Source: an uncultured virus (IMG/VR IMGVR_UViG_3300010883_027406) | Taxonomy: Duplodnaviria; Heunggongvirae; Uroviricota; Caudoviricetes | Length of the DNA stretch: 64,000 nucleotides | Strand: one strand, 5' to 3' | IMG/VR virus record: IMGVR_UViG_3300010883_027406 | Coordinates: 1-64,000 of that record | Shown: in pieces, positions 1 to 64,000 of the stretch | Position numbering within the stretch: position 1 is the stretch's first letter | Layout: each line of letters opens with the position of its first letter | Program-made: the position numbers and the translations under genes | The notes under the pieces: model-generated | The model's input: the letters and a program-made list of their open reading frames with translations, nothing else | Databases searched by the model: none | What the model was told of the DNA's origin: nothing

Positions 1-531
1 GATGAGGAACTTGGCGAGTCTCCGTTGGGTGACATTAGTGACTTGGTGGAAGGTCGTGATTTTAAATTAATTAAGAGAATGAGAAAATCAGGATCTCAAT
101 CTTATCCTAATTATAACGAATCCAAGTTCCTTGAACCTTCCCCTCTTGGCACTAAAGATAGTGCGAAAGAATGGCTTTCGGGACTTCATGACCTTTCTTC
201 TCTTCGAAGCTTAAAGACAGAAGAGGAGCTTAAGCATGAACTTAAGATGTTCCTTGGAGTGGCACAGGAGAACGCTTCTGGCGGGTTTGATCCTTCGGAA
301 TTTAAACTTGAAGGCGCACCGGCTGTTACTCTTCCCATGCCTGATTCAATGAAGTCTCAAGAGGTCGCAGGTGCGGCGAGTGGTGAGACCGCACCTTTTG
401 ATGTAGAAGAGTCTACCACACCAGAAGAGTCTGCCCCGCCAGCAGAAAAGGTAGAAGCGTCATCTGATGACGGGGATGATGAGGTTTTGGCTGATGACGA
501 CTTTCTTAAAGAGTTAAGAAATTTAGGGTAA
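1..531 (+). CDS. T4 gp32-like single-stranded DNA-binding protein, C-terminal part (5' truncated by window edge)
   Basis: Frame is open from base 1. GDISDLVEGRDFKL..YPNYNESKF resembles the gp32 core; long acidic tail (DDGDDEVLADDDFL); lies just upstream of RecA/UvsX. Confidence 0.65.
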   Translation, partial: DEELGESPLGDISDLVEGRDFKLIKRMRKSGSQSYPNYNESKFLEPSPLGTKDSAKEWLSGLHDLSSLRSLKTEEELKHELKMFLGVAQENASGGFDPSEFKLEGAPAVTLPMPDSMKSQEVAGAASGETAPFDVEESTTPEESAPPAEKVEASSDDGDDEVLADDDFLKELRNLG

Positions 532-554
532 AAACAAGTTTTTTGACAATCTTG

Positions 555-590
555 AAAACGCCTGAGTGGTTCTGCTGCTCAGGCGTTTTT
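555..590 (+). terminator. Rho-independent terminator
   Basis: aaaacgcctgag...ctcaggcgttttt inverted repeat with T-run after the SSB gene. Confidence 0.8.
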
Positions 591-655
591 ATATTGTTTT
601 TATTTTTGGATTAAGATATAATTTGAATGTCTTATTGGTAGGGGAATGAATTACA

Positions 656-859
656 ATGGATAAAGATTATCTTATTTTATCAAGGCAAAATGGACTTTGT
701 CTTGTTGAAAAATTTTGTTGTATATGTCAGCATGATAAAACATATTGGATGTTCATAGATGATTTGGGATTTAATCCAATCAAACCTTGCCCTGATTGCA
801 GTCGTTATATTTCTATCATTGATACTTTAGGCGAGATAATAAATGGCGAAGAAGAATAA
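656..859 (+). CDS. small hypothetical protein, possible Zn ribbon
   Basis: CCICQH and CPDC pairs; overlaps the recA start. Confidence 0.45.
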   Translation: MDKDYLILSRQNGLCLVEKFCCICQHDKTYWMFIDDLGFNPIKPCPDCSRYISIIDTLGEIINGEEE

Positions 860-2036
860 AAAAACAACGGCATCCGACGACCCAGTAGCCGATCTGTTCT
901 CGGATCTTGCTGCCGATACGGGGGGCAGCGTCTTAGACGATATAGATAGTATTAAATATTTTGTGGATACTGGGAATCTGGCAGTTAACTTTGTTTGCAG
1001 CGGCAGATATATAAATGGCGGAGTTCCGGGCGGTAGACTTACAGAGATATATGGTCCGGCCTCATCAGGCAAATCTCTTATTGCTACTAATGTTATTCGT
1101 GGCTGCCAGAAGCTTGGTGGGTTCCCAATATATTTAGATTGTGAAAATACTATAAACAAAGATTTTGTTCAATCGGCTAGTCATGTCGATGTATCTAAAG
1201 TTATTAGATACACCCCCCAGACATTGGAGGAGGTGTTTACGAAGGTACACACGGTAATCAAGAAGGTTAGATCGGTTAAAGGCATAGAGGTTCCCATAGT
1301 AATTGTATATGACTCTATTAGTGTGTCGCCTAGTGCTAGAGAATACAGAGAGGTTGACCTTCCTGAAGGCTACACAGATGCTGATTGGAAGAGGATTGTT
1401 GGTGGCAAGGAACAACCTGGCGAGCGTGCCAAGATTTGCAGTCGGGAGTTTAGAAAGTTGACTCCTATATTGGAAGAACAGAATGCAACTATGGTTGTGA
1501 TTAATCAGACTCGTGAAAAAATAGGCGTTATGTTTGGTAGCCCTGAAACGACAGGAGGAGGGGGCAATGCGTTGCCTTTTTATGCTTCATGTCGTATTAG
1601 AACGCAAACTCAAAAGAAAATTGAGAATTCCAAGATCGGGTCTATTGTTGGAATTAATATGAAAATTAAAAATGTGAAAAATAAAACTTTTCGGCCTTTC
1701 ATGGAAACCGAAAATGTTCAACTTTATTTTGATCGTGGTATAAATCCGCTTTCTGGCCTTTTAAATACTTTGATTATGTCTGAGAGAATTGATGTAAGTG
1801 GAAAAGGAAGTTTTACTGTTAAAGAACCTTGGGCCGCTGGCGAGGAGATCAAGTTTAGAAGCAGTATGGCTCGCAATGATGTGCCGGAAGATGTTTTATA
1901 TCGGTGTCCTTCCTTGATTGATGCGGAGTCTAAAGAACAGGTGAAAGATTACTTGTCGGAGTATCAGTTGGCCATTCACAGAGAAGATGCTAAAGATTTA
2001 GAAGAAATAGAATTAAAAAGCGAAGAGGATCTCTAA
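843..2036 (+). CDS. recA: RecA/UvsX-family recombinase
   Basis: GRLTEIYGPASSGKS Walker A, YLDCE, IVYDS Walker B, INQTREKIGVMFGSPETTGGGGNALPFYAS, KNK. Confidence 0.95.
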   Translation: MAKKNKKTTASDDPVADLFSDLAADTGGSVLDDIDSIKYFVDTGNLAVNFVCSGRYINGGVPGGRLTEIYGPASSGKSLIATNVIRGCQKLGGFPIYLDCENTINKDFVQSASHVDVSKVIRYTPQTLEEVFTKVHTVIKKVRSVKGIEVPIVIVYDSISVSPSAREYREVDLPEGYTDADWKRIVGGKEQPGERAKICSREFRKLTPILEEQNATMVVINQTREKIGVMFGSPETTGGGGNALPFYASCRIRTQTQKKIENSKIGSIVGINMKIKNVKNKTFRPFMETENVQLYFDRGINPLSGLLNTLIMSERIDVSGKGSFTVKEPWAAGEEIKFRSSMARNDVPEDVLYRCPSLIDAESKEQVKDYLSEYQLAIHREDAKDLEEIELKSEEDL

Positions 2037-2233
2037 TGTCGGAAGATACATCGGTAAGAAACAGTTGCACGTTGAGTTCGACTAGATACACAGAGTATGA
2101 ATGGAAGGTTATTCGCTCTAGTGTTTTGGATTTAGAAGAGGAATTAAATAATCTTTCTCTTAATGGTCGGTGGGAAGTTTTTAGCGTAGCTCCAGATGGT
2201 CCTGCCTGGTTTGTTATTGTCGCTCGTAGATAA
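2036..2233 (+). CDS. small hypothetical protein (DUF4177-like)
   Basis: YEWKV...LN.L...GRWEVFSV pattern; TAATG coupling to recA. Confidence 0.5.
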   Translation: MSEDTSVRNSCTLSSTRYTEYEWKVIRSSVLDLEEELNNLSLNGRWEVFSVAPDGPAWFVIVARR

Positions 2234-2241
2234 AATGCTTT

Positions 2242-2718
2242 TTAAATAATATTATATTCTGATTTATCTTTGTTTATTTTATATCCTTCCGCTTCTAATT
2301 CTTTCCGTATTTTTCTTATGTGGTTGCATAAGCAGGAATCAGTCAGTTCGTATCCTGAAAATCTTCTTTTAAGTTTTTTTAATGATACAATTTTACTTGC
2401 TAAAAATTCTTTCTTTATATATTCATCTAATCTTTCTGAAGTTTTTATAATGTTATTGCGAGGTTTTTTAATTTGAGATATTTTTGTTTCAATTAATTCA
2501 TAAGTTATTTCTTCATTTAAATGATTCGGATTACAGAAAGCAGCGGCAAGTTCGCTTAGTTCTAGGAGTGTTGCTTTTTTTATTTTTACGACAGACACTT
2601 CGAGACTAAATTTTTTAGAAAATTCCAAAAGCAAAGAATAATTGCTTTTCTCAGTTAGGAATTCTCTTTTGTCTTTAGTTTTCAGCAAAAGGCATTGTCT
2701 ATTTTTAATTTTTTTCAT
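2242..2718 (-). CDS. basic hypothetical protein, possible C-terminal winged HTH
   Basis: 158 aa ORF with its own promoter; HIRKIRKELEAEGY helix. Confidence 0.55.
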   Translation of the reverse strand: MKKIKNRQCLLLKTKDKREFLTEKSNYSLLLEFSKKFSLEVSVVKIKKATLLELSELAAAFCNPNHLNEEITYELIETKISQIKKPRNNIIKTSERLDEYIKKEFLASKIVSLKKLKRRFSGYELTDSCLCNHIRKIRKELEAEGYKINKDKSEYNII

Positions 2719-2724
2719 ATCACC

Positions 2725-2782
2725 ATTTTATTACATTGTAGTTTTAAATCAAGCTTGATTTAAATTTGTAGGTTTTTAAAAT
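2725..2782. promoter_or_regulatory. back-to-back sigma70-like promoters TTGATT-N16-TAAAAT around a 22-bp palindrome
   Basis: tttaaatcaagcttgatttaaa (2743-2764) carries both -35 boxes. The -10 boxes at 2725-2730 (-) and 2777-2782 (+) are each 6 nt before an ATG. Confidence 0.7.
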
Positions 2783-2788
2783 AAATTT

Positions 2789-3817
2789 ATGGATATGAGT
2801 GATGATTATTTGGGATTCGATTACAGCAGACGTTTTGGTGTTGAGATTGAATTGAATTCGCTGGACGGACGCAGCAGACCGCTGACAAGGGAGAACCCTG
2901 TTGGTTCTGATTATGTCGCTAATTTAATTTCTAGATCTTTAAGCAAAACTGTAGAAATAGCCAAGTGGCATCATACTCATAATAACGAATTCTGGATTGT
3001 CAAACCTGATTCGAGTTGTGGCATAGAGGTCTGTTCTCCCGTGTCTAAGGGGTGGAAAGGTCTTAAAGACATATGCCGTGTTGTTGAAGGGTTTTCTAAT
3101 GATGAGTCAATTGCGGCGGATGAGAGGTGCTCTTTACACGTTCATGTTGAAGTGGCGGACCTGTCAGAGAGCGAGTTGGCCTCGGTTTTGTATTATTGGA
3201 TCAAATGCGAGCCGGTTTTTTTTGACTCGGTTCCTCACGAGAGAAAGAGCAATCGTTATTGTCAGTTTATAGGTTTGACTGATCTAATTGGACATGATGC
3301 GGAAATGTCCCCATCTCTTCTTATTTCTAGGTTAGGAAATGTAAAATATTATTCTTTAAACACCTATCACCTCAAGAAGGGGAAGCGGGAAACTATAGAG
3401 TTTAGGATTATAGGAAATTCGGGGTGTCTTGACCCATTTTTGGTTAAAAACTGGGTTAGGCTTATTGTCCATTTTATCAATGTCACCAGCAAAATGGGAA
3501 TCCCCGGACATTATGCAGAGGGAGATCCATGGTCGTCTTTTTTATGGCTAGATGCAAAAGACGTTTTTAGATTATTGGGATTTTGGGATAGCAACAAGAC
3601 TCTATCAGAAGGGGTCAAGCAAACTAGGGATTGGTTTTTAGCAAGATTAAAGAAGAATGGTTCTCTATTAGATTGTGATGGGTTTTGGAGTACGCATTCT
3701 AGATTTGTTTCTAATTCTCAAGTTTCTGAGATGTTTTTAATACTAGGATTAGGTGAGATTAATAAATTATTATACCCAGTAGGGGGAGATCTTATTTATT
3801 CTAAGAAATTTATTTAG
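2789..3817 (+). CDS. putative amidoligase (COOH-NH2 ligase, Amidoligase_2 family)
   Basis: FGVEIE, W.VKPDSSC, GIEVCSPV, CSLHVHV, TIEFR motifs. Confidence 0.85.
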   Translation: MDMSDDYLGFDYSRRFGVEIELNSLDGRSRPLTRENPVGSDYVANLISRSLSKTVEIAKWHHTHNNEFWIVKPDSSCGIEVCSPVSKGWKGLKDICRVVEGFSNDESIAADERCSLHVHVEVADLSESELASVLYYWIKCEPVFFDSVPHERKSNRYCQFIGLTDLIGHDAEMSPSLLISRLGNVKYYSLNTYHLKKGKRETIEFRIIGNSGCLDPFLVKNWVRLIVHFINVTSKMGIPGHYAEGDPWSSFLWLDAKDVFRLLGFWDSNKTLSEGVKQTRDWFLARLKKNGSLLDCDGFWSTHSRFVSNSQVSEMFLILGLGEINKLLYPVGGDLIYSKKFI

Positions 3818-3850
3818 CATCTTTTTTTTCATATATAATATGGAGGCATA

Positions 3851-4297
3851 ATGAGAGATAGAAATTTTGATAAAGAAATTATTAACTTAAAACGATTAGG
3901 CGAAAGGTTGATAGTTCATAATTACCCTTTAGGAAGTCGTTCTGAAGAAGATGTCTTAAGCCCATTGAAAACATCATCTTTTTGTGTCGATGGATACGAT
4001 GTTGATATTCACTATAGCAAGGCTGATTATGAAAGTCATTATTTAGAAAGCATTCAAATAATGGGAAGAAACGTTCCGTTTCTTCCGTTCGTTCTTATTT
4101 GCAAAATAGCCAGAAGGGTTTTAGGCGACGAAGCTTTATCGTTTATAGAATTTTTTTCGGACTCAAATAAAGTTTATTGTTGGACACGATCAATTGATAA
4201 AGTCGGTAATTTATTATACCCACCAGAGGATAAGGAGTGTTCTTACGAAGGTTTTAATTATGCCTGTATCAAACCTAGTGAGGTTAATTTTTATTAA
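3851..4297 (+). CDS. hypothetical protein
   Basis: 148 aa; GGAGG RBS; ATATATAA motif upstream. Confidence 0.7.
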   Translation: MRDRNFDKEIINLKRLGERLIVHNYPLGSRSEEDVLSPLKTSSFCVDGYDVDIHYSKADYESHYLESIQIMGRNVPFLPFVLICKIARRVLGDEALSFIEFFSDSNKVYCWTRSIDKVGNLLYPPEDKECSYEGFNYACIKPSEVNFY

Positions 4298-4348
4298 AGG
4301 CTATATAATTCCAAATCCAGTTATTATAGGTTTTGGAGGCATATAGTC

Positions 4349-4657
4349 ATGGCAAGTTCAAAAGCACAGAGTGCTAAAATTCAAAGATTACTTATTTCTC
4401 AACTTGAAGAACATGGTTCTATAGAGTTGCTTTTGCCTAATCGGGTTGTTCTAGAGATTGGAATTACGCAAGAAGGAAAAAGCGGGACAGTTAAAGCTGA
4501 TGAATACTGTTGGATCACAGCCTGCCAAAATGAGAGAGAGATCAGTTTGGATTCTTATAATCTGGGCTTGAGGTTCTTAGACTATAATAGTATGCTTCTT
4601 GAATCAGATATAATTAATGAAGATGGTGAAAACATTCGTTTGGTAAATGTTGTTTAA
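4349..4657 (+). CDS. hypothetical protein
   Basis: 102 aa; GGAGG RBS. Confidence 0.7.
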   Translation: MASSKAQSAKIQRLLISQLEEHGSIELLLPNRVVLEIGITQEGKSGTVKADEYCWITACQNEREISLDSYNLGLRFLDYNSMLLESDIINEDGENIRLVNVV

Positions 4658-4980
4658 TTGTTAATAAAGTAAAGGTTGCCTATGGTTTTAATATGACTGA
4701 GATCGCCAGAGGCCAATAATTTTAGTTCGCTGGTTCCTATTGCGATTTTGTTTTCTTCTTTTGGAACCTTAAATTCTACCCATATTAAGAATCCGTTGTG
4801 TGTTAATTCAAACCTGGAGAGGCTAATTTGTATTCCTATTTTTGGAATTGTTGATTGTTCCACTACAGCTAGTTCTGTGTCACGAACTATTTCTAGGATT
4901 TGGGCCATAAGTTTGCTGTAGTTTATGAAGCTGGTCCAATTTGCGATCAGCAATTCTTCAAGTTTTTTGGAGTTTATCAT
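4654..4980 (-). CDS. hypothetical protein
   Basis: 108 aa ORF filling the gap between + genes. Confidence 0.6.
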   Translation of the reverse strand: MINSKKLEELLIANWTSFINYSKLMAQILEIVRDTELAVVEQSTIPKIGIQISLSRFELTHNGFLIWVEFKVPKEENKIAIGTSELKLLASGDLSHIKTIGNLYFINN

Positions 4981-5011
4981 TTAAGTCATTAGTTACGAAC
5001 GAGGTGAAATC

Positions 5012-5278
5012 ATGACAAGTTCAAATAGTGTATTAAAAGAGTATGTGTCATCTTTATCCTATAAGGAACTGCTTTTTTTAAAAACTAGATTTTCTCAAAG
5101 AGTAGGAGGGGATCTTGGAGAAGCTGTTAATTTCGTTTCTAAGAATGAAGAAATGGATAAATGGCTTTCGGTGGCGGAAGGTGCTGAAGATTTTTATCAA
5201 ATGTTAGAGGTTTTATCTATTGAAGTTGGCATAGGATTGAATAGGCTTAAAAGGCCTCAATCTTCTAGAAGATCCTAA
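5012..5278 (+). CDS. hypothetical protein
   Basis: 88 aa; GAGGTG RBS. Confidence 0.65.
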   Translation: MTSSNSVLKEYVSSLSYKELLFLKTRFSQRVGGDLGEAVNFVSKNEEMDKWLSVAEGAEDFYQMLEVLSIEVGIGLNRLKRPQSSRRS

Positions 5279-5347
5279 TTTGTTATTGTTATTAAAAGCG
5301 GTCGTCCCATTTTGTTTTCAAATGAGGGCGTATAATGAGGGTGTATT

Positions 5348-7369
5348 ATGCCAGCGATTATTAAACTTGGAGACCAAAATGAGTTAATTCCAGCTAGCAG
5401 TTTCCCTGATTATGCTAATTTTTCTTTTGATGAATTTAATCCTGTTCAATCAAGAGCTTATGAGATTTATAATAGGGATTGTAACGCCATAATAGCCTCT
5501 TCAACGTCTTCTGGCAAAACGGCGATAGCGGAGATGTTTCTTAGCAACGAAGTGCGTGAGAGAGGCGGCAAGGGCCTTTATTTGAGTCCTTTGAAGGCAT
5601 TGGCACAAGAAAAGATTGATGATTGGTCGTCTGATGATCACCATTTTAAAGATTTGAAGATTTCTATTTGCACAGGTGATTATCGCATAACTGAAGATCG
5701 CAAAAAAGAGTTGGCTGCGGCAAATTTAATCTTGATGACAAGCGAAATGCTTAGTCATAGATGTCGCAACCATAAATCAGAGGGAAATAGATTTCTTTCT
5801 GAAGTTGGGACTTTGGTTGTTGATGAATTTCATCTTATAGGAGTCGATGGCAGAGGGGATCACTTAGAAGCAGCATTGATGAAATTTACAGAAGTCAATC
5901 CAAACATTAGACTTGTGTTTTTATCTGCTACGATGCCAAATGTGGATCAAATTGGGGAATGGGTAAGTTACGAATTAACAAAAAAAGAAACATATTTAAT
6001 TGAATCTTCCTATCGGCCTTGTCCTTTAACTATCCATTATGAGAAATGCTATGATGGTGATAAAAAATATGAGGACAGAGAGCTTCAGAAGGTCGCTCAT
6101 GCCCTACAGATCGTAGAAGACTACCCAGATGACAAGTTCCTTGTGTTTTCTCATACCAAGCGAACTGGGCGACATATGAAGACGGCTCTTGAGCGTGCAG
6201 GGATTAATTGTGGGTATCATAATGCGGATTTGACAAAAGCTAAAAGACTCAAATTAGAGAGGGACTTTAAGGAAGATCCAGACCTTAGAGTTTTGGTTGC
6301 CACATCAACAGTAGCGTGGGGATTAAACTTACCGGCTCGTCGTGTTGTAATCTTGGGGGTTCATCGTGGTTTGAGCCAAGTAGAAAATTATGACATTCAA
6401 CAAATGTCAGGTCGTGCTGGTCGCCCAAAATATGATCCGTCAGGGGATGTTTATATTTTAATTCCTGAGAGTCAGGCGGATCATTATGTAAAGAAATTAA
6501 ATAGGAAACAAAATATTGAATCACAAATGCTTGACACTTTAGGTGGTCATCATAAAATAATGGCGTTTCATGTAGTAAGTGAAATCCATCATGGAAATAT
6601 AAGAAATAAAGATGATTTTCGTGACTGGTACGCCAGAAGTCTGGCTGCATTTCAGTCGATGCAATTAGATGATGATGTTATTGATCAATTGGTTGATTTG
6701 TTATTAAAAAAAGGAATTATTAGAGAGTATGAAGGAGAATATAAGGTCAATGCGGTAGGAAAGATATCCAGCATGTTTTATTTTGATCCTTTTGACGTTG
6801 CTGATCTTAGAAGGAATTTTTCTAGTATATTTGAAAATAATAGACAGGATAATGATTATGCAATTTCAATGGCTCTTGCTAGTGTGGAATCTTGTAGGCT
6901 TGGCATAGTTAGTAAAAATGAAGAAGAAGAAATGGTTTCTTTTTCTGCTCGTATAAGGAAAATGTTTGGGAACATTAAAAAGCCTGTCATAAAAGCAGCT
7001 TATGCATATCACCTTTTGCTTAAAGGCTTGCCCAGTCAGACCTTTAACCCATATATGAGAGGGCTTCAAATGGATTTTCCTCGTCTGGCAACGGTTTTAA
7101 AGTCGATTGATTCCATGAGTGCAAAATGGGATCAAAAAGAGTGGTTGGGGGATCTTCAAACCAGAGTTGTTTATGGGGTAGACGATTATTTGGTTGGCTT
7201 GTGCAATCTACCTCATATTGGAAAAGTTAGAGCAAATAAACTTTGGAATTCCAACATAAGATCTTATAGAGATATTGTTAATAAATCTTCTCTCGTAAGC
7301 AAAATTCTTAGATTAGATGATGATAAGACCGAAGATGTTATTCGAAAGGCGAAGTCTCTATATAAGTAA
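5348..7369 (+). CDS. Ski2/Hel308-like SF2 DNA helicase
   Basis: FNPVQ Q-motif, STSSGKT, SPLKALAQE, DEFH, SAT, WGLNLPA, QMSGRAGRP, C-terminal HhH (LPHIGKVRA). Confidence 0.9.
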   Translation: MPAIIKLGDQNELIPASSFPDYANFSFDEFNPVQSRAYEIYNRDCNAIIASSTSSGKTAIAEMFLSNEVRERGGKGLYLSPLKALAQEKIDDWSSDDHHFKDLKISICTGDYRITEDRKKELAAANLILMTSEMLSHRCRNHKSEGNRFLSEVGTLVVDEFHLIGVDGRGDHLEAALMKFTEVNPNIRLVFLSATMPNVDQIGEWVSYELTKKETYLIESSYRPCPLTIHYEKCYDGDKKYEDRELQKVAHALQIVEDYPDDKFLVFSHTKRTGRHMKTALERAGINCGYHNADLTKAKRLKLERDFKEDPDLRVLVATSTVAWGLNLPARRVVILGVHRGLSQVENYDIQQMSGRAGRPKYDPSGDVYILIPESQADHYVKKLNRKQNIESQMLDTLGGHHKIMAFHVVSEIHHGNIRNKDDFRDWYARSLAAFQSMQLDDDVIDQLVDLLLKKGIIREYEGEYKVNAVGKISSMFYFDPFDVADLRRNFSSIFENNRQDNDYAISMALASVESCRLGIVSKNEEEEMVSFSARIRKMFGNIKKPVIKAAYAYHLLLKGLPSQTFNPYMRGLQMDFPRLATVLKSIDSMSAKWDQKEWLGDLQTRVVYGVDDYLVGLCNLPHIGKVRANKLWNSNIRSYRDIVNKSSLVSKILRLDDDKTEDVIRKAKSLYK

Positions 7370-7399
7370 TAATACTTCACATATAGATAGAGACTTCAT

Positions 7400-8950
7400 A
7401 TGCCGATTAAGGATTGTTTTAGTTGTTGTGAGTGTGATTGTTGTTCCATCGAATGCGAGGGAGTGTGCACATGGGTTTATCGATGCGAGGAATGTCAGTG
7501 CAACGGTAGTTGCGAATGGGTTTGGACACCATGCGGCGAGCCAATCCCAGAGTCAATCGGACTACTAAGTGAGTGTGAAGATGGCACATGGACACAAAAC
7601 AGTACGTGCTCTCAGTGCCCTGGATGCTCATGTACACCGTTCGACTCATATACATGGGGCACACCTGGCGTTGATGTGCCAGATGCTGCGACCATTCCCC
7701 AGACGTATACCGGAACACCCGGATCAGCCGGTGGTTGTGGTGGTGGATATTACGTAGGCGTGCACGCAACGTCCCACTCTGATCCATACGTTCCCGGTGG
7801 GGAAGAAGATTGCTATTGGGAGCTTACATCTGATTGTGGGGAAAGTAATAATTCCGGTTGCCAATGTGCCAGCAGAACATGCGAATGGACGTGGGAAGTT
7901 TCTGAGGAAGAGTGCCATCAATGCTCATGTACTGTTGCCGAAGAGGTATGGGGCACACCTGGCGTTGATCCTGCACCCATCATCAACAATGAAATCAATG
8001 TTCAGACGTTTACCGGAACATGTGGTGGTGGCGGGGAATGTCAGTGCGACGGTAGTTGCGAATGGGTTTGGACACCATGCTACGGGCGGCCTAATTGTAC
8101 CTATGGCACATGGGCACTCGACAGTACGTGCTATCCAATCATTACTCCTGCAACTTGGACTCAGACAAGTGATTGTGGTTGTGATAATTGTGATTGCCCC
8201 GAACCGTCAGGTCAGGGTTCTCCTATTCCTGGCGGACCTGTCGTGACGATGACAACTCATTGCTCTGGCACAGGTACATCGGGGGGTGCGGGGCCAACGG
8301 TTGATTGCGATTGTGATATTCCGATTGCAGTTCTCGGTTCGTGCGGCACCGGAACATGTGAATATACACACACGACCGACCCCGACACGGCGGTAGTGAC
8401 TTATATCTTAGACAGCGACGACTGTGAACCTGGATGTGGTTGTCCAGATGCTGCCGACGTTTACGACACTAGCGCCCCCTGTCAGGATTCCAATGCTACT
8501 GGTTATGAAGATGGAGAAACAGCGACAACTCCTTGCTATGGTGGCGACTGCGACACATCTAATGCTTCTTGTTGTGGAAGCGGCGATTGCATGTATACCT
8601 GGAGTGGCGGTGCGTGGAATGTTGATACGGACACTTGCAGTGCAGCGTGCGAAGATCCAGATGTGCTATGTGAATGCCACGAGCCAACTTACCCTGGCGG
8701 AGTGGATAACGAAGCAGGCAACGGGACTTGTATGCCTGTCGCTACTACTGCGGCGTTATCTAATAGGACTTTTGGGCTTGTCAATAAGATTCCCCAGATT
8801 AGGAATAGTCGTGAGGGAATCAGGGATTCCTCAGTGGTTAAGGTCACCAGAAAAGGAGTTTCTAAAGTTTATTTGAATGTAAAAGCTATTAAAAGAAAAA
8901 GGCAAGCGATGGCCCGAAATGTAGCCGGTAGAAGACAGAGGATGAGATGA
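7400..8950 (+). CDS. cysteine-rich repeat protein with basic C-terminal tail
   Basis: About 57 Cys in the first ~445 aa; internal repeats ECQC(N/D)GSCEWVWTPC x2 and WGTPGVD x2; visibly higher GC than flanks. Confidence 0.8.
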   Translation: MPIKDCFSCCECDCCSIECEGVCTWVYRCEECQCNGSCEWVWTPCGEPIPESIGLLSECEDGTWTQNSTCSQCPGCSCTPFDSYTWGTPGVDVPDAATIPQTYTGTPGSAGGCGGGYYVGVHATSHSDPYVPGGEEDCYWELTSDCGESNNSGCQCASRTCEWTWEVSEEECHQCSCTVAEEVWGTPGVDPAPIINNEINVQTFTGTCGGGGECQCDGSCEWVWTPCYGRPNCTYGTWALDSTCYPIITPATWTQTSDCGCDNCDCPEPSGQGSPIPGGPVVTMTTHCSGTGTSGGAGPTVDCDCDIPIAVLGSCGTGTCEYTHTTDPDTAVVTYILDSDDCEPGCGCPDAADVYDTSAPCQDSNATGYEDGETATTPCYGGDCDTSNASCCGSGDCMYTWSGGAWNVDTDTCSAACEDPDVLCECHEPTYPGGVDNEAGNGTCMPVATTAALSNRTFGLVNKIPQIRNSREGIRDSSVVKVTRKGVSKVYLNVKAIKRKRQAMARNVAGRRQRMR

Positions 8951-9591
8951 GTCGAAATATTAGGTGGGCTTATTTTGTTCTTTCTTTAATTTCTGGGATT
9001 GTCATTTATAATGAAATTTCAAAACCTGTTTACCCTGATAAATGTTTTATAAGTAAATTTCCCCTAATAAAACAATTGGATCAAATAAGTTGTGGTCCGG
9101 TTGCTGCTACTATGTTATTGAATTTTTATGGGGAAGAAGTAAAAGTATCTAAAGTTAAAAGCAAGACTAAAACTAAATGGTTTAGTTATAAAGGGGAAGA
9201 AGTTGGAATGACCTCGCCAGACTATATTGCTTCCGCTTTAAGTTATTATGGGGTTTATTCTGTTGTTAGAAAGAGTGATTTGGATCATGTTAAATCATAT
9301 GTGTCGGAGAATCGTCCCCCTATATGTCTGATAAGGAGTTCCAATACTACGTGGCACTATGTTATTGTTGTGGGGTACAACGATGACGATGGTACCATTT
9401 CTTTAGCGGACCCAGCAGGCGGGTACATAATAATGATGTCTCAATATGATTTTGTTGAAGCTTGGAGCTTTAATCGTGATATGTTTGGAAGAAAGATACA
9501 TCCCCCAGATTTTATTGGATGTTTGTTGAGACTGGCAGATGTCAGCAATTATACTTTAATTGTTCCAATGCATGCAAATGCTGCTGGATGA
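8947..9591 (+). CDS. C39-like cysteine peptidase with N-terminal membrane anchor
   Basis: Q...SCGP catalytic Cys, WHYVIVVGY, ADPA; hydrophobic N-terminus; ATGA overlap with the Cys-rich gene. Confidence 0.85.
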   Translation: MSRNIRWAYFVLSLISGIVIYNEISKPVYPDKCFISKFPLIKQLDQISCGPVAATMLLNFYGEEVKVSKVKSKTKTKWFSYKGEEVGMTSPDYIASALSYYGVYSVVRKSDLDHVKSYVSENRPPICLIRSSNTTWHYVIVVGYNDDDGTISLADPAGGYIIMMSQYDFVEAWSFNRDMFGRKIHPPDFIGCLLRLADVSNYTLIVPMHANAAG

Positions 9592-10014
9592 AAAGTCCTC
9601 TGAATAAATGCTCCAATTTTTAAATTTGTTTTTCATAAGCATGATGGTTGTTTTCATTAATGGGCTTACTTTCTGATTGTCTTTTATTTCCATCCAACTT
9701 TGCCATGAATGATAATCTTCTGTTGCTTTTTTTTCATTAAAATTTATCACGGGGACGTGGATACAGTGTATTTTTCCCCATGACCCTAATATGACCCCTA
9801 ATTTGATTGCTGGCATGCACGATTCGTGCTTATTTTTTTTGTTATCAATAGTATATGATTTTGCTCGTTGTAGCCCTAATGTCTCCAAGAGGTCTATTGC
9901 ATCTTCTAGTTCGCAATTTTTAATTTCTTTTGTGGGCAGTTCCATGTCCTTATTCATAAAGATTGAGTTTGGACTATTCACAGACTTTGGAAATAAAATA
10001 ATGTATTCGGACAT
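9556..10014 (-). CDS. hypothetical protein
   Basis: 152 aa ORF, no recognised motif. Confidence 0.55.
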   Translation of the reverse strand: MSEYIILFPKSVNSPNSIFMNKDMELPTKEIKNCELEDAIDLLETLGLQRAKSYTIDNKKNKHESCMPAIKLGVILGSWGKIHCIHVPVINFNEKKATEDYHSWQSWMEIKDNQKVSPLMKTTIMLMKNKFKNWSIYSEDFSSSSICMHWNN

Positions 10015-10074
10015 TCTTAAAATCTATATAAAATATTTTTATTATTAATAGATAATTAAAACAAAGGAGGTTTT

Positions 10075-10164
10075 ATGTGTGATTGTAGTTGTGAGCATTG
10101 TGTGGAAGATTGTTGTTTGAATAACGAACACCCATGTTGTGATGAGTGCACTTGTTGCGAATAG
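10075..10164 (+). CDS. metallothionein-like 29-aa peptide MCDCSCEHCVEDCCLNNEHPCCDECTCCE (absent from the ORF track)
   Basis: Translated by hand: 11 Cys and 2 His; perfect AAGGAGG RBS ending 4 nt before ATG; TAGATA motif upstream. Confidence 0.75.
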   Translation: MCDCSCEHCVEDCCLNNEHPCCDECTCCE

Positions 10165-10196
10165 AATAATTCATTTTTATTTTTATGCAACCCCAT

Positions 10197-10469
10197 TTAA
10201 ATCGGGGTTTCAATAAAAATTGGAGTATGTGTTCCCATATAAGCGGACACAACATTAAACTCCATCCATTCTATAGCCTCTTCATGTGACATGCTTTGGT
10301 TCATTAGTGTTTGGATGCATTTGTCGTAACTATAAGTCACGACTGGCGAGCTTCCTGCTCCTGCTTTTCTGCAAATGCCTATAATGGCATCATCAAATCC
10401 GTCTGCAAATAAGGCTTCTGGATTTTCTTCTTCCATTATTTCTTCCATTATATCTTTTATTTCATTCAT
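10197..10469 (-). CDS. conserved phage hypothetical protein
   Basis: ADGFDDAIIG...YSYDKCI...EEA.EW.EFN...AY.G..TP pattern recalled from marine/freshwater phage ORFs. Confidence 0.7.
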   Translation of the reverse strand: MNEIKDIMEEIMEEENPEALFADGFDDAIIGICRKAGAGSSPVVTYSYDKCIQTLMNQSMSHEEAIEWMEFNVVSAYMGTHTPIFIETPI

Positions 10470-10728
10470 TTTTTTCTTCTCCGAAAAATCCTTTGGGGTA
10501 TTCCATTTTTACAACTCCATTATTATTTGTTTTTTCTCCTGTTTCAGCATCTTCCGTCCACCATCTTACTTGTTGAATTTCGATTCCTAATTCCTCCATG
10601 TGACACTTATCTTCGGGAGAGACAGGCATATTATATCGCTCTCCTTCGTGCAAAACGGTTATTTTGCATCTTTGTTCGGAGGATTCGTATAATCTACAAT
10701 TACCGCAAATTTTCTTAATTTTATTCAT
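10462..10728 (-). CDS. hypothetical protein with CxxC...C...C
   Basis: CGNC; overlaps the downstream gene; TTGATA-N17-TATCAT upstream. Confidence 0.65.
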   Translation of the reverse strand: MNKIKKICGNCRLYESSEQRCKITVLHEGERYNMPVSPEDKCHMEELGIEIQQVRWWTEDAETGEKTNNNGVVKMEYPKGFFGEEKNE

Positions 10729-10838
10729 CTTGAATAATGATAGTATATTTAATATCCTTTATCAATGGTTTTAATTTTATAGGTAGCAATGACATTAATA
10801 TCCTTTATGGTTTTTGATTTCATAGGGAGCAATGAGTT

Positions 10839-11432
10839 ATGGTAAATATTGTAGGGTTTGCAGGCCAGATGCAGAATGGAAAGGATACAGCGGCAGATTA
10901 TCTGTTTGAAAAAATTAAATTTAAATGGGCGGATGTAGAGCGAGCGTCTTTTGCTGACAATGTTAAACGAATATTTTGTGAGACTTTTAATGTAGATCGC
11001 TCTTTTGTGGAAGAGTGGAAAACAAAGTCAGAAATTCCTGAAGGTTTTGATTTGCCGGTGAGACAGGGCTTGCAGCAGATCGGTGATGGGTTTAGAAAAA
11101 TTCAGGGCAAAATTTGGATAGAACTTGCTTTTAGAGATAGGGTAAGATCTGCAATATTTTCTGATGTAAGATATATTAATGAGCTTAAAAAGATTAAAAA
11201 AGTTGGGGGAACAACGGTGTTGGTGTGGAGGCCAGGTCACGAGAATGAGGACCCTAATGGTTCTGAAGCTCAAATAAGGCCATTGGTAGATTGGTTTGCA
11301 TTACACCCGTGTTCGACCCCTGCCCCCTTTCTGTCGCCAGAGGGTGCTGAGTATGTTGACCATTTTTTAGTAAATGATGGATCGATAGAGGATTTGTATA
11401 GCAAAGTGGACGATATTGTTTTGAGTTTATAA
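10839..11432 (+). CDS. deoxynucleoside monophosphate kinase (T4 gp1-like)
   Basis: GFAGQMQNGKDT P-loop, SFAD.VK, R..LQ.IG, SDVRY.NE, NDGSIEDL. Confidence 0.85.
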   Translation: MVNIVGFAGQMQNGKDTAADYLFEKIKFKWADVERASFADNVKRIFCETFNVDRSFVEEWKTKSEIPEGFDLPVRQGLQQIGDGFRKIQGKIWIELAFRDRVRSAIFSDVRYINELKKIKKVGGTTVLVWRPGHENEDPNGSEAQIRPLVDWFALHPCSTPAPFLSPEGAEYVDHFLVNDGSIEDLYSKVDDIVLSL

Positions 11433-12562
11433 TGAAAATCGCTGCAATAATACAAGCACATAATGACGATGATGTCGTCTTGGATACTATAGACTCTGTC
11501 AAGAGGTGGATGACCACGGATATTTTGACGGTGATGGATGGTGTATCTTGGGATGATCTTGATAAAGATAAATTTTCTTCATCTCATCTTGTTAGGGGGC
11601 TTAATCATGGTCTTCCTAATAATCCTTATCGTAATGTTTTTTTTGGTTTGAAACAGGTATATGATAAATGGCCTGATAAGGATTGGTATTGTTATTTAGA
11701 ATATGATTGCTTAGTCACTTCTAATTCTTTTGAATCAGATTTGAAAAAAGCTGAAAAATCGAATTATTGGGTGCTGGGCACAGATCTTAGGATGAAGAAG
11801 TGCAAGTTCCCTTTTGTAGAAAAAATAATTGATAAGAAATTTAATGAAACTTTTTATATTCTTGGATGTTTTTATTTTTTACACAGAGACTATCTTTCTG
11901 CTCTTAATGATTTGAATTTTTTTGATAAATTTTTAAGTTTGACGAACCATTTTTCTAATGGGTTTTTCCCTATGGGTGCAGGAGGAGGACTATCTGGGAA
12001 GCTTGGTCAATTCCCACGACCGCACCCGCATGATGCTCAGAACATGGCAGGTGTCTTTGATCTTTCAGAAGAATTGATACCGACTTTGGCTTATTATTTA
12101 GGGGGCAAAATTGGTTCTTTATCTTTTTGGGGGGATGGATCTACTCATCCCCACAATTCTGTTGCGGGGGTCAATGGAATGCCAACAACCAGTCAGACGG
12201 CAACTCATAATTCTTTGGGATGGTATGGGAATTATAGAAAATACCCAGTTAGGTGGAAACCAGACTTAAATGAGAATGAGAATTTTATTGAGTCTGCAAT
12301 AATGCATCCTTTGAAAACCTATGATCATCCGATACGCCAGTATCATAGACATATGCGAGATTCTGCCTTAGTTGCAGCATGTTCGGAATATGTGGATGCA
12401 AAAATTTATCCTTCTTTAATAGACATTAATTGGTTCCATCAAAATGGTGTTTTTAATGTAAACGTAAAAGATGAAATCGGACGATTGTGGAACATCACAT
12501 CGGATGATGGGAAGGGGGTGACTGGGATTTCAATGTCTGGTCCGTTTGATTTTTCTTTTTAA
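11432..12562 (+). CDS. putative glycosyltransferase (GT-A fold)
   Basis: MKIAAII..HN..DTIDSV; YLEYDCL (DxD-like); late HP motif. Confidence 0.55.
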   Translation: MKIAAIIQAHNDDDVVLDTIDSVKRWMTTDILTVMDGVSWDDLDKDKFSSSHLVRGLNHGLPNNPYRNVFFGLKQVYDKWPDKDWYCYLEYDCLVTSNSFESDLKKAEKSNYWVLGTDLRMKKCKFPFVEKIIDKKFNETFYILGCFYFLHRDYLSALNDLNFFDKFLSLTNHFSNGFFPMGAGGGLSGKLGQFPRPHPHDAQNMAGVFDLSEELIPTLAYYLGGKIGSLSFWGDGSTHPHNSVAGVNGMPTTSQTATHNSLGWYGNYRKYPVRWKPDLNENENFIESAIMHPLKTYDHPIRQYHRHMRDSALVAACSEYVDAKIYPSLIDINWFHQNGVFNVNVKDEIGRLWNITSDDGKGVTGISMSGPFDFSF

Positions 12563-13201
12563 TTTTCCGATTCCCACTTCTGTCATTACAACAAATTCCC
12601 ATCCACGATGTTTGCAATAATCATTGCATGCGGTCCATTTGGAATGATTAACATCTAGCATTGTCTGGGATGCGGGTTTAATTTCCCATATTTCTATTCG
12701 GCCATCGGAAAATTTAACAGATAAATCAGGAGTATACTTTCTTTGTTTTCCTTTATGAACGTATGGAACTTTGAATGGCTCAACATCATATGCTAGAACT
12801 TCTGAGATTAATTCTAGACATCCATACACGTCGCACTCATATCCAGACCTATAGTGCATTTCTTTTCCTCCCATTTTTTTTGAAGTAAAGAAACCTTCTC
12901 TGAACACTGGTTTTCTGGTTTTGGGCTTTGCTCCTTTTTTCTTATGGTCTTTCCATATCATTGCTTTCATTTGGCCTTTTTTGGGCATAGTTTCGTGAGG
13001 ATGTTTTGCTTTGAAATGCATTCTTATATCTCTCACTGGGGCTTTACATCGTTCAAGAGAGCAAATTACATACTCTCTTCCTTCCTCGTGCGATTCTAGT
13101 ATGTGAGTTTTGAATAAATCAAAATCTTGGAACATTATTCCACATACAAAGCACTGGTATTTTCTTTTGTCTTTGTTGGAATTATCGAAGGGGAGGGTCA
13201 T
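12530..13201 (-). CDS. TnsA-N / T4 gp4-like endonuclease with two N-terminal C2H2 zinc fingers
   Basis: YRSGYE, YTPDL, EIKP, KW..C..YC..RGWEF..MTE; fingers CFVC..H..H and C....C..H...H. Confidence 0.8.
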   Translation of the reverse strand: MTLPFDNSNKDKRKYQCFVCGIMFQDFDLFKTHILESHEEGREYVICSLERCKAPVRDIRMHFKAKHPHETMPKKGQMKAMIWKDHKKKGAKPKTRKPVFREGFFTSKKMGGKEMHYRSGYECDVYGCLELISEVLAYDVEPFKVPYVHKGKQRKYTPDLSVKFSDGRIEIWEIKPASQTMLDVNHSKWTACNDYCKHRGWEFVVMTEVGIGKLKRKIKRTRH

Positions 13202-13560
13202 TCGCTGAGTTTTTCTTTTATTTCTTTAATGTCAATTATTTTCATTTTATCAACATCTTCTTCCGAAAATGTCTTTTCTAGTTTTGACGTAGAGTCGTCT
13301 TCCGCATGTCTGTCAATTAGTCTTTTTATGTTAATTGCTGAAAACGTAGGTTTTTCGTCAAGGCTTAATGGAGGGCCTTTATCTGATTTATCTTTCATTC
13401 TTGCAAACATGACACGATTTTCTTCTGTTCCGCCATAGATATTTTTGCCTTTTTTGAAAAAGAATATTAAGTCTTGGCTCTTTACAAGTTCGTCTATTTT
13501 GCTTTCTTTTAGACATATATCCATAAAATTTCTAAAACTATAAAAACGTGTAGACTTCAT
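13198..13560 (-). CDS. hypothetical protein with SFRNFM leader
   Basis: 120 aa; AGGA RBS; overlaps the nuclease start. Confidence 0.65.
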   Translation of the reverse strand: MKSTRFYSFRNFMDICLKESKIDELVKSQDLIFFFKKGKNIYGGTEENRVMFARMKDKSDKGPPLSLDEKPTFSAINIKRLIDRHAEDDSTSKLEKTFSEEDVDKMKIIDIKEIKEKLSE

Positions 13561-13614
13561 TATGATTTTCCTTTATTAAGATCTGTATAATATATATTTA
13601 GAGCGAGGTAAAAA

Positions 13615-13950
13615 ATGCAATTTAAAGAATGGTTTACAGAAGATGCTGATTTTGTCACATCACTTAGTGATGAGCTTAATATTCGTCCTAAAGATTTAAA
13701 AAATATTATTGTTGCTAATTTCACGTTGAATGGTAAGAGTTATAATTTGGCTTCCATTGATGTTGAATTAGTTAAGAATGGCGCATTGATTAAGATAAAT
13801 AGTGATAAGCATCCTCATTTGGCACAGAAAATAGTGAAAAATGGCAAGCGAACTAGCCAGCCAGATAAAGATACGCACTTTGTTGACAAAGACACCCTCA
13901 CGAAAATTCTTATGCAAGGGTATGAGCAAGCAGGCGAAGCGCCAGTTTGA
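13615..13950 (+). CDS. hypothetical protein with MQFKEWFTE leader (candidate internal head protein)
   Basis: GAGG RBS; leader resembles the T4 internal-protein targeting sequence. Confidence 0.65.
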   Translation: MQFKEWFTEDADFVTSLSDELNIRPKDLKNIIVANFTLNGKSYNLASIDVELVKNGALIKINSDKHPHLAQKIVKNGKRTSQPDKDTHFVDKDTLTKILMQGYEQAGEAPV

Positions 13951-13951
13951 A

Positions 13952-14020
13952 ATGAAATCATTTTCGAATTGGCTGGTAGGAAAAGAAAACATAGGCCCTG
14001 ATAGGCATTGGAGTATTTGA
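13952..14020 (+). CDS. 22-aa micro-ORF MKSFSNWLVGKENIGPDRHWSI
   Basis: Exactly fills the gap between neighbours (1 nt each side); same leader type. Confidence 0.45.
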   Translation: MKSFSNWLVGKENIGPDRHWSI

Positions 14021-14021
14021 A

Positions 14022-14483
14022 ATGAATTTTAAAAAGTGGTTTTGCGACATTGAGGAAGTGGCTACTACTACGGCTAGCGTTGCTGGATTTATGAGAAGAG
14101 TTGGTTCTCCGACAAGACGAAAGTGGCCGGGCCTAACAGAAGATCCTTTTTTTAAGAAAAAGAAGAAAAAAGGATGTAAGTCTTATGGTGCTGAAGCCCC
14201 CGCCAAGGGAATGGGCGGGAGTTGCCAGTTGCAAGAGTTTGATGGAAATTTTGTAAGTAATTCTTATGAGCCTTCTGTAGGGGATGAGATTGTCAATAAC
14301 AACCCTAAATGCAAGCATTATAAAAGTCGGGGAATTGTTTTAAAAATTAATATTCTTCCTAAGGACAATGGTAAAACTGCTACATATTCTTGCACTAATA
14401 ATGGCCCATTGTGGGAAAAAGACGATCTTCTTACTAAAACCATGGATCAATTAATGCCAGCAGAGTCAACTTGCGAAGATTAG
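14022..14483 (+). CDS. hypothetical protein with MNFKKWF leader
   Basis: GGAG RBS; poly-Lys tract; C-terminal beta-rich domain. Confidence 0.65.
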   Translation: MNFKKWFCDIEEVATTTASVAGFMRRVGSPTRRKWPGLTEDPFFKKKKKKGCKSYGAEAPAKGMGGSCQLQEFDGNFVSNSYEPSVGDEIVNNNPKCKHYKSRGIVLKINILPKDNGKTATYSCTNNGPLWEKDDLLTKTMDQLMPAESTCED

Positions 14484-14487
14484 TTTA

Positions 14488-14529
14488 ATGAATTTTAAAA
14501 AATGGTTATTTGATATTAATAAAACTTGA
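14488..14529 (+). other. 13-codon duplicate of the preceding gene's 5' end (MNFKKWLFDINKT)
   Basis: atgaattttaaaaaatggtt nearly identical to atgaattttaaaaagtggtt at 14022. Confidence 0.45.
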
Positions 14530-14554
14530 TCTTATATTTTTATTTTGTTAAAAT
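14526..14554 (+). promoter_or_regulatory. sigma70-like promoter for thyA-DHFR
   Basis: TTGATC-N17-TAAAAT with extended -10 TG. Confidence 0.5.
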
Positions 14555-14585
14555 CATTCAAGGCAATTATAACGGGAGCCTTGAG

Positions 14586-15449
14586 ATGTCTTATATTTTA
14601 AAATCGTATGACGATGCTCTTGAAAACATTTTGAGTAATGGGGTCAAGAAGGTTAACCGTACCGGGATTGAAACAGTCGCAGTGTTTGGCCTGCAATCTC
14701 GTTATTTAATTAAAGACCAATTCCCTCTTTTGACGGGCAGGAAAGTTTGGCCCAAGTCGATATTCGCTGAGTTGCTTTGGTTTCTTTCTGGTTCAACTTT
14801 AAATAGCGATCTACAAAAATTAGAATCTAACATATGGACTCCGTGGGTGGATGAAGATTTTGAAAGAAAAAATGGATATGTTGAAGGAGCATTTGGCCCG
14901 GTGTATGGGTTCCAATTACGTCATTTTGGCGGGGAATATGCCAATGGAGATGTTGGCAATCCTAATTATGGAAAGGGCGGATTCGATCAACTTAGTTGGA
15001 TGGTGAATAGAATAAAAGAAAATCCTGATTGTAGAAGAATATTATTTTCATTATGGAACCCAAGTCAAATGGGCGGAATGAGACTTCCTCCTTGTCATTA
15101 TACATTTCAAATATTTACTCATGAAAACAGAATGAGCGGGATGTTAACTCAAAGGAGTTGTGATTTCCCTGTCGGAGTTCCTGCTAACATTCAATTTTAC
15201 AGTGCTTTAATTTATATGTTGGCACAACAAACAGGATTTGAGCCTTATGAATTTGTCCATTCAACTGTGGACAGTCATATTTATGTAGATCAGATTCCTG
15301 CTGTTGAGGAGTATTTGTCTAGAACCAAACCACATTCTCCTAGGTTGGCGTTGAATAAGGCAAAAGATATTTTTTCCTATTCTTTAGAAGATTTTGGTAT
15401 TGTGGACTATAATCCCGAATCTAAAATCCCAATGCCGGTGGCCGTTTGA
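14586..15449 (+). CDS. thyA: thymidylate synthase ThyA
   Basis: NRTG, ELLWFLSG, GPVYGFQLR, LPPCH, QRSCDFPVGVPANI, HIY; ends MPVAV; start set at ATG 14586 after GGGAG. Confidence 0.97.
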   Translation: MSYILKSYDDALENILSNGVKKVNRTGIETVAVFGLQSRYLIKDQFPLLTGRKVWPKSIFAELLWFLSGSTLNSDLQKLESNIWTPWVDEDFERKNGYVEGAFGPVYGFQLRHFGGEYANGDVGNPNYGKGGFDQLSWMVNRIKENPDCRRILFSLWNPSQMGGMRLPPCHYTFQIFTHENRMSGMLTQRSCDFPVGVPANIQFYSALIYMLAQQTGFEPYEFVHSTVDSHIYVDQIPAVEEYLSRTKPHSPRLALNKAKDIFSYSLEDFGIVDYNPESKIPMPVAV

Positions 15450-15730
15450 TGATTTATATTGTAGAAGAAATCGTCCCCGTTAAAAAATTCTATGTTGTTG
15501 AATCTGAAGGAAAACCTGATTTAAGTGATGGCTCAAATAGTGATGAATTTATGTATCTTGATTCATGGGACGAGGAAAATTGGGATAAGGCGAAATATAA
15601 ATCCAGAAAGCCAACGGATAAAGAATTAGATGATTATTCTTTTAAAAAAAGGCTATCTTGGATAGAGCAAATGAAAGCTCCTGCTCCTGAACCCGAACCG
15701 AAAAGAAAACGGAGCCGTCGTAAGAAATGA
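15449..15730 (+). CDS. hypothetical protein
   Basis: Coupled to thyA (TGATG) and DHFR (ATGA). Confidence 0.65.
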   Translation: MIYIVEEIVPVKKFYVVESEGKPDLSDGSNSDEFMYLDSWDEENWDKAKYKSRKPTDKELDDYSFKKRLSWIEQMKAPAPEPEPKRKRSRRKK

Positions 15731-16254
15731 TAACAATATTAGTTGCATATGATCAAAATAGAGTTATTGGCAACAAAGGGGGAATCCCGTGGGATATTCC
15801 CAGAGACTGGCAGCTTTTTAAAAAAAGAACAGTTAACAATGTGGTTATCATGGGCAGGAAGACATGGGAATCTCTTCCTGTTAGACCATTGCCAGGTCGC
15901 ACTAATATAGTTGTTTCTAAATCTATGGACGCAGGGGATGAAATTAGTTCTGGAGGGGCATTTTTTAATGGAATGCGACCTCTTTATGTTAAACGCAATT
16001 TGGAAGAAGCTGTTTTATTCGCCAGAAATTTAGCGGCGAGATCTGCTCCCCAAAAAGAAGTTTTTGTAATCGGAGGGGGATTTGTTTATAAAGAGTCTCT
16101 TGAAATGGGCATAGTGGATAGGATTATTGCCACTAAGGTGAAAGGGAATTATGAAGGAGACGTATATTTCCCTGAGTTAAACGATAACTGGCAACCAGAA
16201 AATCTGGTTGCCAGTTACAAGGAATTTGATGTTGTTGAATTTAGTAGGATTTAA
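15727..16254 (+). CDS. folA: dihydrofolate reductase
   Basis: VIGNKGGIPW, VIMGRKTWESLP, PLPGRTNIVVS, VIGGG, GDVYFP. Confidence 0.96.
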   Translation: MITILVAYDQNRVIGNKGGIPWDIPRDWQLFKKRTVNNVVIMGRKTWESLPVRPLPGRTNIVVSKSMDAGDEISSGGAFFNGMRPLYVKRNLEEAVLFARNLAARSAPQKEVFVIGGGFVYKESLEMGIVDRIIATKVKGNYEGDVYFPELNDNWQPENLVASYKEFDVVEFSRI

Positions 16255-16285
16255 CTATAATAATGTAACACCATTTCTTTTCTCC

Positions 16286-16323
16286 GGGACCGGCATCTCT
16301 AATGTTTAGATGTCGGTCTTTTT
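16286..16323 (+). terminator. Rho-independent terminator between convergent genes
   Basis: gggaccggcatct / agatgtcggtctt stem plus T-run. Confidence 0.7.
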
Positions 16324-16717
16324 ATATATCTACATATGGGTCGATTTTTATGAAGGCAATTGGTTTGTTGAATAATTCTTTTTCCACACTGTTGCTGTCG
16401 TCGTAGTGTTTTTTGGAATTAAGTTTTTTTAAGGTGGGCCATTTTGGTTTCATGTTTGTGCAAATTATTTTTTCTACTGGGAGGTTAAATTTTGTTATAA
16501 ATTTTTCAATATGTGGTTTATGTTTTTGATATCTTTTTGTAACTATTATTATTCTATTTTTTTTAGAATCGTCTCTTAGACATTGATGCATTTCTTTGAA
16601 AGGAATCCATTCATCCCATTTTGTGTAGCTAATTGGACCAGTTTGCTTGACCGGCTTCATGCTTTTGTGTAGAACGCCATCAAAGTCATATGTTATTGTT
16701 GGTTTTAATTTCATCAT
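16322..16717 (-). CDS. HAD-superfamily phosphatase
   Basis: YDFDGVL motif I, VT.R motif II, K motif III, HYDD motif IV. Start set at the second Met to fit ATAAATAA-N4-ATG. Confidence 0.75.
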   Translation of the reverse strand: MMKLKPTITYDFDGVLHKSMKPVKQTGPISYTKWDEWIPFKEMHQCLRDDSKKNRIIIVTKRYQKHKPHIEKFITKFNLPVEKIICTNMKPKWPTLKKLNSKKHYDDSNSVEKELFNKPIAFIKIDPYVDI

Positions 16718-16746
16718 CATTTTATTTATATTACTAACTTATTTTT

Positions 16747-18129
16747 ATGAACATTATTGATTTTATCTCATTGGTTGAAAAGAAGAAACCAAGAATTTCT
16801 GTAGTTGGAGATTCTATTGTAGATGAGTATTATCAGGTGCAAGCGGACAGGATAAGTCCTGAATTCCCAATACCAGTCATGACATCCCCTGATTCTAATT
16901 CTTTTAAGAGTTTGCCTGGGGGAGCAGCAAATGTAGTTTATCAATTTAGTCATTTTAATGTAGATGTAAAATTTTTCAGTTTAGTTGGAAGATATTCTAA
17001 GGAAATATTTAGGGATTATAATATTGATATGTCGTATTGTATTGAATTTGACGACCAATCAGTTGAAGTCCCTATAAAAAGAAGATTTTATGATGGGGAT
17101 TTTCCTTTAAGTAGATGGGATGTAGAATCTGAAAATTATAGTTTGGCAGGTTCAGAGTTGGTTGATCACCAAAATAGAATCTTTCATCATGTTTGTAATT
17201 CTAATAGAGGCGTGCCAAAGTCGGTGGTGATTTTTTCAGATTATGACAAAGGGGTTTTTAGTGGTGTGGAGGAGAGTTTTGTTCCTCTTGATGTGGGGAT
17301 CACTATTGTTGATCCTAAAAAAGGCCCAATAGAAAAGTGGATTGGGTGTTCTATTTTTAAGCCCAATGCTAAGGAGGCTTTTAATTTAAGTGGGATTCGT
17401 GATTGGAAGGAACAATGTAAATGGTTTCAGGATATTCTTGGGTGCGAGAGTGTTGTGATTACTCATGGTGGCGATGGGGTTAAGGGTTTGGTGGGTAAAG
17501 ATTATTTTGATATTGTTGGAAAATGTTCATTGGTCAATAGTGTTATAGGAGCAGGCGATTGTTTCACGGCTTTTTTAGCTATGGGGATTTCATGCGGACT
17601 AAGTGTTATAGAATCATCATCTATCGCTTATGAGGCCAGTACTTTTTATGTTTCTAGGAAGTATAATGAGCCACTTTCTAGGTTCGATTTTTGTGGCAAA
17701 TTTGTTAATATTGAAGAGTTGAATGATAGAAATTTTAAATTGGTATTTACTAATGGGTGCTTTGATTTAATCCACAGAGGCCATTTAGAGCTTTTAAAAT
17801 ATGCTAAGTCTTTGGGAGATAAATTGGTTGTTGCTGTGAACAGTGACTCAAGTGTTAAGAAGTTAAAGGGAAACTCTCGTCCGATTAACAATTTAATTGA
17901 TAGAATGGAAGTGTTATCTGGCTTGGAAGTAGTAGATTATGTTGTATCATTTGATGACATTACGCCTTATGGGGTCATTAAGGAAATATCTCCTGATATT
18001 CTCGTAAAGGGGTCAGACTGGTCTGGAAATATAGTAGGTTCGGATCTGGTCTCAGAGGTTAAGGAATTTAAGTTGGTGGAAGATTTATCGACAACTTTAG
18101 TTATAGATAGAATAAAGAAAAGCTCTTGA
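16747..18129 (+). CDS. hldE: bifunctional heptose-7-phosphate kinase / heptose-1-phosphate adenylyltransferase (HldE/RfaE)
   Basis: RISPEFPIPV, GGAANV, SDYDKG, VDPK, GAGD (PfkB); VFTNGCFDLIHRGH, VNSDSSVKKLKG.SRP, KGSD, STT. Confidence 0.92.
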   Translation: MNIIDFISLVEKKKPRISVVGDSIVDEYYQVQADRISPEFPIPVMTSPDSNSFKSLPGGAANVVYQFSHFNVDVKFFSLVGRYSKEIFRDYNIDMSYCIEFDDQSVEVPIKRRFYDGDFPLSRWDVESENYSLAGSELVDHQNRIFHHVCNSNRGVPKSVVIFSDYDKGVFSGVEESFVPLDVGITIVDPKKGPIEKWIGCSIFKPNAKEAFNLSGIRDWKEQCKWFQDILGCESVVITHGGDGVKGLVGKDYFDIVGKCSLVNSVIGAGDCFTAFLAMGISCGLSVIESSSIAYEASTFYVSRKYNEPLSRFDFCGKFVNIEELNDRNFKLVFTNGCFDLIHRGHLELLKYAKSLGDKLVVAVNSDSSVKKLKGNSRPINNLIDRMEVLSGLEVVDYVVSFDDITPYGVIKEISPDILVKGSDWSGNIVGSDLVSEVKEFKLVEDLSTTLVIDRIKKSS

Positions 18130-18142
18130 AAAAGGAAGAATA

Positions 18143-19015
18143 ATGAAATTAAATGAAATTAAAAGTGCTGTTGATGGTCTTTCTTTAGATGAAATTAATG
18201 AATTAAAAGCTCATATGGATTTTTCTGAGATTAAAGAATTAGTTAAATCTCCGCTTTGGCCTTCTGCCGTACCTGAGGAGTTAATATGTAAAGCGGAGTC
18301 GGAAGAGGACAAACAGGAGAGAGCAGAGGGTATAATTTATTTAATGATTAATGAGGACTTAAGTAATAAAAGGTTTCTTGACTTTGGATGTGGTGAAGGC
18401 CATGTCGTGTTTCAAGCTGCTAAAAACAATGTTGAGAAATCAGTTGGATATGATCCCCATTCTTCTTTGCCTGACTCAGACGATAAATGTTATTTTTCTA
18501 ATGACTTTGAAAAAGTTCGTGAGCAAGGGCCTTTTGATATTGTTCTTATGTATGATGTTTTGGACCATTTAGACGGGATTGATAGTAGTGTTGACGATGC
18601 TGAGATGGGTCATCGCATGGCGAAAGTTTTATCTCAAGTCAAGTTGGTTACCCATGAAAATTCTAAGATATATTTAAGATGTCATCCTTGGTGTTCTCGT
18701 CATGGTGGGCATTTGTACAATTCTTTAAATAAGGCTTTTGCTCATGTTGTTTTCTCTAAATCCGAGTTAGAGGATATGGGATATGAAGTTGAAGGTGTTG
18801 CCAAAGTTACTTTCCCACGAGCCACGTATGACGCAGCGATTGAAAATGCTGGGCTGAAGGCTATTTCTCAAGATATAATTCAAACTAAAGCAGAAGGTTT
18901 TTTCAAGGAAGGTTTGATTGCGGAAAGAATTGTTTCACATTGGCCAGAAGACAAGAATAAATTCCCAGATTATCAAGTTTCGCAAGATTTTTTAGATTAT
19001 ATTTTGAGTCATTGA
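18143..19015 (+). CDS. class I SAM-dependent methyltransferase
   Basis: FLDFGCGEG, GYD, FDIVLMYDVLDH. Confidence 0.85.
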   Translation: MKLNEIKSAVDGLSLDEINELKAHMDFSEIKELVKSPLWPSAVPEELICKAESEEDKQERAEGIIYLMINEDLSNKRFLDFGCGEGHVVFQAAKNNVEKSVGYDPHSSLPDSDDKCYFSNDFEKVREQGPFDIVLMYDVLDHLDGIDSSVDDAEMGHRMAKVLSQVKLVTHENSKIYLRCHPWCSRHGGHLYNSLNKAFAHVVFSKSELEDMGYEVEGVAKVTFPRATYDAAIENAGLKAISQDIIQTKAEGFFKEGLIAERIVSHWPEDKNKFPDYQVSQDFLDYILSH

Positions 19016-20145
19016 TCTCCTGTCGATCCTGTTGGTTTGTCCTCTTCGATTCCTGTGAGTTTATAGACATTAAATCCTTCCCATAGAGTTCCTAACCATT
19101 CCCCTTGTTTGGTTTTTGTAAATTGTCCAAGGGGAATGCCGCACTCATCAACTAACATTAGTTCTTTTAATTCTTTATTGTACATCCAATTGCAAAACCA
19201 TGTATTTATTGCTGACATTCTTTCGGCACTTGGTGTGGCTGTCATCCTGGCAGAATATTCGTCATTAAATTTTAATTCATTTGAGTTTAAGTCTAATGTT
19301 CCGATTTCAAATGGTGCGGTGTATCCCATCCCTAGCAGTCCTGATTGTTGTATTACTTTATGCTTCATGTGTGGTGGATTATCATATGCTTTTAATTTTT
19401 CTCTCATAAAGCTATACGAAGCTTCATTTTTATCATAAGCAACTTCATGTACGTGATGTATGTCTCCTCCAAAGCACGACAATCTACATACCTTAGCTTC
19501 TCTGTCTAACCAGGGGACATCCCGTGGACGTTCTCCGGCAATGTGTGCGCCACATCCAAAACATCTGTCGCACACCTCTACTGGGTAGCTTGCCCTGCTT
19601 TCAAATATTGTTTTTGATTCTTTATTTGATAATATTTTATTCATCGTTGCATGAGAAACTACACAGCATTCGTGTTCATGTCTTATTTCTTCTATTACGT
19701 TTGGGGGGTATTTTAAATCTGCTAATATTTTTCTTTCAATGATACCATCCCAGAGGTGGTGCAAATATGTTGTAAAATAATTACTTTTGGACACGTCGAA
19801 TTTTGATAGTTCAGCCATAAGACCTTCAATGTTTGTAATACTATCATCGTCTATTCTCATGTACCAATCTGCATTTAACTCATTTGGATCTTGCTTTGCA
19901 AAGAAATTATATATTTTCGAGGCAGGATGGTCGTTGAAATGCCGCACAGTGGTTATGTCTATATTTTCGGCCCATCCCTCTTTTATATCTGGTATTTGTT
20001 CCGTTCCAGTTAAGAGGATCAACTTTATTTTTACATTTTCGGAGTTTAAAAGACCATACTTTTTGAAGTGAAACAATCTTCCGCCAAATATTCCCTTGCC
20101 GGAAATTGGCATTAATACTTCTAAATCATATTTGTTTTTTGGCAT
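19009..20145 (-). CDS. putative glycosyltransferase (GT31/Fringe-like)
   Basis: ADWYMRIDDDS...L...L pattern. Confidence 0.55.
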   Translation of the reverse strand: MPKNKYDLEVLMPISGKGIFGGRLFHFKKYGLLNSENVKIKLILLTGTEQIPDIKEGWAENIDITTVRHFNDHPASKIYNFFAKQDPNELNADWYMRIDDDSITNIEGLMAELSKFDVSKSNYFTTYLHHLWDGIIERKILADLKYPPNVIEEIRHEHECCVVSHATMNKILSNKESKTIFESRASYPVEVCDRCFGCGAHIAGERPRDVPWLDREAKVCRLSCFGGDIHHVHEVAYDKNEASYSFMREKLKAYDNPPHMKHKVIQQSGLLGMGYTAPFEIGTLDLNSNELKFNDEYSARMTATPSAERMSAINTWFCNWMYNKELKELMLVDECGIPLGQFTKTKQGEWLGTLWEGFNVYKLTGIEEDKPTGSTGDQ

Positions 20146-20159
20146 TTCATTTCTTTCTA

Positions 20160-20936
20160 TTATGTTTGTTTTAGGAAATATCCGTATTGAGTTCCTATTT
20201 TAATTAATTCTTTTTTTATGCTTGGGTGGAAGTCATTTAATTGGATTTTTATATCTTTCCTTTTTCTTGAATTTCTTTTTGTATTATCATAATAGGATTT
20301 ATTTTTTGTGTTTAAAAAATTCATTAAAACTTCTGGAGATTTTTCTACTTGTACAAATAAATCTATTTTATTGGATTTTTCTATCATTCTGTTCCATTCA
20401 ATATAATACACTGCCCCTCGATCTATTGGGTTTAATTTTTTTGAGAGGAGAGGTAGGTTTTTATATATGAATTGTTGAGGTGCGTCTATTGCATCGCTCT
20501 TTGTGGGAGCGGAAGTTTTATGAAAATAATTAAAGTCTTCCACAAAGGACGATATGACGTTTAAGGGGTGCCGGACAACATGGATTATTTTTGTGTTTTT
20601 TAATAGATTATGATTTAAAAATGGTGCTGAAAAGTAACTAGAATCTGCGATGATTTCTGATTCTTCAACCCATGGCGGGTGTTTAGCAGGCTTTCCCTTG
20701 GTATCTCTTGATGGCTGCATTGACACTTTGCTGAGTTGTGGTTTGATTCTTTTTGTTATTACTTTTTCAAATGTTTTTTCTACATGAGAAGCTTCTTTTG
20801 AGTTTTCTGGCATTTGAAAGAAGCTTTCGTGTCCGCATGGAATTCCTAGACTGGTCAGCAGTTCGGCCATATAGACGGTTCCACATCGCCCTGTTCCGGT
20901 TACTAAAAAATCAAGTTTTTGTTTATCGGTTTTCAT
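20160..20936 (-). CDS. sulfotransferase-like protein
   Basis: VTGTGRCGT 5'-PSB-like loop, CGHE, IIHVVRHP...ISS. Confidence 0.75.
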   Translation of the reverse strand: MKTDKQKLDFLVTGTGRCGTVYMAELLTSLGIPCGHESFFQMPENSKEASHVEKTFEKVITKRIKPQLSKVSMQPSRDTKGKPAKHPPWVEESEIIADSSYFSAPFLNHNLLKNTKIIHVVRHPLNVISSFVEDFNYFHKTSAPTKSDAIDAPQQFIYKNLPLLSKKLNPIDRGAVYYIEWNRMIEKSNKIDLFVQVEKSPEVLMNFLNTKNKSYYDNTKRNSRKRKDIKIQLNDFHPSIKKELIKIGTQYGYFLKQT

Positions 20937-20959
20937 AAGTAGCTTTCTCTCTTTAGTAT

Positions 20960-21235
20960 ATGACTAAGAAGTACTCCAAAAAAATGATTAAAAAGCTCTT
21001 TGATGGGAAATGTTATTTTTGTGAGGAAGATGATTATGACCTTCTTGACACACATAGAATTGTGCCAGGATCTGAGGGAGGGAGATATACTCGCCACAAC
21101 TCGCTCACAGTTTGTTGCAAATGCCATAGGAAAATACATAGTGATAAGATAAAAATTGTTGGCAAGCACTTTTCTACAACTGGGCAACATGTTTTGAATT
21201 TTATTGATGAAAATGATGTTGAGAGATGGAAGTAG
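20960..21235 (+). CDS. HNH endonuclease
   Basis: CYFC...HRI.P...GG.Y...N...CCKCHRKIH. Confidence 0.8.
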   Translation: MTKKYSKKMIKKLFDGKCYFCEEDDYDLLDTHRIVPGSEGGRYTRHNSLTVCCKCHRKIHSDKIKIVGKHFSTTGQHVLNFIDENDVERWK

Positions 21236-21236
21236 T

Positions 21237-21428
21237 ATGAAGTCTTATACTTTGCACAATAAAGATTTAGGAATTAATTTAGAACACCCCAGTGTTGGTT
21301 TGTGGTTTACTACTGATATTAATGAGGCAAATGAAATGCTTGAAGCTTGCCATGAATACTTAGTTTCTATAAACGCTTCTGAAATGACTGAAAACTTTAT
21401 AATAGTTGAAGTAGAAACTGAAAAATAA
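21237..21428 (+). CDS. hypothetical protein
   Basis: Starts 1 nt after the HNH stop (MKSYTLHN...). Confidence 0.6.
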   Translation: MKSYTLHNKDLGINLEHPSVGLWFTTDINEANEMLEACHEYLVSINASEMTENFIIVEVETEK

Positions 21429-21459
21429 GTAAAAATCTAATTGCTTTCTATAATAAGGC

Positions 21460-22086
21460 ATGGTTACTTCGACTGGAAAGGGTTTGAATGTTCTGATTAG
21501 GGCTGAATATTCTTTTTCTTCAAATTGGATGTCTTTTGGAAGTTGGTATTCTGTTCAAAAGAATTTACCTGATGCCAATGTTGCGATTGTTTGCGATGGG
21601 GTTTCTGAGTTGAATAATATCAGCGGTTGTTTTGTGTGGACTGGTAAGTTTGGCGTAAATGTTTTTAAGTGTGAGAATTTTGATGATTTTTTTATTAAGT
21701 TGTTCGATAGAAAGAATTGTAACTTATTTGATCTTCCTCTTTTGATTTTAGATAAGGGGGTTATAGTTGTAGACGAACTTTCTAGTTCTGTTTTAGATTG
21801 TTTTAATGAGGAAAACATTTTGTCTGATGATTTTGTTATGTTTTTAAAAGATAAAAGTTTGAAAAAAGATTTTTTAAATAGAAAATTTAAAGATTTTAGG
21901 TTTTCCGCAGATGTGGAAAGCGATGTGGATTCTTGTTTCGTTTCTTTTGGAGAAAATTTTGTTCCGCACGAATGGATACATAGTAATAAAGTAGGGTTTT
22001 ATGAAGATGTTTGCCCCAGCAACTTTAATGAAACGAAAGTTTGGGACATTTGGAGCCAAGCAAGAGGGGCCTTCTCGGTTGTTTAG
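21460..22086 (+). CDS. hypothetical protein
   Basis: 208 aa; TATAAT shortly before ATG. Confidence 0.65.
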   Translation: MVTSTGKGLNVLIRAEYSFSSNWMSFGSWYSVQKNLPDANVAIVCDGVSELNNISGCFVWTGKFGVNVFKCENFDDFFIKLFDRKNCNLFDLPLLILDKGVIVVDELSSSVLDCFNEENILSDDFVMFLKDKSLKKDFLNRKFKDFRFSADVESDVDSCFVSFGENFVPHEWIHSNKVGFYEDVCPSNFNETKVWDIWSQARGAFSVV

Positions 22087-22091
22087 GATAA

Positions 22092-22382
22092 ATGATGCGT
22101 AATTTTTTTAACGATTTTGACAATGATAATGACGAAGATGAATTGGAGTTTTTTATCCCACAAGGAGAAGAAGGCATTCCTTTAGATAGGTTGGTTGTGG
22201 ACTTGTTTCAAAATGGTTTAGATACTTATAATTTGAAGATGCTGGAGTTATCTGTTGAAATATCCAGCAAGTCGTTTTTCTGGAGATTTAAATCTGTAGA
22301 AAAAAAGCTTAAAATGATTATCACGATTTACAAAAGTTTAAGTTTTATCATGAATGAGGATTCTATTGAGAATGAGGAGTAA
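22092..22382 (+). CDS. hypothetical protein
   Basis: 96 aa; AGGA RBS. Confidence 0.6.
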   Translation: MMRNFFNDFDNDNDEDELEFFIPQGEEGIPLDRLVVDLFQNGLDTYNLKMLELSVEISSKSFFWRFKSVEKKLKMIITIYKSLSFIMNEDSIENEE

Positions 22383-22384
22383 TA

Positions 22385-22714
22385 ATGCCACTTTATGAAT
22401 TTAAGTGTGACAAGTGTGATGTTGTTTATGAAGAGTTGACTAGTTATGATAAAACGGAAAAGTATGATGGAATTTCGTGCCCGGATTGTGGTTCTAAAAG
22501 TAAAATAAAATTAATTTCTGGTTGCGGAGTCGCTTTTGGCAATCCTAAGGACACCAGCAAGTGGGATAGTCGTTCTTATCGTGCTGGCCACAATCATGAG
22601 CGGGCAAAGGGCGAGCGAAGACACGCAGAGGCTAACTCTCATATGGGCACCAATCCTTATGGAAAGTCAGGAGATAATCTTAATGTTAGCGGTAGCGAAC
22701 ACATTGATCTTTAA
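22385..22714 (+). CDS. FmdB-family zinc-ribbon protein
   Basis: MPLYEFKCDKC...CPDCGS...KLIS. Confidence 0.85.
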   Translation: MPLYEFKCDKCDVVYEELTSYDKTEKYDGISCPDCGSKSKIKLISGCGVAFGNPKDTSKWDSRSYRAGHNHERAKGERRHAEANSHMGTNPYGKSGDNLNVSGSEHIDL

Positions 22715-22732
22715 AATGATTGATTTTCAGTA

Positions 22733-22761
22733 TTGATTATTAATTAAATTGAAAATATACT
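22733..22761 (+). promoter_or_regulatory. sigma70-like promoter of the prkA operon
   Basis: TTGATT-N17-TATACT. Confidence 0.55.
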
Positions 22762-22801
22762 TATTAAATTGTCGTGGATTTGTTTTTAAAAGGAACTCCT
22801 A

Positions 22802-24898
22802 ATGCCATCGAAAACGGTTAAAAATTCAAAATTGGATAAAGTTGCGAAGAGCTTTGATATAGAAGAATTTAAGGTTCTTCATGAAGAGATGACTTTTTCT
22901 GAATATCTAGAAAAGATACATGAAAATCCACTTCTCATTAGAACAGCATATCAAAGATTGTATGATATGATCATGGAGAAGGGATTCACGGAGTTTGAGC
23001 GGTATAGAAAAAAGCTTAATCGTTATCATTTTTTTGAAAATGAAAAAATTCCTATTTTTGGGTTAGAAGAAACACTTGATAACTTTGTTAAATTTGTCAG
23101 AGGGGCCGCAGGCGGGTACGGGACTGAAAAACGTGTTTTATTGTTTCATGGGCCTGTGGGATCTGCTAAGTCTACTATTTGCCGAGCGATAAAAACAGGT
23201 TTAGAGGCATACTCCAAAACGGACGCTGGTGCGTGGTATTCATATAAGTGGATTAATTTGCCTACTGGACAAGATGGAATTTATACGCATGACGAAGACG
23301 ACTGTCCGATGCACGAAGATCCCATCAAGCTTATCCCTGATAAAATAAGGTCTAAAGTTGTTGAAGATCTCAATGTGATTTTAAGAGAAAATTGTCCTGA
23401 AGATAAGAGATCGACTTTATATTCTTTAAAATGTGATGGGAATCTTAATCCACGGTGCAAACTGTTTCTTGCCGAGATGCTGGACAGATATGATGGAGAT
23501 TGGAAAAAAGTTGTTAACGAACACATTGTTGTCGTTAGAAAAGTATATTCCGAGGCGGATCGTATGGGAATTGCAACTTTTCAGCCTAAAGACGAAAAAA
23601 ATCAGGATGCAACTGAATTGACTGGTGATATTAATTATGCCAAGTTGCCTCACTTCGGATCTGATTCTGATCCTAGAGCATTTAATTTTGATGGCGAGTT
23701 TTGTGTGGGTAATCGAGGTGTTGTTGAATTTATAGAGATGCTTAAGTTGGCGCAAGAGTTTCTTTATGATTTGTTGGGGGCATCACAAGAACGTCAGATT
23801 AAACCCAAGAAGTTTGCCCAAATATCTGTTGACACGGTTTTAATAGGTCATACTAACAACCCAGAATACGAGAAGCTTAAGAGCAATCAGTATATGGAAG
23901 CTTTGAGAGATAGAACATATAAAATTGATGTGCCTTATCTTCTTAAGTGGTCTGAAGAGGTTAAGGTTTTAGAGCAGGATTATGGTGAGGGTCAGGTGCA
24001 GCAGCATGTTGCTCCTCATACTTTGGAGATTGCGGCTCTTTGGGCAGTTTTGACCAGATTGCATGAAGATAAAGATGGAAAATTATCTTTGGTTGATAAA
24101 GCTAAACTTTACGATGGCCGAGCTTTGCCAGGGTGGACTGATGATTCTGTTAAAGAGCTTAGAGATAAATATCCTGGTGAGGGCATGAGTGGTGGCGTTA
24201 GTGCAAGATACGTTCAAGACAAAGTTTCTAATTGCTTGAGTGATAATCATGCCTATATAAATCCATTTATGGTTCTTAACGAGCTTAAAGCTGGGCTAGA
24301 TCATTCTTCCTTGTTTACCAACAAAGAAGATGTTGCAAGGTATTTGAGTGCTGTGGATTTGACGATTAAGGAATATGACGAAATTGTTAAATCGGAGGTT
24401 CAAAAGGCTTTGGTTGGAGACGAAGATTCAGTTATTAGACTTTGCTCTAATTACATTGATAACGTGATGGCTTACATCAATAAGTCTAAGGTTAAAAATC
24501 CGTATACGGGACAAGACCAAGAGGCAGATGAAAGATTGATGAGAAGTATAGAAGAAAAAATTGATGTCCCTGAACAAGCGGCAGATGATTTCAGACGTTC
24601 GTTGGCAGCTTTTATTGGCGATTTGGCTCATAAGGGGAAAGAATTCCAATGGGATTCTAATCCTCAATTAAAGAAGGCTCTTGAGGCCAAATTGTTTGAA
24701 GATACTAAAGATCACATTAAGCTTTCTGCTCTTAATGTAAAGGGGGCAACGGTGGTGGATCAAGATCTTCAAGATAAGATAGATGCTATTAAGACGAGAC
24801 TTGTTAAGCAGTGTGGATATAATGATCAATCGGCTACTGATGTGTTAGATTATGTTGGTAGCATATTTGCTCGTGGCGACTTGGCCGGAAACGAATAA
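22802..24898 (+). CDS. prkA: PrkA/YeaG-family AAA+ ATPase (annotated as serine kinase)
   Basis: FHGPVGSAKST Walker A, FQPKDEKNQDATELTG, SDPRAFNFDGE, NRG.VEFIEMLK, MEALRDR, HVAPHTLE. Confidence 0.93.
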   Translation: MPSKTVKNSKLDKVAKSFDIEEFKVLHEEMTFSEYLEKIHENPLLIRTAYQRLYDMIMEKGFTEFERYRKKLNRYHFFENEKIPIFGLEETLDNFVKFVRGAAGGYGTEKRVLLFHGPVGSAKSTICRAIKTGLEAYSKTDAGAWYSYKWINLPTGQDGIYTHDEDDCPMHEDPIKLIPDKIRSKVVEDLNVILRENCPEDKRSTLYSLKCDGNLNPRCKLFLAEMLDRYDGDWKKVVNEHIVVVRKVYSEADRMGIATFQPKDEKNQDATELTGDINYAKLPHFGSDSDPRAFNFDGEFCVGNRGVVEFIEMLKLAQEFLYDLLGASQERQIKPKKFAQISVDTVLIGHTNNPEYEKLKSNQYMEALRDRTYKIDVPYLLKWSEEVKVLEQDYGEGQVQQHVAPHTLEIAALWAVLTRLHEDKDGKLSLVDKAKLYDGRALPGWTDDSVKELRDKYPGEGMSGGVSARYVQDKVSNCLSDNHAYINPFMVLNELKAGLDHSSLFTNKEDVARYLSAVDLTIKEYDEIVKSEVQKALVGDEDSVIRLCSNYIDNVMAYINKSKVKNPYTGQDQEADERLMRSIEEKIDVPEQAADDFRRSLAAFIGDLAHKGKEFQWDSNPQLKKALEAKLFEDTKDHIKLSALNVKGATVVDQDLQDKIDAIKTRLVKQCGYNDQSATDVLDYVGSIFARGDLAGNE

Positions 24899-24912
24899 AA
24901 AGGAGCATTGTC

Positions 24913-26139
24913 ATGCCACGTCGAATCGAATCTGATCATAAAGACTTTAGGGACGTTGTCTCTGGCCGTATAAGAAAATCTCTTAAAAAGTATATTAATA
25001 CGGGCAAGGTTTTTAGAAGAAGATCTAAAAACGGAAAAGTAACAATATCCATTCCTAGAATTGATATTCCTAGACTTGTTTTTGGAGACAATGGGGATGG
25101 GGTAGGTCGTGGCGAAGGAAAGGAAGGGGACGTTGTAGGCAGAGACCCGCAAAAAGGCAAAGGGAATAAGGCGGGAGATCAAGAAGGAGAAGGGATATTA
25201 ATTAATTTAGATCTGGAGGATGTCCTTTATTTCTTGCAGGACGAATTAAAGCTTCCTAACATTAAACCCAAGCCTAATGAAACTTTTCAAGAAGTTAAAC
25301 TAAAATATAACAATATTGCTTTGACCGGACCTGAGTCTCTTCGTCATAATCGTCGAACTATGTTGCAGGCGTTAAAGCGAATGGCCGCAGGCGGCGAGTT
25401 AGACAAATTGCATTATATACCTGGGTATTCTGACCCGGTGCGATTAATCACTCCAATCAATTCTGACCGTCGTTATAAGCAATATACTGAGATTAAAGTT
25501 CCTGCTAGCAATGCTGTGATTTTCTTTGCTAGAGATGGTTCGGCTTCAATGGATCAATATAAATGTGATATTGTTTCTGATATGTCTTGGTGGATTGATG
25601 CTTGGATTAGACATTTTTATGAAAGAGTGGAAAGATGTTATATTTGGCATGACACAGTGGCCCAAGAGGTAGACGAGGAAACATTTTATAGATATCGTTA
25701 TGGTGGTGGGACAAAGTGTTCTTCTGCCATGAAACTTATTGGTAAGCAATTTGAGAATAGATTTCCTCCCAACAAATGGAACATCTATGTGATATATTTT
25801 ACTGACGGAGAAAATTGGCAAGAAGACAATGCTTCGTTTATAAAGTCCATACAGGATTTAACTAATGGTGGGGATGTTAATTTTGTGGGAATCTCACAGG
25901 TGATGGCTTATAACTATGAACAAAGTTTAAAAAATACCGTAGACGAATCTTTATCAAAAGGCGTTCTTGATAAAGATCTGGTGAGGACGACAGATATCTC
26001 TCCTGCTGATGGGTTATCGGCTCTTAGTGACGATGAGCGAGACGAGGCTATTAAAAATTCTATTATAGATTTGCTGGGTGATGCATCGAAACCTGTTGCA
26101 AAGCCTGTTGCTGTTGATCCATCTGCTGGGGGAATTTAA
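24913..26139 (+). CDS. yeaH: YeaH/YhbH (DUF444) vWA-like protein
   Basis: IPRIDIPR, GVGRGEG, L.LPNIKPK, DGSASM MIDAS, GGGT.CSSA, WNIY, TDGEN. Confidence 0.9.
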   Translation: MPRRIESDHKDFRDVVSGRIRKSLKKYINTGKVFRRRSKNGKVTISIPRIDIPRLVFGDNGDGVGRGEGKEGDVVGRDPQKGKGNKAGDQEGEGILINLDLEDVLYFLQDELKLPNIKPKPNETFQEVKLKYNNIALTGPESLRHNRRTMLQALKRMAAGGELDKLHYIPGYSDPVRLITPINSDRRYKQYTEIKVPASNAVIFFARDGSASMDQYKCDIVSDMSWWIDAWIRHFYERVERCYIWHDTVAQEVDEETFYRYRYGGGTKCSSAMKLIGKQFENRFPPNKWNIYVIYFTDGENWQEDNASFIKSIQDLTNGGDVNFVGISQVMAYNYEQSLKNTVDESLSKGVLDKDLVRTTDISPADGLSALSDDERDEAIKNSIIDLLGDASKPVAKPVAVDPSAGGI

Positions 26140-27740
26140 TGAGCAAGTTTATGCATGGTTCCTCGGTTTTATTGGGGAACAATACTATTCCAGGTGTTTC
26201 AATACCTGCGGAGTTAGAAGTTCTTATCCCTACGATATTGCAGGAATGTCGAGATTTTGGATTAGACTTTTATCCTACTGTGGTTCAAATGCTCACTTAT
26301 GACGAGATGAGCGAAATTGCTAGCTATGGAGGATTTCCTGTTAGGTATCCTCATTGGAAATGGGGAATGGAATACGAGGAGTTGCAGCGTGGTTATGAAT
26401 ATGGGATGCATCGGATATATGAACTTGTCATTAACACATCTCCATGTTACTTATATTGTTTGAATTCCAATACTTTAGTTGACAACATCACTGTTATCGC
26501 CCATGCGACTGGGCATAATGACTTTTTTAAGAATAATATATTCTTTGCTCCCACTAGTCAAAATATGATGAATCGTTTGGCAAACAATGGAACACGCATT
26601 AGAAGATATATGAATCGTTGGGGGAAAGAAAAAGTTACTGAATTCATTGATCATGTGCTTAGATTGGATACGTTGGTCGATCCTGTTAATGCTTGGTCTA
26701 AAAAAGAAATTAAAGATCCTGTAATTAGAGATTCAAGAGTATACAATCACCCTAAACGGTTAAAAGTCGAACATGGTTATATGGAGCCATGGGTTAATAC
26801 CGAGAAATGGATTTCCCGCCAGCATGAGGATATTCAAAGAGGAGAGACAGCCGCAGAGTTAGGGCTGTTCACAGAGCCGCAGAGAGACATCTTGGGGTAT
26901 TTAAGAGATTATGCTCCTTTAAAACCCTGGCAGGCTGATATAGTCGCTATGTTGTATGAGGAAGCTATGTATTTTGCCCCTCAAAGGGCGACAAAGGTTT
27001 TGAATGAAGGTTGGGCGAGTACGATTGATTTTGAAATTATGGCCAAGAGAGGCTTTGTGGGATTGGGCCAAGCAACTCATGATTGTGGAATTATTGATTA
27101 TGCTCGGCATAAAACTGGAGTGTTGGGCGGAAAATATAGCATGAACCCTTATAAGTTAGGGTTTTATCTTTTCATGGATATTGAAGAAAGATGGAATAAG
27201 GGGAGATTCGGAGCCGATTACGAAAATTGTCAGAATATGAAGCAAAAGGAAAATTGGGATGAAGGTGTTGGATTAGGCAAAGACAAAATGTTTGAGGTAA
27301 GAAAGTATTATGATGATGTAAATGCTATTATGGAATTTTTTACGGAAGACTTTTGTAATAAATATGAGTTTTTTGAATGGGAAAAATTTCCTAATGGGGA
27401 ATACAAGATAAAGAGTCGTGATCATAAATCTATTAAATCTAAATTAGTTCGCCGCCACTTAAACGGCGGATTGCCAGCGATACAATTAGTTGATCCTAAT
27501 TATCAAAACAAACGACGGTTTTTACTCCAGCATCAGTGGGATGGTCGGGAGCTTTATCTTCCATATGTTAAGGCCACATTAACATCCATTTATGCTTTGT
27601 GGCAAAGTGATATATTATTAGCTACTAGGAATCGAGACAACGAGGAGATTGTTTATTTTTGTAATGGCGTTAATGAAGAGGATGTTTTTGTGCTTACTAG
27701 AGAAGAGTGCGAGGGATTATCGTCTGAGTTGGAAGAATAG
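26139..27740 (+). CDS. spoVR: SpoVR/YcgB-family protein
   Basis: GLDFYP, GFPVRYPHWKWG, IYELVIN, AHATGHNDFFKNN, TKVLNEGWAS, NPYKLG. Confidence 0.92.
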   Translation: MSKFMHGSSVLLGNNTIPGVSIPAELEVLIPTILQECRDFGLDFYPTVVQMLTYDEMSEIASYGGFPVRYPHWKWGMEYEELQRGYEYGMHRIYELVINTSPCYLYCLNSNTLVDNITVIAHATGHNDFFKNNIFFAPTSQNMMNRLANNGTRIRRYMNRWGKEKVTEFIDHVLRLDTLVDPVNAWSKKEIKDPVIRDSRVYNHPKRLKVEHGYMEPWVNTEKWISRQHEDIQRGETAAELGLFTEPQRDILGYLRDYAPLKPWQADIVAMLYEEAMYFAPQRATKVLNEGWASTIDFEIMAKRGFVGLGQATHDCGIIDYARHKTGVLGGKYSMNPYKLGFYLFMDIEERWNKGRFGADYENCQNMKQKENWDEGVGLGKDKMFEVRKYYDDVNAIMEFFTEDFCNKYEFFEWEKFPNGEYKIKSRDHKSIKSKLVRRHLNGGLPAIQLVDPNYQNKRRFLLQHQWDGRELYLPYVKATLTSIYALWQSDILLATRNRDNEEIVYFCNGVNEEDVFVLTREECEGLSSELEE

Positions 27741-27867
27741 TGTGATTTCATAACTTCTTTCATTACTAACGCCTTATAATTGTTTTTTTAATTATTTTTT
27801 ATTCAATTTTTGATACATTATCGAAAATTAAATTTGGTTATCTAAGGTAATTGAGGATGATTATCTG

Positions 27868-28554
27868 ATGGTCTATAAGAAAGACGACAAGACTAAAAAG
27901 CCGGACATAACGCAAACTCTTAGTGATGTTCATGCCCATTGTGTTAATTTGCATAGTAGGGAAATATATTTACATCCTAGGTACTCTGACGATGAAGGTG
28001 GCATCGAATATAAGATGGCCACAACCTTCATAAAAAATCTTCATTTGTTGAACCATGGAAGTAGAAAAAATATTTTGGTTCACATGCAAACGGATGGTGG
28101 CTCTTGGGCAGATGGAATGGCAATGTTTAATGCCATCAAATTCTCCAAGTCGCCGGTAACAATTCTTGCCTACGCTCAGGCGTCATCAATGAGCGGAATA
28201 TTATTACAGGCAGCGGACAAAAGAGTTTTAATGCCTGATTGTTATTATATGATTCATCATGGATCAGTTTATATTGATGATAATTCCATGGCTGCAAGTT
28301 CGGCGGTCGAGGTTAATAATAGCCAGTGTAAAAGGATGTTGCAAATATTTTCTGAAAGAGCTATAAATGGAGAGCATTTTAAGGATTCGTCTGAACCTCA
28401 AGTTACAAAATTTATAGATAAAAAAATTAAGGAAAATAGTGATTGGTATTTAGCTCCTGATGATGCTGTTTATTATGGTTTTGCTGACGGAGTTTTGGGG
28501 GACGATGGAGTGGAAACATTAGAAAAAATAAGGATTGGTAGAAAAATAAAATAA
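27868..28554 (+). CDS. clpP: ClpP-family protease subunit
   Basis: REIYL, TDGG, ASSM (catalytic Ser), MIHH (His), DWYL...AVYYGFAD (Asp). Confidence 0.85.
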   Translation: MVYKKDDKTKKPDITQTLSDVHAHCVNLHSREIYLHPRYSDDEGGIEYKMATTFIKNLHLLNHGSRKNILVHMQTDGGSWADGMAMFNAIKFSKSPVTILAYAQASSMSGILLQAADKRVLMPDCYYMIHHGSVYIDDNSMAASSAVEVNNSQCKRMLQIFSERAINGEHFKDSSEPQVTKFIDKKIKENSDWYLAPDDAVYYGFADGVLGDDGVETLEKIRIGRKIK

Positions 28555-29115
28555 ATGTCAAAAACAAAAATTCCTATTAACGAAAAACCTCCCCATGAAC
28601 GAGTTAAAGTTGGGAAGAAGAATGAAAAGAGAGTTATAAATTGTCTCAACAAGCATCATAATTGGAATCTTGAGGAGGCAACAAGAGAAGAAGACAGAAT
28701 AGAAAAAGTGGATTGTTATGAGGTTTCAAAAACGGGCAAGAGATTAGCTGCCCAAGTGAAAACTCGTGTTAGTGGAGATGATATATTAGTTGATATTTTT
28801 GAGCCTTATTACGGTATAGATGATGATAGAACCAAAAAAGGCCGTGATACATGTAGAGATTATGATCTTTATATTTGCCTTTCTAAGGACGGCAAAACTA
28901 TAAGAGTTGTTAATGGGAAGGCTCTTAAAAGAATGCTTAGAAAGTTGGCTAATAAATGGAAGAGTGAAAACTGCCGACTTCCATTTACGTTTGATAATGA
29001 TTGTGAATTTAAATGGCACAGAGACAGGTGGAGTGGCGTTCCTAAATTGTTATGCTTCATTCCTCCTGAAGTTTTTAAAACCGGCACAGAGATTACTTTT
29101 TTTGACATGAAGTGA
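28555..29115 (+). CDS. hypothetical protein, possible PD-(D/E)xK nuclease
   Basis: G...E, ED...KVD, QVKTR pattern. Confidence 0.5.
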   Translation: MSKTKIPINEKPPHERVKVGKKNEKRVINCLNKHHNWNLEEATREEDRIEKVDCYEVSKTGKRLAAQVKTRVSGDDILVDIFEPYYGIDDDRTKKGRDTCRDYDLYICLSKDGKTIRVVNGKALKRMLRKLANKWKSENCRLPFTFDNDCEFKWHRDRWSGVPKLLCFIPPEVFKTGTEITFFDMK

Positions 29116-29119
29116 AATT

Positions 29120-29275
29120 ATGGATATCAATAAATTTTTGTTCTCTCCTTGGACAATGATTCGGGTTAACAAGGAAACGTTTTTTAAACAGCACCCAATG
29201 AATGATGAGACTAGTTTTGTTTTAATTGAATCTCGTAGTTATATTTACACTCAAAAAGAACAGCTTTTAAAGTAA
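29120..29275 (+). CDS. 51-aa hypothetical protein (absent from the ORF track)
   Basis: MDINKFLFSPWTMIRV...QLLK fills the gap before dnaE-N. Confidence 0.45.
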   Translation: MDINKFLFSPWTMIRVNKETFFKQHPMNDETSFVLIESRSYIYTQKEQLLK

Positions 29276-29287
29276 GAAGTTTGATCT

Positions 29288-30634
29288 ATGAAACACGAAG
29301 TTTGTGGATTTGAACATTTGCATTTGCACACGGATTTCAGCCTCCTAGATGGATTTGGGAAAGTTGAAGAATATGCTGCTCGTGCCCCAGAGATAAATCA
29401 GCAATTTCTCTGCGTAACAGATCATGGGATGCTAGGGGCTGTTCCTCGCCAAATAAAATCTTGTGAAGAAAATGGCATTAAGCCCATATTTGGCTGTGAG
29501 CTTTACGTGAACCCCATGCAGCCTGAGGCAAAAGATTTGTCTGAGTTGCATGCTGTCACTTCTGAATTTGGCCCAGAGGAAAAAGAAAAGCTTAGAAAGT
29601 CTTATCATCTTTTAGCCATTGCATATAATGATGTTGGATATAGCAATTTGGTTAATCTTTGTTCATGGGCGTGGCTCAATGGGTATTATTACCGGCCCAG
29701 AGTTAATCATGAAATGCTGATGAAACATAAAGAAGGTCTTATTTTTACTTCTTGTTGTATCAACAGCGAAATCGGGCAGGCGTTTCTTAAGGAAGGGGAA
29801 GAATCTGCCTTTGCTATGGTTGAAAAATATATGGCCATGTTTGGTGAAAATTTTTATCTTGAACTTATGATGTTAGATTTTGATAAGCAAAAGCCATATG
29901 ATAAGTTTATTATAAAAGCTCATGATAAGTATGGGATTCCTATAGAACTTACTCAAGATTGTCATTATTGTTATAAAGAAGATTCACACTACCAAAGATT
30001 GACCCTGATGATACAGGGGAATAAGACAGTTGAGGATGTTCGAAAAGCAGAAGAGCAAGGGACTGCGGGAGACATGTTTGAGTTGCAAGATAAGAATCTT
30101 TGGATGAAATCTGAGGATGAGCTTAATGAAAAATGGGAAAGCGATTATTCAGATGTTATTGATTATGATTTGTTCAAACAGGCTAAAAAAACTACTGTAG
30201 ACGTTTGCAATAAAGCTAAGGGAGTTGAGTTAGATAGGTCTATTAAATTGCCGCAAATACCTGACGCAAATGAAAAGCTTATGGAAGCCATCATCGTTGG
30301 ATTTAAAAGCAGGAACCTTCCTAAGACTAATAAGTATTTAAGTCGCATTAAGGAAGAGTATGAATTAATTTCCAAAAAAGAATTTTCTAGTTATTTCCTT
30401 ATACAAAAGATGATGACGGATGAGGCCCGTAGGGTGTGCCCCAAGCTTTTGGGCTGGGGGGACGGGTCAGAGGCAGTTGGTGCAGGTAGAGGGAGTGCTG
30501 TAGGGAGTTTGATTTGTTATTGTCTTTATATAACGGACGTAGACCCAGTCCACCATGATCTTTTGTTTTCTAGATTTATGAGTGAGGCTCGTGGCGGTAA
30601 ATCTATGAAGCTTAGATTTTCTAAGGTCGGCTGA
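29288..30634 (+). CDS. dnaE: DNA polymerase III alpha, N-terminal fragment (PHP domain plus start of palm)
   Basis: HLHLHTDFSLLDG, TDHG, GCELY, YYRPR, DCHY; YL.RIKEE..LI....FSSYFL, GRGSAVGSL, DLLFSRF; stops before the PDxDxD motif. Confidence 0.92.
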   Translation: MKHEVCGFEHLHLHTDFSLLDGFGKVEEYAARAPEINQQFLCVTDHGMLGAVPRQIKSCEENGIKPIFGCELYVNPMQPEAKDLSELHAVTSEFGPEEKEKLRKSYHLLAIAYNDVGYSNLVNLCSWAWLNGYYYRPRVNHEMLMKHKEGLIFTSCCINSEIGQAFLKEGEESAFAMVEKYMAMFGENFYLELMMLDFDKQKPYDKFIIKAHDKYGIPIELTQDCHYCYKEDSHYQRLTLMIQGNKTVEDVRKAEEQGTAGDMFELQDKNLWMKSEDELNEKWESDYSDVIDYDLFKQAKKTTVDVCNKAKGVELDRSIKLPQIPDANEKLMEAIIVGFKSRNLPKTNKYLSRIKEEYELISKKEFSSYFLIQKMMTDEARRVCPKLLGWGDGSEAVGAGRGSAVGSLICYCLYITDVDPVHHDLLFSRFMSEARGGKSMKLRFSKVG

Positions 30635-31125
30635 TGAAAATAGTGCTAACAGGCGGTACTTTTTGCAAATCATATTGCCCTCATCAAGGCTCCATGATAT
30701 TTGATCGTGACAAGGCTCTGGCTGCATTTTATGATATTGTCAAATTTGTTAGATTCATTAATAAACCAAAAATTGCTGTATGGGATTTAGTAGATTCTCG
30801 TGAAATGCAGACTTCTGATCGAGAAGATCTTTATTGTTTTTGTGAATCATTGGATGATGATAAAATTGTTATTGTTCACGGCACAGATATGATGCAATAC
30901 ACGCTGGAACATTTCTCCCAGAAGAAAGATCTGTCAAAAACATTTGTTTTTACAGGATCTTGGGTTCCTTGGGCACATGACAAATCAGATGCAGTGTTTA
31001 ATTTGGGCTATGCGATGGCTTGTGCTGATTATAAGAAAAAGGGCGCATACATAGCTATGAATGGACATTGTTTTGCTGATGATGTTAAGAAAAATTGGAA
31101 AGCACTAAAGTATTATAAGGATTGA
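30634..31125 (+). CDS. short asparaginase-like protein (N-terminal domain only)
   Basis: LTGGT, HGTD, VFTGS, SDAVFNL, YIAMNG. Confidence 0.8.
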   Translation: MKIVLTGGTFCKSYCPHQGSMIFDRDKALAAFYDIVKFVRFINKPKIAVWDLVDSREMQTSDREDLYCFCESLDDDKIVIVHGTDMMQYTLEHFSQKKDLSKTFVFTGSWVPWAHDKSDAVFNLGYAMACADYKKKGAYIAMNGHCFADDVKKNWKALKYYKD

Positions 31126-31129
31126 AGTT

Positions 31130-31321
31130 ATGAAAATAACAATAGAATCTCGTGGAGAGTTGCCCAATAACTGTAAGGGTTGGGTTGTTAAGATAGAAGA
31201 TGGAGAATATGTGCAAGAGACGGCGTTTTCTTTGTTTGAAGAAGTATCTGCTTTTCTTGAAGATGGTTTTTGCGTGGACGACCCTGATCGATGGATGGAA
31301 GGTTTGGCCGGTAAGCCTTAA
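31130..31321 (+). CDS. hypothetical protein
   Basis: 63 aa; AGGA RBS. Confidence 0.55.
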   Translation: MKITIESRGELPNNCKGWVVKIEDGEYVQETAFSLFEEVSAFLEDGFCVDDPDRWMEGLAGKP

Positions 31322-31465
31322 TTAATTATCTTCTTTTTTAAAAGAGACTGACTCAAGCCTCTGTTTCTCGGCGTTCCATTTACACTCGTAGATCTTTTGG
31401 GGCTTGCGCCCTCCTTCCTCTTCAATCTTATCTTTTTCTTTTTTAAATGATAATATTTTAGTCAT
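31322..31465 (-). CDS. 47-aa hypothetical protein MTKILSFKKEKDKIEE... (absent from the ORF track)
   Basis: Translated by hand; overlaps the upstream stop and exactly fills the gap. Confidence 0.45.
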   Translation of the reverse strand: MTKILSFKKEKDKIEEEGGRKPQKIYECKWNAEKQRLESVSFKKEDN

Positions 31466-32648
31466 CAGATTTTTTAGATTTCTTCCATTCTTCATGAGTT
31501 TTGTTTTTGTGAACTGAATTGCAAGATTTGAAAGGGTGATCCTTCATCATGTCAAATTTGGACTTTCCCTTATCCTTGGATTCTTCCTTATCATCCTTGG
31601 ATTCTTCCTTATCATCATCCTTGGATTCTTCCTTATCAGATTTTTTAGATTTTTTCCATTCTTCATGAGTTTTGCCAGGATGAGCTTTCTTGCATGATTT
31701 GCCAGGATGATCCTGCATCATTTTAAAAGCATCTTTTGATTCAACGTATTTTCCGAATGCGCTTTCGTCCACGCCAGCATCCCAACTGCCAGCTTTTTGT
31801 TCGTCTTCATGATCATGATCATGATCATAATCATCATCGTGTCGGTGCCATCGTGGTGAACCAGACCCTTGATCAATGTCATGTTTTTTTAACATTTCTA
31901 CTATTTTGGGGAAATGTTCATCTAAAAGCTCTTCAATATCTTCTCTTTCTACTTCAAGGTCGGATGCAACTTGATGAAGTATTTCTTTTGATGATTTGTG
32001 TTTGTATTCTGGGCTGTGCATAATTGACATTATTTTAGCATTCACCATGTCCCCGAATTTAGGATCGGCAGAATGACCGTGTCCTACTGATTTTTGCTCG
32101 ATGGCAAACATGCCTTTAGCGTGTTTTGAGTTGACCAGAGGAGCGTCCATGTCGTCTAGACCTGCATCTTTGTACATTTGAATGATTTGATCTGCGGTTG
32201 CCTTATCAACTTCTGAACCTTTGGGATGTTTGGCGTATATTTGTTTATCTAGCTGATTGCTGTCGTGCAACCCTTTCTCATTCTGTTGGCGTTGCGTCCT
32301 GATCAACGTCCTACCACTTCCGTCCGGGGCGGGGTTTTTTCCGCCCTGCGAAAGTTGAGCAAAATAATTATCAGTGGAACCAAGCGATTTCGCCTGCTCG
32401 TCTAAGACATCAACTATTTTTTTTTTGGAGGAAGGAACTTCAGTATCGGGTTCCCAAACCATGTTTTTATCGCCAACGTCGCCTAAACCTTGATCACCTT
32501 TAACTTTAATTCCTTTGCCCACATAGGGAGCCTTGTGGCCTTTAGGAGCCTTTGGAATGCTGTCGTGGTAGTCTGCCTTTAGTTCTTCTCTAGGTTTGAC
32601 TAGTTTGCCTTTTTTATTAACGTATTCTTTGAATGATTTAAATTTCAT
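31458..32648 (-). CDS. charged low-complexity protein with MKFKSFKEY leader (candidate internal head protein)
   Basis: Start set at 32648 (overlap with pspC stop, AGGA RBS); His/Asp tract; duplicated HPxKSCxxxHxxKTHEEWKK; DKEESKD repeats. Confidence 0.7.
   Translation of the reverse strand: MKFKSFKEYVNKKGKLVKPREELKADYHDSIPKAPKGHKAPYVGKGIKVKGDQGLGDVGDKNMVWEPDTEVPSSKKKIVDVLDEQAKSLGSTDNYFAQLSQGGKNPAPDGSGRTLIRTQRQQNEKGLHDSNQLDKQIYAKHPKGSEVDKATADQIIQMYKDAGLDDMDAPLVNSKHAKGMFAIEQKSVGHGHSADPKFGDMVNAKIMSIMHSPEYKHKSSKEILHQVASDLEVEREDIEELLDEHFPKIVEMLKKHDIDQGSGSPRWHRHDDDYDHDHDHEDEQKAGSWDAGVDESAFGKYVESKDAFKMMQDHPGKSCKKAHPGKTHEEWKKSKKSDKEESKDDDKEESKDDKEESKDKGKSKFDMMKDHPFKSCNSVHKNKTHEEWKKSKKSDD
31569..31638 (-). 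repeat. ~21-24 nt coding tandem repeat (DKEESKD) x3
   Basis: atccttggattcttccttatc repeated three times. Confidence 0.85.
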
Positions 32649-32827
32649 AGTTCTTCCTCTTTGGGCATTAGTAACCAAAGTAATAAGTAGATAATTGGCC
32701 CGACGCCAAAAGCCAAAAAACCTACAACAAATACAAGCCTCATTATTATAGGGTCAATTTCTAAGGATTTTGCTAGTCCTGAGCATATCCCTGCGATTAC
32801 TTTATTGTTTGAATCTCTCTTAACCAT
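32645..32827 (-). CDS. pspC: PspC-domain membrane protein
   Basis: KR....KVIAGICSGLA....DP...RL.F......G...YLLLWLLMP. Confidence 0.9.
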   Translation of the reverse strand: MVKRDSNNKVIAGICSGLAKSLEIDPIIMRLVFVVGFLAFGVGPIIYLLLWLLMPKEEEL

Positions 32828-32887
32828 ATTGGCCCTTTCGTATATACTATTTATGTATTAATTTCTTATTTTAAACTAAATATACAC

Positions 32888-33070
32888 ATGAAAAACATAG
32901 AAGGTTTAGACCTTAAAAAGGCTGAGACATTATTAGAAAAAGAAAACAAGGTTATTCGTGTAGCTAAGTTGGATGGCGAACCGCTCATTTTGACTTGTGA
33001 CTATATGCTTGGCAGAGTTAATGTTGAAGTTGAAAACGATAAGGTTGTTTCCATAATTGGAGAATTTTAG
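32888..33070 (+). CDS. peptidase inhibitor I78/potato-inhibitor-like small protein
   Basis: GL....AE......RV....G....TCDY..GRVNVEV....V....G. Confidence 0.6.
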   Translation: MKNIEGLDLKKAETLLEKENKVIRVAKLDGEPLILTCDYMLGRVNVEVENDKVVSIIGEF

Positions 33071-33098
33071 TTTACAATTTTCTTTTTTGAAGTATAAT
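33071..33098 (+). promoter_or_regulatory. sigma70-like promoter of tmRNA
   Basis: TTTACA-N16-TATAAT ending 13 nt before the tmRNA 5' end. Confidence 0.6.
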
Positions 33099-33111
33099 TA
33101 TAATAGACTTA

Positions 33112-33467
33112 GGGCTGGAAATGGTATCGATTGGCTGTTGAGTTCTTGAGTTGCCTGTAGGAGTTGATCGGAAGGCTCCTTAAAAATCCGATTAAAAATT
33201 TAGTTGACAAAACTAATTTCGCTATGGCTGCTTAATTATAAGCAACCCAAGTTTCAAAGGTCTGCCAGTGACGTTTGACAACTTGCCGCAATACTGGCTG
33301 CGTTCAAAACAAATCAAACTACTTTTGAACTAAGATTCGTTGTTTGATAGTTGATTTAAACCTTTGTTTGTTGTGGTTTAATGATGCGAAACTCAAACAT
33401 CAAACTATACAGGTAGACGCTTTTGAATAGGTAGTGCAAGACACGGGTTCGACTCCCGTCCGGTCCA
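33112..33467 (+). ncRNA. ssrA: transfer-messenger RNA
   Basis: 5' GGGCTGG pairs with CCGGTCC-A (G3:U wobble, Ala identity); T-arm acggg-TTCGACT-cccgt; tag ORF 33206-33235 (A)DKTNFAMAA* after aaaaatttagtt; CCA not encoded. Confidence 0.93.
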
Positions 33468-33470
33468 CTG

Positions 33471-33504
33471 AAGCTCCCCTCGCATTGCGAGGGGAGCTTT
33501 TTTT
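33471..33504 (+). terminator. Rho-independent terminator of tmRNA
   Basis: aagctcccctcgca-t-tgcgaggggagctt followed by a T-run. Confidence 0.9.
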
Positions 33505-33550
33505 GTTATGATGTTGTTTTTTCAATTTATATGCATTAAACTTGATTTTC

Positions 33551-36052
33551 ATGGATTCTAAAGAAAAATTGATTGGTTTGTGCGCTCAATTTCTTAAAAA
33601 GAAGGGGCTTGATGATGATGCGCATAAGAACAGATTAAAAGAAGAATTAAAAGAAATTGAGATTCAAAACGAATACGATTATTTTGTAGATCTTTATGAA
33701 GAAGGAATCAAAGCTAGCAATAATGAAAATAATTTGCTTATTCCTTATCTTTTGGGCATGGTAGATGAGTTTGATATAAATTCTAGTTATGGTTTTGTTT
33801 ATGGCGATTTCCCTGATGTCGATATAGATTATCTTCCCACGGTGCGAGATTATTTAAAAAATGAATGGGCACCGAAGTTTTTTGGAGAAGACAAGGTTTG
33901 TAATATTGGAAATTATACTACTTTTGGAATTAAGAGTGCTTTAATTGACATGGTTCGGGTGCATTGTGGCAACAGGGAAGAGATGCTTAATATGACAACC
34001 CAGCTTGGGATTAAGGATAGTGCTGGTAATAATTTAACTTGGGAAAAAGCTTTAGAGGAAAATCCATTATTATTTAAATATTGTGAAGAGAATCCTGATA
34101 TATCAATTGCCGCACAAAAAATGATTGGAAGAAATCGTGGCATGGGGATGCATGCTGGTGGTTTAATCGTGTCTAGTTCTCGGATTGACAATCTTGTCCC
34201 TCTTGTTAGGGGAAAAGATAAAACTCAAGTTTCTGCGTGGGTAGAGGGGTTGAGCGGTCAGGACTTACAGCCTGTTGGGTTGGTGAAGTTTGATCTTTTG
34301 GTTATTACAAATAACCTTCAGGTGGCCAAGTGTTGTAAACTAATTAAAGAGCGACACGGTGTTGAACATATTAATGCCCTGCCAGGTCAGTCAGATTGGT
34401 CTGATATAGCTTATTTGAATGATCCCAAAGCGTTGGAAATGGCTAATCGTGGAGATCTTAAATGTGTTTTTCAATTTGATAGTGATGGAATTCGTCAACT
34501 TGCAAAAATGGGAGGCGTAACATCATTTGATGATTTGGTTGCTTATACTTCTCTCTATCGACCTGGCCCGTTGCAAGAGAAAATGCATGACACTTATACG
34601 AATAGGAAAAGAGGAATAGAAGAATATGAAATGAATCCTTTGATAGAGCCTGTTTTGGGTGTTACTTATGGCGTAATGGTCTATCAGGAACAGATAATGC
34701 AGATGTTAAATGTGGTGGGAAATATTCCGCTTAGAGATTGTGAGATTGTTAGGAAGGCAATCTCTAAGAAGCAAGTAGAAAAATTTACTAAATATAAGGA
34801 AATGTTTGTTGAGAATGGGCAATTTAATTTAGATGAATCTAAAGAGAATGTAGAAGAGTTGTGGAAGCAAATAGAAGCATTTGCTGGTTATGGTTTTAAT
34901 AAAAGCCATGCTTGTGCTTATACTTATTTGTCATCTCGTTTGTTGTGGTTAAAGGCTCATTACCCGATTGAGTTTTTTGCGTCTATTTTAAGCTGTGAGG
35001 GAAATTCGGATAAAATTAGAGAATATAAAATTGAATCATCGCAACATGGTGTAGAGGTTTGTCCTTTGGACATTAATAAGTCTAATGTTGAGTTTAGTAT
35101 AGTTGATGATAAGATATTTTTTGGGATATCAAATATAAAAGGAATTGGAGAAGTTCCCGCTGCGAAAATTGCTTCCGGTGGGCCTTATAATTCGTTTAAG
35201 GAATTTCTTAATTCCTTTGGCACGGATGCGAATGTGATAAAGCCGTTTGTGTGTTTGAAAGTTTTTGAAGATGCCGAACCAGTTAAGCTTTATAAGTACT
35301 ATGAGTTTTATAAGTCCCAAAGAAAGAAGATAGAGGACCGTAGGAAAAGATTTCAAAAGTCAATGGAAAAGTATCAAGAAAAATTGCGGGATCTTTTGCC
35401 GGGTTTAGAAGAATTTGCTGTTTTCGATGACAGGTATTTTGATAAGTGGGAGGAAAAGTTTAATGTTGATCGTTGGAAGGAATTGGACAAATTAAGAAAA
35501 AGACGTAATCGTTCTATTGTAAATTTCAATGAAAAGGAAAAGCTGGGATCAGATATTGTGGATGTTTCTGAGTTTGAAGATGAGGGATATGAAATATATG
35601 ATGATGATCTTTTGGAATTGTTAAATAATGAACAGTTGGCTGAGTATAAGTTTTATGGATTTGGCTGGATTCATCCTTTGCAAAATAGTCCTGATTTTGA
35701 TGGCAACAAAACGTTTGATCATTTTAGAGCGGAACATAATGTTTCTACTTGGGGCGTGGAAGTTGTAGTTGTTAAAGTAGAGCAAAAACTTTCAAAGAAT
35801 AAAAAAACCAAGTATTGGTTGATAGAGGTAGAAGATGCAAATTGGGAAAGGAATAGGGTGATTTTTTGGTCGGATGATTGGGTTCGTTGGAAGGAGGATG
35901 TGCAGGTGGGGAATATTTTAAAAATGAGAATGTCAAAACCTGATCCTCCTTTTAAGAGCTACAAGTTTGACTCTCAGCCGAGACATAAAAGGCATTTAAT
36001 TCCTAAAGAAAAATCTAATGACTTTAGAATACTAATGATGAACAAAGGATAA
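33551..36052 (+). CDS. dnaE: DNA polymerase III alpha, C-terminal fragment (catalytic palm, fingers, HhH, OB-like)
   Basis: PDVDIDY, GMHAGG, GLVKFDLL, VFQFDS, LYRPGP, YQEQIM, FAGYGFNKSHA.AY, WLKAHYP.EF, IKGIGE. Confidence 0.93.
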   Translation: MDSKEKLIGLCAQFLKKKGLDDDAHKNRLKEELKEIEIQNEYDYFVDLYEEGIKASNNENNLLIPYLLGMVDEFDINSSYGFVYGDFPDVDIDYLPTVRDYLKNEWAPKFFGEDKVCNIGNYTTFGIKSALIDMVRVHCGNREEMLNMTTQLGIKDSAGNNLTWEKALEENPLLFKYCEENPDISIAAQKMIGRNRGMGMHAGGLIVSSSRIDNLVPLVRGKDKTQVSAWVEGLSGQDLQPVGLVKFDLLVITNNLQVAKCCKLIKERHGVEHINALPGQSDWSDIAYLNDPKALEMANRGDLKCVFQFDSDGIRQLAKMGGVTSFDDLVAYTSLYRPGPLQEKMHDTYTNRKRGIEEYEMNPLIEPVLGVTYGVMVYQEQIMQMLNVVGNIPLRDCEIVRKAISKKQVEKFTKYKEMFVENGQFNLDESKENVEELWKQIEAFAGYGFNKSHACAYTYLSSRLLWLKAHYPIEFFASILSCEGNSDKIREYKIESSQHGVEVCPLDINKSNVEFSIVDDKIFFGISNIKGIGEVPAAKIASGGPYNSFKEFLNSFGTDANVIKPFVCLKVFEDAEPVKLYKYYEFYKSQRKKIEDRRKRFQKSMEKYQEKLRDLLPGLEEFAVFDDRYFDKWEEKFNVDRWKELDKLRKRRNRSIVNFNEKEKLGSDIVDVSEFEDEGYEIYDDDLLELLNNEQLAEYKFYGFGWIHPLQNSPDFDGNKTFDHFRAEHNVSTWGVEVVVVKVEQKLSKNKKTKYWLIEVEDANWERNRVIFWSDDWVRWKEDVQVGNILKMRMSKPDPPFKSYKFDSQPRHKRHLIPKEKSNDFRILMMNKG

Positions 36053-36099
36053 ATGTAAACTATATTATAAAGTGATCAATACTTATTGAGGTTTAACTT

Positions 36100-36636
36100 A
36101 TGATTGATAATGAAACAAAAGAAGAAATTGAAATAACAGAGGATAATTTTGAGGAGTATTTTTTTGATGTTCGAAAGCATGATCCTGAACGTGGTCAAAT
36201 TCTAGCTAGGTATATGACCAAAGCTGAATTTATAGATGGTTTCATGAAAAGAAACGTGATTTCGCTTCTTACGACACATAAAAATGCTGGTAATACTGCG
36301 CCTCAGGTCATGAGGAAGTTAGGACTTGCTCAAGAAGAGGACTCTATTAGTATATGTCGAGAAATAGCGGAGGATTTAATGAGTGGGATGTCTGAAGATG
36401 AGGTGGCTGAGAAGGCATACCCCTTTACGTTGGAATGTTTTTTTTATGCGGAAAAAGAGAATGTGCCCACAGATGATCCTCATTGGGACATTGTTTCTAT
36501 AAATAATTTGGATGAATTTTTGGAAGAAAATGAAGTTGAATCTAGCGAAATTGTGGACGATGTGGAAATTAGAACTAAGATAGTTTTTTCAGAAGATGAG
36601 GAAAAAGATAATATCGAGGATGATTCTGATAAGTAG
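36100..36636 (+). CDS. acidic hypothetical protein
   Basis: 178 aa; GAGG RBS. Confidence 0.7.
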   Translation: MIDNETKEEIEITEDNFEEYFFDVRKHDPERGQILARYMTKAEFIDGFMKRNVISLLTTHKNAGNTAPQVMRKLGLAQEEDSISICREIAEDLMSGMSEDEVAEKAYPFTLECFFYAEKENVPTDDPHWDIVSINNLDEFLEENEVESSEIVDDVEIRTKIVFSEDEEKDNIEDDSDK

Positions 36637-36719
36637 TTGTAGGAATACTATAAACAAAAAATAAGGAAACTGTTGCTTGTGCCTTTGGTAAAAATGGTCT
36701 GACAACAATATATAATTAC

Positions 36720-37322
36720 ATGAGTAATGAAAATGAAAACAACCATACGTTCGGCCACGCAGTTGGCAAATCCTTGTCCGATGAGAATTTTGGAAAGTGG
36801 TGTGACCAATGGGACAAAGCGTTAGACGATGGCTTGTTTGATGATGCTCCTAATCCCAACACTCCGTCATCTCCTCCTGATTTAAGTAGTTATGATGCTG
36901 AATCGCTGCCGGATAATAGCAAACCTGCTGATGGAGTGCTGAACGAGTCTGATGCCGAGTATTGGAAGTCAGTTTATAATCTTTCATCCAATCAAGGTGA
37001 TGCACCTGATGTGATTAAAGAAGCTTCTCCCAATGCCAAGGACTTGGGCAAAAGAGCCATGGTTGTGGCTAATGAGCCTAATCCTGTTAGAATTAATACT
37101 GTTGGTAAGGATCAAAATGCTCGTTCTGATTCATCCACATCAGACGCATTCCATAAATTAAGTGAACTTAAAAAGGAACTGCATTCAATTGGCGATCAAC
37201 TTGCTGAGATGGGAGATTCTAATTTGGATGTAATTTATTCAAAAATTGATAAGATTCAAAGCAAGATTGATGAGTTGAGTGATTCACTTGTTCCAAATTA
37301 TGTTTCTGATTCTGAGTCTTAA
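36720..37322 (+). CDS. hypothetical protein with C-terminal coiled coil
   Basis: 200 aa; ATATATAA-N4-ATG. Confidence 0.7.
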   Translation: MSNENENNHTFGHAVGKSLSDENFGKWCDQWDKALDDGLFDDAPNPNTPSSPPDLSSYDAESLPDNSKPADGVLNESDAEYWKSVYNLSSNQGDAPDVIKEASPNAKDLGKRAMVVANEPNPVRINTVGKDQNARSDSSTSDAFHKLSELKKELHSIGDQLAEMGDSNLDVIYSKIDKIQSKIDELSDSLVPNYVSDSES

Positions 37323-37325
37323 ATT

Positions 37326-37709
37326 ATGAGCCGTAGATTTTTTTTGATAATTGCCAATTTGCTATTGGCAATTTTTTTTATATTCGCTATTAATAATAGG
37401 TCTGAGGATCTAATTGTTAGCCCTTCTATACCTGAACATTATCCGATTTCTAGAATCAGGGTTATACAAGGTCACGATTTTGATATAACTTTAAAAAATG
37501 GCGATAGGATCAGGGCCAATCTTCGTTATGCTACTGCTCCTGAGGCACAGCAAGAGGTGGTGGCATTTTTCAATAGTTCGTTAAATCCTAATGTTGTTTT
37601 GTATGAAAAATTAGATCATATATGGATTGTAGATATTAAAGCTGTACATAGTGGTAAGGAAATGGAACTGTTAGAATGGCTCAGAGCAAAAAACTTAGTG
37701 TGGGACTGA
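37326..37709 (+). CDS. membrane-anchored thermonuclease (SNase)-like protein, degenerate
   Basis: N-terminal TM; RVIQGHDF, IRA.L...APE, L.EWL...NL. Confidence 0.45.
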   Translation: MSRRFFLIIANLLLAIFFIFAINNRSEDLIVSPSIPEHYPISRIRVIQGHDFDITLKNGDRIRANLRYATAPEAQQEVVAFFNSSLNPNVVLYEKLDHIWIVDIKAVHSGKEMELLEWLRAKNLVWD

Positions 37710-38860
37710 CAGATGGTAGTGATAAAAAATCTGAAAAAAACAATCCCACGGAAGCTAAAAAAAACAATAAGCCTGCGGGCAAAAGAAGTAATGTAGATTC
37801 TAATAAAAATAGAATTAATATATCTGATTTCAAAAAGATTATCCTTGATAAAACAAAGGATAAATCTAAAGTAGCAATTTTTACCCACGCTAGTCCCGAT
37901 CCTGATGCCATAGGGTCAATGATGGGGATGGTGTGGTTTCTTAAAAAGGAATTTGGTTTAGACTCTGATTGCTTTTATGGCGGCGGGATTTCTCATCCTC
38001 AAAATATGGCAATGTGCAACTTGCTGGACCCAGGGCTTAGATTGTTTGAGGAATATAAAGAAAATGATTATGGCATTAAAGTCCTAGTTGACACAGTTCC
38101 TTCAAATGCGGACGTAGGCGATAGCCAAGTAGAATTTGATATAGTTGTCGATCACCACAAAGAGAACCCAAGCGGAAGTTTTAAAGGTTTATATATAAAC
38201 TTGGCGGCGGGCAGTGCTTGTGGAACTGTTTTTGAGATAATAAAAGAATTTCAAAATTCATTTGATTCAAATAGTGATTATGATACTAGAGTGGCCACTG
38301 CTTTGATGGTGGGCATAATCACTGACACGGAAAACATGATGTCTGATGATACAACGGAATATGAATTTAATGCTTATTGGAAGTTGTTTGAATTTCGTGA
38401 TTCCATATCTCTTAAACAAATTGTTAAATTTAAGAGACCCAAAGCATGGATTGACGCTAAGGCCGCTGCGTCTGCGACTGCAATTGTAGATTCGGATGGG
38501 GTTGCTGTTGTTGGCATGGGGGTTATTCCGACCAAACAAAGAGATCTTATATCTGATATGGCAGACGAAATGGTGCAATGGTCTAGTGTCGAAACAAGCA
38601 TTTCATTTGCGTTAATAGATGGGGATAGAATCGAAGGATCTGTTAGGACTAATAATGCATCTATATCGGTTCCAGAATTATGTAAAATTTTAGGTGGGAA
38701 ATATGGAACTGGTGGGGGGAAGCTGGGTAAGGGAGCTTATAAGTATGATTTGGGCGGGCTGTCTATAGAAGAGGATGACGAGGATAATACTAAAATAAAA
38801 GCTTGGGAGTTCATTAATGAAAAAGAAACAAAAAGAATTTTTAGAAGTATAAAGAAATAG
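37676..38860 (+). CDS. DHH/DHHA1 phosphoesterase (NrnA-like)
   Basis: THASPDPDAIGS, LVD, VDHH, GIITDT, GSVR, GGG. Confidence 0.88.
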   Translation: MAQSKKLSVGLTDGSDKKSEKNNPTEAKKNNKPAGKRSNVDSNKNRINISDFKKIILDKTKDKSKVAIFTHASPDPDAIGSMMGMVWFLKKEFGLDSDCFYGGGISHPQNMAMCNLLDPGLRLFEEYKENDYGIKVLVDTVPSNADVGDSQVEFDIVVDHHKENPSGSFKGLYINLAAGSACGTVFEIIKEFQNSFDSNSDYDTRVATALMVGIITDTENMMSDDTTEYEFNAYWKLFEFRDSISLKQIVKFKRPKAWIDAKAAASATAIVDSDGVAVVGMGVIPTKQRDLISDMADEMVQWSSVETSISFALIDGDRIEGSVRTNNASISVPELCKILGGKYGTGGGKLGKGAYKYDLGGLSIEEDDEDNTKIKAWEFINEKETKRIFRSIKK

Positions 38861-38875
38861 AACTCTATTTTTAAT

Positions 38876-40030
38876 ATGGTTACAAAGACTTTTATTGGTG
38901 TTGAAAATACTTCTAGAGAAATTTTAGAAGAAATAAAGTTTACTATTCATAAGCTTACTAATAGGCCACGTCCTCAAGACATCAATAGGCGGCTTATAAT
39001 TTGCTGTTTTAGCGAGTTTGGATGCGAGACAGTAGGAAGCATGTATTGCGTCCCCAAACTCGCCAGGCAGCACCCTGGGGACTATAAGATCGTTATTGGT
39101 TGGTATGGTAGGAAGTATTTATATCAACATTTAGTTGATGAATTTTGGGAGTTGGATGAAGATCATCAACACTTGCGAGAATATACTAGGGCTTTTCATC
39201 ATGAGTCAAAGAATTTATCTCAATTAGAGTCTAGGTTGGCTCAGTATGGCAAAGTAGTTCCTTCTGATTATTTAGGTAAAATTGTTATAGGTAATATGTG
39301 TAGAGATTGCCGTAATTTTTGGGGAGGGTATGAGGATATTGTTTCTTGTCCTAATTGTGAAAGTCTTAATTTAGATAAATCTTTATTCTCAGACATAAAA
39401 ACCGCTAGGGAGAAGTCAACCTCGATTCCTAGGCCTTCTGTTGAAAAATTGAAAATTGCTGGCGGTATTGTAGGCAAAAATGCCGTTGCGATTACAGGGA
39501 GGGGCAGGAAGACTTACGGTAGAAATCTCCAGCCAGAATTTTATGTAAAATTAATTTCTATGTTGAGGGAGAAGGGATATGATCCCATTTGGATTGGAGA
39601 AAAGCAGAGCACCCAAGAGTGTCCCGTCAAAGATGTCATAGATTTTTCACGAGATGAAAGATCTAGAGATTTAGAGCTTACTCTTGCTATTATAAGTAAA
39701 TGCGAGTTTACGATTCAGTTCTGGACTGCATCTACTCGTTTGGCGGCAATGGTTGGCGTGCCATATGTTTTGGTTGAAAGCCCTGATCAAATAATAGGCA
39801 ACGGGCAGGAGGGGTATAGGATTGCTTTGATAGGAGGGAAAAGAAAAGTTATTTTTTCTCATTATCTTAGTGTTTTTAATAATCATAAAGATTCTATTAA
39901 ATTAATAGAACAAGCTATGAGTGAAATGAATGAAGATAATTGGGATTGTTTAGTTGGTTTAGTAGAAGACAAAGAGCATATCGGCAATTTGTCTAATTCT
40001 AATTTGAGACGAATTGGGTGGATGGAATGA
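38876..40030 (+). CDS. GT9 (heptosyltransferase)-like glycosyltransferase
   Basis: GT-B pattern: HLVDEFW, ...WIGE, DLELTLAIISKC, RLAAMVGVP. Confidence 0.6.
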   Translation: MVTKTFIGVENTSREILEEIKFTIHKLTNRPRPQDINRRLIICCFSEFGCETVGSMYCVPKLARQHPGDYKIVIGWYGRKYLYQHLVDEFWELDEDHQHLREYTRAFHHESKNLSQLESRLAQYGKVVPSDYLGKIVIGNMCRDCRNFWGGYEDIVSCPNCESLNLDKSLFSDIKTAREKSTSIPRPSVEKLKIAGGIVGKNAVAITGRGRKTYGRNLQPEFYVKLISMLREKGYDPIWIGEKQSTQECPVKDVIDFSRDERSRDLELTLAIISKCEFTIQFWTASTRLAAMVGVPYVLVESPDQIIGNGQEGYRIALIGGKRKVIFSHYLSVFNNHKDSIKLIEQAMSEMNEDNWDCLVGLVEDKEHIGNLSNSNLRRIGWME

Positions 40031-41166
40031 TTGATGTTAATTCTCTTGTAAAGAGGGCAGCGGAGAAATCTAATTTTAATAGAGTTAGGTTTCAAGAGGC
40101 CAATATGCCTACCACAGTTTCTAATATTACGGCGATGCCTTTCTTTGGAGATATTAGATCTATTTTTATATTGTCGTCTATGCTTCTTCATCGCTATAAA
40201 GAAGAAAAGAAAAGTTCTAAGTATTTTATTCTTTGTTCTTGGCCAGGGTTTGAAAGTTTATTTCCTTATGTAGATGAATATTGGTCTGTTGAAGGAGGGA
40301 ATGATCTTTCTTTTTATGGGTCTTCTTTAGATTTTTCTAACACCAATAAATTAGCTGTTATGCATCATCGTAATTTGAATATGTATTTTGAAGATGTAGT
40401 TGATCACAAAGAGTTTGACCCATTTTATTCTTCTGGATTAAAACCAGAATTTTTTGACACATTTAAAAATTTTAAAAGATTTCTACCTTTAGTTCCATCG
40501 TCTGGAATGTTGAGCGCATCTTTTAATAAAGAAATGGTTAGTCGCTCTGGATATAAGGTGTTTGTTTATCCGTCTGTTTATATCAAAAGATGGAAAGGCG
40601 GTAGGTCTGTTAGCCATAAGACTAAAAAGTTGTTTTGGGTTGGCTTTATTAAGAAACTGATTGACGCTGGGTATGTTCCTGTCGTGTACAACAGCGTGTG
40701 GACTCATAATGTATCAGATGAATTCACAAACGAATGTATCTTTGTAAAGGATGAGGGCGTAGACAAGATGATGTCCTGCATGAGGGCGGTTGGTTGTGTT
40801 ATAGACCTTTTTAGTGACATTTCAATGATGGCGATTGCTGCTAGAACTCCTTATTTGGCTGTTGATGAAAGAATGAGGTGTAATAATTGTAATACTAAAG
40901 AGATAGAAGGTCTGTGTGCTAATTCGCTTCCTAAGCAGCATATTTATACTTTTGCTACTATAATAGATAGTGACGTTAAGGATATACAAGATAAATCTAT
41001 TTTTGACTTAGTGATAGCCAGGTTGGATTCATTTTTGCCTAGTTTGAATAGAGACTCTTGGCCATCTACGTCGGAAACAATTGAAGTAGTTCCTTACAAA
41101 ACTGTGAGGGCAAAAAAAACAAAACGAATCGGAACAAGGTTCATAAAAATACCTAAGGATTTATAA
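40027..41166 (+). CDS. GT9-like glycosyltransferase paralog
   Basis: PFFGDI, PYVDEYW, MAIAARTP; ATGA overlap with the previous gene. Confidence 0.5.
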   Translation: MIDVNSLVKRAAEKSNFNRVRFQEANMPTTVSNITAMPFFGDIRSIFILSSMLLHRYKEEKKSSKYFILCSWPGFESLFPYVDEYWSVEGGNDLSFYGSSLDFSNTNKLAVMHHRNLNMYFEDVVDHKEFDPFYSSGLKPEFFDTFKNFKRFLPLVPSSGMLSASFNKEMVSRSGYKVFVYPSVYIKRWKGGRSVSHKTKKLFWVGFIKKLIDAGYVPVVYNSVWTHNVSDEFTNECIFVKDEGVDKMMSCMRAVGCVIDLFSDISMMAIAARTPYLAVDERMRCNNCNTKEIEGLCANSLPKQHIYTFATIIDSDVKDIQDKSIFDLVIARLDSFLPSLNRDSWPSTSETIEVVPYKTVRAKKTKRIGTRFIKIPKDL

Positions 41167-41402
41167 TGGCAACGAATGTTAGGGTCACGGCAAGGAAGAA
41201 TCGCAGCGGCAGGAATGAAGATAAAGATCGGACGTTTAAAACTTTACTTTCAGATTTCAAAAGAGCTTGCAATGACGCAAATATATTGCAAGAGTTAAAA
41301 CGAAGACAGTATTTTGAAAGCAAGTCCGATAAAAAAAGAAGAAAAAAACGTGAGGCTATTGCCGAAGCGAGACGACAGGGAAGAAAAGAATATAGAGGTT
41401 AA
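41166..41402 (+). CDS. rpsU: ribosomal protein bS21
   Basis: V.V...F...L..FKR......ILQELKRRQYFESKS.KKRRKKREA. Confidence 0.85.
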   Translation: MATNVRVTARKNRSGRNEDKDRTFKTLLSDFKRACNDANILQELKRRQYFESKSDKKRRKKREAIAEARRQGRKEYRG

Positions 41403-41408
41403 AAACTG

Positions 41409-41663
41409 ATGGCTAAAAATGTGAGTATTGTCAGCCTTTCTCTGAATCCAGAGATGCACCAAAGGCTCAAGCGTTGCGCTAAACAAAAAGGCGATTCTGT
41501 CTCTAAAGTTGTTAGAGACTTAATTGATAAGTATTTGATAAGCGATGACGATGTTATTCCGGTTATTTTAAAAATACCTGTGGAATTTAAAGGTGACAGT
41601 AAAGAGCTTGAGAAGTGGCTTGACATTAAGGTCAATGCTATTTTGCAGGTGTTGGGTAAATGA
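41409..41663 (+). CDS. ribbon-helix-helix (CopG-like) protein
   Basis: SLSLNPEMHQRLK..A...G.SVSKVVRDLI. Confidence 0.75.
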   Translation: MAKNVSIVSLSLNPEMHQRLKRCAKQKGDSVSKVVRDLIDKYLISDDDVIPVILKIPVEFKGDSKELEKWLDIKVNAILQVLGK

Positions 41664-42154
41664 AGTTAGTTGAAATTGATGAGATCCCAACCACATGTGA
41701 TGAAATTCCGCTTGATGATTTGTTAAAAGTTTATGCATCATGTTTAATGATGTTGTCAATCTGCAAAGAAAGCAACGGGGTTGGTCTTTCTGCTTTTCAA
41801 GTTGGAATTCCGTGGAAGTTGTTTGTTGTCAATTATGCTGGACTTGAAGGGTTTTATATTGATTGTGAGTATGAGGCTCTTGAAGATGAAAAAATAAGCT
41901 CTATTGAAGGGTGTCTGTCCCTTCTTAATGAAGATGGTTCTTGTAAGAGATTTAAAGTTGAGCGGGATCGGCGTGTTAGAATAATTGGTAAAAAATTGGT
42001 TTTATCTGATGGATCTGTTGGTTTGGCTGTTCATGATGTTGATATGGACTTGGATGGTGCGATAAGTATAATATTTCAACATGAGATTGACCATCATCAT
42101 GGAATATTAATTAGTGATCATGGTGACGAATATTACATTCATGGGGTGAGCTAA
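41660..42154 (+). CDS. def: peptide deformylase
   Basis: GVGLSAFQVG, EGCLS, QHEIDH. Confidence 0.93.
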   Translation: MKLVEIDEIPTTCDEIPLDDLLKVYASCLMMLSICKESNGVGLSAFQVGIPWKLFVVNYAGLEGFYIDCEYEALEDEKISSIEGCLSLLNEDGSCKRFKVERDRRVRIIGKKLVLSDGSVGLAVHDVDMDLDGAISIIFQHEIDHHHGILISDHGDEYYIHGVS

Positions 42155-42155
42155 T

Positions 42156-42434
42156 ATGCCTTTGTCTAAAGACCAAGTTTCAGATGTGTGCTTATTAGGT
42201 CAAGGAACTCAGCAGTGTAGGTACTTGGCGGAAGATGATGTAGTTAGAAATATGTTTTATTGTTTGAAAAAGTCAAAAGATAAGAAGGACAAGATAGATG
42301 TGGAAGTTTCATCTCTTGTTAAAGATTTGAAAAGAAAAGGCAAAGACATCGACGCCCAGAATATTCCGGTAGGAAATAATTGTAGTGGATATATCATATT
42401 AAAGCATATAGAACAAGGGTACGATGTTAAATGA
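42156..42434 (+). CDS. hypothetical protein, four Cys
   Basis: C...CRYL...C...GNNC.G. Confidence 0.65.
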   Translation: MPLSKDQVSDVCLLGQGTQQCRYLAEDDVVRNMFYCLKKSKDKKDKIDVEVSSLVKDLKRKGKDIDAQNIPVGNNCSGYIILKHIEQGYDVK

Positions 42435-42588
42435 AACTTTATTTAATTTAGTCACATTTAATTTAGCCATGGCTTTTTTAAATGAAATTTTATATAGATT
42501 TTTTCATAATAAGATAAATCTTTGGTGTGTGTATTGTTCTTTGGGAACATCTATTATTTGTTTAATTTATTTATTTATTTTAGGTTGA
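42424..42588 (+). CDS. 54-aa small membrane protein (absent from the ORF track)
   Basis: MLNETLFNLV...IICLIYLFILG, hydrophobic; translated by hand. Confidence 0.35.
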   Translation: MLNETLFNLVTFNLAMAFLNEILYRFFHNKINLWCVYCSLGTSIICLIYLFILG

Positions 42589-42593
42589 ATGAA

Positions 42594-42698
42594 ATGGAAA
42601 AGTTGACTGTTTTGATGTGTGACATCTATTTGCTTGGCGCCATAATCGGCCTCGCAATCCCGGTACTTTTGAGTGTCTTCGGGGAAAAACAAGTTTAG
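42594..42698 (+). CDS. 34-aa single-TM peptide (absent from the ORF track)
   Basis: MEKLTVLMCDIYLLGAIIGLAIPVLLSVFGEKQV; AGGT upstream. Confidence 0.35.
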   Translation: MEKLTVLMCDIYLLGAIIGLAIPVLLSVFGEKQV

Positions 42699-43201
42699 TT
42701 GTCTTTCTTTTGAGCTTTAACCATCAAGTGATATACTTTGGCTTCTACATTGGTATGCCTAGCGGCCAAGAACACTTTGTCTTCAAGTGCGGGATCTTTT
42801 TTTCCGACTATTTCTTGAGCTAGAATTTCGGCAACCTTTTCTGATTTTTTAGCTTTATCTCTATAGTGCCAAAGCAACATGCCTACAATGGAAAGGGAAA
42901 ACACCATTATAAGCGCCCCATCTCCTTGTAGTATTTGAATGCCGGAATTGTTATTAGATGATAATCTGGCATTTAAGTTAACCCATCCTTGTTGCAAGGC
43001 TTCTAATTCGCTATCAGTGATGGTGTTTTCTGCTCTTAAGTTGCCTAATTCGGTTGATATTCCGTTTTGAATGCTTCTTATTTCATCTATTTTTCCATTT
43101 TGATTATCAATATGTTCTTCCTGTCGAGGGGATAGATTGTTGCATCCGCTCACCGCCACTAGTGAAATTACAAATATTAATGATAAAATGATTTTTTGCA
43201 T
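42695..43201 (-). CDS. putative lipoprotein with coiled coil and internal TM helix
   Basis: Signal peptide with VSG-C lipobox; AGGAG RBS. Confidence 0.7.
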   Translation of the reverse strand: MQKIILSLIFVISLVAVSGCNNLSPRQEEHIDNQNGKIDEIRSIQNGISTELGNLRAENTITDSELEALQQGWVNLNARLSSNNNSGIQILQGDGALIMVFSLSIVGMLLWHYRDKAKKSEKVAEILAQEIVGKKDPALEDKVFLAARHTNVEAKVYHLMVKAQKKDN

Positions 43202-43250
43202 GTTTGCTCCTACATTTATGTATTGACTTGAGTCTTAATTTGCATTTTAA

Positions 43251-43278
43251 TTGCAAAATGTTTCAACAGTGATAAAAT
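43251..43278 (+). promoter_or_regulatory. sigma70-like promoter
   Basis: TTGCAA-N16-TAAAAT with extended -10 TG, upstream of the operon containing IDO. Confidence 0.5.
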
Positions 43279-43293
43279 TTAGGAGAAGTTTAA

Positions 43294-43683
43294 ATGGATT
43301 TGCAACCTGCTGTTTACGAAAGTAGTTTTTTAAAAAATAACGCTCTTGATTTTGCTGAAGACATTAGGAATTTGTCTAAAGAGTATATTGCTAATTTCTT
43401 CAAGTATGAAGAAATACATTTGGGTGGTAAAATTCCTAATGAAATTATGCATTCTTCTAATTATATTGATCTTGTAATTAATGCCGATATTACTTCTGGG
43501 GTAGCTGCGATTTATAAGGCATTAGAGAAATATGAATTAGATGAGGAAGAACAAATTAAATTAGTTTTAGGCATTTTGAATAAGTGTGCCAGTCGAGGGG
43601 TGCCTAAATTTTTTGCCGCAGGGGTAACAATTATGTACATGGAGATTTGTAAGGGTGTTGAAGTTTCTGAATTAGTAGAATAA
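43294..43683 (+). CDS. hypothetical protein
   Basis: 129 aa; AGGAG RBS. Confidence 0.65.
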   Translation: MDLQPAVYESSFLKNNALDFAEDIRNLSKEYIANFFKYEEIHLGGKIPNEIMHSSNYIDLVINADITSGVAAIYKALEKYELDEEEQIKLVLGILNKCASRGVPKFFAAGVTIMYMEICKGVEVSELVE

Positions 43684-43684
43684 A

Positions 43685-43993
43685 ATGAGTTCTGATCATA
43701 ATTTATTATTTTTGTCTGGTAGGTTTTTAGAGATCAATTTATCAAAAGACAAAATGTATTTATTTAAATATTTTAAAGCCGATGCGCAAAAGCAGTTTGT
43801 GGTTTATTATTTAGAATTTGGAGAATTGACTCATTTTGTTGATCACACTGGTTATAAGATTACAAAGAGATGGCTGTTTAAATTACAGTCCAAACTTTTG
43901 AAGCTTTTAGAAGTTCATAATAAATTTAAACAAGAAATGGACACAGAAAACTTGGCTTTGTTAAAGATGGGCAAATATGACTTGGGAAATTAA
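43685..43993 (+). CDS. hypothetical protein
   Basis: 102 aa, tightly packed. Confidence 0.65.
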   Translation: MSSDHNLLFLSGRFLEINLSKDKMYLFKYFKADAQKQFVVYYLEFGELTHFVDHTGYKITKRWLFKLQSKLLKLLEVHNKFKQEMDTENLALLKMGKYDLGN

Positions 43994-45068
43994 AAGAGGG
44001 TTTCTTCCTGGCAATGATCCTTTAATTAGTTCCGATGATCTTAAAGATTTGGATGAATTGGGGAAGAACATCCCTGAGTGGATGAGCCAAAGGAGAGTTA
44101 GGGAAGAGTTGGTGCATGGGTTAAGAGAAGCGATTGATCTCAGCCGAGGGTCGTGGCGAAGTGGTGATGAATTAGAACATGCAATGCGACTTTATTCGTA
44201 TTTTGCTAGTTCTTACGTTTTTGCAACTAATGAAGAACCGGCATCCAGAATCCCTAAGGAGATATCAGTTCCTTTGGTCGATCTTGCAGGCGTAGTTGGA
44301 CGAAAGCCAATTCTTTCTTATGCTTCCTATTGTCTTTATAATTGGAAAAAACTTGATCCCAACAAAGATATAGTTGTAGATAATTTAGATTTAATTCAAT
44401 ATTTTACACATGGAGATAATTCAAGTCATGAGGCGTGGTTTATATTAGTTCATGTAGATATTGAGGCTCGTGCGGCTGAAGGCATTGGTGCCATAATAGA
44501 TTATTTTTCTGATCCCACCGAAGTTCTTTCTGATTGTTTATCTAAGTTGAAATTGAGTTTTCAAAAAGTAAACGCAACTATGTTGCGGATGGCAGAGGGG
44601 TGTTCTCCTGATTTTTATTATAATAAGGTTAGACCTTATATTTTCAGTTTTGAGAATGTAGTTTATGAAGATTGCTTTGATAATAAGCCTCAAACATTTC
44701 GTGGAGAAACGGGGGCACAAAGTTCTATTGTTCCGGCTGTAATTGCTGCATTAGGAATTAAACACAAAGAATCTATTTTGACAAAACATCTTGATGTAAT
44801 GAGAGATTATATGCCTCCATTTCATCGTAATTTTATTTTAGAGCAAGAAAACGACAGGAATTTAAGAGATTTTGTAAAAACTGATGAGGAAAAACATCTT
44901 TATAATGATTGCGTACAGGAGGTATTAGATTTTAGGAAGACACATTTAGAGTATGCCATAAATTATATTCATAAAAAAGTTGATAATCCGAAAGGGACGG
45001 GAGGAACTCCTTATATGGAGTGGCTTTCTAAGCTAGTTGATGAGACTGAAAATTTTTTAATTGAATAA
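43977..45068 (+). CDS. indoleamine 2,3-dioxygenase family heme protein
   Basis: RGFLP, P.LSYASY.LYNW, EAWFILVH..IE, FYY.KVRPYI, GETGAQSS, YMPP.H, FR..H, KGTGGT. Confidence 0.9.
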   Translation: MTWEIKRGFLPGNDPLISSDDLKDLDELGKNIPEWMSQRRVREELVHGLREAIDLSRGSWRSGDELEHAMRLYSYFASSYVFATNEEPASRIPKEISVPLVDLAGVVGRKPILSYASYCLYNWKKLDPNKDIVVDNLDLIQYFTHGDNSSHEAWFILVHVDIEARAAEGIGAIIDYFSDPTEVLSDCLSKLKLSFQKVNATMLRMAEGCSPDFYYNKVRPYIFSFENVVYEDCFDNKPQTFRGETGAQSSIVPAVIAALGIKHKESILTKHLDVMRDYMPPFHRNFILEQENDRNLRDFVKTDEEKHLYNDCVQEVLDFRKTHLEYAINYIHKKVDNPKGTGGTPYMEWLSKLVDETENFLIE

Positions 45069-45082
45069 CAATATATATTTTT

Positions 45083-45292
45083 ATGGATATAATTAGTTTT
45101 AAAGATTGGATTTTGGCACAAGAATCCAGTCCTTTCACCAGACGAAGACGTGCAGCGGCTTTGGGATTGGCTCCGCCAATACCAGCGGCGTCGGTGCATA
45201 GTCATGGAACCGCACACCCTTTTGAGGTTGAAATGCTTGTAAAAGCAAATAAAAAGCCAAAGAAGAAGAGGAACAAAAAAAAGAATAAATAA
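45083..45292 (+). CDS. small basic protein with ISFKDWI..QE leader
   Basis: ATATATAT-N4-ATG; Lys-rich tail. Confidence 0.65.
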   Translation: MDIISFKDWILAQESSPFTRRRRAAALGLAPPIPAASVHSHGTAHPFEVEMLVKANKKPKKKRNKKKNK

Positions 45293-45313
45293 GAAGGCTT
45301 TCTCTCTTATTGG

Positions 45314-45673
45314 GTGAAAAATATAAAAGGTAAAAATAGTGTTGTGAGCCGTATAGTATTTTACATACAGTTAGTTTTTATTTCCTTGGTTGCATCATAT
45401 GACTCATATCTTGCCGTCAAGCTTAGAGATACTCTATATAGTGCAGAACTTAACCCGTTAGGTCGGATGCTTATTAGGATGGACAATGGAGATGTTGCTC
45501 TCTTTATGGGGGCAAAGATGTTGGGAACGATTTTTGTCTTGGGTATTCTTCTTTTTTTATATTATTATAAAGAAAGTTGGGCTGGCGCACACAAGGTGAG
45601 AAATTGGGCCTTGCCAGTCACTGCTTTTGTTACGCTAGTTCAAGTAATGGTTTTATGTTTTTTATGTTCTTAA
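45314..45673 (+). CDS. DUF5658-like membrane protein
   Basis: D.YL......ELNPLGR.L.....F..AK; three hydrophobic segments. Confidence 0.65.
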   Translation: MKNIKGKNSVVSRIVFYIQLVFISLVASYDSYLAVKLRDTLYSAELNPLGRMLIRMDNGDVALFMGAKMLGTIFVLGILLFLYYYKESWAGAHKVRNWALPVTAFVTLVQVMVLCFLCS

Positions 45674-45674
45674 A

Positions 45675-46091
45675 ATGAAATTAAGCGGAAATAACAAAAA
45701 CGTAAGAGATGTAAAATCTTCTATAGAAGTTTTTCTTGAGGAAGAAGAAACTCTGGTTGTTGCTGTGGCAGTTAGTGAAAATGAAGACGATAATAAAGTT
45801 TGTCGTATAAAGTGCGATGGGATAGCAATTGGGGGATATGCTTATGATTCATCTTCTGATGTGTGCTATGTGGAAGGTTGCGACCACATATTGTTGGGCT
45901 TAATACCTATTTCATTTACTATGAAAATTAAGGGTGTTTCTAGATACCAAATTTCCATTCCTCTTCCTGAGCCTGTTGTCAAAAGGCATCTTGATGCCGG
46001 TCAAAAGAGATTGCTGAAAAACTTTTCTTCTAGATTTAGTCAAGATAAATATAAAATAGATTTTTTTCAGATGACAGGGGTTAATTCGTGA
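45675..46091 (+). CDS. hypothetical protein
   Basis: 138 aa, tightly packed. Confidence 0.6.
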   Translation: MKLSGNNKNVRDVKSSIEVFLEEEETLVVAVAVSENEDDNKVCRIKCDGIAIGGYAYDSSSDVCYVEGCDHILLGLIPISFTMKIKGVSRYQISIPLPEPVVKRHLDAGQKRLLKNFSSRFSQDKYKIDFFQMTGVNS

Positions 46092-46660
46092 CAAAAAAAA
46101 TTGTTCATCCTAGAAATGTCCCCTCGAAGCATGACTACTATATGGGACAGGCTTTTTGGGCTTCATCTAGATCAAAAGATCCTCGGACTCAATGTGGGGC
46201 GGTAATAGTTAGTGATGAAAATCGTCCTCTGGGTATGGGATATAATGGCCCGCCTAAAAAAATTGATGATTCTAAAATGGATTGGGGACGAAAAAACGAG
46301 ACAAAACATACTGCTTTGGATCGTGCGGGAAAGTACCCATTGATTAAGCACGCAGAAGAGAATGCCATTAAATATTCGTCCGAATGCCTTTCAGGGGCGA
46401 CGTTATATGTTACTGGTCCACCGTGTTCTAATTGTATGTTAAGTATTGTTGACGAGGAAATTTCAAAAGTGATTTATTTTCCTTATTTGTCCTCAGATTC
46501 GGGTTCTATGTTGGCCGATAGTGATGACTGGGAGATATGTCAAGATATTGCTCGGTTGGGGCATGTTGGGATTGTTGCTTTTGAAGGCAATTTAAATTGG
46601 ATGCGGGATCAAATGGAAATGTTCAACAACATGGGCATATTTAAGAGTCTTAAAAATTAG
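46088..46660 (+). CDS. dCMP deaminase
   Basis: RSKDP.TQ.GAVIV, GYNG, HAEENA, PCSNC. Confidence 0.92.
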   Translation: MTKKIVHPRNVPSKHDYYMGQAFWASSRSKDPRTQCGAVIVSDENRPLGMGYNGPPKKIDDSKMDWGRKNETKHTALDRAGKYPLIKHAEENAIKYSSECLSGATLYVTGPPCSNCMLSIVDEEISKVIYFPYLSSDSGSMLADSDDWEICQDIARLGHVGIVAFEGNLNWMRDQMEMFNNMGIFKSLKN

Positions 46661-46687
46661 AAGTTATTCATTGCTATATATAATAGC

Positions 46688-48052
46688 ATGATTAACTATC
46701 CATCGAATACCTCTGGTAGCTGCAATAATAAAACGGGTTGTCCTACAACTTCGTATTGCCCTGATTTTCAAATTAAAAGGTTTGATACCAAGCCTTCATT
46801 CAAGGTGTCTCTTGTAGACTGTAAAGGCCCTTTGAACATTCATGGGCTTATCGCAGAAGCCAATATGTGGGCTGAGGCCAAGTTAAAGAGCGCACTCACA
46901 GCAGGCACCCAAGCGACAGGCACAGTCACTATTGTTGAAGAAGCAAATTTGGTTGCAACCACTCATTATATTACCATTACTACGACTGACGGAACTGTAA
47001 TAACGGCAACAGTTACAGCAAATGGAGGAGCTACCACAACCACTAATACAAATTCTCCAACTTGGGCAATAGTGGATGCCAGCGAAGCCTCTACTGCTGT
47101 TAATTTGGCAACTTGTTTAAATGCCAATTCTAAATTGATTGCTACTGCCAGCAATGGAGTGGTGACAATAACACAACTTGCTTCTGGTACTGCTGGAAAT
47201 GCAGCTATTGCTTTGACCGATCCTGCTGCTGGTATGTCTAAAGTTGATTTTACAGGAGGAGTAGATCCTAGTCTTTCTTTAAGTTTGGCTGATAATATTG
47301 GTTTTGAACAGGTAATGGTTGGCGATGTCATAATTATGGAACGTGCTCGACGGCCTGAGCACATGTTGGTAAAGGCCTTTGATGAAACAAATAGTTTGAT
47401 TAGCGTCCAAAGGTCTTATAACGACACAGAGGCTTTTGCATGGAAGAAGGGTTCCAAATTAAAAATATTTAGAGTTTTAAATTCTTCTGCTGATGTTGAG
47501 TTGGTTTTTGAAGATGTTATTCAAGTAGATGGAACTTCAAAAAGCACTCTTGTTGAGGCCGATGTCCTTTATGATTGGAAAGCCAATGACACTTGCTTGT
47601 CTGGTTGCTATTTATTTGAATTTAAATTGATTAAAATGCAGGAGATATTATACTTTTTGCAAGGAGGAAGTTGGGCGGGAGAAACTCATCAAGTATCCGG
47701 TGTATATTATACGGGTACCTCCGCAACAGATAGTTCTGTTCCGTTGTCGTATGATCCTGAAACGGGAACTTTTTTGCTTCCTTCTACTCAATGGACTGGA
47801 AACAATCATGTGGTTGATCCAGATTATAAGACGGGCACATCAGAAAATGATGGATCGGTCGTATTAAACACGACTGGAGTTGAATCTGATAATTCTGTAG
47901 TATATGGCCAAGCCTTTACTGATTCGTCATTTGCGGTGACTGATTTTGGCTGTGGTCTTTCGGATGGGGTAGAATGGGTGCGCAGTTACCCCAAAAATAA
48001 GGAAGGTTTTTTTGTTGAAATAACAAGTTCGCCAATTTCGGAGAACTATTAA
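46688..48052 (+). CDS. probable virion structural protein with an inserted ~118-aa Thr/Ala-rich beta domain (46913-47266)
   Basis: F.IKR.DT.P.F.V.L and Y.W...DT...G.Y..EF (BppU-like); the insert matches the repeats of the ORF at 62367; ATATATAA-N4-ATG. Confidence 0.65.
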   Translation: MINYPSNTSGSCNNKTGCPTTSYCPDFQIKRFDTKPSFKVSLVDCKGPLNIHGLIAEANMWAEAKLKSALTAGTQATGTVTIVEEANLVATTHYITITTTDGTVITATVTANGGATTTTNTNSPTWAIVDASEASTAVNLATCLNANSKLIATASNGVVTITQLASGTAGNAAIALTDPAAGMSKVDFTGGVDPSLSLSLADNIGFEQVMVGDVIIMERARRPEHMLVKAFDETNSLISVQRSYNDTEAFAWKKGSKLKIFRVLNSSADVELVFEDVIQVDGTSKSTLVEADVLYDWKANDTCLSGCYLFEFKLIKMQEILYFLQGGSWAGETHQVSGVYYTGTSATDSSVPLSYDPETGTFLLPSTQWTGNNHVVDPDYKTGTSENDGSVVLNTTGVESDNSVVYGQAFTDSSFAVTDFGCGLSDGVEWVRSYPKNKEGFFVEITSSPISENY

Positions 48053-48070
48053 TATTAACTTGGAGGATAG

Positions 48071-49696
48071 ATGCCTTCCGTATCTGATTTTTTAATCGAG
48101 CGGCTAGAGAACGCTAAGGTCGGGCATGTCTTTGGTCTGCCTGGGGATTATGTATTAAATTTTTACAATAAGCTTTCCAAGTCTAAAGATATAAATCTTA
48201 TAAATACAACCGATGAAAGCCATGCTGGATTTGCTGCTGACGCTTATTCTCGGATTAAAGGAATTGGCTGTGTTTGTGTGACTTATAGCGTTGGTGGATT
48301 GAAGGTAGTTAACGCCACCGCTTGTGCCTTTGCTGAGAAATCTCCATTGATAGTTATATGTGGGTCTCCTGGGGTTAAGGAGCGTGAGAGCGGAGTTCTT
48401 TTGCATCATATGGTTAGAAGTTTTGAGAGTCAAAAAGAAGTATTTGACAACATAACATGTGCAAGTGTAGTTCTAGACAATCCTGCGACTGCTGGTTACG
48501 AAATTGATAGGGTTTTCGAGGCTCTTCATTATTACAAGCAACCAATATACATTGAGCTTCCACGAGATATAGCCGACAAGCCAATTGGGTATGATGTCAA
48601 GCTTGGAACTCCTAAATCCCCTGAAAGTGATGTTCAGAATTTAAATGAATCTCTTGAGGAGGTTGTTGATTGGATTGAGGGTGCTGAAAATCCTGTTATT
48701 TTAGCCGGTGTTGAACTTGCTCGTTTTGGCCTTGGAAAGGAATTGGTTCGATTCGCAGAGAAGACCAATATACCCATCGCAAGCACATTATTGAGCAAGT
48801 CAGTAATAAGTGAAACTCACCCTTTGTTTTTAGGAGTTTATGCAGGCAACACTAGTGAACAATTGGTTAAAGAGTCCGTTGAAAATTCTGATTGTCTTTT
48901 AATGTTTGGAGCAATGTTGACTGATATGACGCTTGGTTTTATGCCATCCAAGTTCAAAAAAAGGAGAACGGTTTCTTGCTCTATTGATTCTTTGAAAGTT
49001 AAAAATCATGTTTATACAGATGTTGTTTTTGAGGATTTTGTTTGTGGTTTGTTTAAATCTGAAATAACTAAAAAGCCCAACCCTGACGTTCCTAAGATTA
49101 AAGTTAAAAAATATAAATCTGTGAAAAACAATGCTTTGACTTCAACTAGAATTTTTGAAAAAATAGGTTCTATTCTTGACGAAAACATGGCAATAGTTTG
49201 CGATATAGGCAATTCTTTGTTTGGTGCAATTGATTTAAGAGTCCACCACAGCAATCAATTTCTTTCACCTGCTTTTTATACTTCTATGGGATTTGCCATA
49301 CCTGGCATTCTTGGACTGGGGATGGCTGCTCCTAATTATAGGGCAATTGCGATATTGGGGGACGGTGCATTTCAAATGTCATGCACAGAGTTGAGTACTT
49401 GTATTGACAATGATCTTAATCCTATTATTATCGTTCTTAATAATGGGGGGTATACAACAGAAAGATTTTTGTTGGACGGTCCTTTTAATGACATTAGAAA
49501 TTGGGAATATCATAAAATAACTGAAATGTTAAATGGTGGCGATGGAGTAAAGATAGAGACGGAAGGTGACTTGGACAAAGCGTTTGAGCAAGCTTTGGCA
49601 AGCAAAGAGCTTTTTATAATTAATGCTATTGTTGACCCTAAAGATATTTCCCCTGCCTTAGAAAGAATGGCAAAAGGTTTATCTAAGAGGGTGTGA
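48071..49696 (+). CDS. ThDP-dependent alpha-keto acid decarboxylase (indolepyruvate/pyruvate decarboxylase family)
   Basis: FGLPGDY, E..AGFAADAY.R, TYSVG, LLHH, GDGAFQM...N NGGYT.ER ThDP motif. Confidence 0.92.
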   Translation: MPSVSDFLIERLENAKVGHVFGLPGDYVLNFYNKLSKSKDINLINTTDESHAGFAADAYSRIKGIGCVCVTYSVGGLKVVNATACAFAEKSPLIVICGSPGVKERESGVLLHHMVRSFESQKEVFDNITCASVVLDNPATAGYEIDRVFEALHYYKQPIYIELPRDIADKPIGYDVKLGTPKSPESDVQNLNESLEEVVDWIEGAENPVILAGVELARFGLGKELVRFAEKTNIPIASTLLSKSVISETHPLFLGVYAGNTSEQLVKESVENSDCLLMFGAMLTDMTLGFMPSKFKKRRTVSCSIDSLKVKNHVYTDVVFEDFVCGLFKSEITKKPNPDVPKIKVKKYKSVKNNALTSTRIFEKIGSILDENMAIVCDIGNSLFGAIDLRVHHSNQFLSPAFYTSMGFAIPGILGLGMAAPNYRAIAILGDGAFQMSCTELSTCIDNDLNPIIIVLNNGGYTTERFLLDGPFNDIRNWEYHKITEMLNGGDGVKIETEGDLDKAFEQALASKELFIINAIVDPKDISPALERMAKGLSKRV

Positions 49697-49713
49697 ATTA
49701 ATGGAGATTTACG

Positions 49714-50979
49714 ATGCAGTTTATTAAGCTGTATAATAAAATAACCTCATCAACTAAAAAGTCTAAGAAAATCAAAAAAAATGTTTTTTTAAATATTTTA
49801 GATGATTTTAATTATTCTTTTTATGAGAAGATTTTAAGTAAAGAAGAATTTCTTAGATTTTATAATTTTTTTTCTGAAATTGATGTAGATCATCCCCATT
49901 TAGAGGAATTGTTCTCACCAGTTTTGGATGATTTAAATCGAATGCACGATCTTTATGTTGCATTAAACGAACTGAATAAATGTCGCCCAACTGACTTAGA
50001 TTTGTTTTTTGAATTTTGTCGGTATATTAAAACCAAAAATCGTTGGTTTGAAGTTTTAAAAAAAATAGATTCTCCATCTGTTAATCTTCTCAATATGCGA
50101 TTTGTTTCGTGTAATAAAAAAAGAAATAATCTGAGACAAAATAAAAAGGTTCAAAGCATATCTTTATCAACATTGCTTTCAAGAGATTTTAGCGAATGGC
50201 AGAGTGTCTCCTCTAATTTTGATTTTTTTCATATTAATGGAAAACATTATGAGATGTATTTGTCTAAAGCCAAATCAAAAGCAAGTGTCTACGACAGGTT
50301 GGGATGTCAGTTTCTAGGGGATGAGGTAAGGAAAAATGCTAAAACTTTTGAAAACTTATATGGAGTTACAAATCATGGTTTTAGAAGAATAACTATGACT
50401 TCGGCAGCGGCTATATTGGCAAAAACTCATTCTTATGAATACGCTCCTTTTAAATCGTCAAACACAGAGTTGACGAACGCCTTGTCGTCCAGCGAAATGA
50501 TTGCTTCGATTAATGTATTTAAGTCTAAGCGATTTTTAGAAATCTTAAACAATATAGTTAATTTATATTGTTCTCAAGTTGCTGCCAATGACGGAGTGAT
50601 CGACCATAGCCTATTAAAACCTTTATCTTACTTAGAATCTGAACTCTATACGACAACCTTAGAATCTGAACTCTATCCGACAACCGAAAGCTGCGAGTAT
50701 AGCCCCAGATCGTATCCTTTGCATGATTTTTGGCCGTTGGCTAGCAAGAAAGTTAAAAATATCATAAATCTTTTAGAATCTCATCCCGCTACGGGGGGTA
50801 GGGCTATTTTTGATAGTTATCGTGTTATAACTCCTAGTTTTTTTTTGAAATTTCCTGGATCGCACGCTCAGTTAAGTAAGAAGTTAACGGATTTCGTTTT
50901 AACCATAAGTGAAATTATAAATCCTATAATTCTTGGTGAAAAAAATGGGAAATGTTACTTTGTAAGTTATTGGCATTGA
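49714..50979 (+). CDS. hypothetical protein
   Basis: 421 aa; GGAG RBS; contains a 27-nt duplication. Confidence 0.7.
   Translation: MQFIKLYNKITSSTKKSKKIKKNVFLNILDDFNYSFYEKILSKEEFLRFYNFFSEIDVDHPHLEELFSPVLDDLNRMHDLYVALNELNKCRPTDLDLFFEFCRYIKTKNRWFEVLKKIDSPSVNLLNMRFVSCNKKRNNLRQNKKVQSISLSTLLSRDFSEWQSVSSNFDFFHINGKHYEMYLSKAKSKASVYDRLGCQFLGDEVRKNAKTFENLYGVTNHGFRRITMTSAAAILAKTHSYEYAPFKSSNTELTNALSSSEMIASINVFKSKRFLEILNNIVNLYCSQVAANDGVIDHSLLKPLSYLESELYTTTLESELYPTTESCEYSPRSYPLHDFWPLASKKVKNIINLLESHPATGGRAIFDSYRVITPSFFLKFPGSHAQLSKKLTDFVLTISEIINPIILGEKNGKCYFVSYWH
50631..50684 (+). repeat. 27-nt tandem duplication (LESELYxTT x2)
   Basis: cttagaatctgaactctat(a/c)cgacaac twice. Confidence 0.85.
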
Positions 50980-50998
50980 TAAAAATTAGGGGTTAAAT

Positions 50999-51415
50999 AT
51001 GTTTCCTGTAGAAATATCCGAGAAGGCTGCATCTGAAATAAAAAAAGTAATGGAAGAGCAATCTTTAGAAAATTCTGCCCTTCGTATCGGACTTCAAGGT
51101 GGCGGCTGCTCTGGATTTCAGTATCTTCTTAATTTTATAAAAGAAGAAGAGGCGTCTGAGGATGAAGATTATGTTGATCAACAAGGAGATATTAAAGTTG
51201 TTGTCGATAAAAAGAGTGCAACCTATTTGCAAGGGACAGTCATAGACTTTTATAGCGGAATTGATAAGCGTGGGTTTGTTTTTAACAATCCAGGCGCTGC
51301 CAAGTCTTGCGGATGTGGGTCAAGTTTTTCTCCTAAGGAGTCTGGTGATGGTAGTGATGGTGCTGAGTCTGGCGGTTGTGGAACCGGCGGTTGTAGCACA
51401 GGTGGTTGCGGATGA
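50999..51415 (+). CDS. iscA: IscA/HesB A-type Fe-S carrier with Gly/Cys tail
   Basis: LRIG..GGGCSGFQY, G..IDF, F.NP...SCGCGSSF; tail GGCGTGGCSTGGCG. Confidence 0.9.
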   Translation: MFPVEISEKAASEIKKVMEEQSLENSALRIGLQGGGCSGFQYLLNFIKEEEASEDEDYVDQQGDIKVVVDKKSATYLQGTVIDFYSGIDKRGFVFNNPGAAKSCGCGSSFSPKESGDGSDGAESGGCGTGGCSTGGCG

Positions 51416-51452
51416 TGGTAAAACGAATCGTTTGAATGTTGAGGATTAAAAA

Positions 51453-52976
51453 ATGTATATCGGTATGAATTATGTTAATGGCGAATTTTTGCCAAATCGT
51501 TCTGACTTTTCTGTCAGTAGCCCAGCCAATGGAAGTCATTTAGGTGAATTTCCTTTAACTAGGAAAGGTGAAGTTTCTGATGCCGTAGCTGTTGCGAAAC
51601 AGTCTTTTAAAAGTTGGAAACATGTCAGTAGAGTTAATCGGGCTGATCTTTTTGATAGATTATCTCAATTGATTAAGAGAGATACTTCTGCGTTGGCGGA
51701 TGTTATTTCCTATGAAACAGGTAAAAACAGAAATGAATCATATGCCGAAGTGATAGAGTCCTTGCATATGTGTCAGTATGTTGCGGGATCAGGGAGACTT
51801 CCATATGGAAAGTTGGTTGGTTCCGAGTTGGCAAGTAAATCAGCAAGGGTTTTTCGCAAGCCCAAAGGTGTTGTGGCAGTAATTTCTCCATGGAATTTTC
51901 CATTGGCCATTGGTTCTTTTTGGTCTGCGGCACCTGCAATTGCAGAGGGCAATTGTGTGGTACACAAGCCTAGCGAATTAACGCCAATGACATCGCAAAT
52001 GGCGGCCAAATTGTATGGTGAAGCTGGGTTCCCTGATGGGGTTTATAATTTGATACACGGTGCGGAAGAAACAGGTAAAAATTTAGTTTCTAATCATGAT
52101 GTCTCTTGCATATTATTCACAGGCAGTGCGGAAGTAGGACAGGAGATAAGAAAACATTGTGCGACAACATGGCATAAGACCTGTTCTTGTGAGATGGGCA
52201 GCAAATCAGCCACGATGGTTTTTGAAGATGGGAATTTTGATCTTGCCACAGAAGTTTCTGTAGCCAGTGCATTTAAATTGTCGGGACAAAGATGTGTTTC
52301 TTCAAGCAGAATATTAATTCAAAGAAGTATTTATGATAAGTTTTGTTCTGCCTTTGCTAAGGCAGCATCTCAACTCCGCACAGGAGATGTGTTTTTAGAT
52401 GATGATGTATATTATGGGCCTTTAATTTCTCATGATGCTTTGGAGAAAGTTGAAAGTTATAATTCTCAAGTTAGATCTGCAAGTGAATCTAGTGAAGATG
52501 TTAATGTTCTTTTGGACAGCCGAGACGGTCACTTTCAAACATCCGATGGTAATTTCTTGTCGCCATTCGTTTATCAAGCAGAATGGTGGAATGATGTTGA
52601 TGAATTAGGATGCAAGGCGTGCACAAGATCTTATTTGAAAGAAGAGGTGTTTGGGCCTCATGTGGCGTTGGTTCCTTTTGATGATTTGAATGATGCCATT
52701 AAAATTTATAATGACACCCCATATGGATTGGCTTTGGGGGCTGTCACCGACGATTTTAGAAAACATCGCATTCTTGAGGAAGAATGTAATACTGGCATGT
52801 TGTACATCAATGGTGGTAGCATTGCCGCAGAGAGTCATTTGCCGTTTGGAGGTATTGGAAAAAGCGGCAATGGCTGGAAGTCTGCCGCAGGTACATATCA
52901 GGCGGTCACAGAAGAAATATCTGTTACTACTAACTATGAAAAAGAAGTTGAGTGGGCACAGGGGATGAAAAGCTAA
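51453..52976 (+). CDS. NAD(P)-dependent aldehyde dehydrogenase
   Basis: PWNFP, KPSE, FTGS, CEMGSK, GQRC, EEVFGP, LPFGG. Confidence 0.93.
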   Translation: MYIGMNYVNGEFLPNRSDFSVSSPANGSHLGEFPLTRKGEVSDAVAVAKQSFKSWKHVSRVNRADLFDRLSQLIKRDTSALADVISYETGKNRNESYAEVIESLHMCQYVAGSGRLPYGKLVGSELASKSARVFRKPKGVVAVISPWNFPLAIGSFWSAAPAIAEGNCVVHKPSELTPMTSQMAAKLYGEAGFPDGVYNLIHGAEETGKNLVSNHDVSCILFTGSAEVGQEIRKHCATTWHKTCSCEMGSKSATMVFEDGNFDLATEVSVASAFKLSGQRCVSSSRILIQRSIYDKFCSAFAKAASQLRTGDVFLDDDVYYGPLISHDALEKVESYNSQVRSASESSEDVNVLLDSRDGHFQTSDGNFLSPFVYQAEWWNDVDELGCKACTRSYLKEEVFGPHVALVPFDDLNDAIKIYNDTPYGLALGAVTDDFRKHRILEEECNTGMLYINGGSIAAESHLPFGGIGKSGNGWKSAAGTYQAVTEEISVTTNYEKEVEWAQGMKS

Positions 52977-53908
52977 TGAAAAATATTGGTATAATTGGGC
53001 AAGGATTTGTTGGCACGGCGATTCGTGATGGATTGGTGCATGCTTTTGATGTAGTGACTTATGATAAAAAATATCCTGATCCTACTGTAAGGGTTTGGCC
53101 AAAAAAACAGACTGTTGTTCATTATGAAGAAGATGTTGAATCTTATTCGTGTCCAACTAAAGATAAAAACCCTATAAAGAAAATCGTTGAAGATGTTGAT
53201 GGGCCAATTTTCGTTGCGGTACCAACTCCTATGAAGAAGGATGCTACTTGTGACTTAAGCATTGTTGAATCTGTTGTTTCTGAGTTAGATAGCCTTGGCG
53301 AGTCTGTTGGCAAGAAAATTGTTGTTGTAATTAAATCTACGGTCATTCCAGGCACGACCGAGGCGTTTAATAAAAAATATAAAAATGTTTATGTTTGTTA
53401 CAACCCAGAGTTCCTAGTTGAAAAAACAGCGTTAGAAGATTTTAAATCACAGGATAGAATCATTGTCGGTGGGCCTAGGAAGGCAACAAAAGTCATAAAG
53501 CAATTGTATGCAACTGCTTATCCCAATGTTCCGGTGACCAAGACTAGTTCCACAATAGCAGAGCTAGTCAAATATACTACAAATTGTTTTTTAGCAACTA
53601 AGGTTTCTTTTGCTAATGAAATTAAGCAAGTTTGTGATTCTTTGGATGTAGATTATGACAAGGTAGTAGAATATGCAGTCAAAGATAAAAGATTGGGTAG
53701 CTCTCATTGGTCTGTGCCTGGTCCTGATGGAAAAATGGGTTTTGGGGGGTCTTGTTTTCCGAAAGATTTAAATGCCTTATTGTCTAAGGCATATGAACTT
53801 GATGTAAAATGCAACACACTTTATGGCGCATGGTTAACTAATTTAGAAGTACGTCCTGAAAAGGATTGGGAAAACTTGATTGGCCGTGCAGTTTCAGAAA
53901 GAGATTAG
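52976..53908 (+). CDS. UDP-glucose/GDP-mannose dehydrogenase family, lacking the C-terminal domain
   Basis: GQGFVG, VPTP, KSTV.PGTT, NPEFL, AELVKY..N, GFGGSCFPKD. Confidence 0.88.
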   Translation: MKNIGIIGQGFVGTAIRDGLVHAFDVVTYDKKYPDPTVRVWPKKQTVVHYEEDVESYSCPTKDKNPIKKIVEDVDGPIFVAVPTPMKKDATCDLSIVESVVSELDSLGESVGKKIVVVIKSTVIPGTTEAFNKKYKNVYVCYNPEFLVEKTALEDFKSQDRIIVGGPRKATKVIKQLYATAYPNVPVTKTSSTIAELVKYTTNCFLATKVSFANEIKQVCDSLDVDYDKVVEYAVKDKRLGSSHWSVPGPDGKMGFGGSCFPKDLNALLSKAYELDVKCNTLYGAWLTNLEVRPEKDWENLIGRAVSERD

Positions 53909-53910
53909 TT

Positions 53911-54357
53911 ATGCCTAATAAATTTTATTATTTTGAAGAGAAGGATTTAGTGGATATTCTTGACAAGGTTTATGAAGAGGGGTGGAGTGGCTCGTTGGAA
54001 CTTAAAGAATCTTTTATTTCCGACATATTAAAAGAGCATTGCAAAGAACCAGAGGTTTCTATAAAATCAAATGTCATCGAGGACGGTGAAACTAGAATTT
54101 ACGAGACGACTTCGATAACAACTGAATATTTTAATAATCCACAAATGTTACTTAATTTTGAAGATGTGGATTATAGAAGTAATGACATTCGAATGGATGC
54201 GAAAGACATTAATCAGTTTACCGCCATAGCAGGTTCTTGGCCTACGGATACGTTCTGGACTGATACTAAGACTGATACTATGAAACCGCAGTCTTCTTGG
54301 GAAGAGTTTCATTCTGACGGAATTAACAACTTAAACAATCAATGGAGAATAAAATGA
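53911..54357 (+). CDS. hypothetical protein
   Basis: Start set at ATG 53911 (MPNKFYY). Confidence 0.6.
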   Translation: MPNKFYYFEEKDLVDILDKVYEEGWSGSLELKESFISDILKEHCKEPEVSIKSNVIEDGETRIYETTSITTEYFNNPQMLLNFEDVDYRSNDIRMDAKDINQFTAIAGSWPTDTFWTDTKTDTMKPQSSWEEFHSDGINNLNNQWRIK

Positions 54358-54689
54358 GTAATCTGACGGATGCTGAAGGCAATGTGTTGAGTAACGTTCC
54401 TTCAATTAAGAATATTGTACCAACGGGGAGAGGCGTTTTAGTGGAGATGCTTACGGCGCAAGAGGCGTTAGGAACATCTTTGGTTGTTCAAGACGATGTG
54501 CAACTGGGCGCTCCTCAGGCGTACATTTTGCATATGGGGCCACATGTTGAAGGTAAAGACTTTGGCATGAAGGTTGGTGATCGTGTCCTCTTGCAGGGAA
54601 CTTTTGTGCCTCTTCCTGAGTATGATGATAGTCATCGTCCTAAAGGCATTGTGCAGCCTGAGAACATTAAGGCTATTATTGAAGAATAA
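54354..54689 (+). CDS. GroES-like co-chaperonin
   Basis: IVPTGRGVLVE, I..MGP, MKVGDRVL, I.AII. Confidence 0.7.
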   Translation: MSNLTDAEGNVLSNVPSIKNIVPTGRGVLVEMLTAQEALGTSLVVQDDVQLGAPQAYILHMGPHVEGKDFGMKVGDRVLLQGTFVPLPEYDDSHRPKGIVQPENIKAIIEE

Positions 54690-55636
54690 TGGATCATTAT
54701 GAAGTTCTTGGGGTTTCAAAAGAAGCAACTTTTGATGAAATCAAGTCTGCGTATCGCACGTTAGCAAGAAAGTATCATCCTGATACAAATAAAGATTTTG
54801 ATGCTGTTGATCAATTCAAGCAAGTAAATGAAGCGCATCATGTTTTGGGCGACCCGGACAGGCGGTTGAAATATGATAAAAGGGGTTCCCATGTTGGGAA
54901 TCCCTTTTATTCTTCGTGGAGTGATATTAGTGTTCGTGGTAGAGATGTTTCTTCTGAAATCACCATTTCTTTAAATGATGTTTTTTTTGGATGTAAAAAA
55001 GAAGTAACTTATAAGAGAGCAAATTTTTGTGATAAGTGTAACGGACATGGTGCGGAGGAATGTTTGGCGTGTTTTTCTTGCAAAGGAAAAGGGCTGGTAC
55101 AGGTATCGAATCCGCCATTTTTAATGCAGGTTACTTGCCCTGATTGTGTGGGCGTAGGGGTTATGAGAAAAGGGGTTTGTTCTAAATGCGACTCTAAAGG
55201 TGAATTTTTATTAGATGATCGCTCAATTAGTGTCAGTATCCCTAAAGGAATTCTGGAAGGGTCTAAACTTAAGGTTAAGGGTCAAGGAAATATTGGGAAA
55301 GAAACAAATGGCGATCTCTATTTAACTGTTAATGTAGAAAATCATCCTATTTTTTTTAGAGATAATAAGAATTTGATTTTGGATGTACCTGTTTCTTACA
55401 CTCAATTGGTATTAGGAGACAAATTAGAAATCCCCACATTGAATAGCGGAAAGGTGTCCATCAATGTTCCTGCCGGGACTGCGAATAGAACTAAATTTAG
55501 ACTCAAGGGTCTTGGTTTTCCTGATGCTCGTCATGGGGGAGTGGGAGATCTTATAGTAGACGTTGTTTTGGAGGTTCCTAAAAAAATAAATGAAAAGTAT
55601 GAGAAGATTTTGATTGAACTTTCTAAATTAGAATAA
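54689..55636 (+). CDS. dnaJ: DnaJ chaperone
   Basis: YEVLGV, HPD, four CxxCxxxG repeats, GDLY, C-terminal peptide-binding domain. Confidence 0.93.
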   Translation: MDHYEVLGVSKEATFDEIKSAYRTLARKYHPDTNKDFDAVDQFKQVNEAHHVLGDPDRRLKYDKRGSHVGNPFYSSWSDISVRGRDVSSEITISLNDVFFGCKKEVTYKRANFCDKCNGHGAEECLACFSCKGKGLVQVSNPPFLMQVTCPDCVGVGVMRKGVCSKCDSKGEFLLDDRSISVSIPKGILEGSKLKVKGQGNIGKETNGDLYLTVNVENHPIFFRDNKNLILDVPVSYTQLVLGDKLEIPTLNSGKVSINVPAGTANRTKFRLKGLGFPDARHGGVGDLIVDVVLEVPKKINEKYEKILIELSKLE

Positions 55637-55647
55637 AAGGTAAAAAA

Positions 55648-55860
55648 ATGAAGATTTTAAAATTGAGCGTTGTTTTTCTGTACTTGGTGCTGATATCAGG
55701 AGTATTACTTTATCCAAGACTTGTAGATAAAATCCAATCAGATGCTGTTAGAGGGACGATTGAAGAGATCAAACGAAGTTATTCTCCATCTCCTTATGGC
55801 CCAGGACTTGATCCTGATAAAGTTGATGTAATTAGAATCAAAGAAGGGACTGATGATTAA
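55648..55860 (+). CDS. small membrane-anchored protein
   Basis: N-terminal TM; YSPSPYGPG.DPDK. Confidence 0.6.
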   Translation: MKILKLSVVFLYLVLISGVLLYPRLVDKIQSDAVRGTIEEIKRSYSPSPYGPGLDPDKVDVIRIKEGTDD

Positions 55861-56462
55861 TGGTAGGTTTTTTTAAATATGGCGTTGCCAACAACTCCGT
55901 AGTCTCCAACGCCATATTGAACTAGAACGTCATTGATTTTACCTTGCAATAAGTTATTTGACCAAGAAACTTTAACTTGGAATGGCTCATTCATTATTTT
56001 TGCAAAAACAGGAATGTTTTTCTTCGCAGCGATTCCTGTTTTTAAAACATCGTAAGTTTGTTTAAATCTATCGGCAGGAATTGGCCATTGTTCGCCTTCC
56101 GTACCTGTCATGATGGCGTCTCCAACTTTTGAATTAACAGGCCCTTCTTTTGTCTGAATTGTTGCGTCCGCTTCTGCTGTTCTAAAATTTAATGGAATTG
56201 GTTTCTTTGATGTTTTAAAACCATTTGGGTCTTTTGATAGGTCAGGATTTTCATCTAGTCCAATTGTTTTGGCTGGCACTGCTGGCTTCGCTCCTGGCAC
56301 TGCTGGCTTCGCTCCTGGCACTGCTGGCTTCGCTCCTGGCACTGCTGGCTTCACCACTGGCTTCGCTGCTGTGACTGCTGGCCTTGTCGTTGCTCGACGA
56401 ATGTCGGCTTGCTCCGACACTTTGCTTTGCTCAATGATTTGATTTAGATTATAAAAGTTCAT
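55857..56462 (-). CDS. PGDYG-like domain protein with Pro/Ala linker
   Basis: I.T.EG.V....GD.I.TG..GE.WPI....F..TY, GDYGVV...F..TY; start set at 56462. Confidence 0.7.
   Translation of the reverse strand: MNFYNLNQIIEQSKVSEQADIRRATTRPAVTAAKPVVKPAVPGAKPAVPGAKPAVPGAKPAVPAKTIGLDENPDLSKDPNGFKTSKKPIPLNFRTAEADATIQTKEGPVNSKVGDAIMTGTEGEQWPIPADRFKQTYDVLKTGIAAKKNIPVFAKIMNEPFQVKVSWSNNLLQGKINDVLVQYGVGDYGVVGNAIFKKTYH
56273..56352 (-). repeat. 21-nt coding tandem repeat (PAVPGAK) x~3.8
   Basis: ctggcactgctggcttcgctc repeated. Confidence 0.9.
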
Positions 56463-56472
56463 AAACTTATCC

Positions 56473-56859
56473 TTAAAGGACAGTGATATCAATTATTTTA
56501 GATAATGAATCTGTTAGATCATCAGGTCTTCTTTGGAATATTACGTTCATAATTCTTCCCGTTTGCGGTGTTCTTCCTTTAATTTTTTTGAATTCATCCC
56601 AAGATAAATAAAGTTGTGTGCCGTCTTTTAGTTTTATAGATATTGGGGTCTTTTTTTCTTGGATGATTATTATTTCACTTGTTTTTACGACAGATGGCAA
56701 TACTAAGTCTGTACTGGGGAGGTGCAGAGGTCTCCCTGTCATGGAAAAAGTACTGCTTTGTTCACTTCCTGACATATCGCTAGAAACGAATGCCCCTCCT
56801 GACAAAGATGCGCCAGGGACATTTGTTTCATTAATGAATTCTTTGAAATTTAGTTTCAT
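56473..56859 (-). CDS. hypothetical protein with MKLNFKEFINE leader
   Basis: 128 aa. Confidence 0.7.
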   Translation of the reverse strand: MKLNFKEFINETNVPGASLSGGAFVSSDMSGSEQSSTFSMTGRPLHLPSTDLVLPSVVKTSEIIIIQEKKTPISIKLKDGTQLYLSWDEFKKIKGRTPQTGRIMNVIFQRRPDDLTDSLSKIIDITVL

Positions 56860-56903
56860 TACTCTACTAACTTATAATTAAACACTAACATATTTATGGT
56901 TTC

Positions 56904-57416
56904 ATGGACAATAAAGAAAAAAAAGTTGATAGTAAGGAAGATGTTGATAGTAAGGAAGATGTTGATAGTAAGGAAGATGTTGATAGTAAGGAAGATGTTG
57001 ATAGTAAGGAAGATGTTTGGAAAAATGCTTTTAGATATTCCAGCGAGGTGCATTTGGGCGAGTCTAGTAAGCCCATAGTTCGTCCTGGAGATTTAAAAAT
57101 TAAAAAGGTGGATAATGTAATACCTTTATTTATTGAGTGTGAAAAGGATGGTGTGGATTTTACAGTATTTGCTTATATGGATTATTCTACTAGTACACTA
57201 AAAGTTACTGATGAGTCTTTTTTTTCTTCTGAAGAAGAGATTAAGCTTTTTAAAGAAGCTGTGATTAGTTATTTAATGAATAGGCAACATGGGTTTGAGT
57301 CCCCGCAAGTTCCGCAAGAAATAATTGATGAAGTGAAACAAAGACAAAATGATGTAGAGTCTAGCATTAATTACACTGATTTTTTTGGGAGTGAAAAAGA
57401 TGGCGGAAGCAAATAG
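56904..57416 (+). CDS. hypothetical protein with (V)DSKED repeats
   Basis: 170 aa; the only frame through the repeat that continues as a long ORF. Confidence 0.7.
   Translation: MDNKEKKVDSKEDVDSKEDVDSKEDVDSKEDVDSKEDVWKNAFRYSSEVHLGESSKPIVRPGDLKIKKVDNVIPLFIECEKDGVDFTVFAYMDYSTSTLKVTDESFFSSEEEIKLFKEAVISYLMNRQHGFESPQVPQEIIDEVKQRQNDVESSINYTDFFGSEKDGGSK
56925..57017 (+). repeat. perfect 18-nt tandem repeat x5
   Basis: gttgatagtaaggaagat x5, no spacers. Confidence 0.95.
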
Positions 57417-57651
57417 AATGAATTTCGGTATGGGGGTTATTGGAGAAGAGGGAAAGTCCCCTTTTTTTGATAAGCCATTGACACTGGAACGAGTGCATAA
57501 TTGGATTAGAAAAAATGGAGATATAGAAGAGCCTGTTAAGGAGGAGTTGGTTTTATTGGTCAATAAATATCCTAATTCTGCTTTAAGTTCGTTTGTTAAA
57601 AACTTTGATACTCATTTAGTCAAAGCACGAGAAAATGCCACAAAGAGATAA
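57400..57651 (+). CDS. hypothetical protein
   Basis: GGGAG RBS before ATG 57400. Confidence 0.6.
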   Translation: MAEANRMNFGMGVIGEEGKSPFFDKPLTLERVHNWIRKNGDIEEPVKEELVLLVNKYPNSALSSFVKNFDTHLVKARENATKR

Positions 57652-58117
57652 AGAAGATTCTTTTGTAACGGCGATTCCCAAAATGCCTAAGTCCCCTATA
57701 GCTGACTTCGACATCAATTTTAATTCATTTGTAGATACTGTTTTAAAAGTTGAAAACAAGGAGTTTGTTCCGTCTTATCAAAATCAAAATTCCGCCGCAG
57801 CGGATTTGTTTGCGGATTTGGAAGATGATGTTACCATTGAAGTTGGGAAGGTTTCTTCTATTAAATGTGGTTTTTCAATGGACATCCCATTTGGTTATAA
57901 AGTAATAATCAATCCAAATGCAGAGTTAGCAAATAAAGGGTTCGTAACTTTGAATGGACCGATAGGGTCTTCTGAAAATGGAGAGTTAAATGTTATTGTT
58001 GGCAATTTAGGAGATGAATCCATTGCGATTTGTCGTGGGGACAAGTTTGCGCAAATGATGATTGAACCTACTATTTTTTTTAAATTTGTACAAAAAGACG
58101 ATTATTTGCTTCACTAA
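57635..58117 (+). CDS. trimeric dUTPase-like protein, degenerate active site
   Basis: SAAADL and GDKFAQM retained; RS motif, the GxIDxDY aspartates and motif V are absent. Confidence 0.7.
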   Translation: MPQRDKEDSFVTAIPKMPKSPIADFDINFNSFVDTVLKVENKEFVPSYQNQNSAAADLFADLEDDVTIEVGKVSSIKCGFSMDIPFGYKVIINPNAELANKGFVTLNGPIGSSENGELNVIVGNLGDESIAICRGDKFAQMMIEPTIFFKFVQKDDYLLH

Positions 58118-58133
58118 AATAAGGTGTAATAAA

Positions 58134-58331
58134 ATGAAGATATTTGCTATAATAACAGTAGCCAGACAGGTTGATGGAGACTATGTTTTTATTAAACCTG
58201 AAAAAGCTTTTAAAGAATCAACCGAGGCAGAGTCTTTCGTTAAAACAATTGCCGCACAACGGGCTGAGACAATATCTGGTGTTGAATGCCTTTGTGAAAG
58301 AGGCGTTTTTGAAATAGAAGTTGAAGAATAA
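58134..58331 (+). CDS. hypothetical protein
   Basis: AAGGTG RBS; MKIFAIITVARQ. Confidence 0.65.
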   Translation: MKIFAIITVARQVDGDYVFIKPEKAFKESTEAESFVKTIAAQRAETISGVECLCERGVFEIEVEE

Positions 58332-58361
58332 AGAATAAAGAATAAAGAATAAAGAATAAAG
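58327..58361 (+). repeat. intergenic heptamer repeat (AATAAAG)x5
   Basis: Read directly; the first unit contains the upstream stop codon. Confidence 0.95.
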
Positions 58362-58373
58362 GAAAAAGTTATA

Positions 58374-59108
58374 ATGTCAGAAATTACTCCACATAATCCC
58401 TTGGAAGGGGAGCGTCCCGAACTAACATTAGATTTAAATGATGGTAGTGAGGAACACATCTCTATTGTTATAGTGCATAAAGATCGACCTGAATATTTAA
58501 ATATTTGTTTGCAATCTATAGCTGTTACTAGTTTCAATAATAATTATGAAATTATTGTTGTAGACAATAATTCTGGAAAAGAAAGCCAAGAATTTCTAGA
58601 TGATATTGAGGACGAGGTAACAGTTGTAAGAAACAAGGAGAATCTGTACTGGGGTCCGGCAGCGAATAAAGGTTTTAAAGAAATATCTGAGTCTTCTAAG
58701 TATGTTGTTTTTATGCACTGTGATGTTGTCATAACTAATCCAGCATGGTTGGATCTTCTTGTCAACGTCTCAGAATCTCAGAACGCTGGATTGGTTGGAA
58801 CAGAACTTCAGTCTTACTATATGCAGAATCAAAAAGTAGATTTTATTCAAGAGTGGTTGGTTTTGGTAACAAAGGAGTGTTTTGAGGCTTGTGGGCCTTT
58901 TGAGGCATCAGTTCCTCAAGTAGGTTGTCCGTTCATACTTACCATGCAGTGCCAACGCAAAGGGTTTAATCCTCAAGTTATGAGAAATCCCATTGCTCAT
59001 CATTATCGTATTTTTAGTTTAGATATTAATGATTATGAAAGATTGACTGAACAAGCCACTGTAACTTTGCCTAAGTTAATTCAGGACATTCAGAGTGAAT
59101 CCGTTTAA
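58374..59108 (+). CDS. GT2-family glycosyltransferase
   Basis: ISIVIV, YL..CL.SI, YEIIVVDNNS, N.G, FMHCDV. Confidence 0.88.
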   Translation: MSEITPHNPLEGERPELTLDLNDGSEEHISIVIVHKDRPEYLNICLQSIAVTSFNNNYEIIVVDNNSGKESQEFLDDIEDEVTVVRNKENLYWGPAANKGFKEISESSKYVVFMHCDVVITNPAWLDLLVNVSESQNAGLVGTELQSYYMQNQKVDFIQEWLVLVTKECFEACGPFEASVPQVGCPFILTMQCQRKGFNPQVMRNPIAHHYRIFSLDINDYERLTEQATVTLPKLIQDIQSESV

Positions 59109-59129
59109 ATCGAAGGGTGGCGATTGATC

Positions 59130-59366
59130 ATGAGCTTTGCTGAACAAGAAAATATTGTGGTTTGGAAAGCATATTACAATAAAGAAGAAGATTTATGTTA
59201 TCTTCTAAATACTGATTCGGAAGATTGGTTTGAGTGGCAGGACGAGTATGATGAATGGAGTACTGTTTTTGTTGATTCGATGGACAGGCTTACTTTTGAT
59301 CACGAATTTTCTGATGACACGGAAGCTGATGGCTGGATTATTCCAGATTCGGGTTGGACTTGTTGA
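59130..59366 (+). CDS. acidic hypothetical protein
   Basis: 78 aa. Confidence 0.55.
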   Translation: MSFAEQENIVVWKAYYNKEEDLCYLLNTDSEDWFEWQDEYDEWSTVFVDSMDRLTFDHEFSDDTEADGWIIPDSGWTC

Positions 59367-60090
59367 GTTCAAATTCTCTCACTTTGATACATGTATCAAG
59401 ATAGGTGTCAATGCTTTCTCCCGCATCTTGCCACCAACCTTTAACCATATTGGCTTTTAGCTTTCCTTCTGAAAGATATTGATTGTTAACATCCGTGATT
59501 TCAAATTCGCCTCGCCAAGAAGGGGTTAGGGAATCAATATGCTCCCAAATGTATTTGTCATATAAATAAAGTCCAACCACTGCTAAGTTTGATTTGGGGG
59601 ATTTTGGTTTTTCCACTATAGAAACAACCTCGTTATTTTCGTTTACCTCTGCTACTCCATAGAATTTTGGATTTTTTGTTTTATATGTGAAAACTCGTGC
59701 GCCTGTGGGGTCTTTTGCGAAAGATTGGATTCCCTCAGGAACGGGGCATTCGAATATGTTGTCTCCTAATATCACACAAACGGGGGAATCCCCAGCCCAT
59801 TCTTTAGCCAAGCTGAGAGCGTCGGCTACCCCATTTGGTTCTTTTTGGTAGGCATAGTTTAGAGTTCTTAAACCAAGTGCCTTGCCGTCTTCGAGAACGT
59901 TTAGGAAACTACCTGCATTATTCCCTCCTGACACTAGCAGGACATCTTTTATGCCGCTTTCTACTAGAGTTTTTATAGGCCAATATATCATTGGCTTATT
60001 GTAGATGGGCAAGAGGTTTTTATTGGTTACTTTGGTGAGCGGGTGTAGTCGTGTCCCCATTCCTCCCGCTAATATTATTCCTTTTATCAT
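59338..60090 (-). CDS. rmlA: glucose-1-phosphate thymidylyltransferase (RmlA/SpsI-like)
   Basis: KGIILAGGMGTRLHPLT, LLPIYNKPMI, Q..P.G.A, ILGDN, EKP..PKSN.AV.GLY, RGEFEITD. Confidence 0.92.
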   Translation of the reverse strand: MIKGIILAGGMGTRLHPLTKVTNKNLLPIYNKPMIYWPIKTLVESGIKDVLLVSGGNNAGSFLNVLEDGKALGLRTLNYAYQKEPNGVADALSLAKEWAGDSPVCVILGDNIFECPVPEGIQSFAKDPTGARVFTYKTKNPKFYGVAEVNENNEVVSIVEKPKSPKSNLAVVGLYLYDKYIWEHIDSLTPSWRGEFEITDVNNQYLSEGKLKANMVKGWWQDAGESIDTYLDTCIKVREFELNKSNPNLE

Positions 60091-60096
60091 ATTGTA

Positions 60097-60124
60097 ATTT
60101 TAGCGACATGATGGATTAAATCAA
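60097..60124 (-). promoter_or_regulatory. TTGATT-N16-TAAAAT promoter 6 nt before the rmlA ATG
   Basis: Same geometry as the two promoters at 2725-2782. Confidence 0.65.
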
Positions 60125-60130
60125 TGTGTG

Positions 60131-60562
60131 TTAAACACCATGTTCTTCCACTCGCTCTAGTGCTTCATCGTGTAAATGGGCATCAAAATATTTAAGAAGA
60201 ACTTCTTTCAAGTTGTCTAGAGTGATATGAAAGGTTTTTAATATTGGATGGTTTTTATCAAGTTTTTCATGATTAACTTCTATCGGATCATTGTGGGTTA
60301 TTTCATATTCGTTTGGATCATCGGGAGTCATTTGAACTCCAAAGTCTGCCTTTGATGTATGTCCTTTCATTCCTGGTGTCATTTCATAACTAAGATCATA
60401 CACTACTTGATATACTTCCTTGTCCTCTCCTTGAGAGGGCAGACCTATGATTGCTGGTCTATTATCGGCATATCCAATTTCTTCAACTTCAAACTTATAA
60501 GAACCGCCAGGTATATCATCCCGTGGATCATAATCTTCTAACCAAGTTTTGAATGATTTCAT
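60131..60562 (-). CDS. hypothetical protein with MKSFKTWLE leader
   Basis: 143 aa; AGGA RBS; overlaps the upstream stop. Confidence 0.7.
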   Translation of the reverse strand: MKSFKTWLEDYDPRDDIPGGSYKFEVEEIGYADNRPAIIGLPSQGEDKEVYQVVYDLSYEMTPGMKGHTSKADFGVQMTPDDPNEYEITHNDPIEVNHEKLDKNHPILKTFHITLDNLKEVLLKYFDAHLHDEALERVEEHGV

Positions 60563-60984
60563 AGTTCTTCCTTTATAAATTTATTCCATTCTTCGTGGTC
60601 ATGAATGGTAATTTTATTTTTTGAATAATAATTTGCGTAGGCCATGCAGAATAGTTCTTCGGAATTTTGATTTTGCTTGTTTTTAGTTTTTTTAACTATT
60701 TTTTTCCATTTGGCTTTTAGATCTTTATTTAATAATTCGCCCCATATCAAATGACCTATTTCATGCAGTATTGTAAATTCTCTTCCATAGTTCCAAGGCG
60801 CTGCTATTATTATTTCTTTGTCGTCTATGGAACCAATGTGTTTTGGGTCGTTTTTTAGTGTGCTCTTAGGAGTGAACTTTATTTTATAGTTTTTCACAAG
60901 CTCTTTGTGTGCTTTAGGTAGTTTCCCTAAAGTCTTTTCTACTTGATCTTGTTCTTTTGATTCTATAAATGTTTTAAAGTTCAT
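60559..60984 (-). CDS. zincin-like metallopeptidase domain protein with MNFKTFIE leader
   Basis: TILHEIGH, EELFC.AYA; ATATATAA-N4-ATG. Confidence 0.7.
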   Translation of the reverse strand: MNFKTFIESKEQDQVEKTLGKLPKAHKELVKNYKIKFTPKSTLKNDPKHIGSIDDKEIIIAAPWNYGREFTILHEIGHLIWGELLNKDLKAKWKKIVKKTKNKQNQNSEELFCMAYANYYSKNKITIHDHEEWNKFIKEEL

Positions 60985-61058
60985 AGAGTTATATATTGAA
61001 AAAGGTTATCGTTTTTAATAACACAAGCTCTATTTAGAGCCAAAATTTGTGATGTATG

Positions 61059-61093
61059 GTTTAGCCTTAATTTATTTGGGGCTAAACTTTTTT
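61059..61093 (+). terminator. hairpin plus T-run upstream of phoH
   Basis: gtttagcctt / ggggctaaac followed by tttttt. Confidence 0.4.
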
Positions 61094-61113
61094 ATTATAT
61101 CATATATAACTTG

Positions 61114-61767
61114 ATGGCAAGAAAACCAACTACCAAAAAAAGTCCTCGTAAAACTTTTCATATAGACTTCCTTAATCCTGCACAAAAGGAAGCTTATGAT
61201 TGTTTTTGCGAGAATGATGTTACATTTTTATTAGGACCCGCAGGAGTGGGTAAGTCATATTTGGCAACAGCTTTTGCTATAAACGAAGTTCTTTCTAAGA
61301 GAAAAAAAAGAATTATATTGACTCGCCCTATAGTTGAGGCTGGTGAAAGCTTAGGATTTTTGCCTGGCACTTTTGATGAAAAAGTCAATCCATATATGCT
61401 TCCTTTATTTGACGCAATAACCAAATTGACTGGTTCTGAATCCCAAAAAGAGGCTATAGAGAAAGCTATTGAAGTAGCTCCTTTAGCATATATGAGGGGA
61501 AGGTCTTTTGATGATTCTGTTTGTATATTTGATGAAGCTCAGAACGCTACTAAACAACAATTGAAGCTTTTTTTAAGTCGTTTTAATGATAATAGTAAAG
61601 TAATTGTTACTGGCGATCCACGACAAAGTGATTTGTTGGGCGATGTAGCATTAACATATGTTGTTTCTAGACTAGAGAGTATCGACGGCATTGGCGTTAT
61701 TGAATTTGGCTCAGATTCTATTGTTCGGCATCCTTTAGTCTCTGCAATTCTTGAAAGACTAGAGTAA
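61114..61767 (+). CDS. phoH: PhoH-family ATPase
   Basis: GPAGVGKSYLA, LTRP.VEAGE.LGFLPG, PLAYMRGRSF, DEAQN, VTGD..Q.D, VRHPLV. Confidence 0.95.
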   Translation: MARKPTTKKSPRKTFHIDFLNPAQKEAYDCFCENDVTFLLGPAGVGKSYLATAFAINEVLSKRKKRIILTRPIVEAGESLGFLPGTFDEKVNPYMLPLFDAITKLTGSESQKEAIEKAIEVAPLAYMRGRSFDDSVCIFDEAQNATKQQLKLFLSRFNDNSKVIVTGDPRQSDLLGDVALTYVVSRLESIDGIGVIEFGSDSIVRHPLVSAILERLE

Positions 61768-61806
61768 ATAATACATACTATTAGTCTTTTTTTATGGAGT
61801 TGTTTG

Positions 61807-62367
61807 ATGGCAGTGGTTAGCGAACTTTCCTTGAAGTGGAATGTAGGTAAACTTCCCCTTAAGAATTATCGTGTTGAGGGGTGTTGTATTGTGCCCGGCC
61901 AGAATACTACTGGATTTGACACTGGTCAAACCACTCCTGACACAGGAGCGCCCAATCCTAATGCTGGCCTTAAGTGCGAGTCTAGATTTGTTGTTAATAT
62001 ATTAGCAAGAGATCTGGGTGATTTGTGCCTTCAGTTAAGAAAGAGGGAATTTTATTGGCCTATCTGCAAAATACAGGTTTTTAACCAACCGGCACAGGGG
62101 GCAAACCTTAAAGGATTTGGTAATCCATTGGGACCACCCAACACCGATTGCTGTTCTGACATATATGGAGACCCCACAGAAGCAGCGCCATCTGGTCCTA
62201 ATGTGCCTAATGCAAATGAAGTGGAATTTCAAACTTTAACTGACATTCCACATGTCGTATGGGCTAATGTTCCTGAATGTATAGACTATAATGTTACCCA
62301 TATATACAAAAAGTTAAATTTTTCAATTGCAGTTGAAAGGGTGTTTGTTTTTGGGGGCGGTGAATAA
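61807..62367 (+). CDS. hypothetical protein, probably virion-associated
   Basis: GGAG RBS; coupled (TAATG) to the following large repeat protein. Confidence 0.65.
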   Translation: MAVVSELSLKWNVGKLPLKNYRVEGCCIVPGQNTTGFDTGQTTPDTGAPNPNAGLKCESRFVVNILARDLGDLCLQLRKREFYWPICKIQVFNQPAQGANLKGFGNPLGPPNTDCCSDIYGDPTEAAPSGPNVPNANEVEFQTLTDIPHVVWANVPECIDYNVTHIYKKLNFSIAVERVFVFGGGE

Positions 62368-64000
62368 TGGCGCATATGAATTTAGGAGGCAGCGCCGTTG
62401 CTGTAATTGCCCGTCCTCATGGTAACTATGTTGGGATTGATGGAGTTGTTGTAGAAGGACAGGCGACAATAGTTTCGTCGGCACAATCGTACCAGGGCAC
62501 TGCGTCTCCGGTTATTTCTGGGGAATCCATCGTAGTATCCAGTTTTACTCCAAGATATTATTCTCCACGCCCAGCAACCACCACAGTTACTATAATTGAT
62601 AAGATTGAACTTGGCACTGGAGATAAGGTCACTTTACGATCAGCAAGTGCCCCAAGTATAGATATTGATTTTGCTGTAGATCTCGATACCTCAGCCACAT
62701 CCACAGTCACTATAACTGACTATGCCGAACTGAATGATGGAGATAAGGTCGCTTTACGATCAACAAGTGCTCCGAGCACAGACATTGATTTTGCTGTAGA
62801 TTCTGATGTTGCTGCAACCGCCACAGTCACAATAACCGATTATGCTGAACTTAATGCTGGAGACAAGGTGACTTTGCGAGCGACAAACGCTCCAAGCGTA
62901 GATATTGATTTTGATATTGCCTGGGGCACACATGCTGAGAGCTACATCGCTTCTGCGTTGGCAAATCTTATTAATGCAAATTCTAATTTCTCAGCTTCAG
63001 CAAATAATACGGTTGTAACAATCACGCAATCTATTGAAGGAGCAGCGGGGAACACTACGGTTGTTTTAACAGATAGTGGTAACTCTGGTATGTCTAAAAC
63101 GGACTTTACTGGTGGTGTTGACGGGGACTGGGATGTTGGTAGTTCAAACGCTGATGCCGCTGCTGCTTTAGCGATCTTTATTAATGCAAATTCTAATTTC
63201 TCAGCTTCAGCAAATAATGCGGTCGTAACAATCACACAATCTATTGGCAGCGTAGCGGGGAACACTACTGTTTCTTTGACAGACAGTGGTGACGCTGGTA
63301 TGTCTAAAACAGATTTTACTGGTGGTTCTGATGGAAGTTGGGATTTAGGTGCTTCAAATAATGAAGCTGCTTCTGCTTTGGCAATTTTTATTAATGCAAA
63401 CGCCAATTTTTCAGCGGCAGCAAATAATGCCGTTGTAACAATCACACAATCTACTAAAGGAACAGTGGGCAACACTACTGTTTCTTTGACAGATAGTGGT
63501 GACGTTGGTATGTCGAAAACAGATTTTAGTGGTGGTGTAGACAACCCAATTGAAGGAGGTATGGCACTAGGAGGGGTGTATGATGTGGTATCTACTGCAT
63601 ATTCTTTTTCTGGTTCGGGCGGCATTCAGTCTTCTGGGTCGCTTGATGAACATTGGACTGCCAATCCTCGCATTTTGCTTCGTATCATACCAAGTGGAGG
63701 AATTAGTCTTGGCGGCTTGGCCGGTGCTTTTATATCAAATTATGTTGGCCTTGTGCCACTAGAGTTGGGAGGCACTTCTCTTCCATTTAATTCAACTGTT
63801 TATTTATATGCGGGAGTTGGCGGACCCGTTATGTCGGGAGAAGTATACGTAGCCTCGCCATCATGGACATATTCCGCCACTGGCGGGATTTCTTTAGGGG
63901 GAGAGTATTATCCAAGGTTTAATGTTATAGGAAATGATGTTACTACATCTGTTGAATCTGCTTCTACATTTGTTAGTGACGCAACTGTGGGAACCGTTGA
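62367..64000 (+). CDS. large Gly/Thr/Ser-rich structural protein with nested repeats (3' truncated; absent from the ORF track)
   Basis: ATG 62367 overlaps the upstream TAA. Hand translation MAHMNLGGSAVAVIARP... stays open through the repeat region and appears to run off the window. Confidence 0.8.
   Translation, partial: MAHMNLGGSAVAVIARPHGNYVGIDGVVVEGQATIVSSAQSYQGTASPVISGESIVVSSFTPRYYSPRPATTTVTIIDKIELGTGDKVTLRSASAPSIDIDFAVDLDTSATSTVTITDYAELNDGDKVALRSTSAPSTDIDFAVDSDVAATATVTITDYAELNAGDKVTLRATNAPSVDIDFDIAWGTHAESYIASALANLINANSNFSASANNTVVTITQSIEGAAGNTTVVLTDSGNSGMSKTDFTGGVDGDWDVGSSNADAAAALAIFINANSNFSASANNAVVTITQSIGSVAGNTTVSLTDSGDAGMSKTDFTGGSDGSWDLGASNNEAASALAIFINANANFSAAANNAVVTITQSTKGTVGNTTVSLTDSGDVGMSKTDFSGGVDNPIEGGMALGGVYDVVSTAYSFSGSGGIQSSGSLDEHWTANPRILLRIIPSGGISLGGLAGAFISNYVGLVPLELGGTSLPFNSTVYLYAGVGGPVMSGEVYVASPSWTYSATGGISLGGEYYPRFNVIGNDVTTSVESASTFVSDATVGTV
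62574..62933 (+). repeat. three 120-nt (40 aa) repeats, type A
   Basis: AT.TVTI.D..EL..GDKV.LR...APS.DIDF at 62574, 62694 and 62814. Confidence 0.9.
62950..63542 (+). repeat. three 210-nt (70 aa) repeats, type B
   Basis: A.ALA..INAN.NFSA.ANN.VVTITQS..G..GNTTV.LTDSG..GMSKTDF.GG.D; ttaatgcaaa at 62971, 63181 and 63391. Confidence 0.9.

Follow-up and report, generated by a model that had tools for sequence, protein, structure and literature searches.

In cyanobacteria, the replicative polymerase DnaE is encoded by two distant genes, the products of which are joined through protein trans-splicing by the Ssp/Npu DnaE split intein; the split site lies in the fingers. T4-like phages possess other split enzymes, namely gp43 PolB (43A/43B) and Aeh1 NrdA, which is split by mobE. 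In these systems the two polypeptides reassemble non-covalently, unrelated genes lie between the halves, and homing-endonuclease cassettes are linked to them.

The closest published case to the locus described here is the intein-less split 'minimal' Pol III alpha, as described for group 2.2 (T4-like) jumbo phages by Iyer, Anantharaman, Krishnan, Burroughs and Aravind (2021, Viruses 13:63; PMC7824862). A sequence-only reading of the present locus had taken all known split DnaEs to be joined by inteins, and thereby missed this system. Here we report that a marine huge phage, together with thousands of relatives, encodes the bacterial-type replicative polymerase as two separate and strongly conserved proteins, cut through the catalytic centre.

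Two halves of dnaE

The window, i.e., the whole stretch of 64,000 nt analysed, comes from a marine huge phage, the record of which is a 17%-complete fragment. Gene 1 (P0001; plus strand, 29288..30634) encodes 448 aa comprising a PHP domain and the portion of the DnaE palm that is N-terminal and binds NTP. In Pfam, the protein matched PHP (E 1.5e-42) and, over profile positions 17-98 only, DNA_pol3_alpha (PF07733). Its sequence aligned to residues 6-458 of Taq alpha and 6-396 of the E. coli subunit (PDB sequence matches), and its AF2 model (pLDDT 90.5) matched Taq 2hpi with a Z of 35.8 and 2hnh with a Z of 33.8, the latter making gene 1 the equivalent of residues 1-399 of E. coli Pol III alpha. 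The full set of PHP metal ligands is present (H12, H14, D21, H46, E71, H107, C157, D224 and H226), invariant or nearly so in 73 relatives. The C-terminal helical module (aa 326-435; plus strand, 30263..30592) carries the GS motif as GRGS (30485-30496), followed by FSRF and R435. Conservation of the protein peaks at aa 397-435 (mean pairwise identity of 77%, 73 sequences), where R401, G402, S403, F427, R429, F430 and R435 are invariant (73/73).

Gene 2 (P0002; plus strand, 33551..36052) encodes 833 aa, counted from ATG, with a leader, the catalytic palm strands, thumb, fingers, HhH and a C-terminal OB fold. We assign its start to the ATG at 33551 because a homologue of 96% identity (P0124) starts with MDSKEK; the TTG at 33542, which the ORF tool gives as the start, is unlikely to be used, and the residue numbers of gene 2 given here count from this TTG, not from the ATG. 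Pfam detected DNA_pol3_alpha (PF07733, positions 100-259) and the fingers domain and HhH (PF17657, PF14579). From aa 89 onward the protein aligned to Taq 460-924, and to the E. coli subunit from residue 398 (PDB sequence matches). The AF2 model (pLDDT 88.9) matched Pol III alpha structures with a Z of 22, and its aa 717-836 matched OB folds with a Z of 9-10. The catalytic strand PDVDID (plus strand, 33812..33829) provides D92, D94 and D96, equivalent to E. coli D401, D403 and D405, and the third catalytic Asp, D251 in a KFD motif (plus strand, 34292..34294), corresponds to E. coli D555 by alignment to Taq; the E. coli residues are the catalytic Asps described in PMC3919608. All four Asps of gene 2 were invariant in 89/89 sequences, as was K249.

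As gene 1 aligns up to Taq 458 and gene 2 from Taq 460, the cut falls exactly between ...FSRFMSEAR and PDVDID, and passes through the catalytic centre. The division proposed from the letters alone, with PHP and GRGS on gene 1 and PDVDID onward on gene 2, was confirmed by Pfam, the PDB alignments and the models. Gene 1 had also been described as stopping at the canonical breakpoint. The cut itself (FSRF/PDVDID) stands, but the protein extends past it by a tail of 10 conserved residues, GG[KR]xMKxRF, and a few more (plus strand, 30593..30631). This tail is kept in both core and basal stand-alone gene-1 proteins, is basic, and has an amphipathic, strand-like pattern.

A putative two-chain polymerase

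We consider it likely, with a probability of about 0.8, that the DnaE-type (C-family) replicative polymerase of this phage is made of two separate proteins that form an obligate non-covalent pair with a composite active site. In the nucleotidyltransferase fold, the elements conserved as its core are strands 1, 2 and 5 together with the GS motif. Chain 1 would contribute proofreading through its PHP exonuclease and also the element by which the Pol-beta-like nucleotidyltransferase fold binds NTP, made up of strand 1, the GS motif, the next helices bearing the FSRF arginine, and R435, while chain 2 would give strand 2 onward, including the three metal-binding Asps, thumb, fingers, HhH and OB fold. 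By sequence, the catalytic motifs are retained complementarily in the two chains: with the GS/NTP-binding element on chain 1 and the metal-binding Asps on chain 2, the polymerase active site would therefore be composite. The same arrangement, with a separately expressed PHP half, had been put forward in the sequence-only reading, and all of our comparative tests lend it support.

The low-confidence parts of the otherwise confident monomer models are gene 1 aa 433-448 and gene 2 aa 88-96 and aa 237-241; pLDDT drops below 50 in the gene 1 tail and in the catalytic strand (aa 88-96). The weakly modelled tail and catalytic strand point to an interface, which would be formed by the basic amphipathic tail of gene 1, a candidate inter-subunit strand, and the catalytic strand of gene 2.

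The duplicated helical module

The leader of gene 2 (aa 4-88; plus strand, 33551..33805) bears the motif NENNLL[IV]PYLLG and has neither GRGS nor FSRF. Profile and model comparisons show that in these first ~85 aa the helical module from the end of gene 1 is genuinely present a second time, as (i) the leader profile matched the gene-1 C-terminus profile in hhalign (Prob 91%, E 1.1e-6; aa 5-49 on aa 326-371), (ii) the helices of the two modules match one-to-one between the two AF2 models, (iii) gene 2 is colinear with intact phage DnaEs from residues 2-19 onward, and (iv) gene 2 aa 66-88 and gene 1 aa 408-435 both align to one stretch of an intact relative (P0003). The overlap was mapped on E. 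coli DnaE: gene 1 covers 1-399, and the structural alignment of the gene 2 model begins at 283/284, the canonical module position. E. coli 284-399, ~115 residues, is represented twice across the two genes. The leader had been regarded as a second, decayed copy. The hhalign match upholds the former part, but decay is not borne out: mean pairwise identity among 89 relatives is 42% in the leader versus 37% in the OB domain, and E35, N61, N64 and L71 of the leader are invariant.

The leader could be read in another way, in which gene 2 alone is a complete polymerase, NENN replaces GRGS at the canonical site and binds dNTPs in an unusual manner, and gene 1 works independently, as a PHP exonuclease or an accessory subunit, its palm fragment serving as a docking handle only. 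Consistent with such a reading, the AF2 monomer folds the leader confidently (helices 6-20, 26-41, 45-53 and 66-70; pLDDT 84-94) at the position from which gene 2 aligns to E. coli alpha, and because the invariant N61 and N64 fall on Ser and Gly of GSxxG in one alignment register, gene 2 might conceivably have an unusual NTP site of its own. We nevertheless regard it as unlikely. GRGS-FSRF-R435, the most conserved part of gene 1, is invariant at the triphosphate-binding residues of the fold, which is hard to explain for a handle, and mini-inteins, found exactly between GRG and S in several gene-1 homologues, target this motif. Gene 2 aa 1-88 contains no GS motif and none of the conserved Arg of the region in the 89 relatives, and in the gene 2 model confidence is lowest at the catalytic strand. 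Moreover, a 57-kb phage (G004) encodes a PHP-less single-chain DnaE that starts at the same module boundary and retains GPARGS and LLFERF; therefore, GS loss tracks the split, not PHP loss.

Against the two-chain polymerase, the leader of the monomer model occupies the canonical module site, so that the gene 1 module cannot sit there unless the leader moves. The sequence-only reading had suggested that the pair might assemble by domain swapping of the duplicated segment. The split probably goes back to a partial duplication, after which each copy lost what the other kept; this would have left a catalytic-strand remnant on gene 1 and a full GS-less helical module on gene 2. The latter may now be kept for its structure, serving the gene 1 module as docking partner or placeholder.

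Absence of a joining device and the spacer

No intein had been visible in the letters, and Pfam matched none in either protein. Rfam over 29000-36300 gave the tmRNA only, with no intron or other RNA element; no boundary repeats were found, and no joints in DNA or RNA contigs. Since nothing is present to splice the halves, the active site is most likely built from two chains. One could imagine that the halves are rejoined by some concealed device, be it an atypical split intein, trans-splicing at the RNA level, a programmed rearrangement of the DNA or translational bypass, as the family is rich in inteins at other sites (gene 1 ~aa 70, ~aa 225 and 402/403; gene 2 ~aa 450) and a split intein rejoins the cyanobacterial DnaE. 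Besides the negative searches, such a device is made very improbable by the residues at the junctions: Gly-Gly follows R435, so there is no Cys/Ser nucleophile, and the leader ends in Tyr-Gly and then Asp/Glu, not in Asn followed by Cys/Ser/Thr. In addition, the leader is all-helical in the AF2 model rather than a HINT fold, and the halves lie on opposite strands in a complete relative (G001).

The two polypeptides would be transcribed and translated separately and then bind each other. The spacer proved to hold what had been noted in it, i.e., several ORFs (five: three on the plus and two on the minus strand), a tmRNA and a strong terminator. On the plus strand, a 163-aa gene with an asparaginase N-terminal-like domain (30634..31125; PF00710, E 2e-17), whose ATG overlaps the gene 1 stop (TGATG), is followed by a 63-aa ORF with no family match (31130..31321). 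The minus strand carries a His/Asp/Lys-rich, low-complexity 406-aa gene with internal repeats, one of 93 nt (31458..32678), and a 60-aa PspC-domain protein (32645..32827; PF04024, E 2.4e-21); RNA-library contigs at 31151-32825 (depth 9-11) match the 406-aa gene. A 60-aa plus-strand ORF (32888..33070) weakly resembles potato inhibitor I (17.5 bits, below the 24.5 cut-off). The tmRNA (plus strand, 33112..33470; ARAGORN; RF00023, 121.9 bits; tag DKTNFAMAA) is preceded by a promoter-like site at 33071-33098 (promoter scan 11/12), and its RNA contigs (33125-33458, depth 28-48) have adapters at both ends. The intrinsic terminator (plus strand, 33470..33500), with a 14-bp stem, nine G-C pairs and a T run, lies 50 nt upstream of gene 2. 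No endonuclease gene was found in the spacer. Given the strong terminator and the two minus-strand genes between them, gene 1 and gene 2 are probably expressed apart. RNA-library contigs match both genes, which is not proof of transcription because DNA can carry over into RNA libraries.

Conservation among relatives

Huge marine phages of a very large clade share the cut. A search at E<=1e-10 gave at least 883 stand-alone proteins of the gene 1 type, 445-480 aa in length, the best 120 showing 61-69% identity on contigs of up to 633 kb. For gene 2, 7915 of the 8000 candidates scored were relatives at E<=1e-30, and the PHP Pfam domain was absent from all of the best 120, which lie on contigs of up to 669 kb. 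Sought in huge-phage genomes, the same breakpoint recurs with open frames in relatives that number hundreds to thousands and share as little as 30-45% identity. They include the complete 511-kb phage G001, in which gene 2 (plus strand, at 485 kb) and gene 1 (minus strand, at 498 kb) are 10.7 kb apart and are the sole PF07733 matches in the genome; in another phage (G003), the halves are 9 kb apart.

The closest GenBank phage (LR756511.1, an uncultured huge phage) has an intact 1179-aa dnaE at the syntenic locus, 46-56% identical to the split halves. Since dnaE is intact and single-chain in some close relatives, this phage group can do without the split; yet the fragments appear to be under strong purifying rather than relaxed selection. 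The assembly of the locus is correct: at both gene ends, independent metagenome DNA contigs match the locus with 0 differences, and proteins of 95-96% identity with the same ends occur in other data sets. Alternatively, the locus might be read as a dnaE pseudogene, broken and surviving in two remnants, or as an artefact of assembly, with the host polymerase serving the phage. This reading might be suggested by the intact relative and the incomplete record, but is contradicted by the shared cut with open frames, the invariant catalytic residues in both halves and the independent contigs, and can be dismissed almost entirely.

Comparison with known systems

Like the system of T4-like jumbo phages (PMC7824862), the present one is an intein-less phage C-family catalytic module with an N-terminal NTP-binding and a C-terminal Mg2+-/DNA-binding unit; there, the genes of the two units lie far apart, and the units were proposed to come together as a single enzyme. 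To judge from that description, the two are set apart in that the published version is minimal, without PHP or other Pol III alpha domains, whereas a full PHP and the fingers, HhH and OB fold are present here. The published version also accompanies a family-B polymerase, whereas none was found in the complete genome G001. The present system also has the duplicated leader module and the conserved tail, neither of which is mentioned in the account of the split minimal enzyme in PMC7824862.

The cyanobacterial DnaE is alike in being encoded by two distant genes; the split site is different, and the phage proteins have neither intein fragments nor splice-competent junction residues. As in the genes-in-pieces of T4-like phages, an essential phage replication enzyme occurs as two polypeptides with unrelated genes between the halves, and would likewise reassemble non-covalently. 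Those cases concern other enzyme families and have no duplicated module, and the spacer here differs in lacking an endonuclease gene. Finally, single-chain DnaEs (Taq 2HPI/3E0D/4IQJ, E. coli 2HNH/5FKU, M. tuberculosis 5LEW/7PU7 and LR756511.1) share the domain order, catalytic residues and fold of the phage proteins, whereas here the enzyme is divided into two polypeptides, with ~115 residues doubled, an extra tail on the first and a GS-less leader on the second.

Position of the break

The C-family polymerase of this phage is encoded by two ORFs lying 2.9 kb apart, gene 1 (29288-30634, plus strand, 448 aa) and gene 2 (33551-36052, plus strand, 833 aa). The catalytic core is not contained in a single polypeptide, and independent contigs and relatives agree on this arrangement. 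A PHP domain was detected in gene 1 (Pfam, E = 1.5e-42), and the palm family PF07733 is divided between the two proteins, as gene 1 covers profile positions 17-98 only and gene 2 covers positions 100-259, followed in the latter by matches to the fingers (PF17657) and HhH (PF14579) families in Pfam. In sequence alignments with solved structures, gene 1 corresponds to residues 6-458 of Taq alpha and 6-396 of E. coli alpha, and gene 2 aligns from its residue 89 onward, starting at Taq 460 and E. coli 398. From where gene 1 ends and gene 2 starts in these alignments, the break lies exactly between ...LLFSRFMSEAR and PDVDID. This point falls inside the C-family-specific insert between the GS motif and nucleotidyltransferase strand 2 (PMC11646218). 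The model of gene 1 (pLDDT 90.5) matched residues 1-399 of E. coli 2hnh with a Z score of 33.8 and Taq 2hpi with a Z score of 35.8. The ATG at 33551, assigned earlier as the start of gene 2, is corroborated by a 96%-identical homologue that opens with MDSKEK.

Absence of a joining device

The cyanobacterial split-intein DnaE carries N- and C-intein fragments, with Cys or Ser at position 1, a terminal Asn, and Cys, Ser or Thr at position +1; the phage pair has none of these. No intein family of Pfam matched either protein. The break is flanked by Gly-Gly after R435 on one side, and by Tyr-Gly and then Asp/Glu before Pro-Asp on the other, residues which, to judge from the sequence, cannot support protein splicing. 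The leader of gene 2 (its first 85-88 residues) was modelled as helical, with no HINT fold. Taken together, these results bear out the initial impression that no intein resides at the split. An Rfam scan of the region returned the tmRNA only, and no joined reads across the halves were present among the matching contigs. We found no boundary repeats: those between the end of gene 1 and the start of gene 2 are short and at chance level, which rules out an excisable element between the halves.

Inteins do occur in relatives, at four sites or more, namely around aa 70 and aa 225 of gene 1, within its GRGS motif (between residues 402 and 403), and around aa 450 of gene 2. The carriers are the proteins P0012, P0148-P0166, P0128 and P0135 and the locus L006:9983-13852, some with LAGLIDADG domains. 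None of these inteins sits at the split.

Distribution of the split and soundness of the assembly

The IMG/VR record containing the window is 85 kb long and estimated to be 17% complete, so that the whole genome would be about 500 kb. The stretch recurs nearly verbatim in marine and seawater metagenomes of many studies dating from 2017 to 2025. When we looked for an assembly error, contigs of other studies were found to span 29238-31215 and 32281-35777; they show no differences, and none contains a joint. Both halves are also matched by contigs of two metatranscriptome libraries, as are a minus-strand gene and the tmRNA, the last at the greatest depth. At least 883 stand-alone gene-1-type proteins were recovered (E ≤ 1e-10), and a length-restricted search over a capped number of candidates yielded at least 7915 gene-2 relatives (E ≤ 1e-30). 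The PHP domain is absent from all of the best 120 of these gene-2 relatives, and many of the contigs are 200-670 kb long. A search of huge-phage relatives for the same breakpoint was successful, including in the complete 511-kb genome G001, where the halves, 10.7 kb from each other and on opposite strands, account for all PF07733 matches. In another split relative (G003), 9 kb separates the halves and gene 2 carries an in-frame intein. Distant stand-alone gene-1 proteins (30-44% identity) share the same end point, often with an RGG[KR]xM tail. The split is neither an accident nor an artefact.

A duplicated helical module

The sequence-only reading had taken the leader of gene 2 for a second, decayed copy of helices in gene 1. 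We set a profile of the first 88 residues of 24 gene-2 homologues against one built from the C-termini of 118 gene-1 homologues; the match has a probability of 91% and an E value of 1.1e-6, and places aa 5-49 colinearly on aa 326-371. The helices of the two models pair one to one (gene 2/gene 1: 6-20/327-341, 26-41/348-363, 45-53/367-388 and 66-70/408-412), and we accept the leader as a second copy. Alignments of intact phage DnaEs to gene 2 begin at residues 2-19 of the latter and cover the same DnaE residues as aa 326-435 of gene 1. The structural alignment of the gene 2 model with E. coli alpha begins at residue 283/284, so that the canonical enzyme is represented twice over ~115 residues (E. 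coli 284-399).

The supposed decay did not hold up when conservation was gauged by regional pairwise identity and invariant columns. Among 89 gene-2 relatives, mean pairwise identity is 42% in the leader, 37% in the OB fold and 56-63% in the catalytic core, and E35, N61, N64 and L71 of the leader, which has the motif NENNLL[IV]PYLLG, are invariant. Residues 55-88 of the leader can be placed on aa 374-392 of gene 1 (register A) or on aa 403-430 (register B), the latter being favoured by intact homologues. Whichever register is taken, the leader lacks GRGS, as had been noticed at the outset, together with the FSRF arginine and R435. Gene 1, for its part, extends past the canonical breakpoint into a conserved GG[KR]xMKxRF tail, which resembles a leftover of the catalytic strand in which basic residues stand in place of the Asps.

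A putative composite active site

D92, D94, D96 and D251 of gene 2 are present in 89 of 89 sequences, and D92, D94 and D251 align to the catalytic Asps of Taq and E. coli (the C-family trio on palm strands, D401, D403 and D555 in E. coli; residue roles according to PMC3919608). In gene 1, all 73 sequences retain R401, G402, S403, R429 and R435, and the protein is most conserved over aa 397-435 (77%). The GRGS signature expected before strand 2 occurs in gene 1 and is absent from gene 2, which has none of the NTP-binding residues; only the pair possesses the full set. With GRGS in every gene-1 sequence compared and the catalytic Asps in every gene-2 sequence compared, the proposal of a C-family polymerase on two chains is sustained. 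The nine PHP metal ligands of gene 1 (H12, H14, D21, H46, E71, H107, C157, D224 and H226) are invariant or nearly so. Gene 2 contains the fingers and HhH, and aa 717-836 of its model resemble OB folds (Z 9-10).

On the basis of sequence conservation and the models, we put at roughly 80% the probability that the two chains form an obligate heterodimer whose active site is composite, with the PHP proofreader on the NTP-binding chain. A complete 57-kb phage genome (IMGVR_UViG_3300049042_000288, L017:6400-9400) encodes a single-chain, 981-aa DnaE without PHP, which begins at the module boundary of gene 2 and keeps GPARGS and LLFERF. As this PHP-less, single-chain enzyme keeps GS, the loss of GS from gene 2 is tied to gene 1 being supplied in trans.

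In the monomer model of gene 2, the leader occupies the canonical module site; the poorly predicted parts of the monomer models are only the gene 1 tail, the gene 2 catalytic strand and aa 237-241 of gene 2. Either the leader would move when gene 1 binds, or gene 2 would be self-sufficient. It is tempting, albeit speculative and rather unlikely, to regard the GS-less leader as a built-in stand-in for the NTP-binding module, by which polymerisation would be licensed only with the proofreader attached. The leader would fill the module site in free chain 2, giving a soluble, inactive enzyme, and chain 1 would bring the true GRGS module and the PHP proofreader, upon which the leader would be displaced or re-docked. 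That gene 2, devoid of NTP-binding residues, is self-sufficient with gene 1 as an accessory draws on the same placement of the leader and strikes us as quite improbable. The obligate heterodimer is the reading that we retain below.

Spacer genes and expression

The stop of gene 1 overlaps, as TGATG, the start of a gene (30634-31125, plus strand) for a 163-aa asparaginase-like protein comprising the N-terminal domain only (Pfam, E = 2e-17), and this protein is predicted from the overlap to be translationally coupled to gene 1. The halves are separated by two genes on the minus strand and by a tmRNA that has a promoter-like site of its own, and a strong terminator stands 50 nt upstream of gene 2, so the halves cannot share one transcript. 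Separate expression of the halves, as originally envisaged, agrees with the intervening minus-strand genes and terminator.

One minus-strand gene (31458-32678) encodes a 406-aa His/Asp/Lys-rich protein with a 93-nt internal repeat and HDHDHD and KSKKSD runs, for which no family match was found; RNA-library contig depth over it is 9-11, above either polymerase half. A PHROGs search with eight ORFs, namely the five of the spacer and three flanking ones, gave no result. A tmRNA is found near dnaE both here, directly upstream of gene 2 (33112-33470), and in the genome with the intact gene, 1.9 kb upstream of dnaE (L001:11281-11633, minus strand). In two metatranscriptome libraries it appears as a discrete 334-nt contig (33125-33458), with adapters at both ends in one library and a depth of 28-48, the highest of the region. 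This suggests that the tmRNA is processed and abundant, and slightly shorter than the 357/359-nt gene call.

Evolution of the split

The locus is arranged colinearly with its counterpart in LR756511.1, an uncultured huge phage in which dnaE is intact (1179 aa). In the gene-1 tree, five close intact forms (L001:5839-9378, minus strand; P0151, P0159, P0163 and P0166) are nested within the split clade. In trees from 'quick' searches, with groups named after the tree was seen, the AU test rejected monophyly of all split rows for gene 1 (p = 1.9e-6) and did not reject it for gene 2 (p = 0.46). The rejection hinges on five basal split rows, as leaving these unconstrained gave p = 0.115. We treat a single old fission followed by re-fusion as a lead rather than as a finding. 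Conceivably, LR756511-like phages derive their intact dnaE from a gene that was split long ago and secondarily fused again, and the data suggest a possible loss of both tail and leader in such an event. The split would offer a clear example of gene fission via partial duplication and complementary loss.

Significance and comparison with known systems

C-family polymerases serve as the replicases of bacteria and are targets of antibiotics, and to our knowledge the GS motif shares one chain with the catalytic aspartates in all those studied. The pair described here would be a natural, full-size version with a two-protein active site, which a very large group of marine huge phages has maintained. 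It would provide a ready-made system for studying the relative positioning of the NTP-binding module and the metal site, and a route to studying the coupling between PHP proofreading and synthesis. It is also a warning for annotation, as pipelines label each half 'DNA polymerase III alpha' or hypothetical protein.

Our literature search turned up no paper on a full-size split in which a module is duplicated. In Weinheimer and Aylward (2022), PF07733 figures only as a marker for the largest cluster of marine jumbo phages. The nearest counterpart in print is the split minimal Pol III alpha of group 2.2 (T4-like) jumbo phages, which likewise has no intein (Iyer 2021, PMC7824862) and which, according to that paper, occurs alongside a family-B polymerase. 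In contrast, PF00136 (family-B polymerase) had no match in the complete G001 or in the 85-kb record (17% complete). G001 does carry a family-A polymerase domain match (62 bits) in a small PolA-like 409-aa ORF (L024, G001:37994-38653, minus strand). A search of G000 and G001 for the beta-clamp C-domain family gave no match, which is not evidence of absence. Compared by text, the form of Iyer 2021 resembles the phage pair in that the break separates NTP-binding from Mg2+/DNA-binding parts, the genes are distant and no intein is involved. The published form is described there as minimal, without PHP and other domains, whereas the phage pair has PHP, fingers, HhH and OB.

Follow-up and report, generated by a model that had tools for sequence, protein, structure and literature searches.

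Matched first and second halves in a phage protein point to a domain nested within its own copies

The P0003 gene and its repeats

The window, that is, the whole 64,000-nt stretch of DNA analysed here, ends inside a + strand gene that spans positions 62367-66020 of the virus record (85,364 bp), continues past the window and encodes a protein of 1,217 aa, P0003. Tandem Repeats Finder detects two arrays in it, one with a period of 120 nt at 62618-62913 (2.5 copies, 80% match, score 373) and the other with a period of 210 nt at 62948-63537 (2.8 copies, 82% match, score 793). The dot plot of P0003 against itself displays diagonals shifted by 40 and 80 residues in aa 68-147 and by 70 and 140 residues in aa 191-328. 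Specifically, aa 69-188 comprise three 40-aa units (A1-A3) and aa 189-392 comprise three units of 64-70 aa (B1-B3), with B1 starting at aa 183/189 and ending at aa 252. The units are joined by short linkers of about 7 aa, and their order is AAABBB rather than the ordinary tandem ABABAB. Three A repeats followed by three B repeats are what the sequence-only reading had described, and dot plot, Tandem Repeats Finder and profile search agree on it. The features are as follows.

62367..64000, + strand: 5' part of the P0003 gene, which runs to record position 66020 (L003:367-4020); orthologues are 1,217-1,232 aa long
62367..62570, + strand: the 68 N-terminal aa that precede the stack, rich in Gly and containing the short strands GGSAVAV, IDGVVVEG and ISGESIVV
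62571..62690, + strand: A1 (aa 69-108), which would supply beta1-beta3, the first half, to the outermost module; matches profile positions 2-35 and is modelled as three strands
62691..62810, + strand: A2 (aa 109-148), which would supply the first half to the middle module; profile positions 2-42
62811..62930, + strand: A3 (aa 149-188), contiguous with B1 and supplying the first half to the innermost module; the two are one domain in the model
62931..63122, + strand: B1 (aa 189-252), which completes the innermost module with its second half, made up of Trp segment, helix and beta4-beta7; from profile and model
63123..63332, + strand: B2 (aa 253-322), which would complete the middle module with its second half; profile positions 41-116
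63333..63542, + strand: B3 (aa 323-392), which would complete the outermost module with its second half; profile positions 41-116
46910..47266, + strand: single complete module in an otherwise unrelated 454-aa protein (gene 46688-48052); profile positions 1-116, E 3.8e-34

SGGIxLGG motifs like those of the N-terminal 68 aa resume C-terminal of the stack.

When the record is searched with a whole-module profile, positions 1-116 are matched once in this gene, at 62811-63122, whereas positions 41-116 are matched twice more (63120-63332 and 63330-63542), positions 2-42 once at 62694-62816 and positions 2-35 once at 62574-62675. Since A covers profile positions 2-42 and B covers 41-116, the two halves are exactly complementary, with nothing missing or doubled. 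One module profile fits all copies, which share 60-70% (A1-A3) and 64-77% (B1-B3) protein identity and 69-74% (A) and 73-80% (B) DNA identity. The repeat phylogeny and distances of the A and B copies give no clear pairing of copy ages.

Four orthologues from other samples, with identities of 100, 90, 73 and 72%, all keep the AAABBB order in alignments built from whole proteins. An assembly or gene-calling artefact of the metagenomic contig, conceivable for an uncultured virus fragment with a CheckV completeness of 17% in which repeats might be mis-assembled, has therefore a negligible probability, the more so as the architecture is shared by four proteins of different sources (72-100% identity) and the copies differ at about 15-30% of bases, many synonymous, with the frame intact. 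This exact form represents one lineage, with all four orthologues at n = 3, so its matched numbers count as one observation.

The A+B module and its fold

A and B are two halves of one alpha/beta module of about 110 aa. They are contiguous in 22 IMG/VR loci (39-60% identity) and in about 100 of the 190 proteins surveyed, and most of those listed among 406 library matches align to the full 116-position profile in one stretch. The order of elements in the module is beta1-beta2-beta3, Trp segment, helix and beta4-beta7. Unity of A and B had been proposed earlier from a single contiguous occurrence in the gene at 46688; that gene does contain one complete module, its A part is only weakly similar and about 12-20 additional residues lie at its A/B junction. 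The case for one domain draws on the wider set of contiguous copies and on the superposition of A3-B1 described below; on this evidence, the check for A and B as independent domains, named in the sequence-only reading, comes out in favour of that reading. True ABAB forms also occur in other proteins, for example P0008 and P0010.

Phage virion proteins carry the module as a portable insertion domain. Sequence searches of it against Pfam, PHROGs and the PDB give no family match at meaningful E-values, and the module family is unnamed; for the whole 1,217-aa protein, too, Pfam and PHROGs yield no match at E <= 0.01. Some proteins with the sheath families PF04984 and PF17482 contain relatives of the module by sequence. 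These sheath core families find no match in P0003, which is thus not assigned to the tail sheaths. The B half had at first been presumed to resemble the flagellin 'IN' motif (PF07196); this assignment was dropped, as Pfam gave no such match and the link to flagellin and FliD exists only at the level of fold.

An AlphaFold model of P0003 aa 60-400, computed with an alignment of the four orthologues plus single modules, is weak over the AAABBB region (mean pLDDT 61.7, pTM 0.36), with per-unit pLDDT of about 45-62 for A1 and A2 and 73-82 for B2 and B3. For A3-B1, DSSP assigns (model numbering) strands at 92-97, 108-112 and 119-122, a helix at 132-144, and strands at 149-154, 157-162, 172-176 and 183-185, that is, three strands, a helix and four strands in about 100-110 residues, a pattern repeated in every A and every B. 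Foldseek of the P0003 model against the PDB returns nothing at E <= 0.001, and its structural matches by VIA-align all fall on A3-B1 alone. In particular, A3-B1 (aa 148-249, model residues 88-190) superposes on solved domains with Z of about 7-11.0 and rmsd of 2.0-3.2 Å over 81-99 residues, at 17-22% identity for most. The best of these are the sheath domains of cyanophage A-1(L) (8kee) and PhiTE (9cba), with Z of 10.9-11.0, and the T7-type nozzle 8i4m (Z 10.6), the P-SCSP1u and T7 nozzles both being among the matches; D2 of Pseudomonas aeruginosa FliC (4nx9) scores 8.6 and the FliD D3 domains about 7. Solved targets also include discontinuous, insert-hosting versions of the fold (6iwy, range 107..431; 9au6, range 177..589). 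As modelled, A3-B1 shares the fold of the tail-sheath external domain, the T7-type nozzle domain, flagellin D2 and FliD D3.

Matched halves, mirror order and the proposed nesting

A survey of homologues for equal numbers of the two halves, suggested by the sequence-only reading, bears it out: in the several-copy homologues, first and second halves are equal in number, with n = 2-6 and five different split points. When the split follows beta1, 17-aa X units precede 85-aa Y units, with n = 2, 3, 4, 5 or 6; P0046, P0050 and P0021 are split after beta4 with matched halves, P0152 is split after the Trp segment (three plus three), and the beta3 split of P0003 recurs in P0246, P0250 and P0237. Four cases that seemed to have unequal halves (P0055, P0152, P0188 and P0175) are nested or matched forms on inspection. 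In the 39 complete proteins of the X/Y family, the median stack end lies at residue 317.5, 417, 520 and 619 for n = 3, 4, 5 and 6. Each further level thus lengthens the stack by about 101 aa (17+85), and off-step lengths occur in none of the 39. Automatic counts of the 17-aa X unit are too low for divergent or 'ITYG'-type units, and off-diagonal X/Y counts were settled by eye and by an alignment-free measure of the stack end. An HMM of the short beta2-beta3 segment was too insensitive, and the spacing of units was taken in its place; regressing the position of the first Y against n across the full protein set gave no information, as it mixed unrelated architectures.

Some proteins combine split types. 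P0250 reads X,X,A,[AB],B,Y,Y, P0237 reads X,X,X,A,[AB],B,Y,Y,Y and P0246 reads X,X,A,A,[AB],B,B,Y,Y; in this mirror order, only antiparallel, nested pairing completes every module. In P0227-type proteins, X3 is followed by a foreign domain of about 100 aa and then by Y3.

A predicted structure also indicates an out-and-back chain. An AlphaFold monomer of P0188 (n = 3), built with 23 natural n = 3 sequences, is confident (pLDDT 89.9, pTM 0.68), with its X strands at pLDDT 94-98. In this model, the N-terminal strand (residues 1-10) and the C-terminal domain (about 311-402) form one beta-sandwich, which implies that the chain goes out and back, and both the outermost closure and the innermost module are seen. 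The sandwich is read from structural matches of P0188 that span model residues 1..400 yet align just about 95-105 residues.

From the comparison with these relatives and the confident model of P0188, we estimate a probability of roughly 80% that the AAABBB region of P0003 consists of three copies nested within one another, as the sequence-only reading had supposed. Counting against this are the weak model of the P0003 AAABBB region, the confinement of its structural matches to A3-B1 and the fact that a matched pair of halves is not obtainable by a single tandem duplication. In the nested reading, the module would lie in the beta3/helix loop of its own copy at two successive levels, giving A1[A2[A3-B1]B2]B3. 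A1 thus probably pairs with B3 and A2 with B2. In two divergent orthologues, the sole atypical A unit is A1 and the sole B unit with an atypical helix end is B3, a co-change that counts as one event with a chance expectation of 1 in 3. Parallel pairing (A1-B1, A2-B2, A3-B3) was rejected, since A3 meets B1 at the short canonical junction and the mixed-split relatives fit mirror pairing only. The chain would run out via the three first halves and back via the three second halves, presumably forming a rod of three stacked domains, for which we infer a length of roughly 8-9 nm, and both ends of the rod would join the rest of P0003 at its base. On the virion, such a stack may serve as a spacer or adhesion arm.

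The strongest competitor, though improbable, places the pairing between chains, with spare A and B units completed by domain swapping in an oligomer such as a trimeric fibre. Trimers are common among phage fibres, this arrangement would equally demand as many A as B units, and it is compatible with monomer predictions; however, the P0188 monomer is modelled as confident and closed without a partner chain, the mirror order of mixed splits is what intrachain nesting predicts, and the linkers between units are short. Less probable again are two independent tandem amplifications, by slippage or unequal crossing-over, whose equal number would be a coincidence and whose products would fold apart, the A units as one sheet of nine strands and the B units after it as three domains of helix plus sheet. 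Repeats arise most often by tandem expansion, both arrays are plain head-to-tail DNA repeats, B2 and B3 are modelled better than A1 and A2 in P0003, and distant proteins carry weak B-like units with no detectable A. Against this, A and B elsewhere are always halves of one domain, copy numbers are equal in all inspected multi-copy relatives across the five split points, and the mirror order of mixed proteins would be left unexplained.

For the nested reading, a more general form can be proposed, toward which we lean slightly: that the module is an evolvable 'ruler' of phage virions, which nests in itself, changes depth by matched pairs and sets the distance of a tip through its stalk. Self-insertion could then use any one of several loops, located at the far pole from the module termini, and depth would change by matched pairs only, so that protein sequences would follow a grammar of the form a^n b^n. 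The stalk would set the distance from particle to tip, the tip being either the innermost module or, in proteins of the X3-Z-Y3 kind, a foreign domain, and P0003 would be a three-level member using the beta3/helix loop.

Known systems and significance

In T4 gp18-type 'Russian doll' sheaths, domains are inserted within domains and the chain runs out and back. Those sheaths nest different kinds of domain, whereas P0003 would hold one module inside its own copies; unlike gp18, P0003 is not a sheath. The external domains of phage tail sheaths (8kee residues 91-185, 9cba residues 86-178, and the Mu and Milano sheaths) have the fold of A3-B1, as do the T7-type nozzle domain (8i4m; 6r21 residues ~148-248), flagellin D2 (4nx9) and FliD D3 (5h5w). 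Each of these domains is itself an insert with adjacent termini; the solved proteins contain one copy each and are linked to the module by fold alone.

Recursive insertion of one domain into itself is not unprecedented: the principle of same-domain nesting is not new, and structures of RNA polymerase Si3 and of a flagellin already show it. A literature search by nesting or self-insertion wording found nothing relevant. Si3 of the cyanobacterial RNA polymerase beta' subunit (Thermosynechococcus/Synechococcus) contains eight SBHM copies, four of which (SBHM-2 to -5) combine segments that lie far apart in the chain, and forms an elongated 150-Å out-and-back arm set in a loop of a larger protein (PMC10895346). 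Like P0003, Si3 has several copies of one small beta-rich domain in an arrangement that is not tandem; unlike P0003, it has the sandwich-barrel hybrid motif fold and belongs to a cellular enzyme rather than a virion protein. Its copies are old and divergent, whereas the halves in P0003 are still recognisable 40- and 70-aa repeats (70-85% nucleotide identity), and, in contrast to Si3, the relatives of P0003 vary in nesting depth from 2 to 6. In the solved flagellin of Geovibrio thiophilus (PDB 9au6), D4/D5 show nesting of the same domain, as beta-sandwiches like DUF992 (PMC11532411). Similar to the stalk proposed for P0003, D4/D5 form a hairpin of outer domains, with the chain leading outward and then returning, and 9au6 is a weak discontinuous structural match to the module (Z 4.5, range 177..589, 86 aligned). 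This flagellin, on the other hand, has two levels only, forms a bacterial filament, and the fold of D4/D5 is not clearly that of A+B. The three-level P0003 case therefore adds to known examples and is not the first of its kind.

Repeats in proteins nearly always lie in tandem, and n first halves followed by n second halves are a different route to a longer protein. A rod whose ends lie together could be fitted into a loop of any protein and extended while leaving that host undisturbed. Matching of copy numbers together with mirror order can make discontinuous domains detectable from sequence alone. With recent, recognisable repeats and natural variants of n = 2-6, the family offers a sequence-readable system for the tolerance of domains to self-insertion, and it raises a question of folding, since the outermost domain would be completed only once the whole chain is made. 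The same system lends itself to studying how phages tune the reach of their surface appendages.

Repeat arrays and neighbourhood of the 62367 gene

The open reading frame that starts at 62367 passes the window edge; in the 85,364-bp source record (CheckV completeness 17%), whose first 64 kb make up the window, it continues to 66020 and its product, P0003, has 1,217 aa. Tandem Repeats Finder detects two arrays, one of 120-nt period at 62618-62913 (80% match) and one of 210-nt period at 62948-63537 (82% match), and the protein self dot plot of P0003 displays offsets of 40/80 across aa 68-147 and of 70/140 across aa 191-328. The repeats, numbered here in chain order, are as follows.

A1: aa 69-108 of P0003
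A2: aa 109-148 of P0003
A3: aa 149-188 of P0003
B1: aa 189-252 of P0003
B2: aa 253-322 of P0003
B3: aa 323-392 of P0003

Between copies, 15-30% of bases are changed; many of these substitutions are synonymous and the frame is intact. The AAABBB order is kept in four orthologous proteins from other sources (100, 90, 73 and 72% identity to P0003). The arrangement that the sequence-only reading had described, borne out by the repeat arrays, the dot plot and these orthologues, is thus real and not an assembly artefact. An antisense ORF of 227 aa (62942-63625, minus strand) overlies the B repeats; it is repetitive too and is most likely their shadow rather than a gene.

The 62367 gene does not lie in a classical structural module; it sits among metabolic neighbours (L003 denotes the stretch of the virus record holding the gene end beyond the window, with L003:367 equal to 62367).

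61111-61767: PhoH, upstream
61804-62367: 187-aa ORF without a family, abutting the start codon
L003:4273-5301 (minus strand): class-I fructose-bisphosphate aldolase (PF00274, E 1.7e-127), downstream
L003:5407-6348: amidoligase, downstream

The rest of P0003 matched no structural family. Its C-terminal part yields two leads to a CBM96-type carbohydrate-binding module, a PF24517 match at aa ~667-730 (L003:2365-2556, record 64365-64556, beyond the window; E 0.012, 15.9 bits, below the cut-off of 26) and ESM Atlas neighbours at 0.78, both weak and each at noise level. Additionally, short Gly-rich strand motifs (GGSAVAV, SGGISLGG, TGGISLGGEYY, SGGITISGEAIL and SGGATLSG) occur before the repeats (62367-62570), after them (63543-64000) and at L003:~3240-3430 (near aa 960-1020); these regions may form a further out-and-back element or a beta-helix.

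A and B as halves of one module

In IMG/VR, 22 loci align to A3-B1 without interruption over the whole 104 aa, at 39-60% identity. The profile built from this alignment matched 406 proteins in a library of 1.8 billion, and among the matches listed most cover profile positions 1-115 in one stretch; with separate A and B models, plain AB occurs in 97 of the 190 proteins surveyed. Searched against the record, the profile matches once over positions 1-116 in the 62367 gene (A3-B1) and once in gene 46688, twice over positions 41-116 (B2 and B3), and over positions 2-42 (A2) and 2-35 (A1), so that the A and B halves are exactly complementary. The copy in gene 46688, correctly described as contiguous in the sequence-only reading, is one full module inserted in an unrelated protein.

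46910-47266: single complete module, inside the 454-aa product of gene 46688-48052

In this copy, a Thr-rich stretch (GGATTTTNTNSP) extends the loop between beta3 and the helix; the same loop would carry the nested copies of the 62367 gene. The module is unmatched by any sequence profile in Pfam, PHROG or PDB.

An AlphaFold2 model of P0003 aa 60-400, from an alignment of the four orthologues plus single modules placed on A3-B1 by MAFFT, is weak overall (mean pLDDT 61.7, pTM 0.36). In it, each A comprises three strands and each B a helix and four strands, and all structural matches fall on A3-B1 alone. Specifically, A3-B1 (model residues 88-190) superposes as one domain on the external sheath domain of cyanophage A-1(L) and PhiTE (Z 10.9-11.0, rmsd 2.0-2.2 Å, 88-89 residues), on the nozzle protein of P-SCSP1u and T7-like phages (Z 8.7-10.6), on P. 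aeruginosa flagellin D2 (Z 8.6) and on FliD D3 (Z about 7). Because these domains are inserts themselves, their termini are adjacent. For several targets, among them H. pylori FliD (107..431) and Geovibrio flagellin (177..589), both aligned over ~87 residues, the match is to a discontinuous domain; the fold is therefore commonly both guest and host of insertions. Taken together, the contiguous loci, the survey and the superposition show that, as proposed, A plus B is one domain.

Matched halves and mirror pairing in relatives

The survey of homologues returned a clear answer: the two halves occur in matched numbers, also where the module (beta1-beta2-beta3, Trp segment, helix, beta4-beta7) is split elsewhere. 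In a large family split after beta1, X units of 14-17 aa (beta1 and turn, in two flavours) precede Y units of 85 aa (the rest of the module).

Matched X and Y units: members, proteins at equal HMM counts, and median residue of stack end, a measure that uses no X counting
X2Y2: P0112, P0240, P0248; 15 proteins
X3Y3: P0188, P0164, P0154; 21 proteins; stack end 317.5 (22 proteins)
X4Y4: P0196, P0199; 4 proteins; stack end 417 (1 protein)
X5Y5: P0175, P0142, P0235; 8 proteins; stack end 520 (9 proteins)
X6Y6: P0169, P0200, P0226; 6 proteins; stack end 619 (7 proteins)

The stack grows by ~101 aa per level, that is 17+85, and no value is off by a multiple of 17. Off-diagonal counts, in the cases inspected, reflect divergent units missed by the HMM, and closer reading showed the proteins initially classed as unmatched (ABB, AAB.BB) to be nested or matched forms. 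P0242 reads X3[XY]Y3. In P0046, P0050 and P0021, split after beta4, the part through beta4 is followed by a linker, a full module, 'YAY' or a short linker, and beta5-beta7; in P0152, split after the Trp segment, three long A-type units ending EF/EW precede three units that begin at the helix.

The order of pairing emerges from proteins that combine the X/Y split with the beta3/helix split of P0003. The sequence of units is X, X, A, [A B], B, Y, Y in both P0250 and P0255, X, X, X, A, [A B], B, Y, Y, Y in P0237, and X, X, A, A, [A B], B, B, Y, Y in P0246. Because X requires Y and A requires B, only mirror (nested) pairing completes all modules, and parallel pairing leaves modules incomplete. Parallel pairing is also sterically unlikely, since the last first half meets the first second half at a short canonical junction. 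A linear stack requires splits at the pole opposite the termini, where splits after elements 1, 3 and 5 would all lie if all eight elements span the module.

P0188 (418 aa) was modelled from an alignment with 22 further natural n=3 sequences and without imposed pairing (mean pLDDT 89.9, pTM 0.68; X strands, aa 17-66, 94-98). Residues 47-147, the innermost module, match the sheath and nozzle domains already found with A3-B1, with Z up to 11.3. A second class of matches spans 1..400 with ~95-105 residues aligned to single beta-sandwich domains (GOLD, XepA, YomS, lambda tail tip, BPP-1 and KHP40 cement proteins; Z 7.6-10.1). One domain is therefore built from the strand at the N terminus (aa 3-10) together with the last ~90 aa, and the stack is inserted in it. 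In the model, as read from this outermost closure and the innermost module, the chain runs out and back.

Two further arrangements were seen. In P0227, P0230, P0231, P0233 and P0244 (794-803 aa), an unrelated domain of ~100 aa lies between X3 and Y3; being innermost, it would be the stalk tip, and further copies of it occupy the N-terminal 280 aa. Sheath proteins with PF17482 (P0279, P0271, P0287, P0289, P0290) have the order Y, [X Y], X, which looks like a circular permutation of the outer module: beta1 follows beta7, and a full module lies between the two.

Arrangement and role of P0003

We propose, with a probability of roughly 0.8, that P0003 is A1[A2[A3-B1]B2]B3, a three-domain out-and-back rod that would be inserted between the first 68 residues, which are Gly-rich, and the other 825. 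The relatives support the self-nesting put forward in the sequence-only reading, and from them we infer the pairing rather than see it in P0003 itself. In two divergent orthologues, A1 is the sole atypical A (KVILSYDFGVDTTYYF) and B3 the sole B with an atypical helix end (TVIGASGVF replaces IFINANANF), a weak extra hint of A1-B3 pairing from one event with a chance expectation of 1 in 3. Complementation between chains within an oligomer is an improbable alternative to the nested rod, and independent amplification of A and B, folding separately, is somewhat less probable still; the four orthologues and the synonymous divergence of the copies leave an assembly artefact practically no room. Because a single tandem duplication cannot yield AABB, matched pairs would have to arise through two unequal exchanges or through a module copy inserting into a loop.

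Sheath proteins nest unlike domains, whereas here like module would be nested in like. Recursive insertion of the same domain has precedents: it is known from Si3 of cyanobacterial RNA polymerase, in which four of the eight SBHM copies combine distant chain segments (PMC10895346), and from domains D4/D5 of Geovibrio thiophilus flagellin (PMC11532411). Unlike in these, the module here has no curated family, its sequence repeats are still recognisable, several alternative loops are split, and depth varies naturally in matched pairs.

The P0188 family (P0142, P0169, P0175 and others) combines an 'M..LDQRA' leader, X^nY^n (n = 3-6) and a C-terminal part of ~100 aa. In the P0188 model, the first strand and this part form a jelly-roll-like beta-sandwich resembling phage cement/decoration proteins (3j4u_H, 7dou_4), and members of the family possibly decorate the capsid or the tail and bear a stalk whose length can be adjusted. 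Because the module is found on sheaths, nozzles and fibre-like proteins, the stack of P0003 is, by analogy, probably a virion surface arm.
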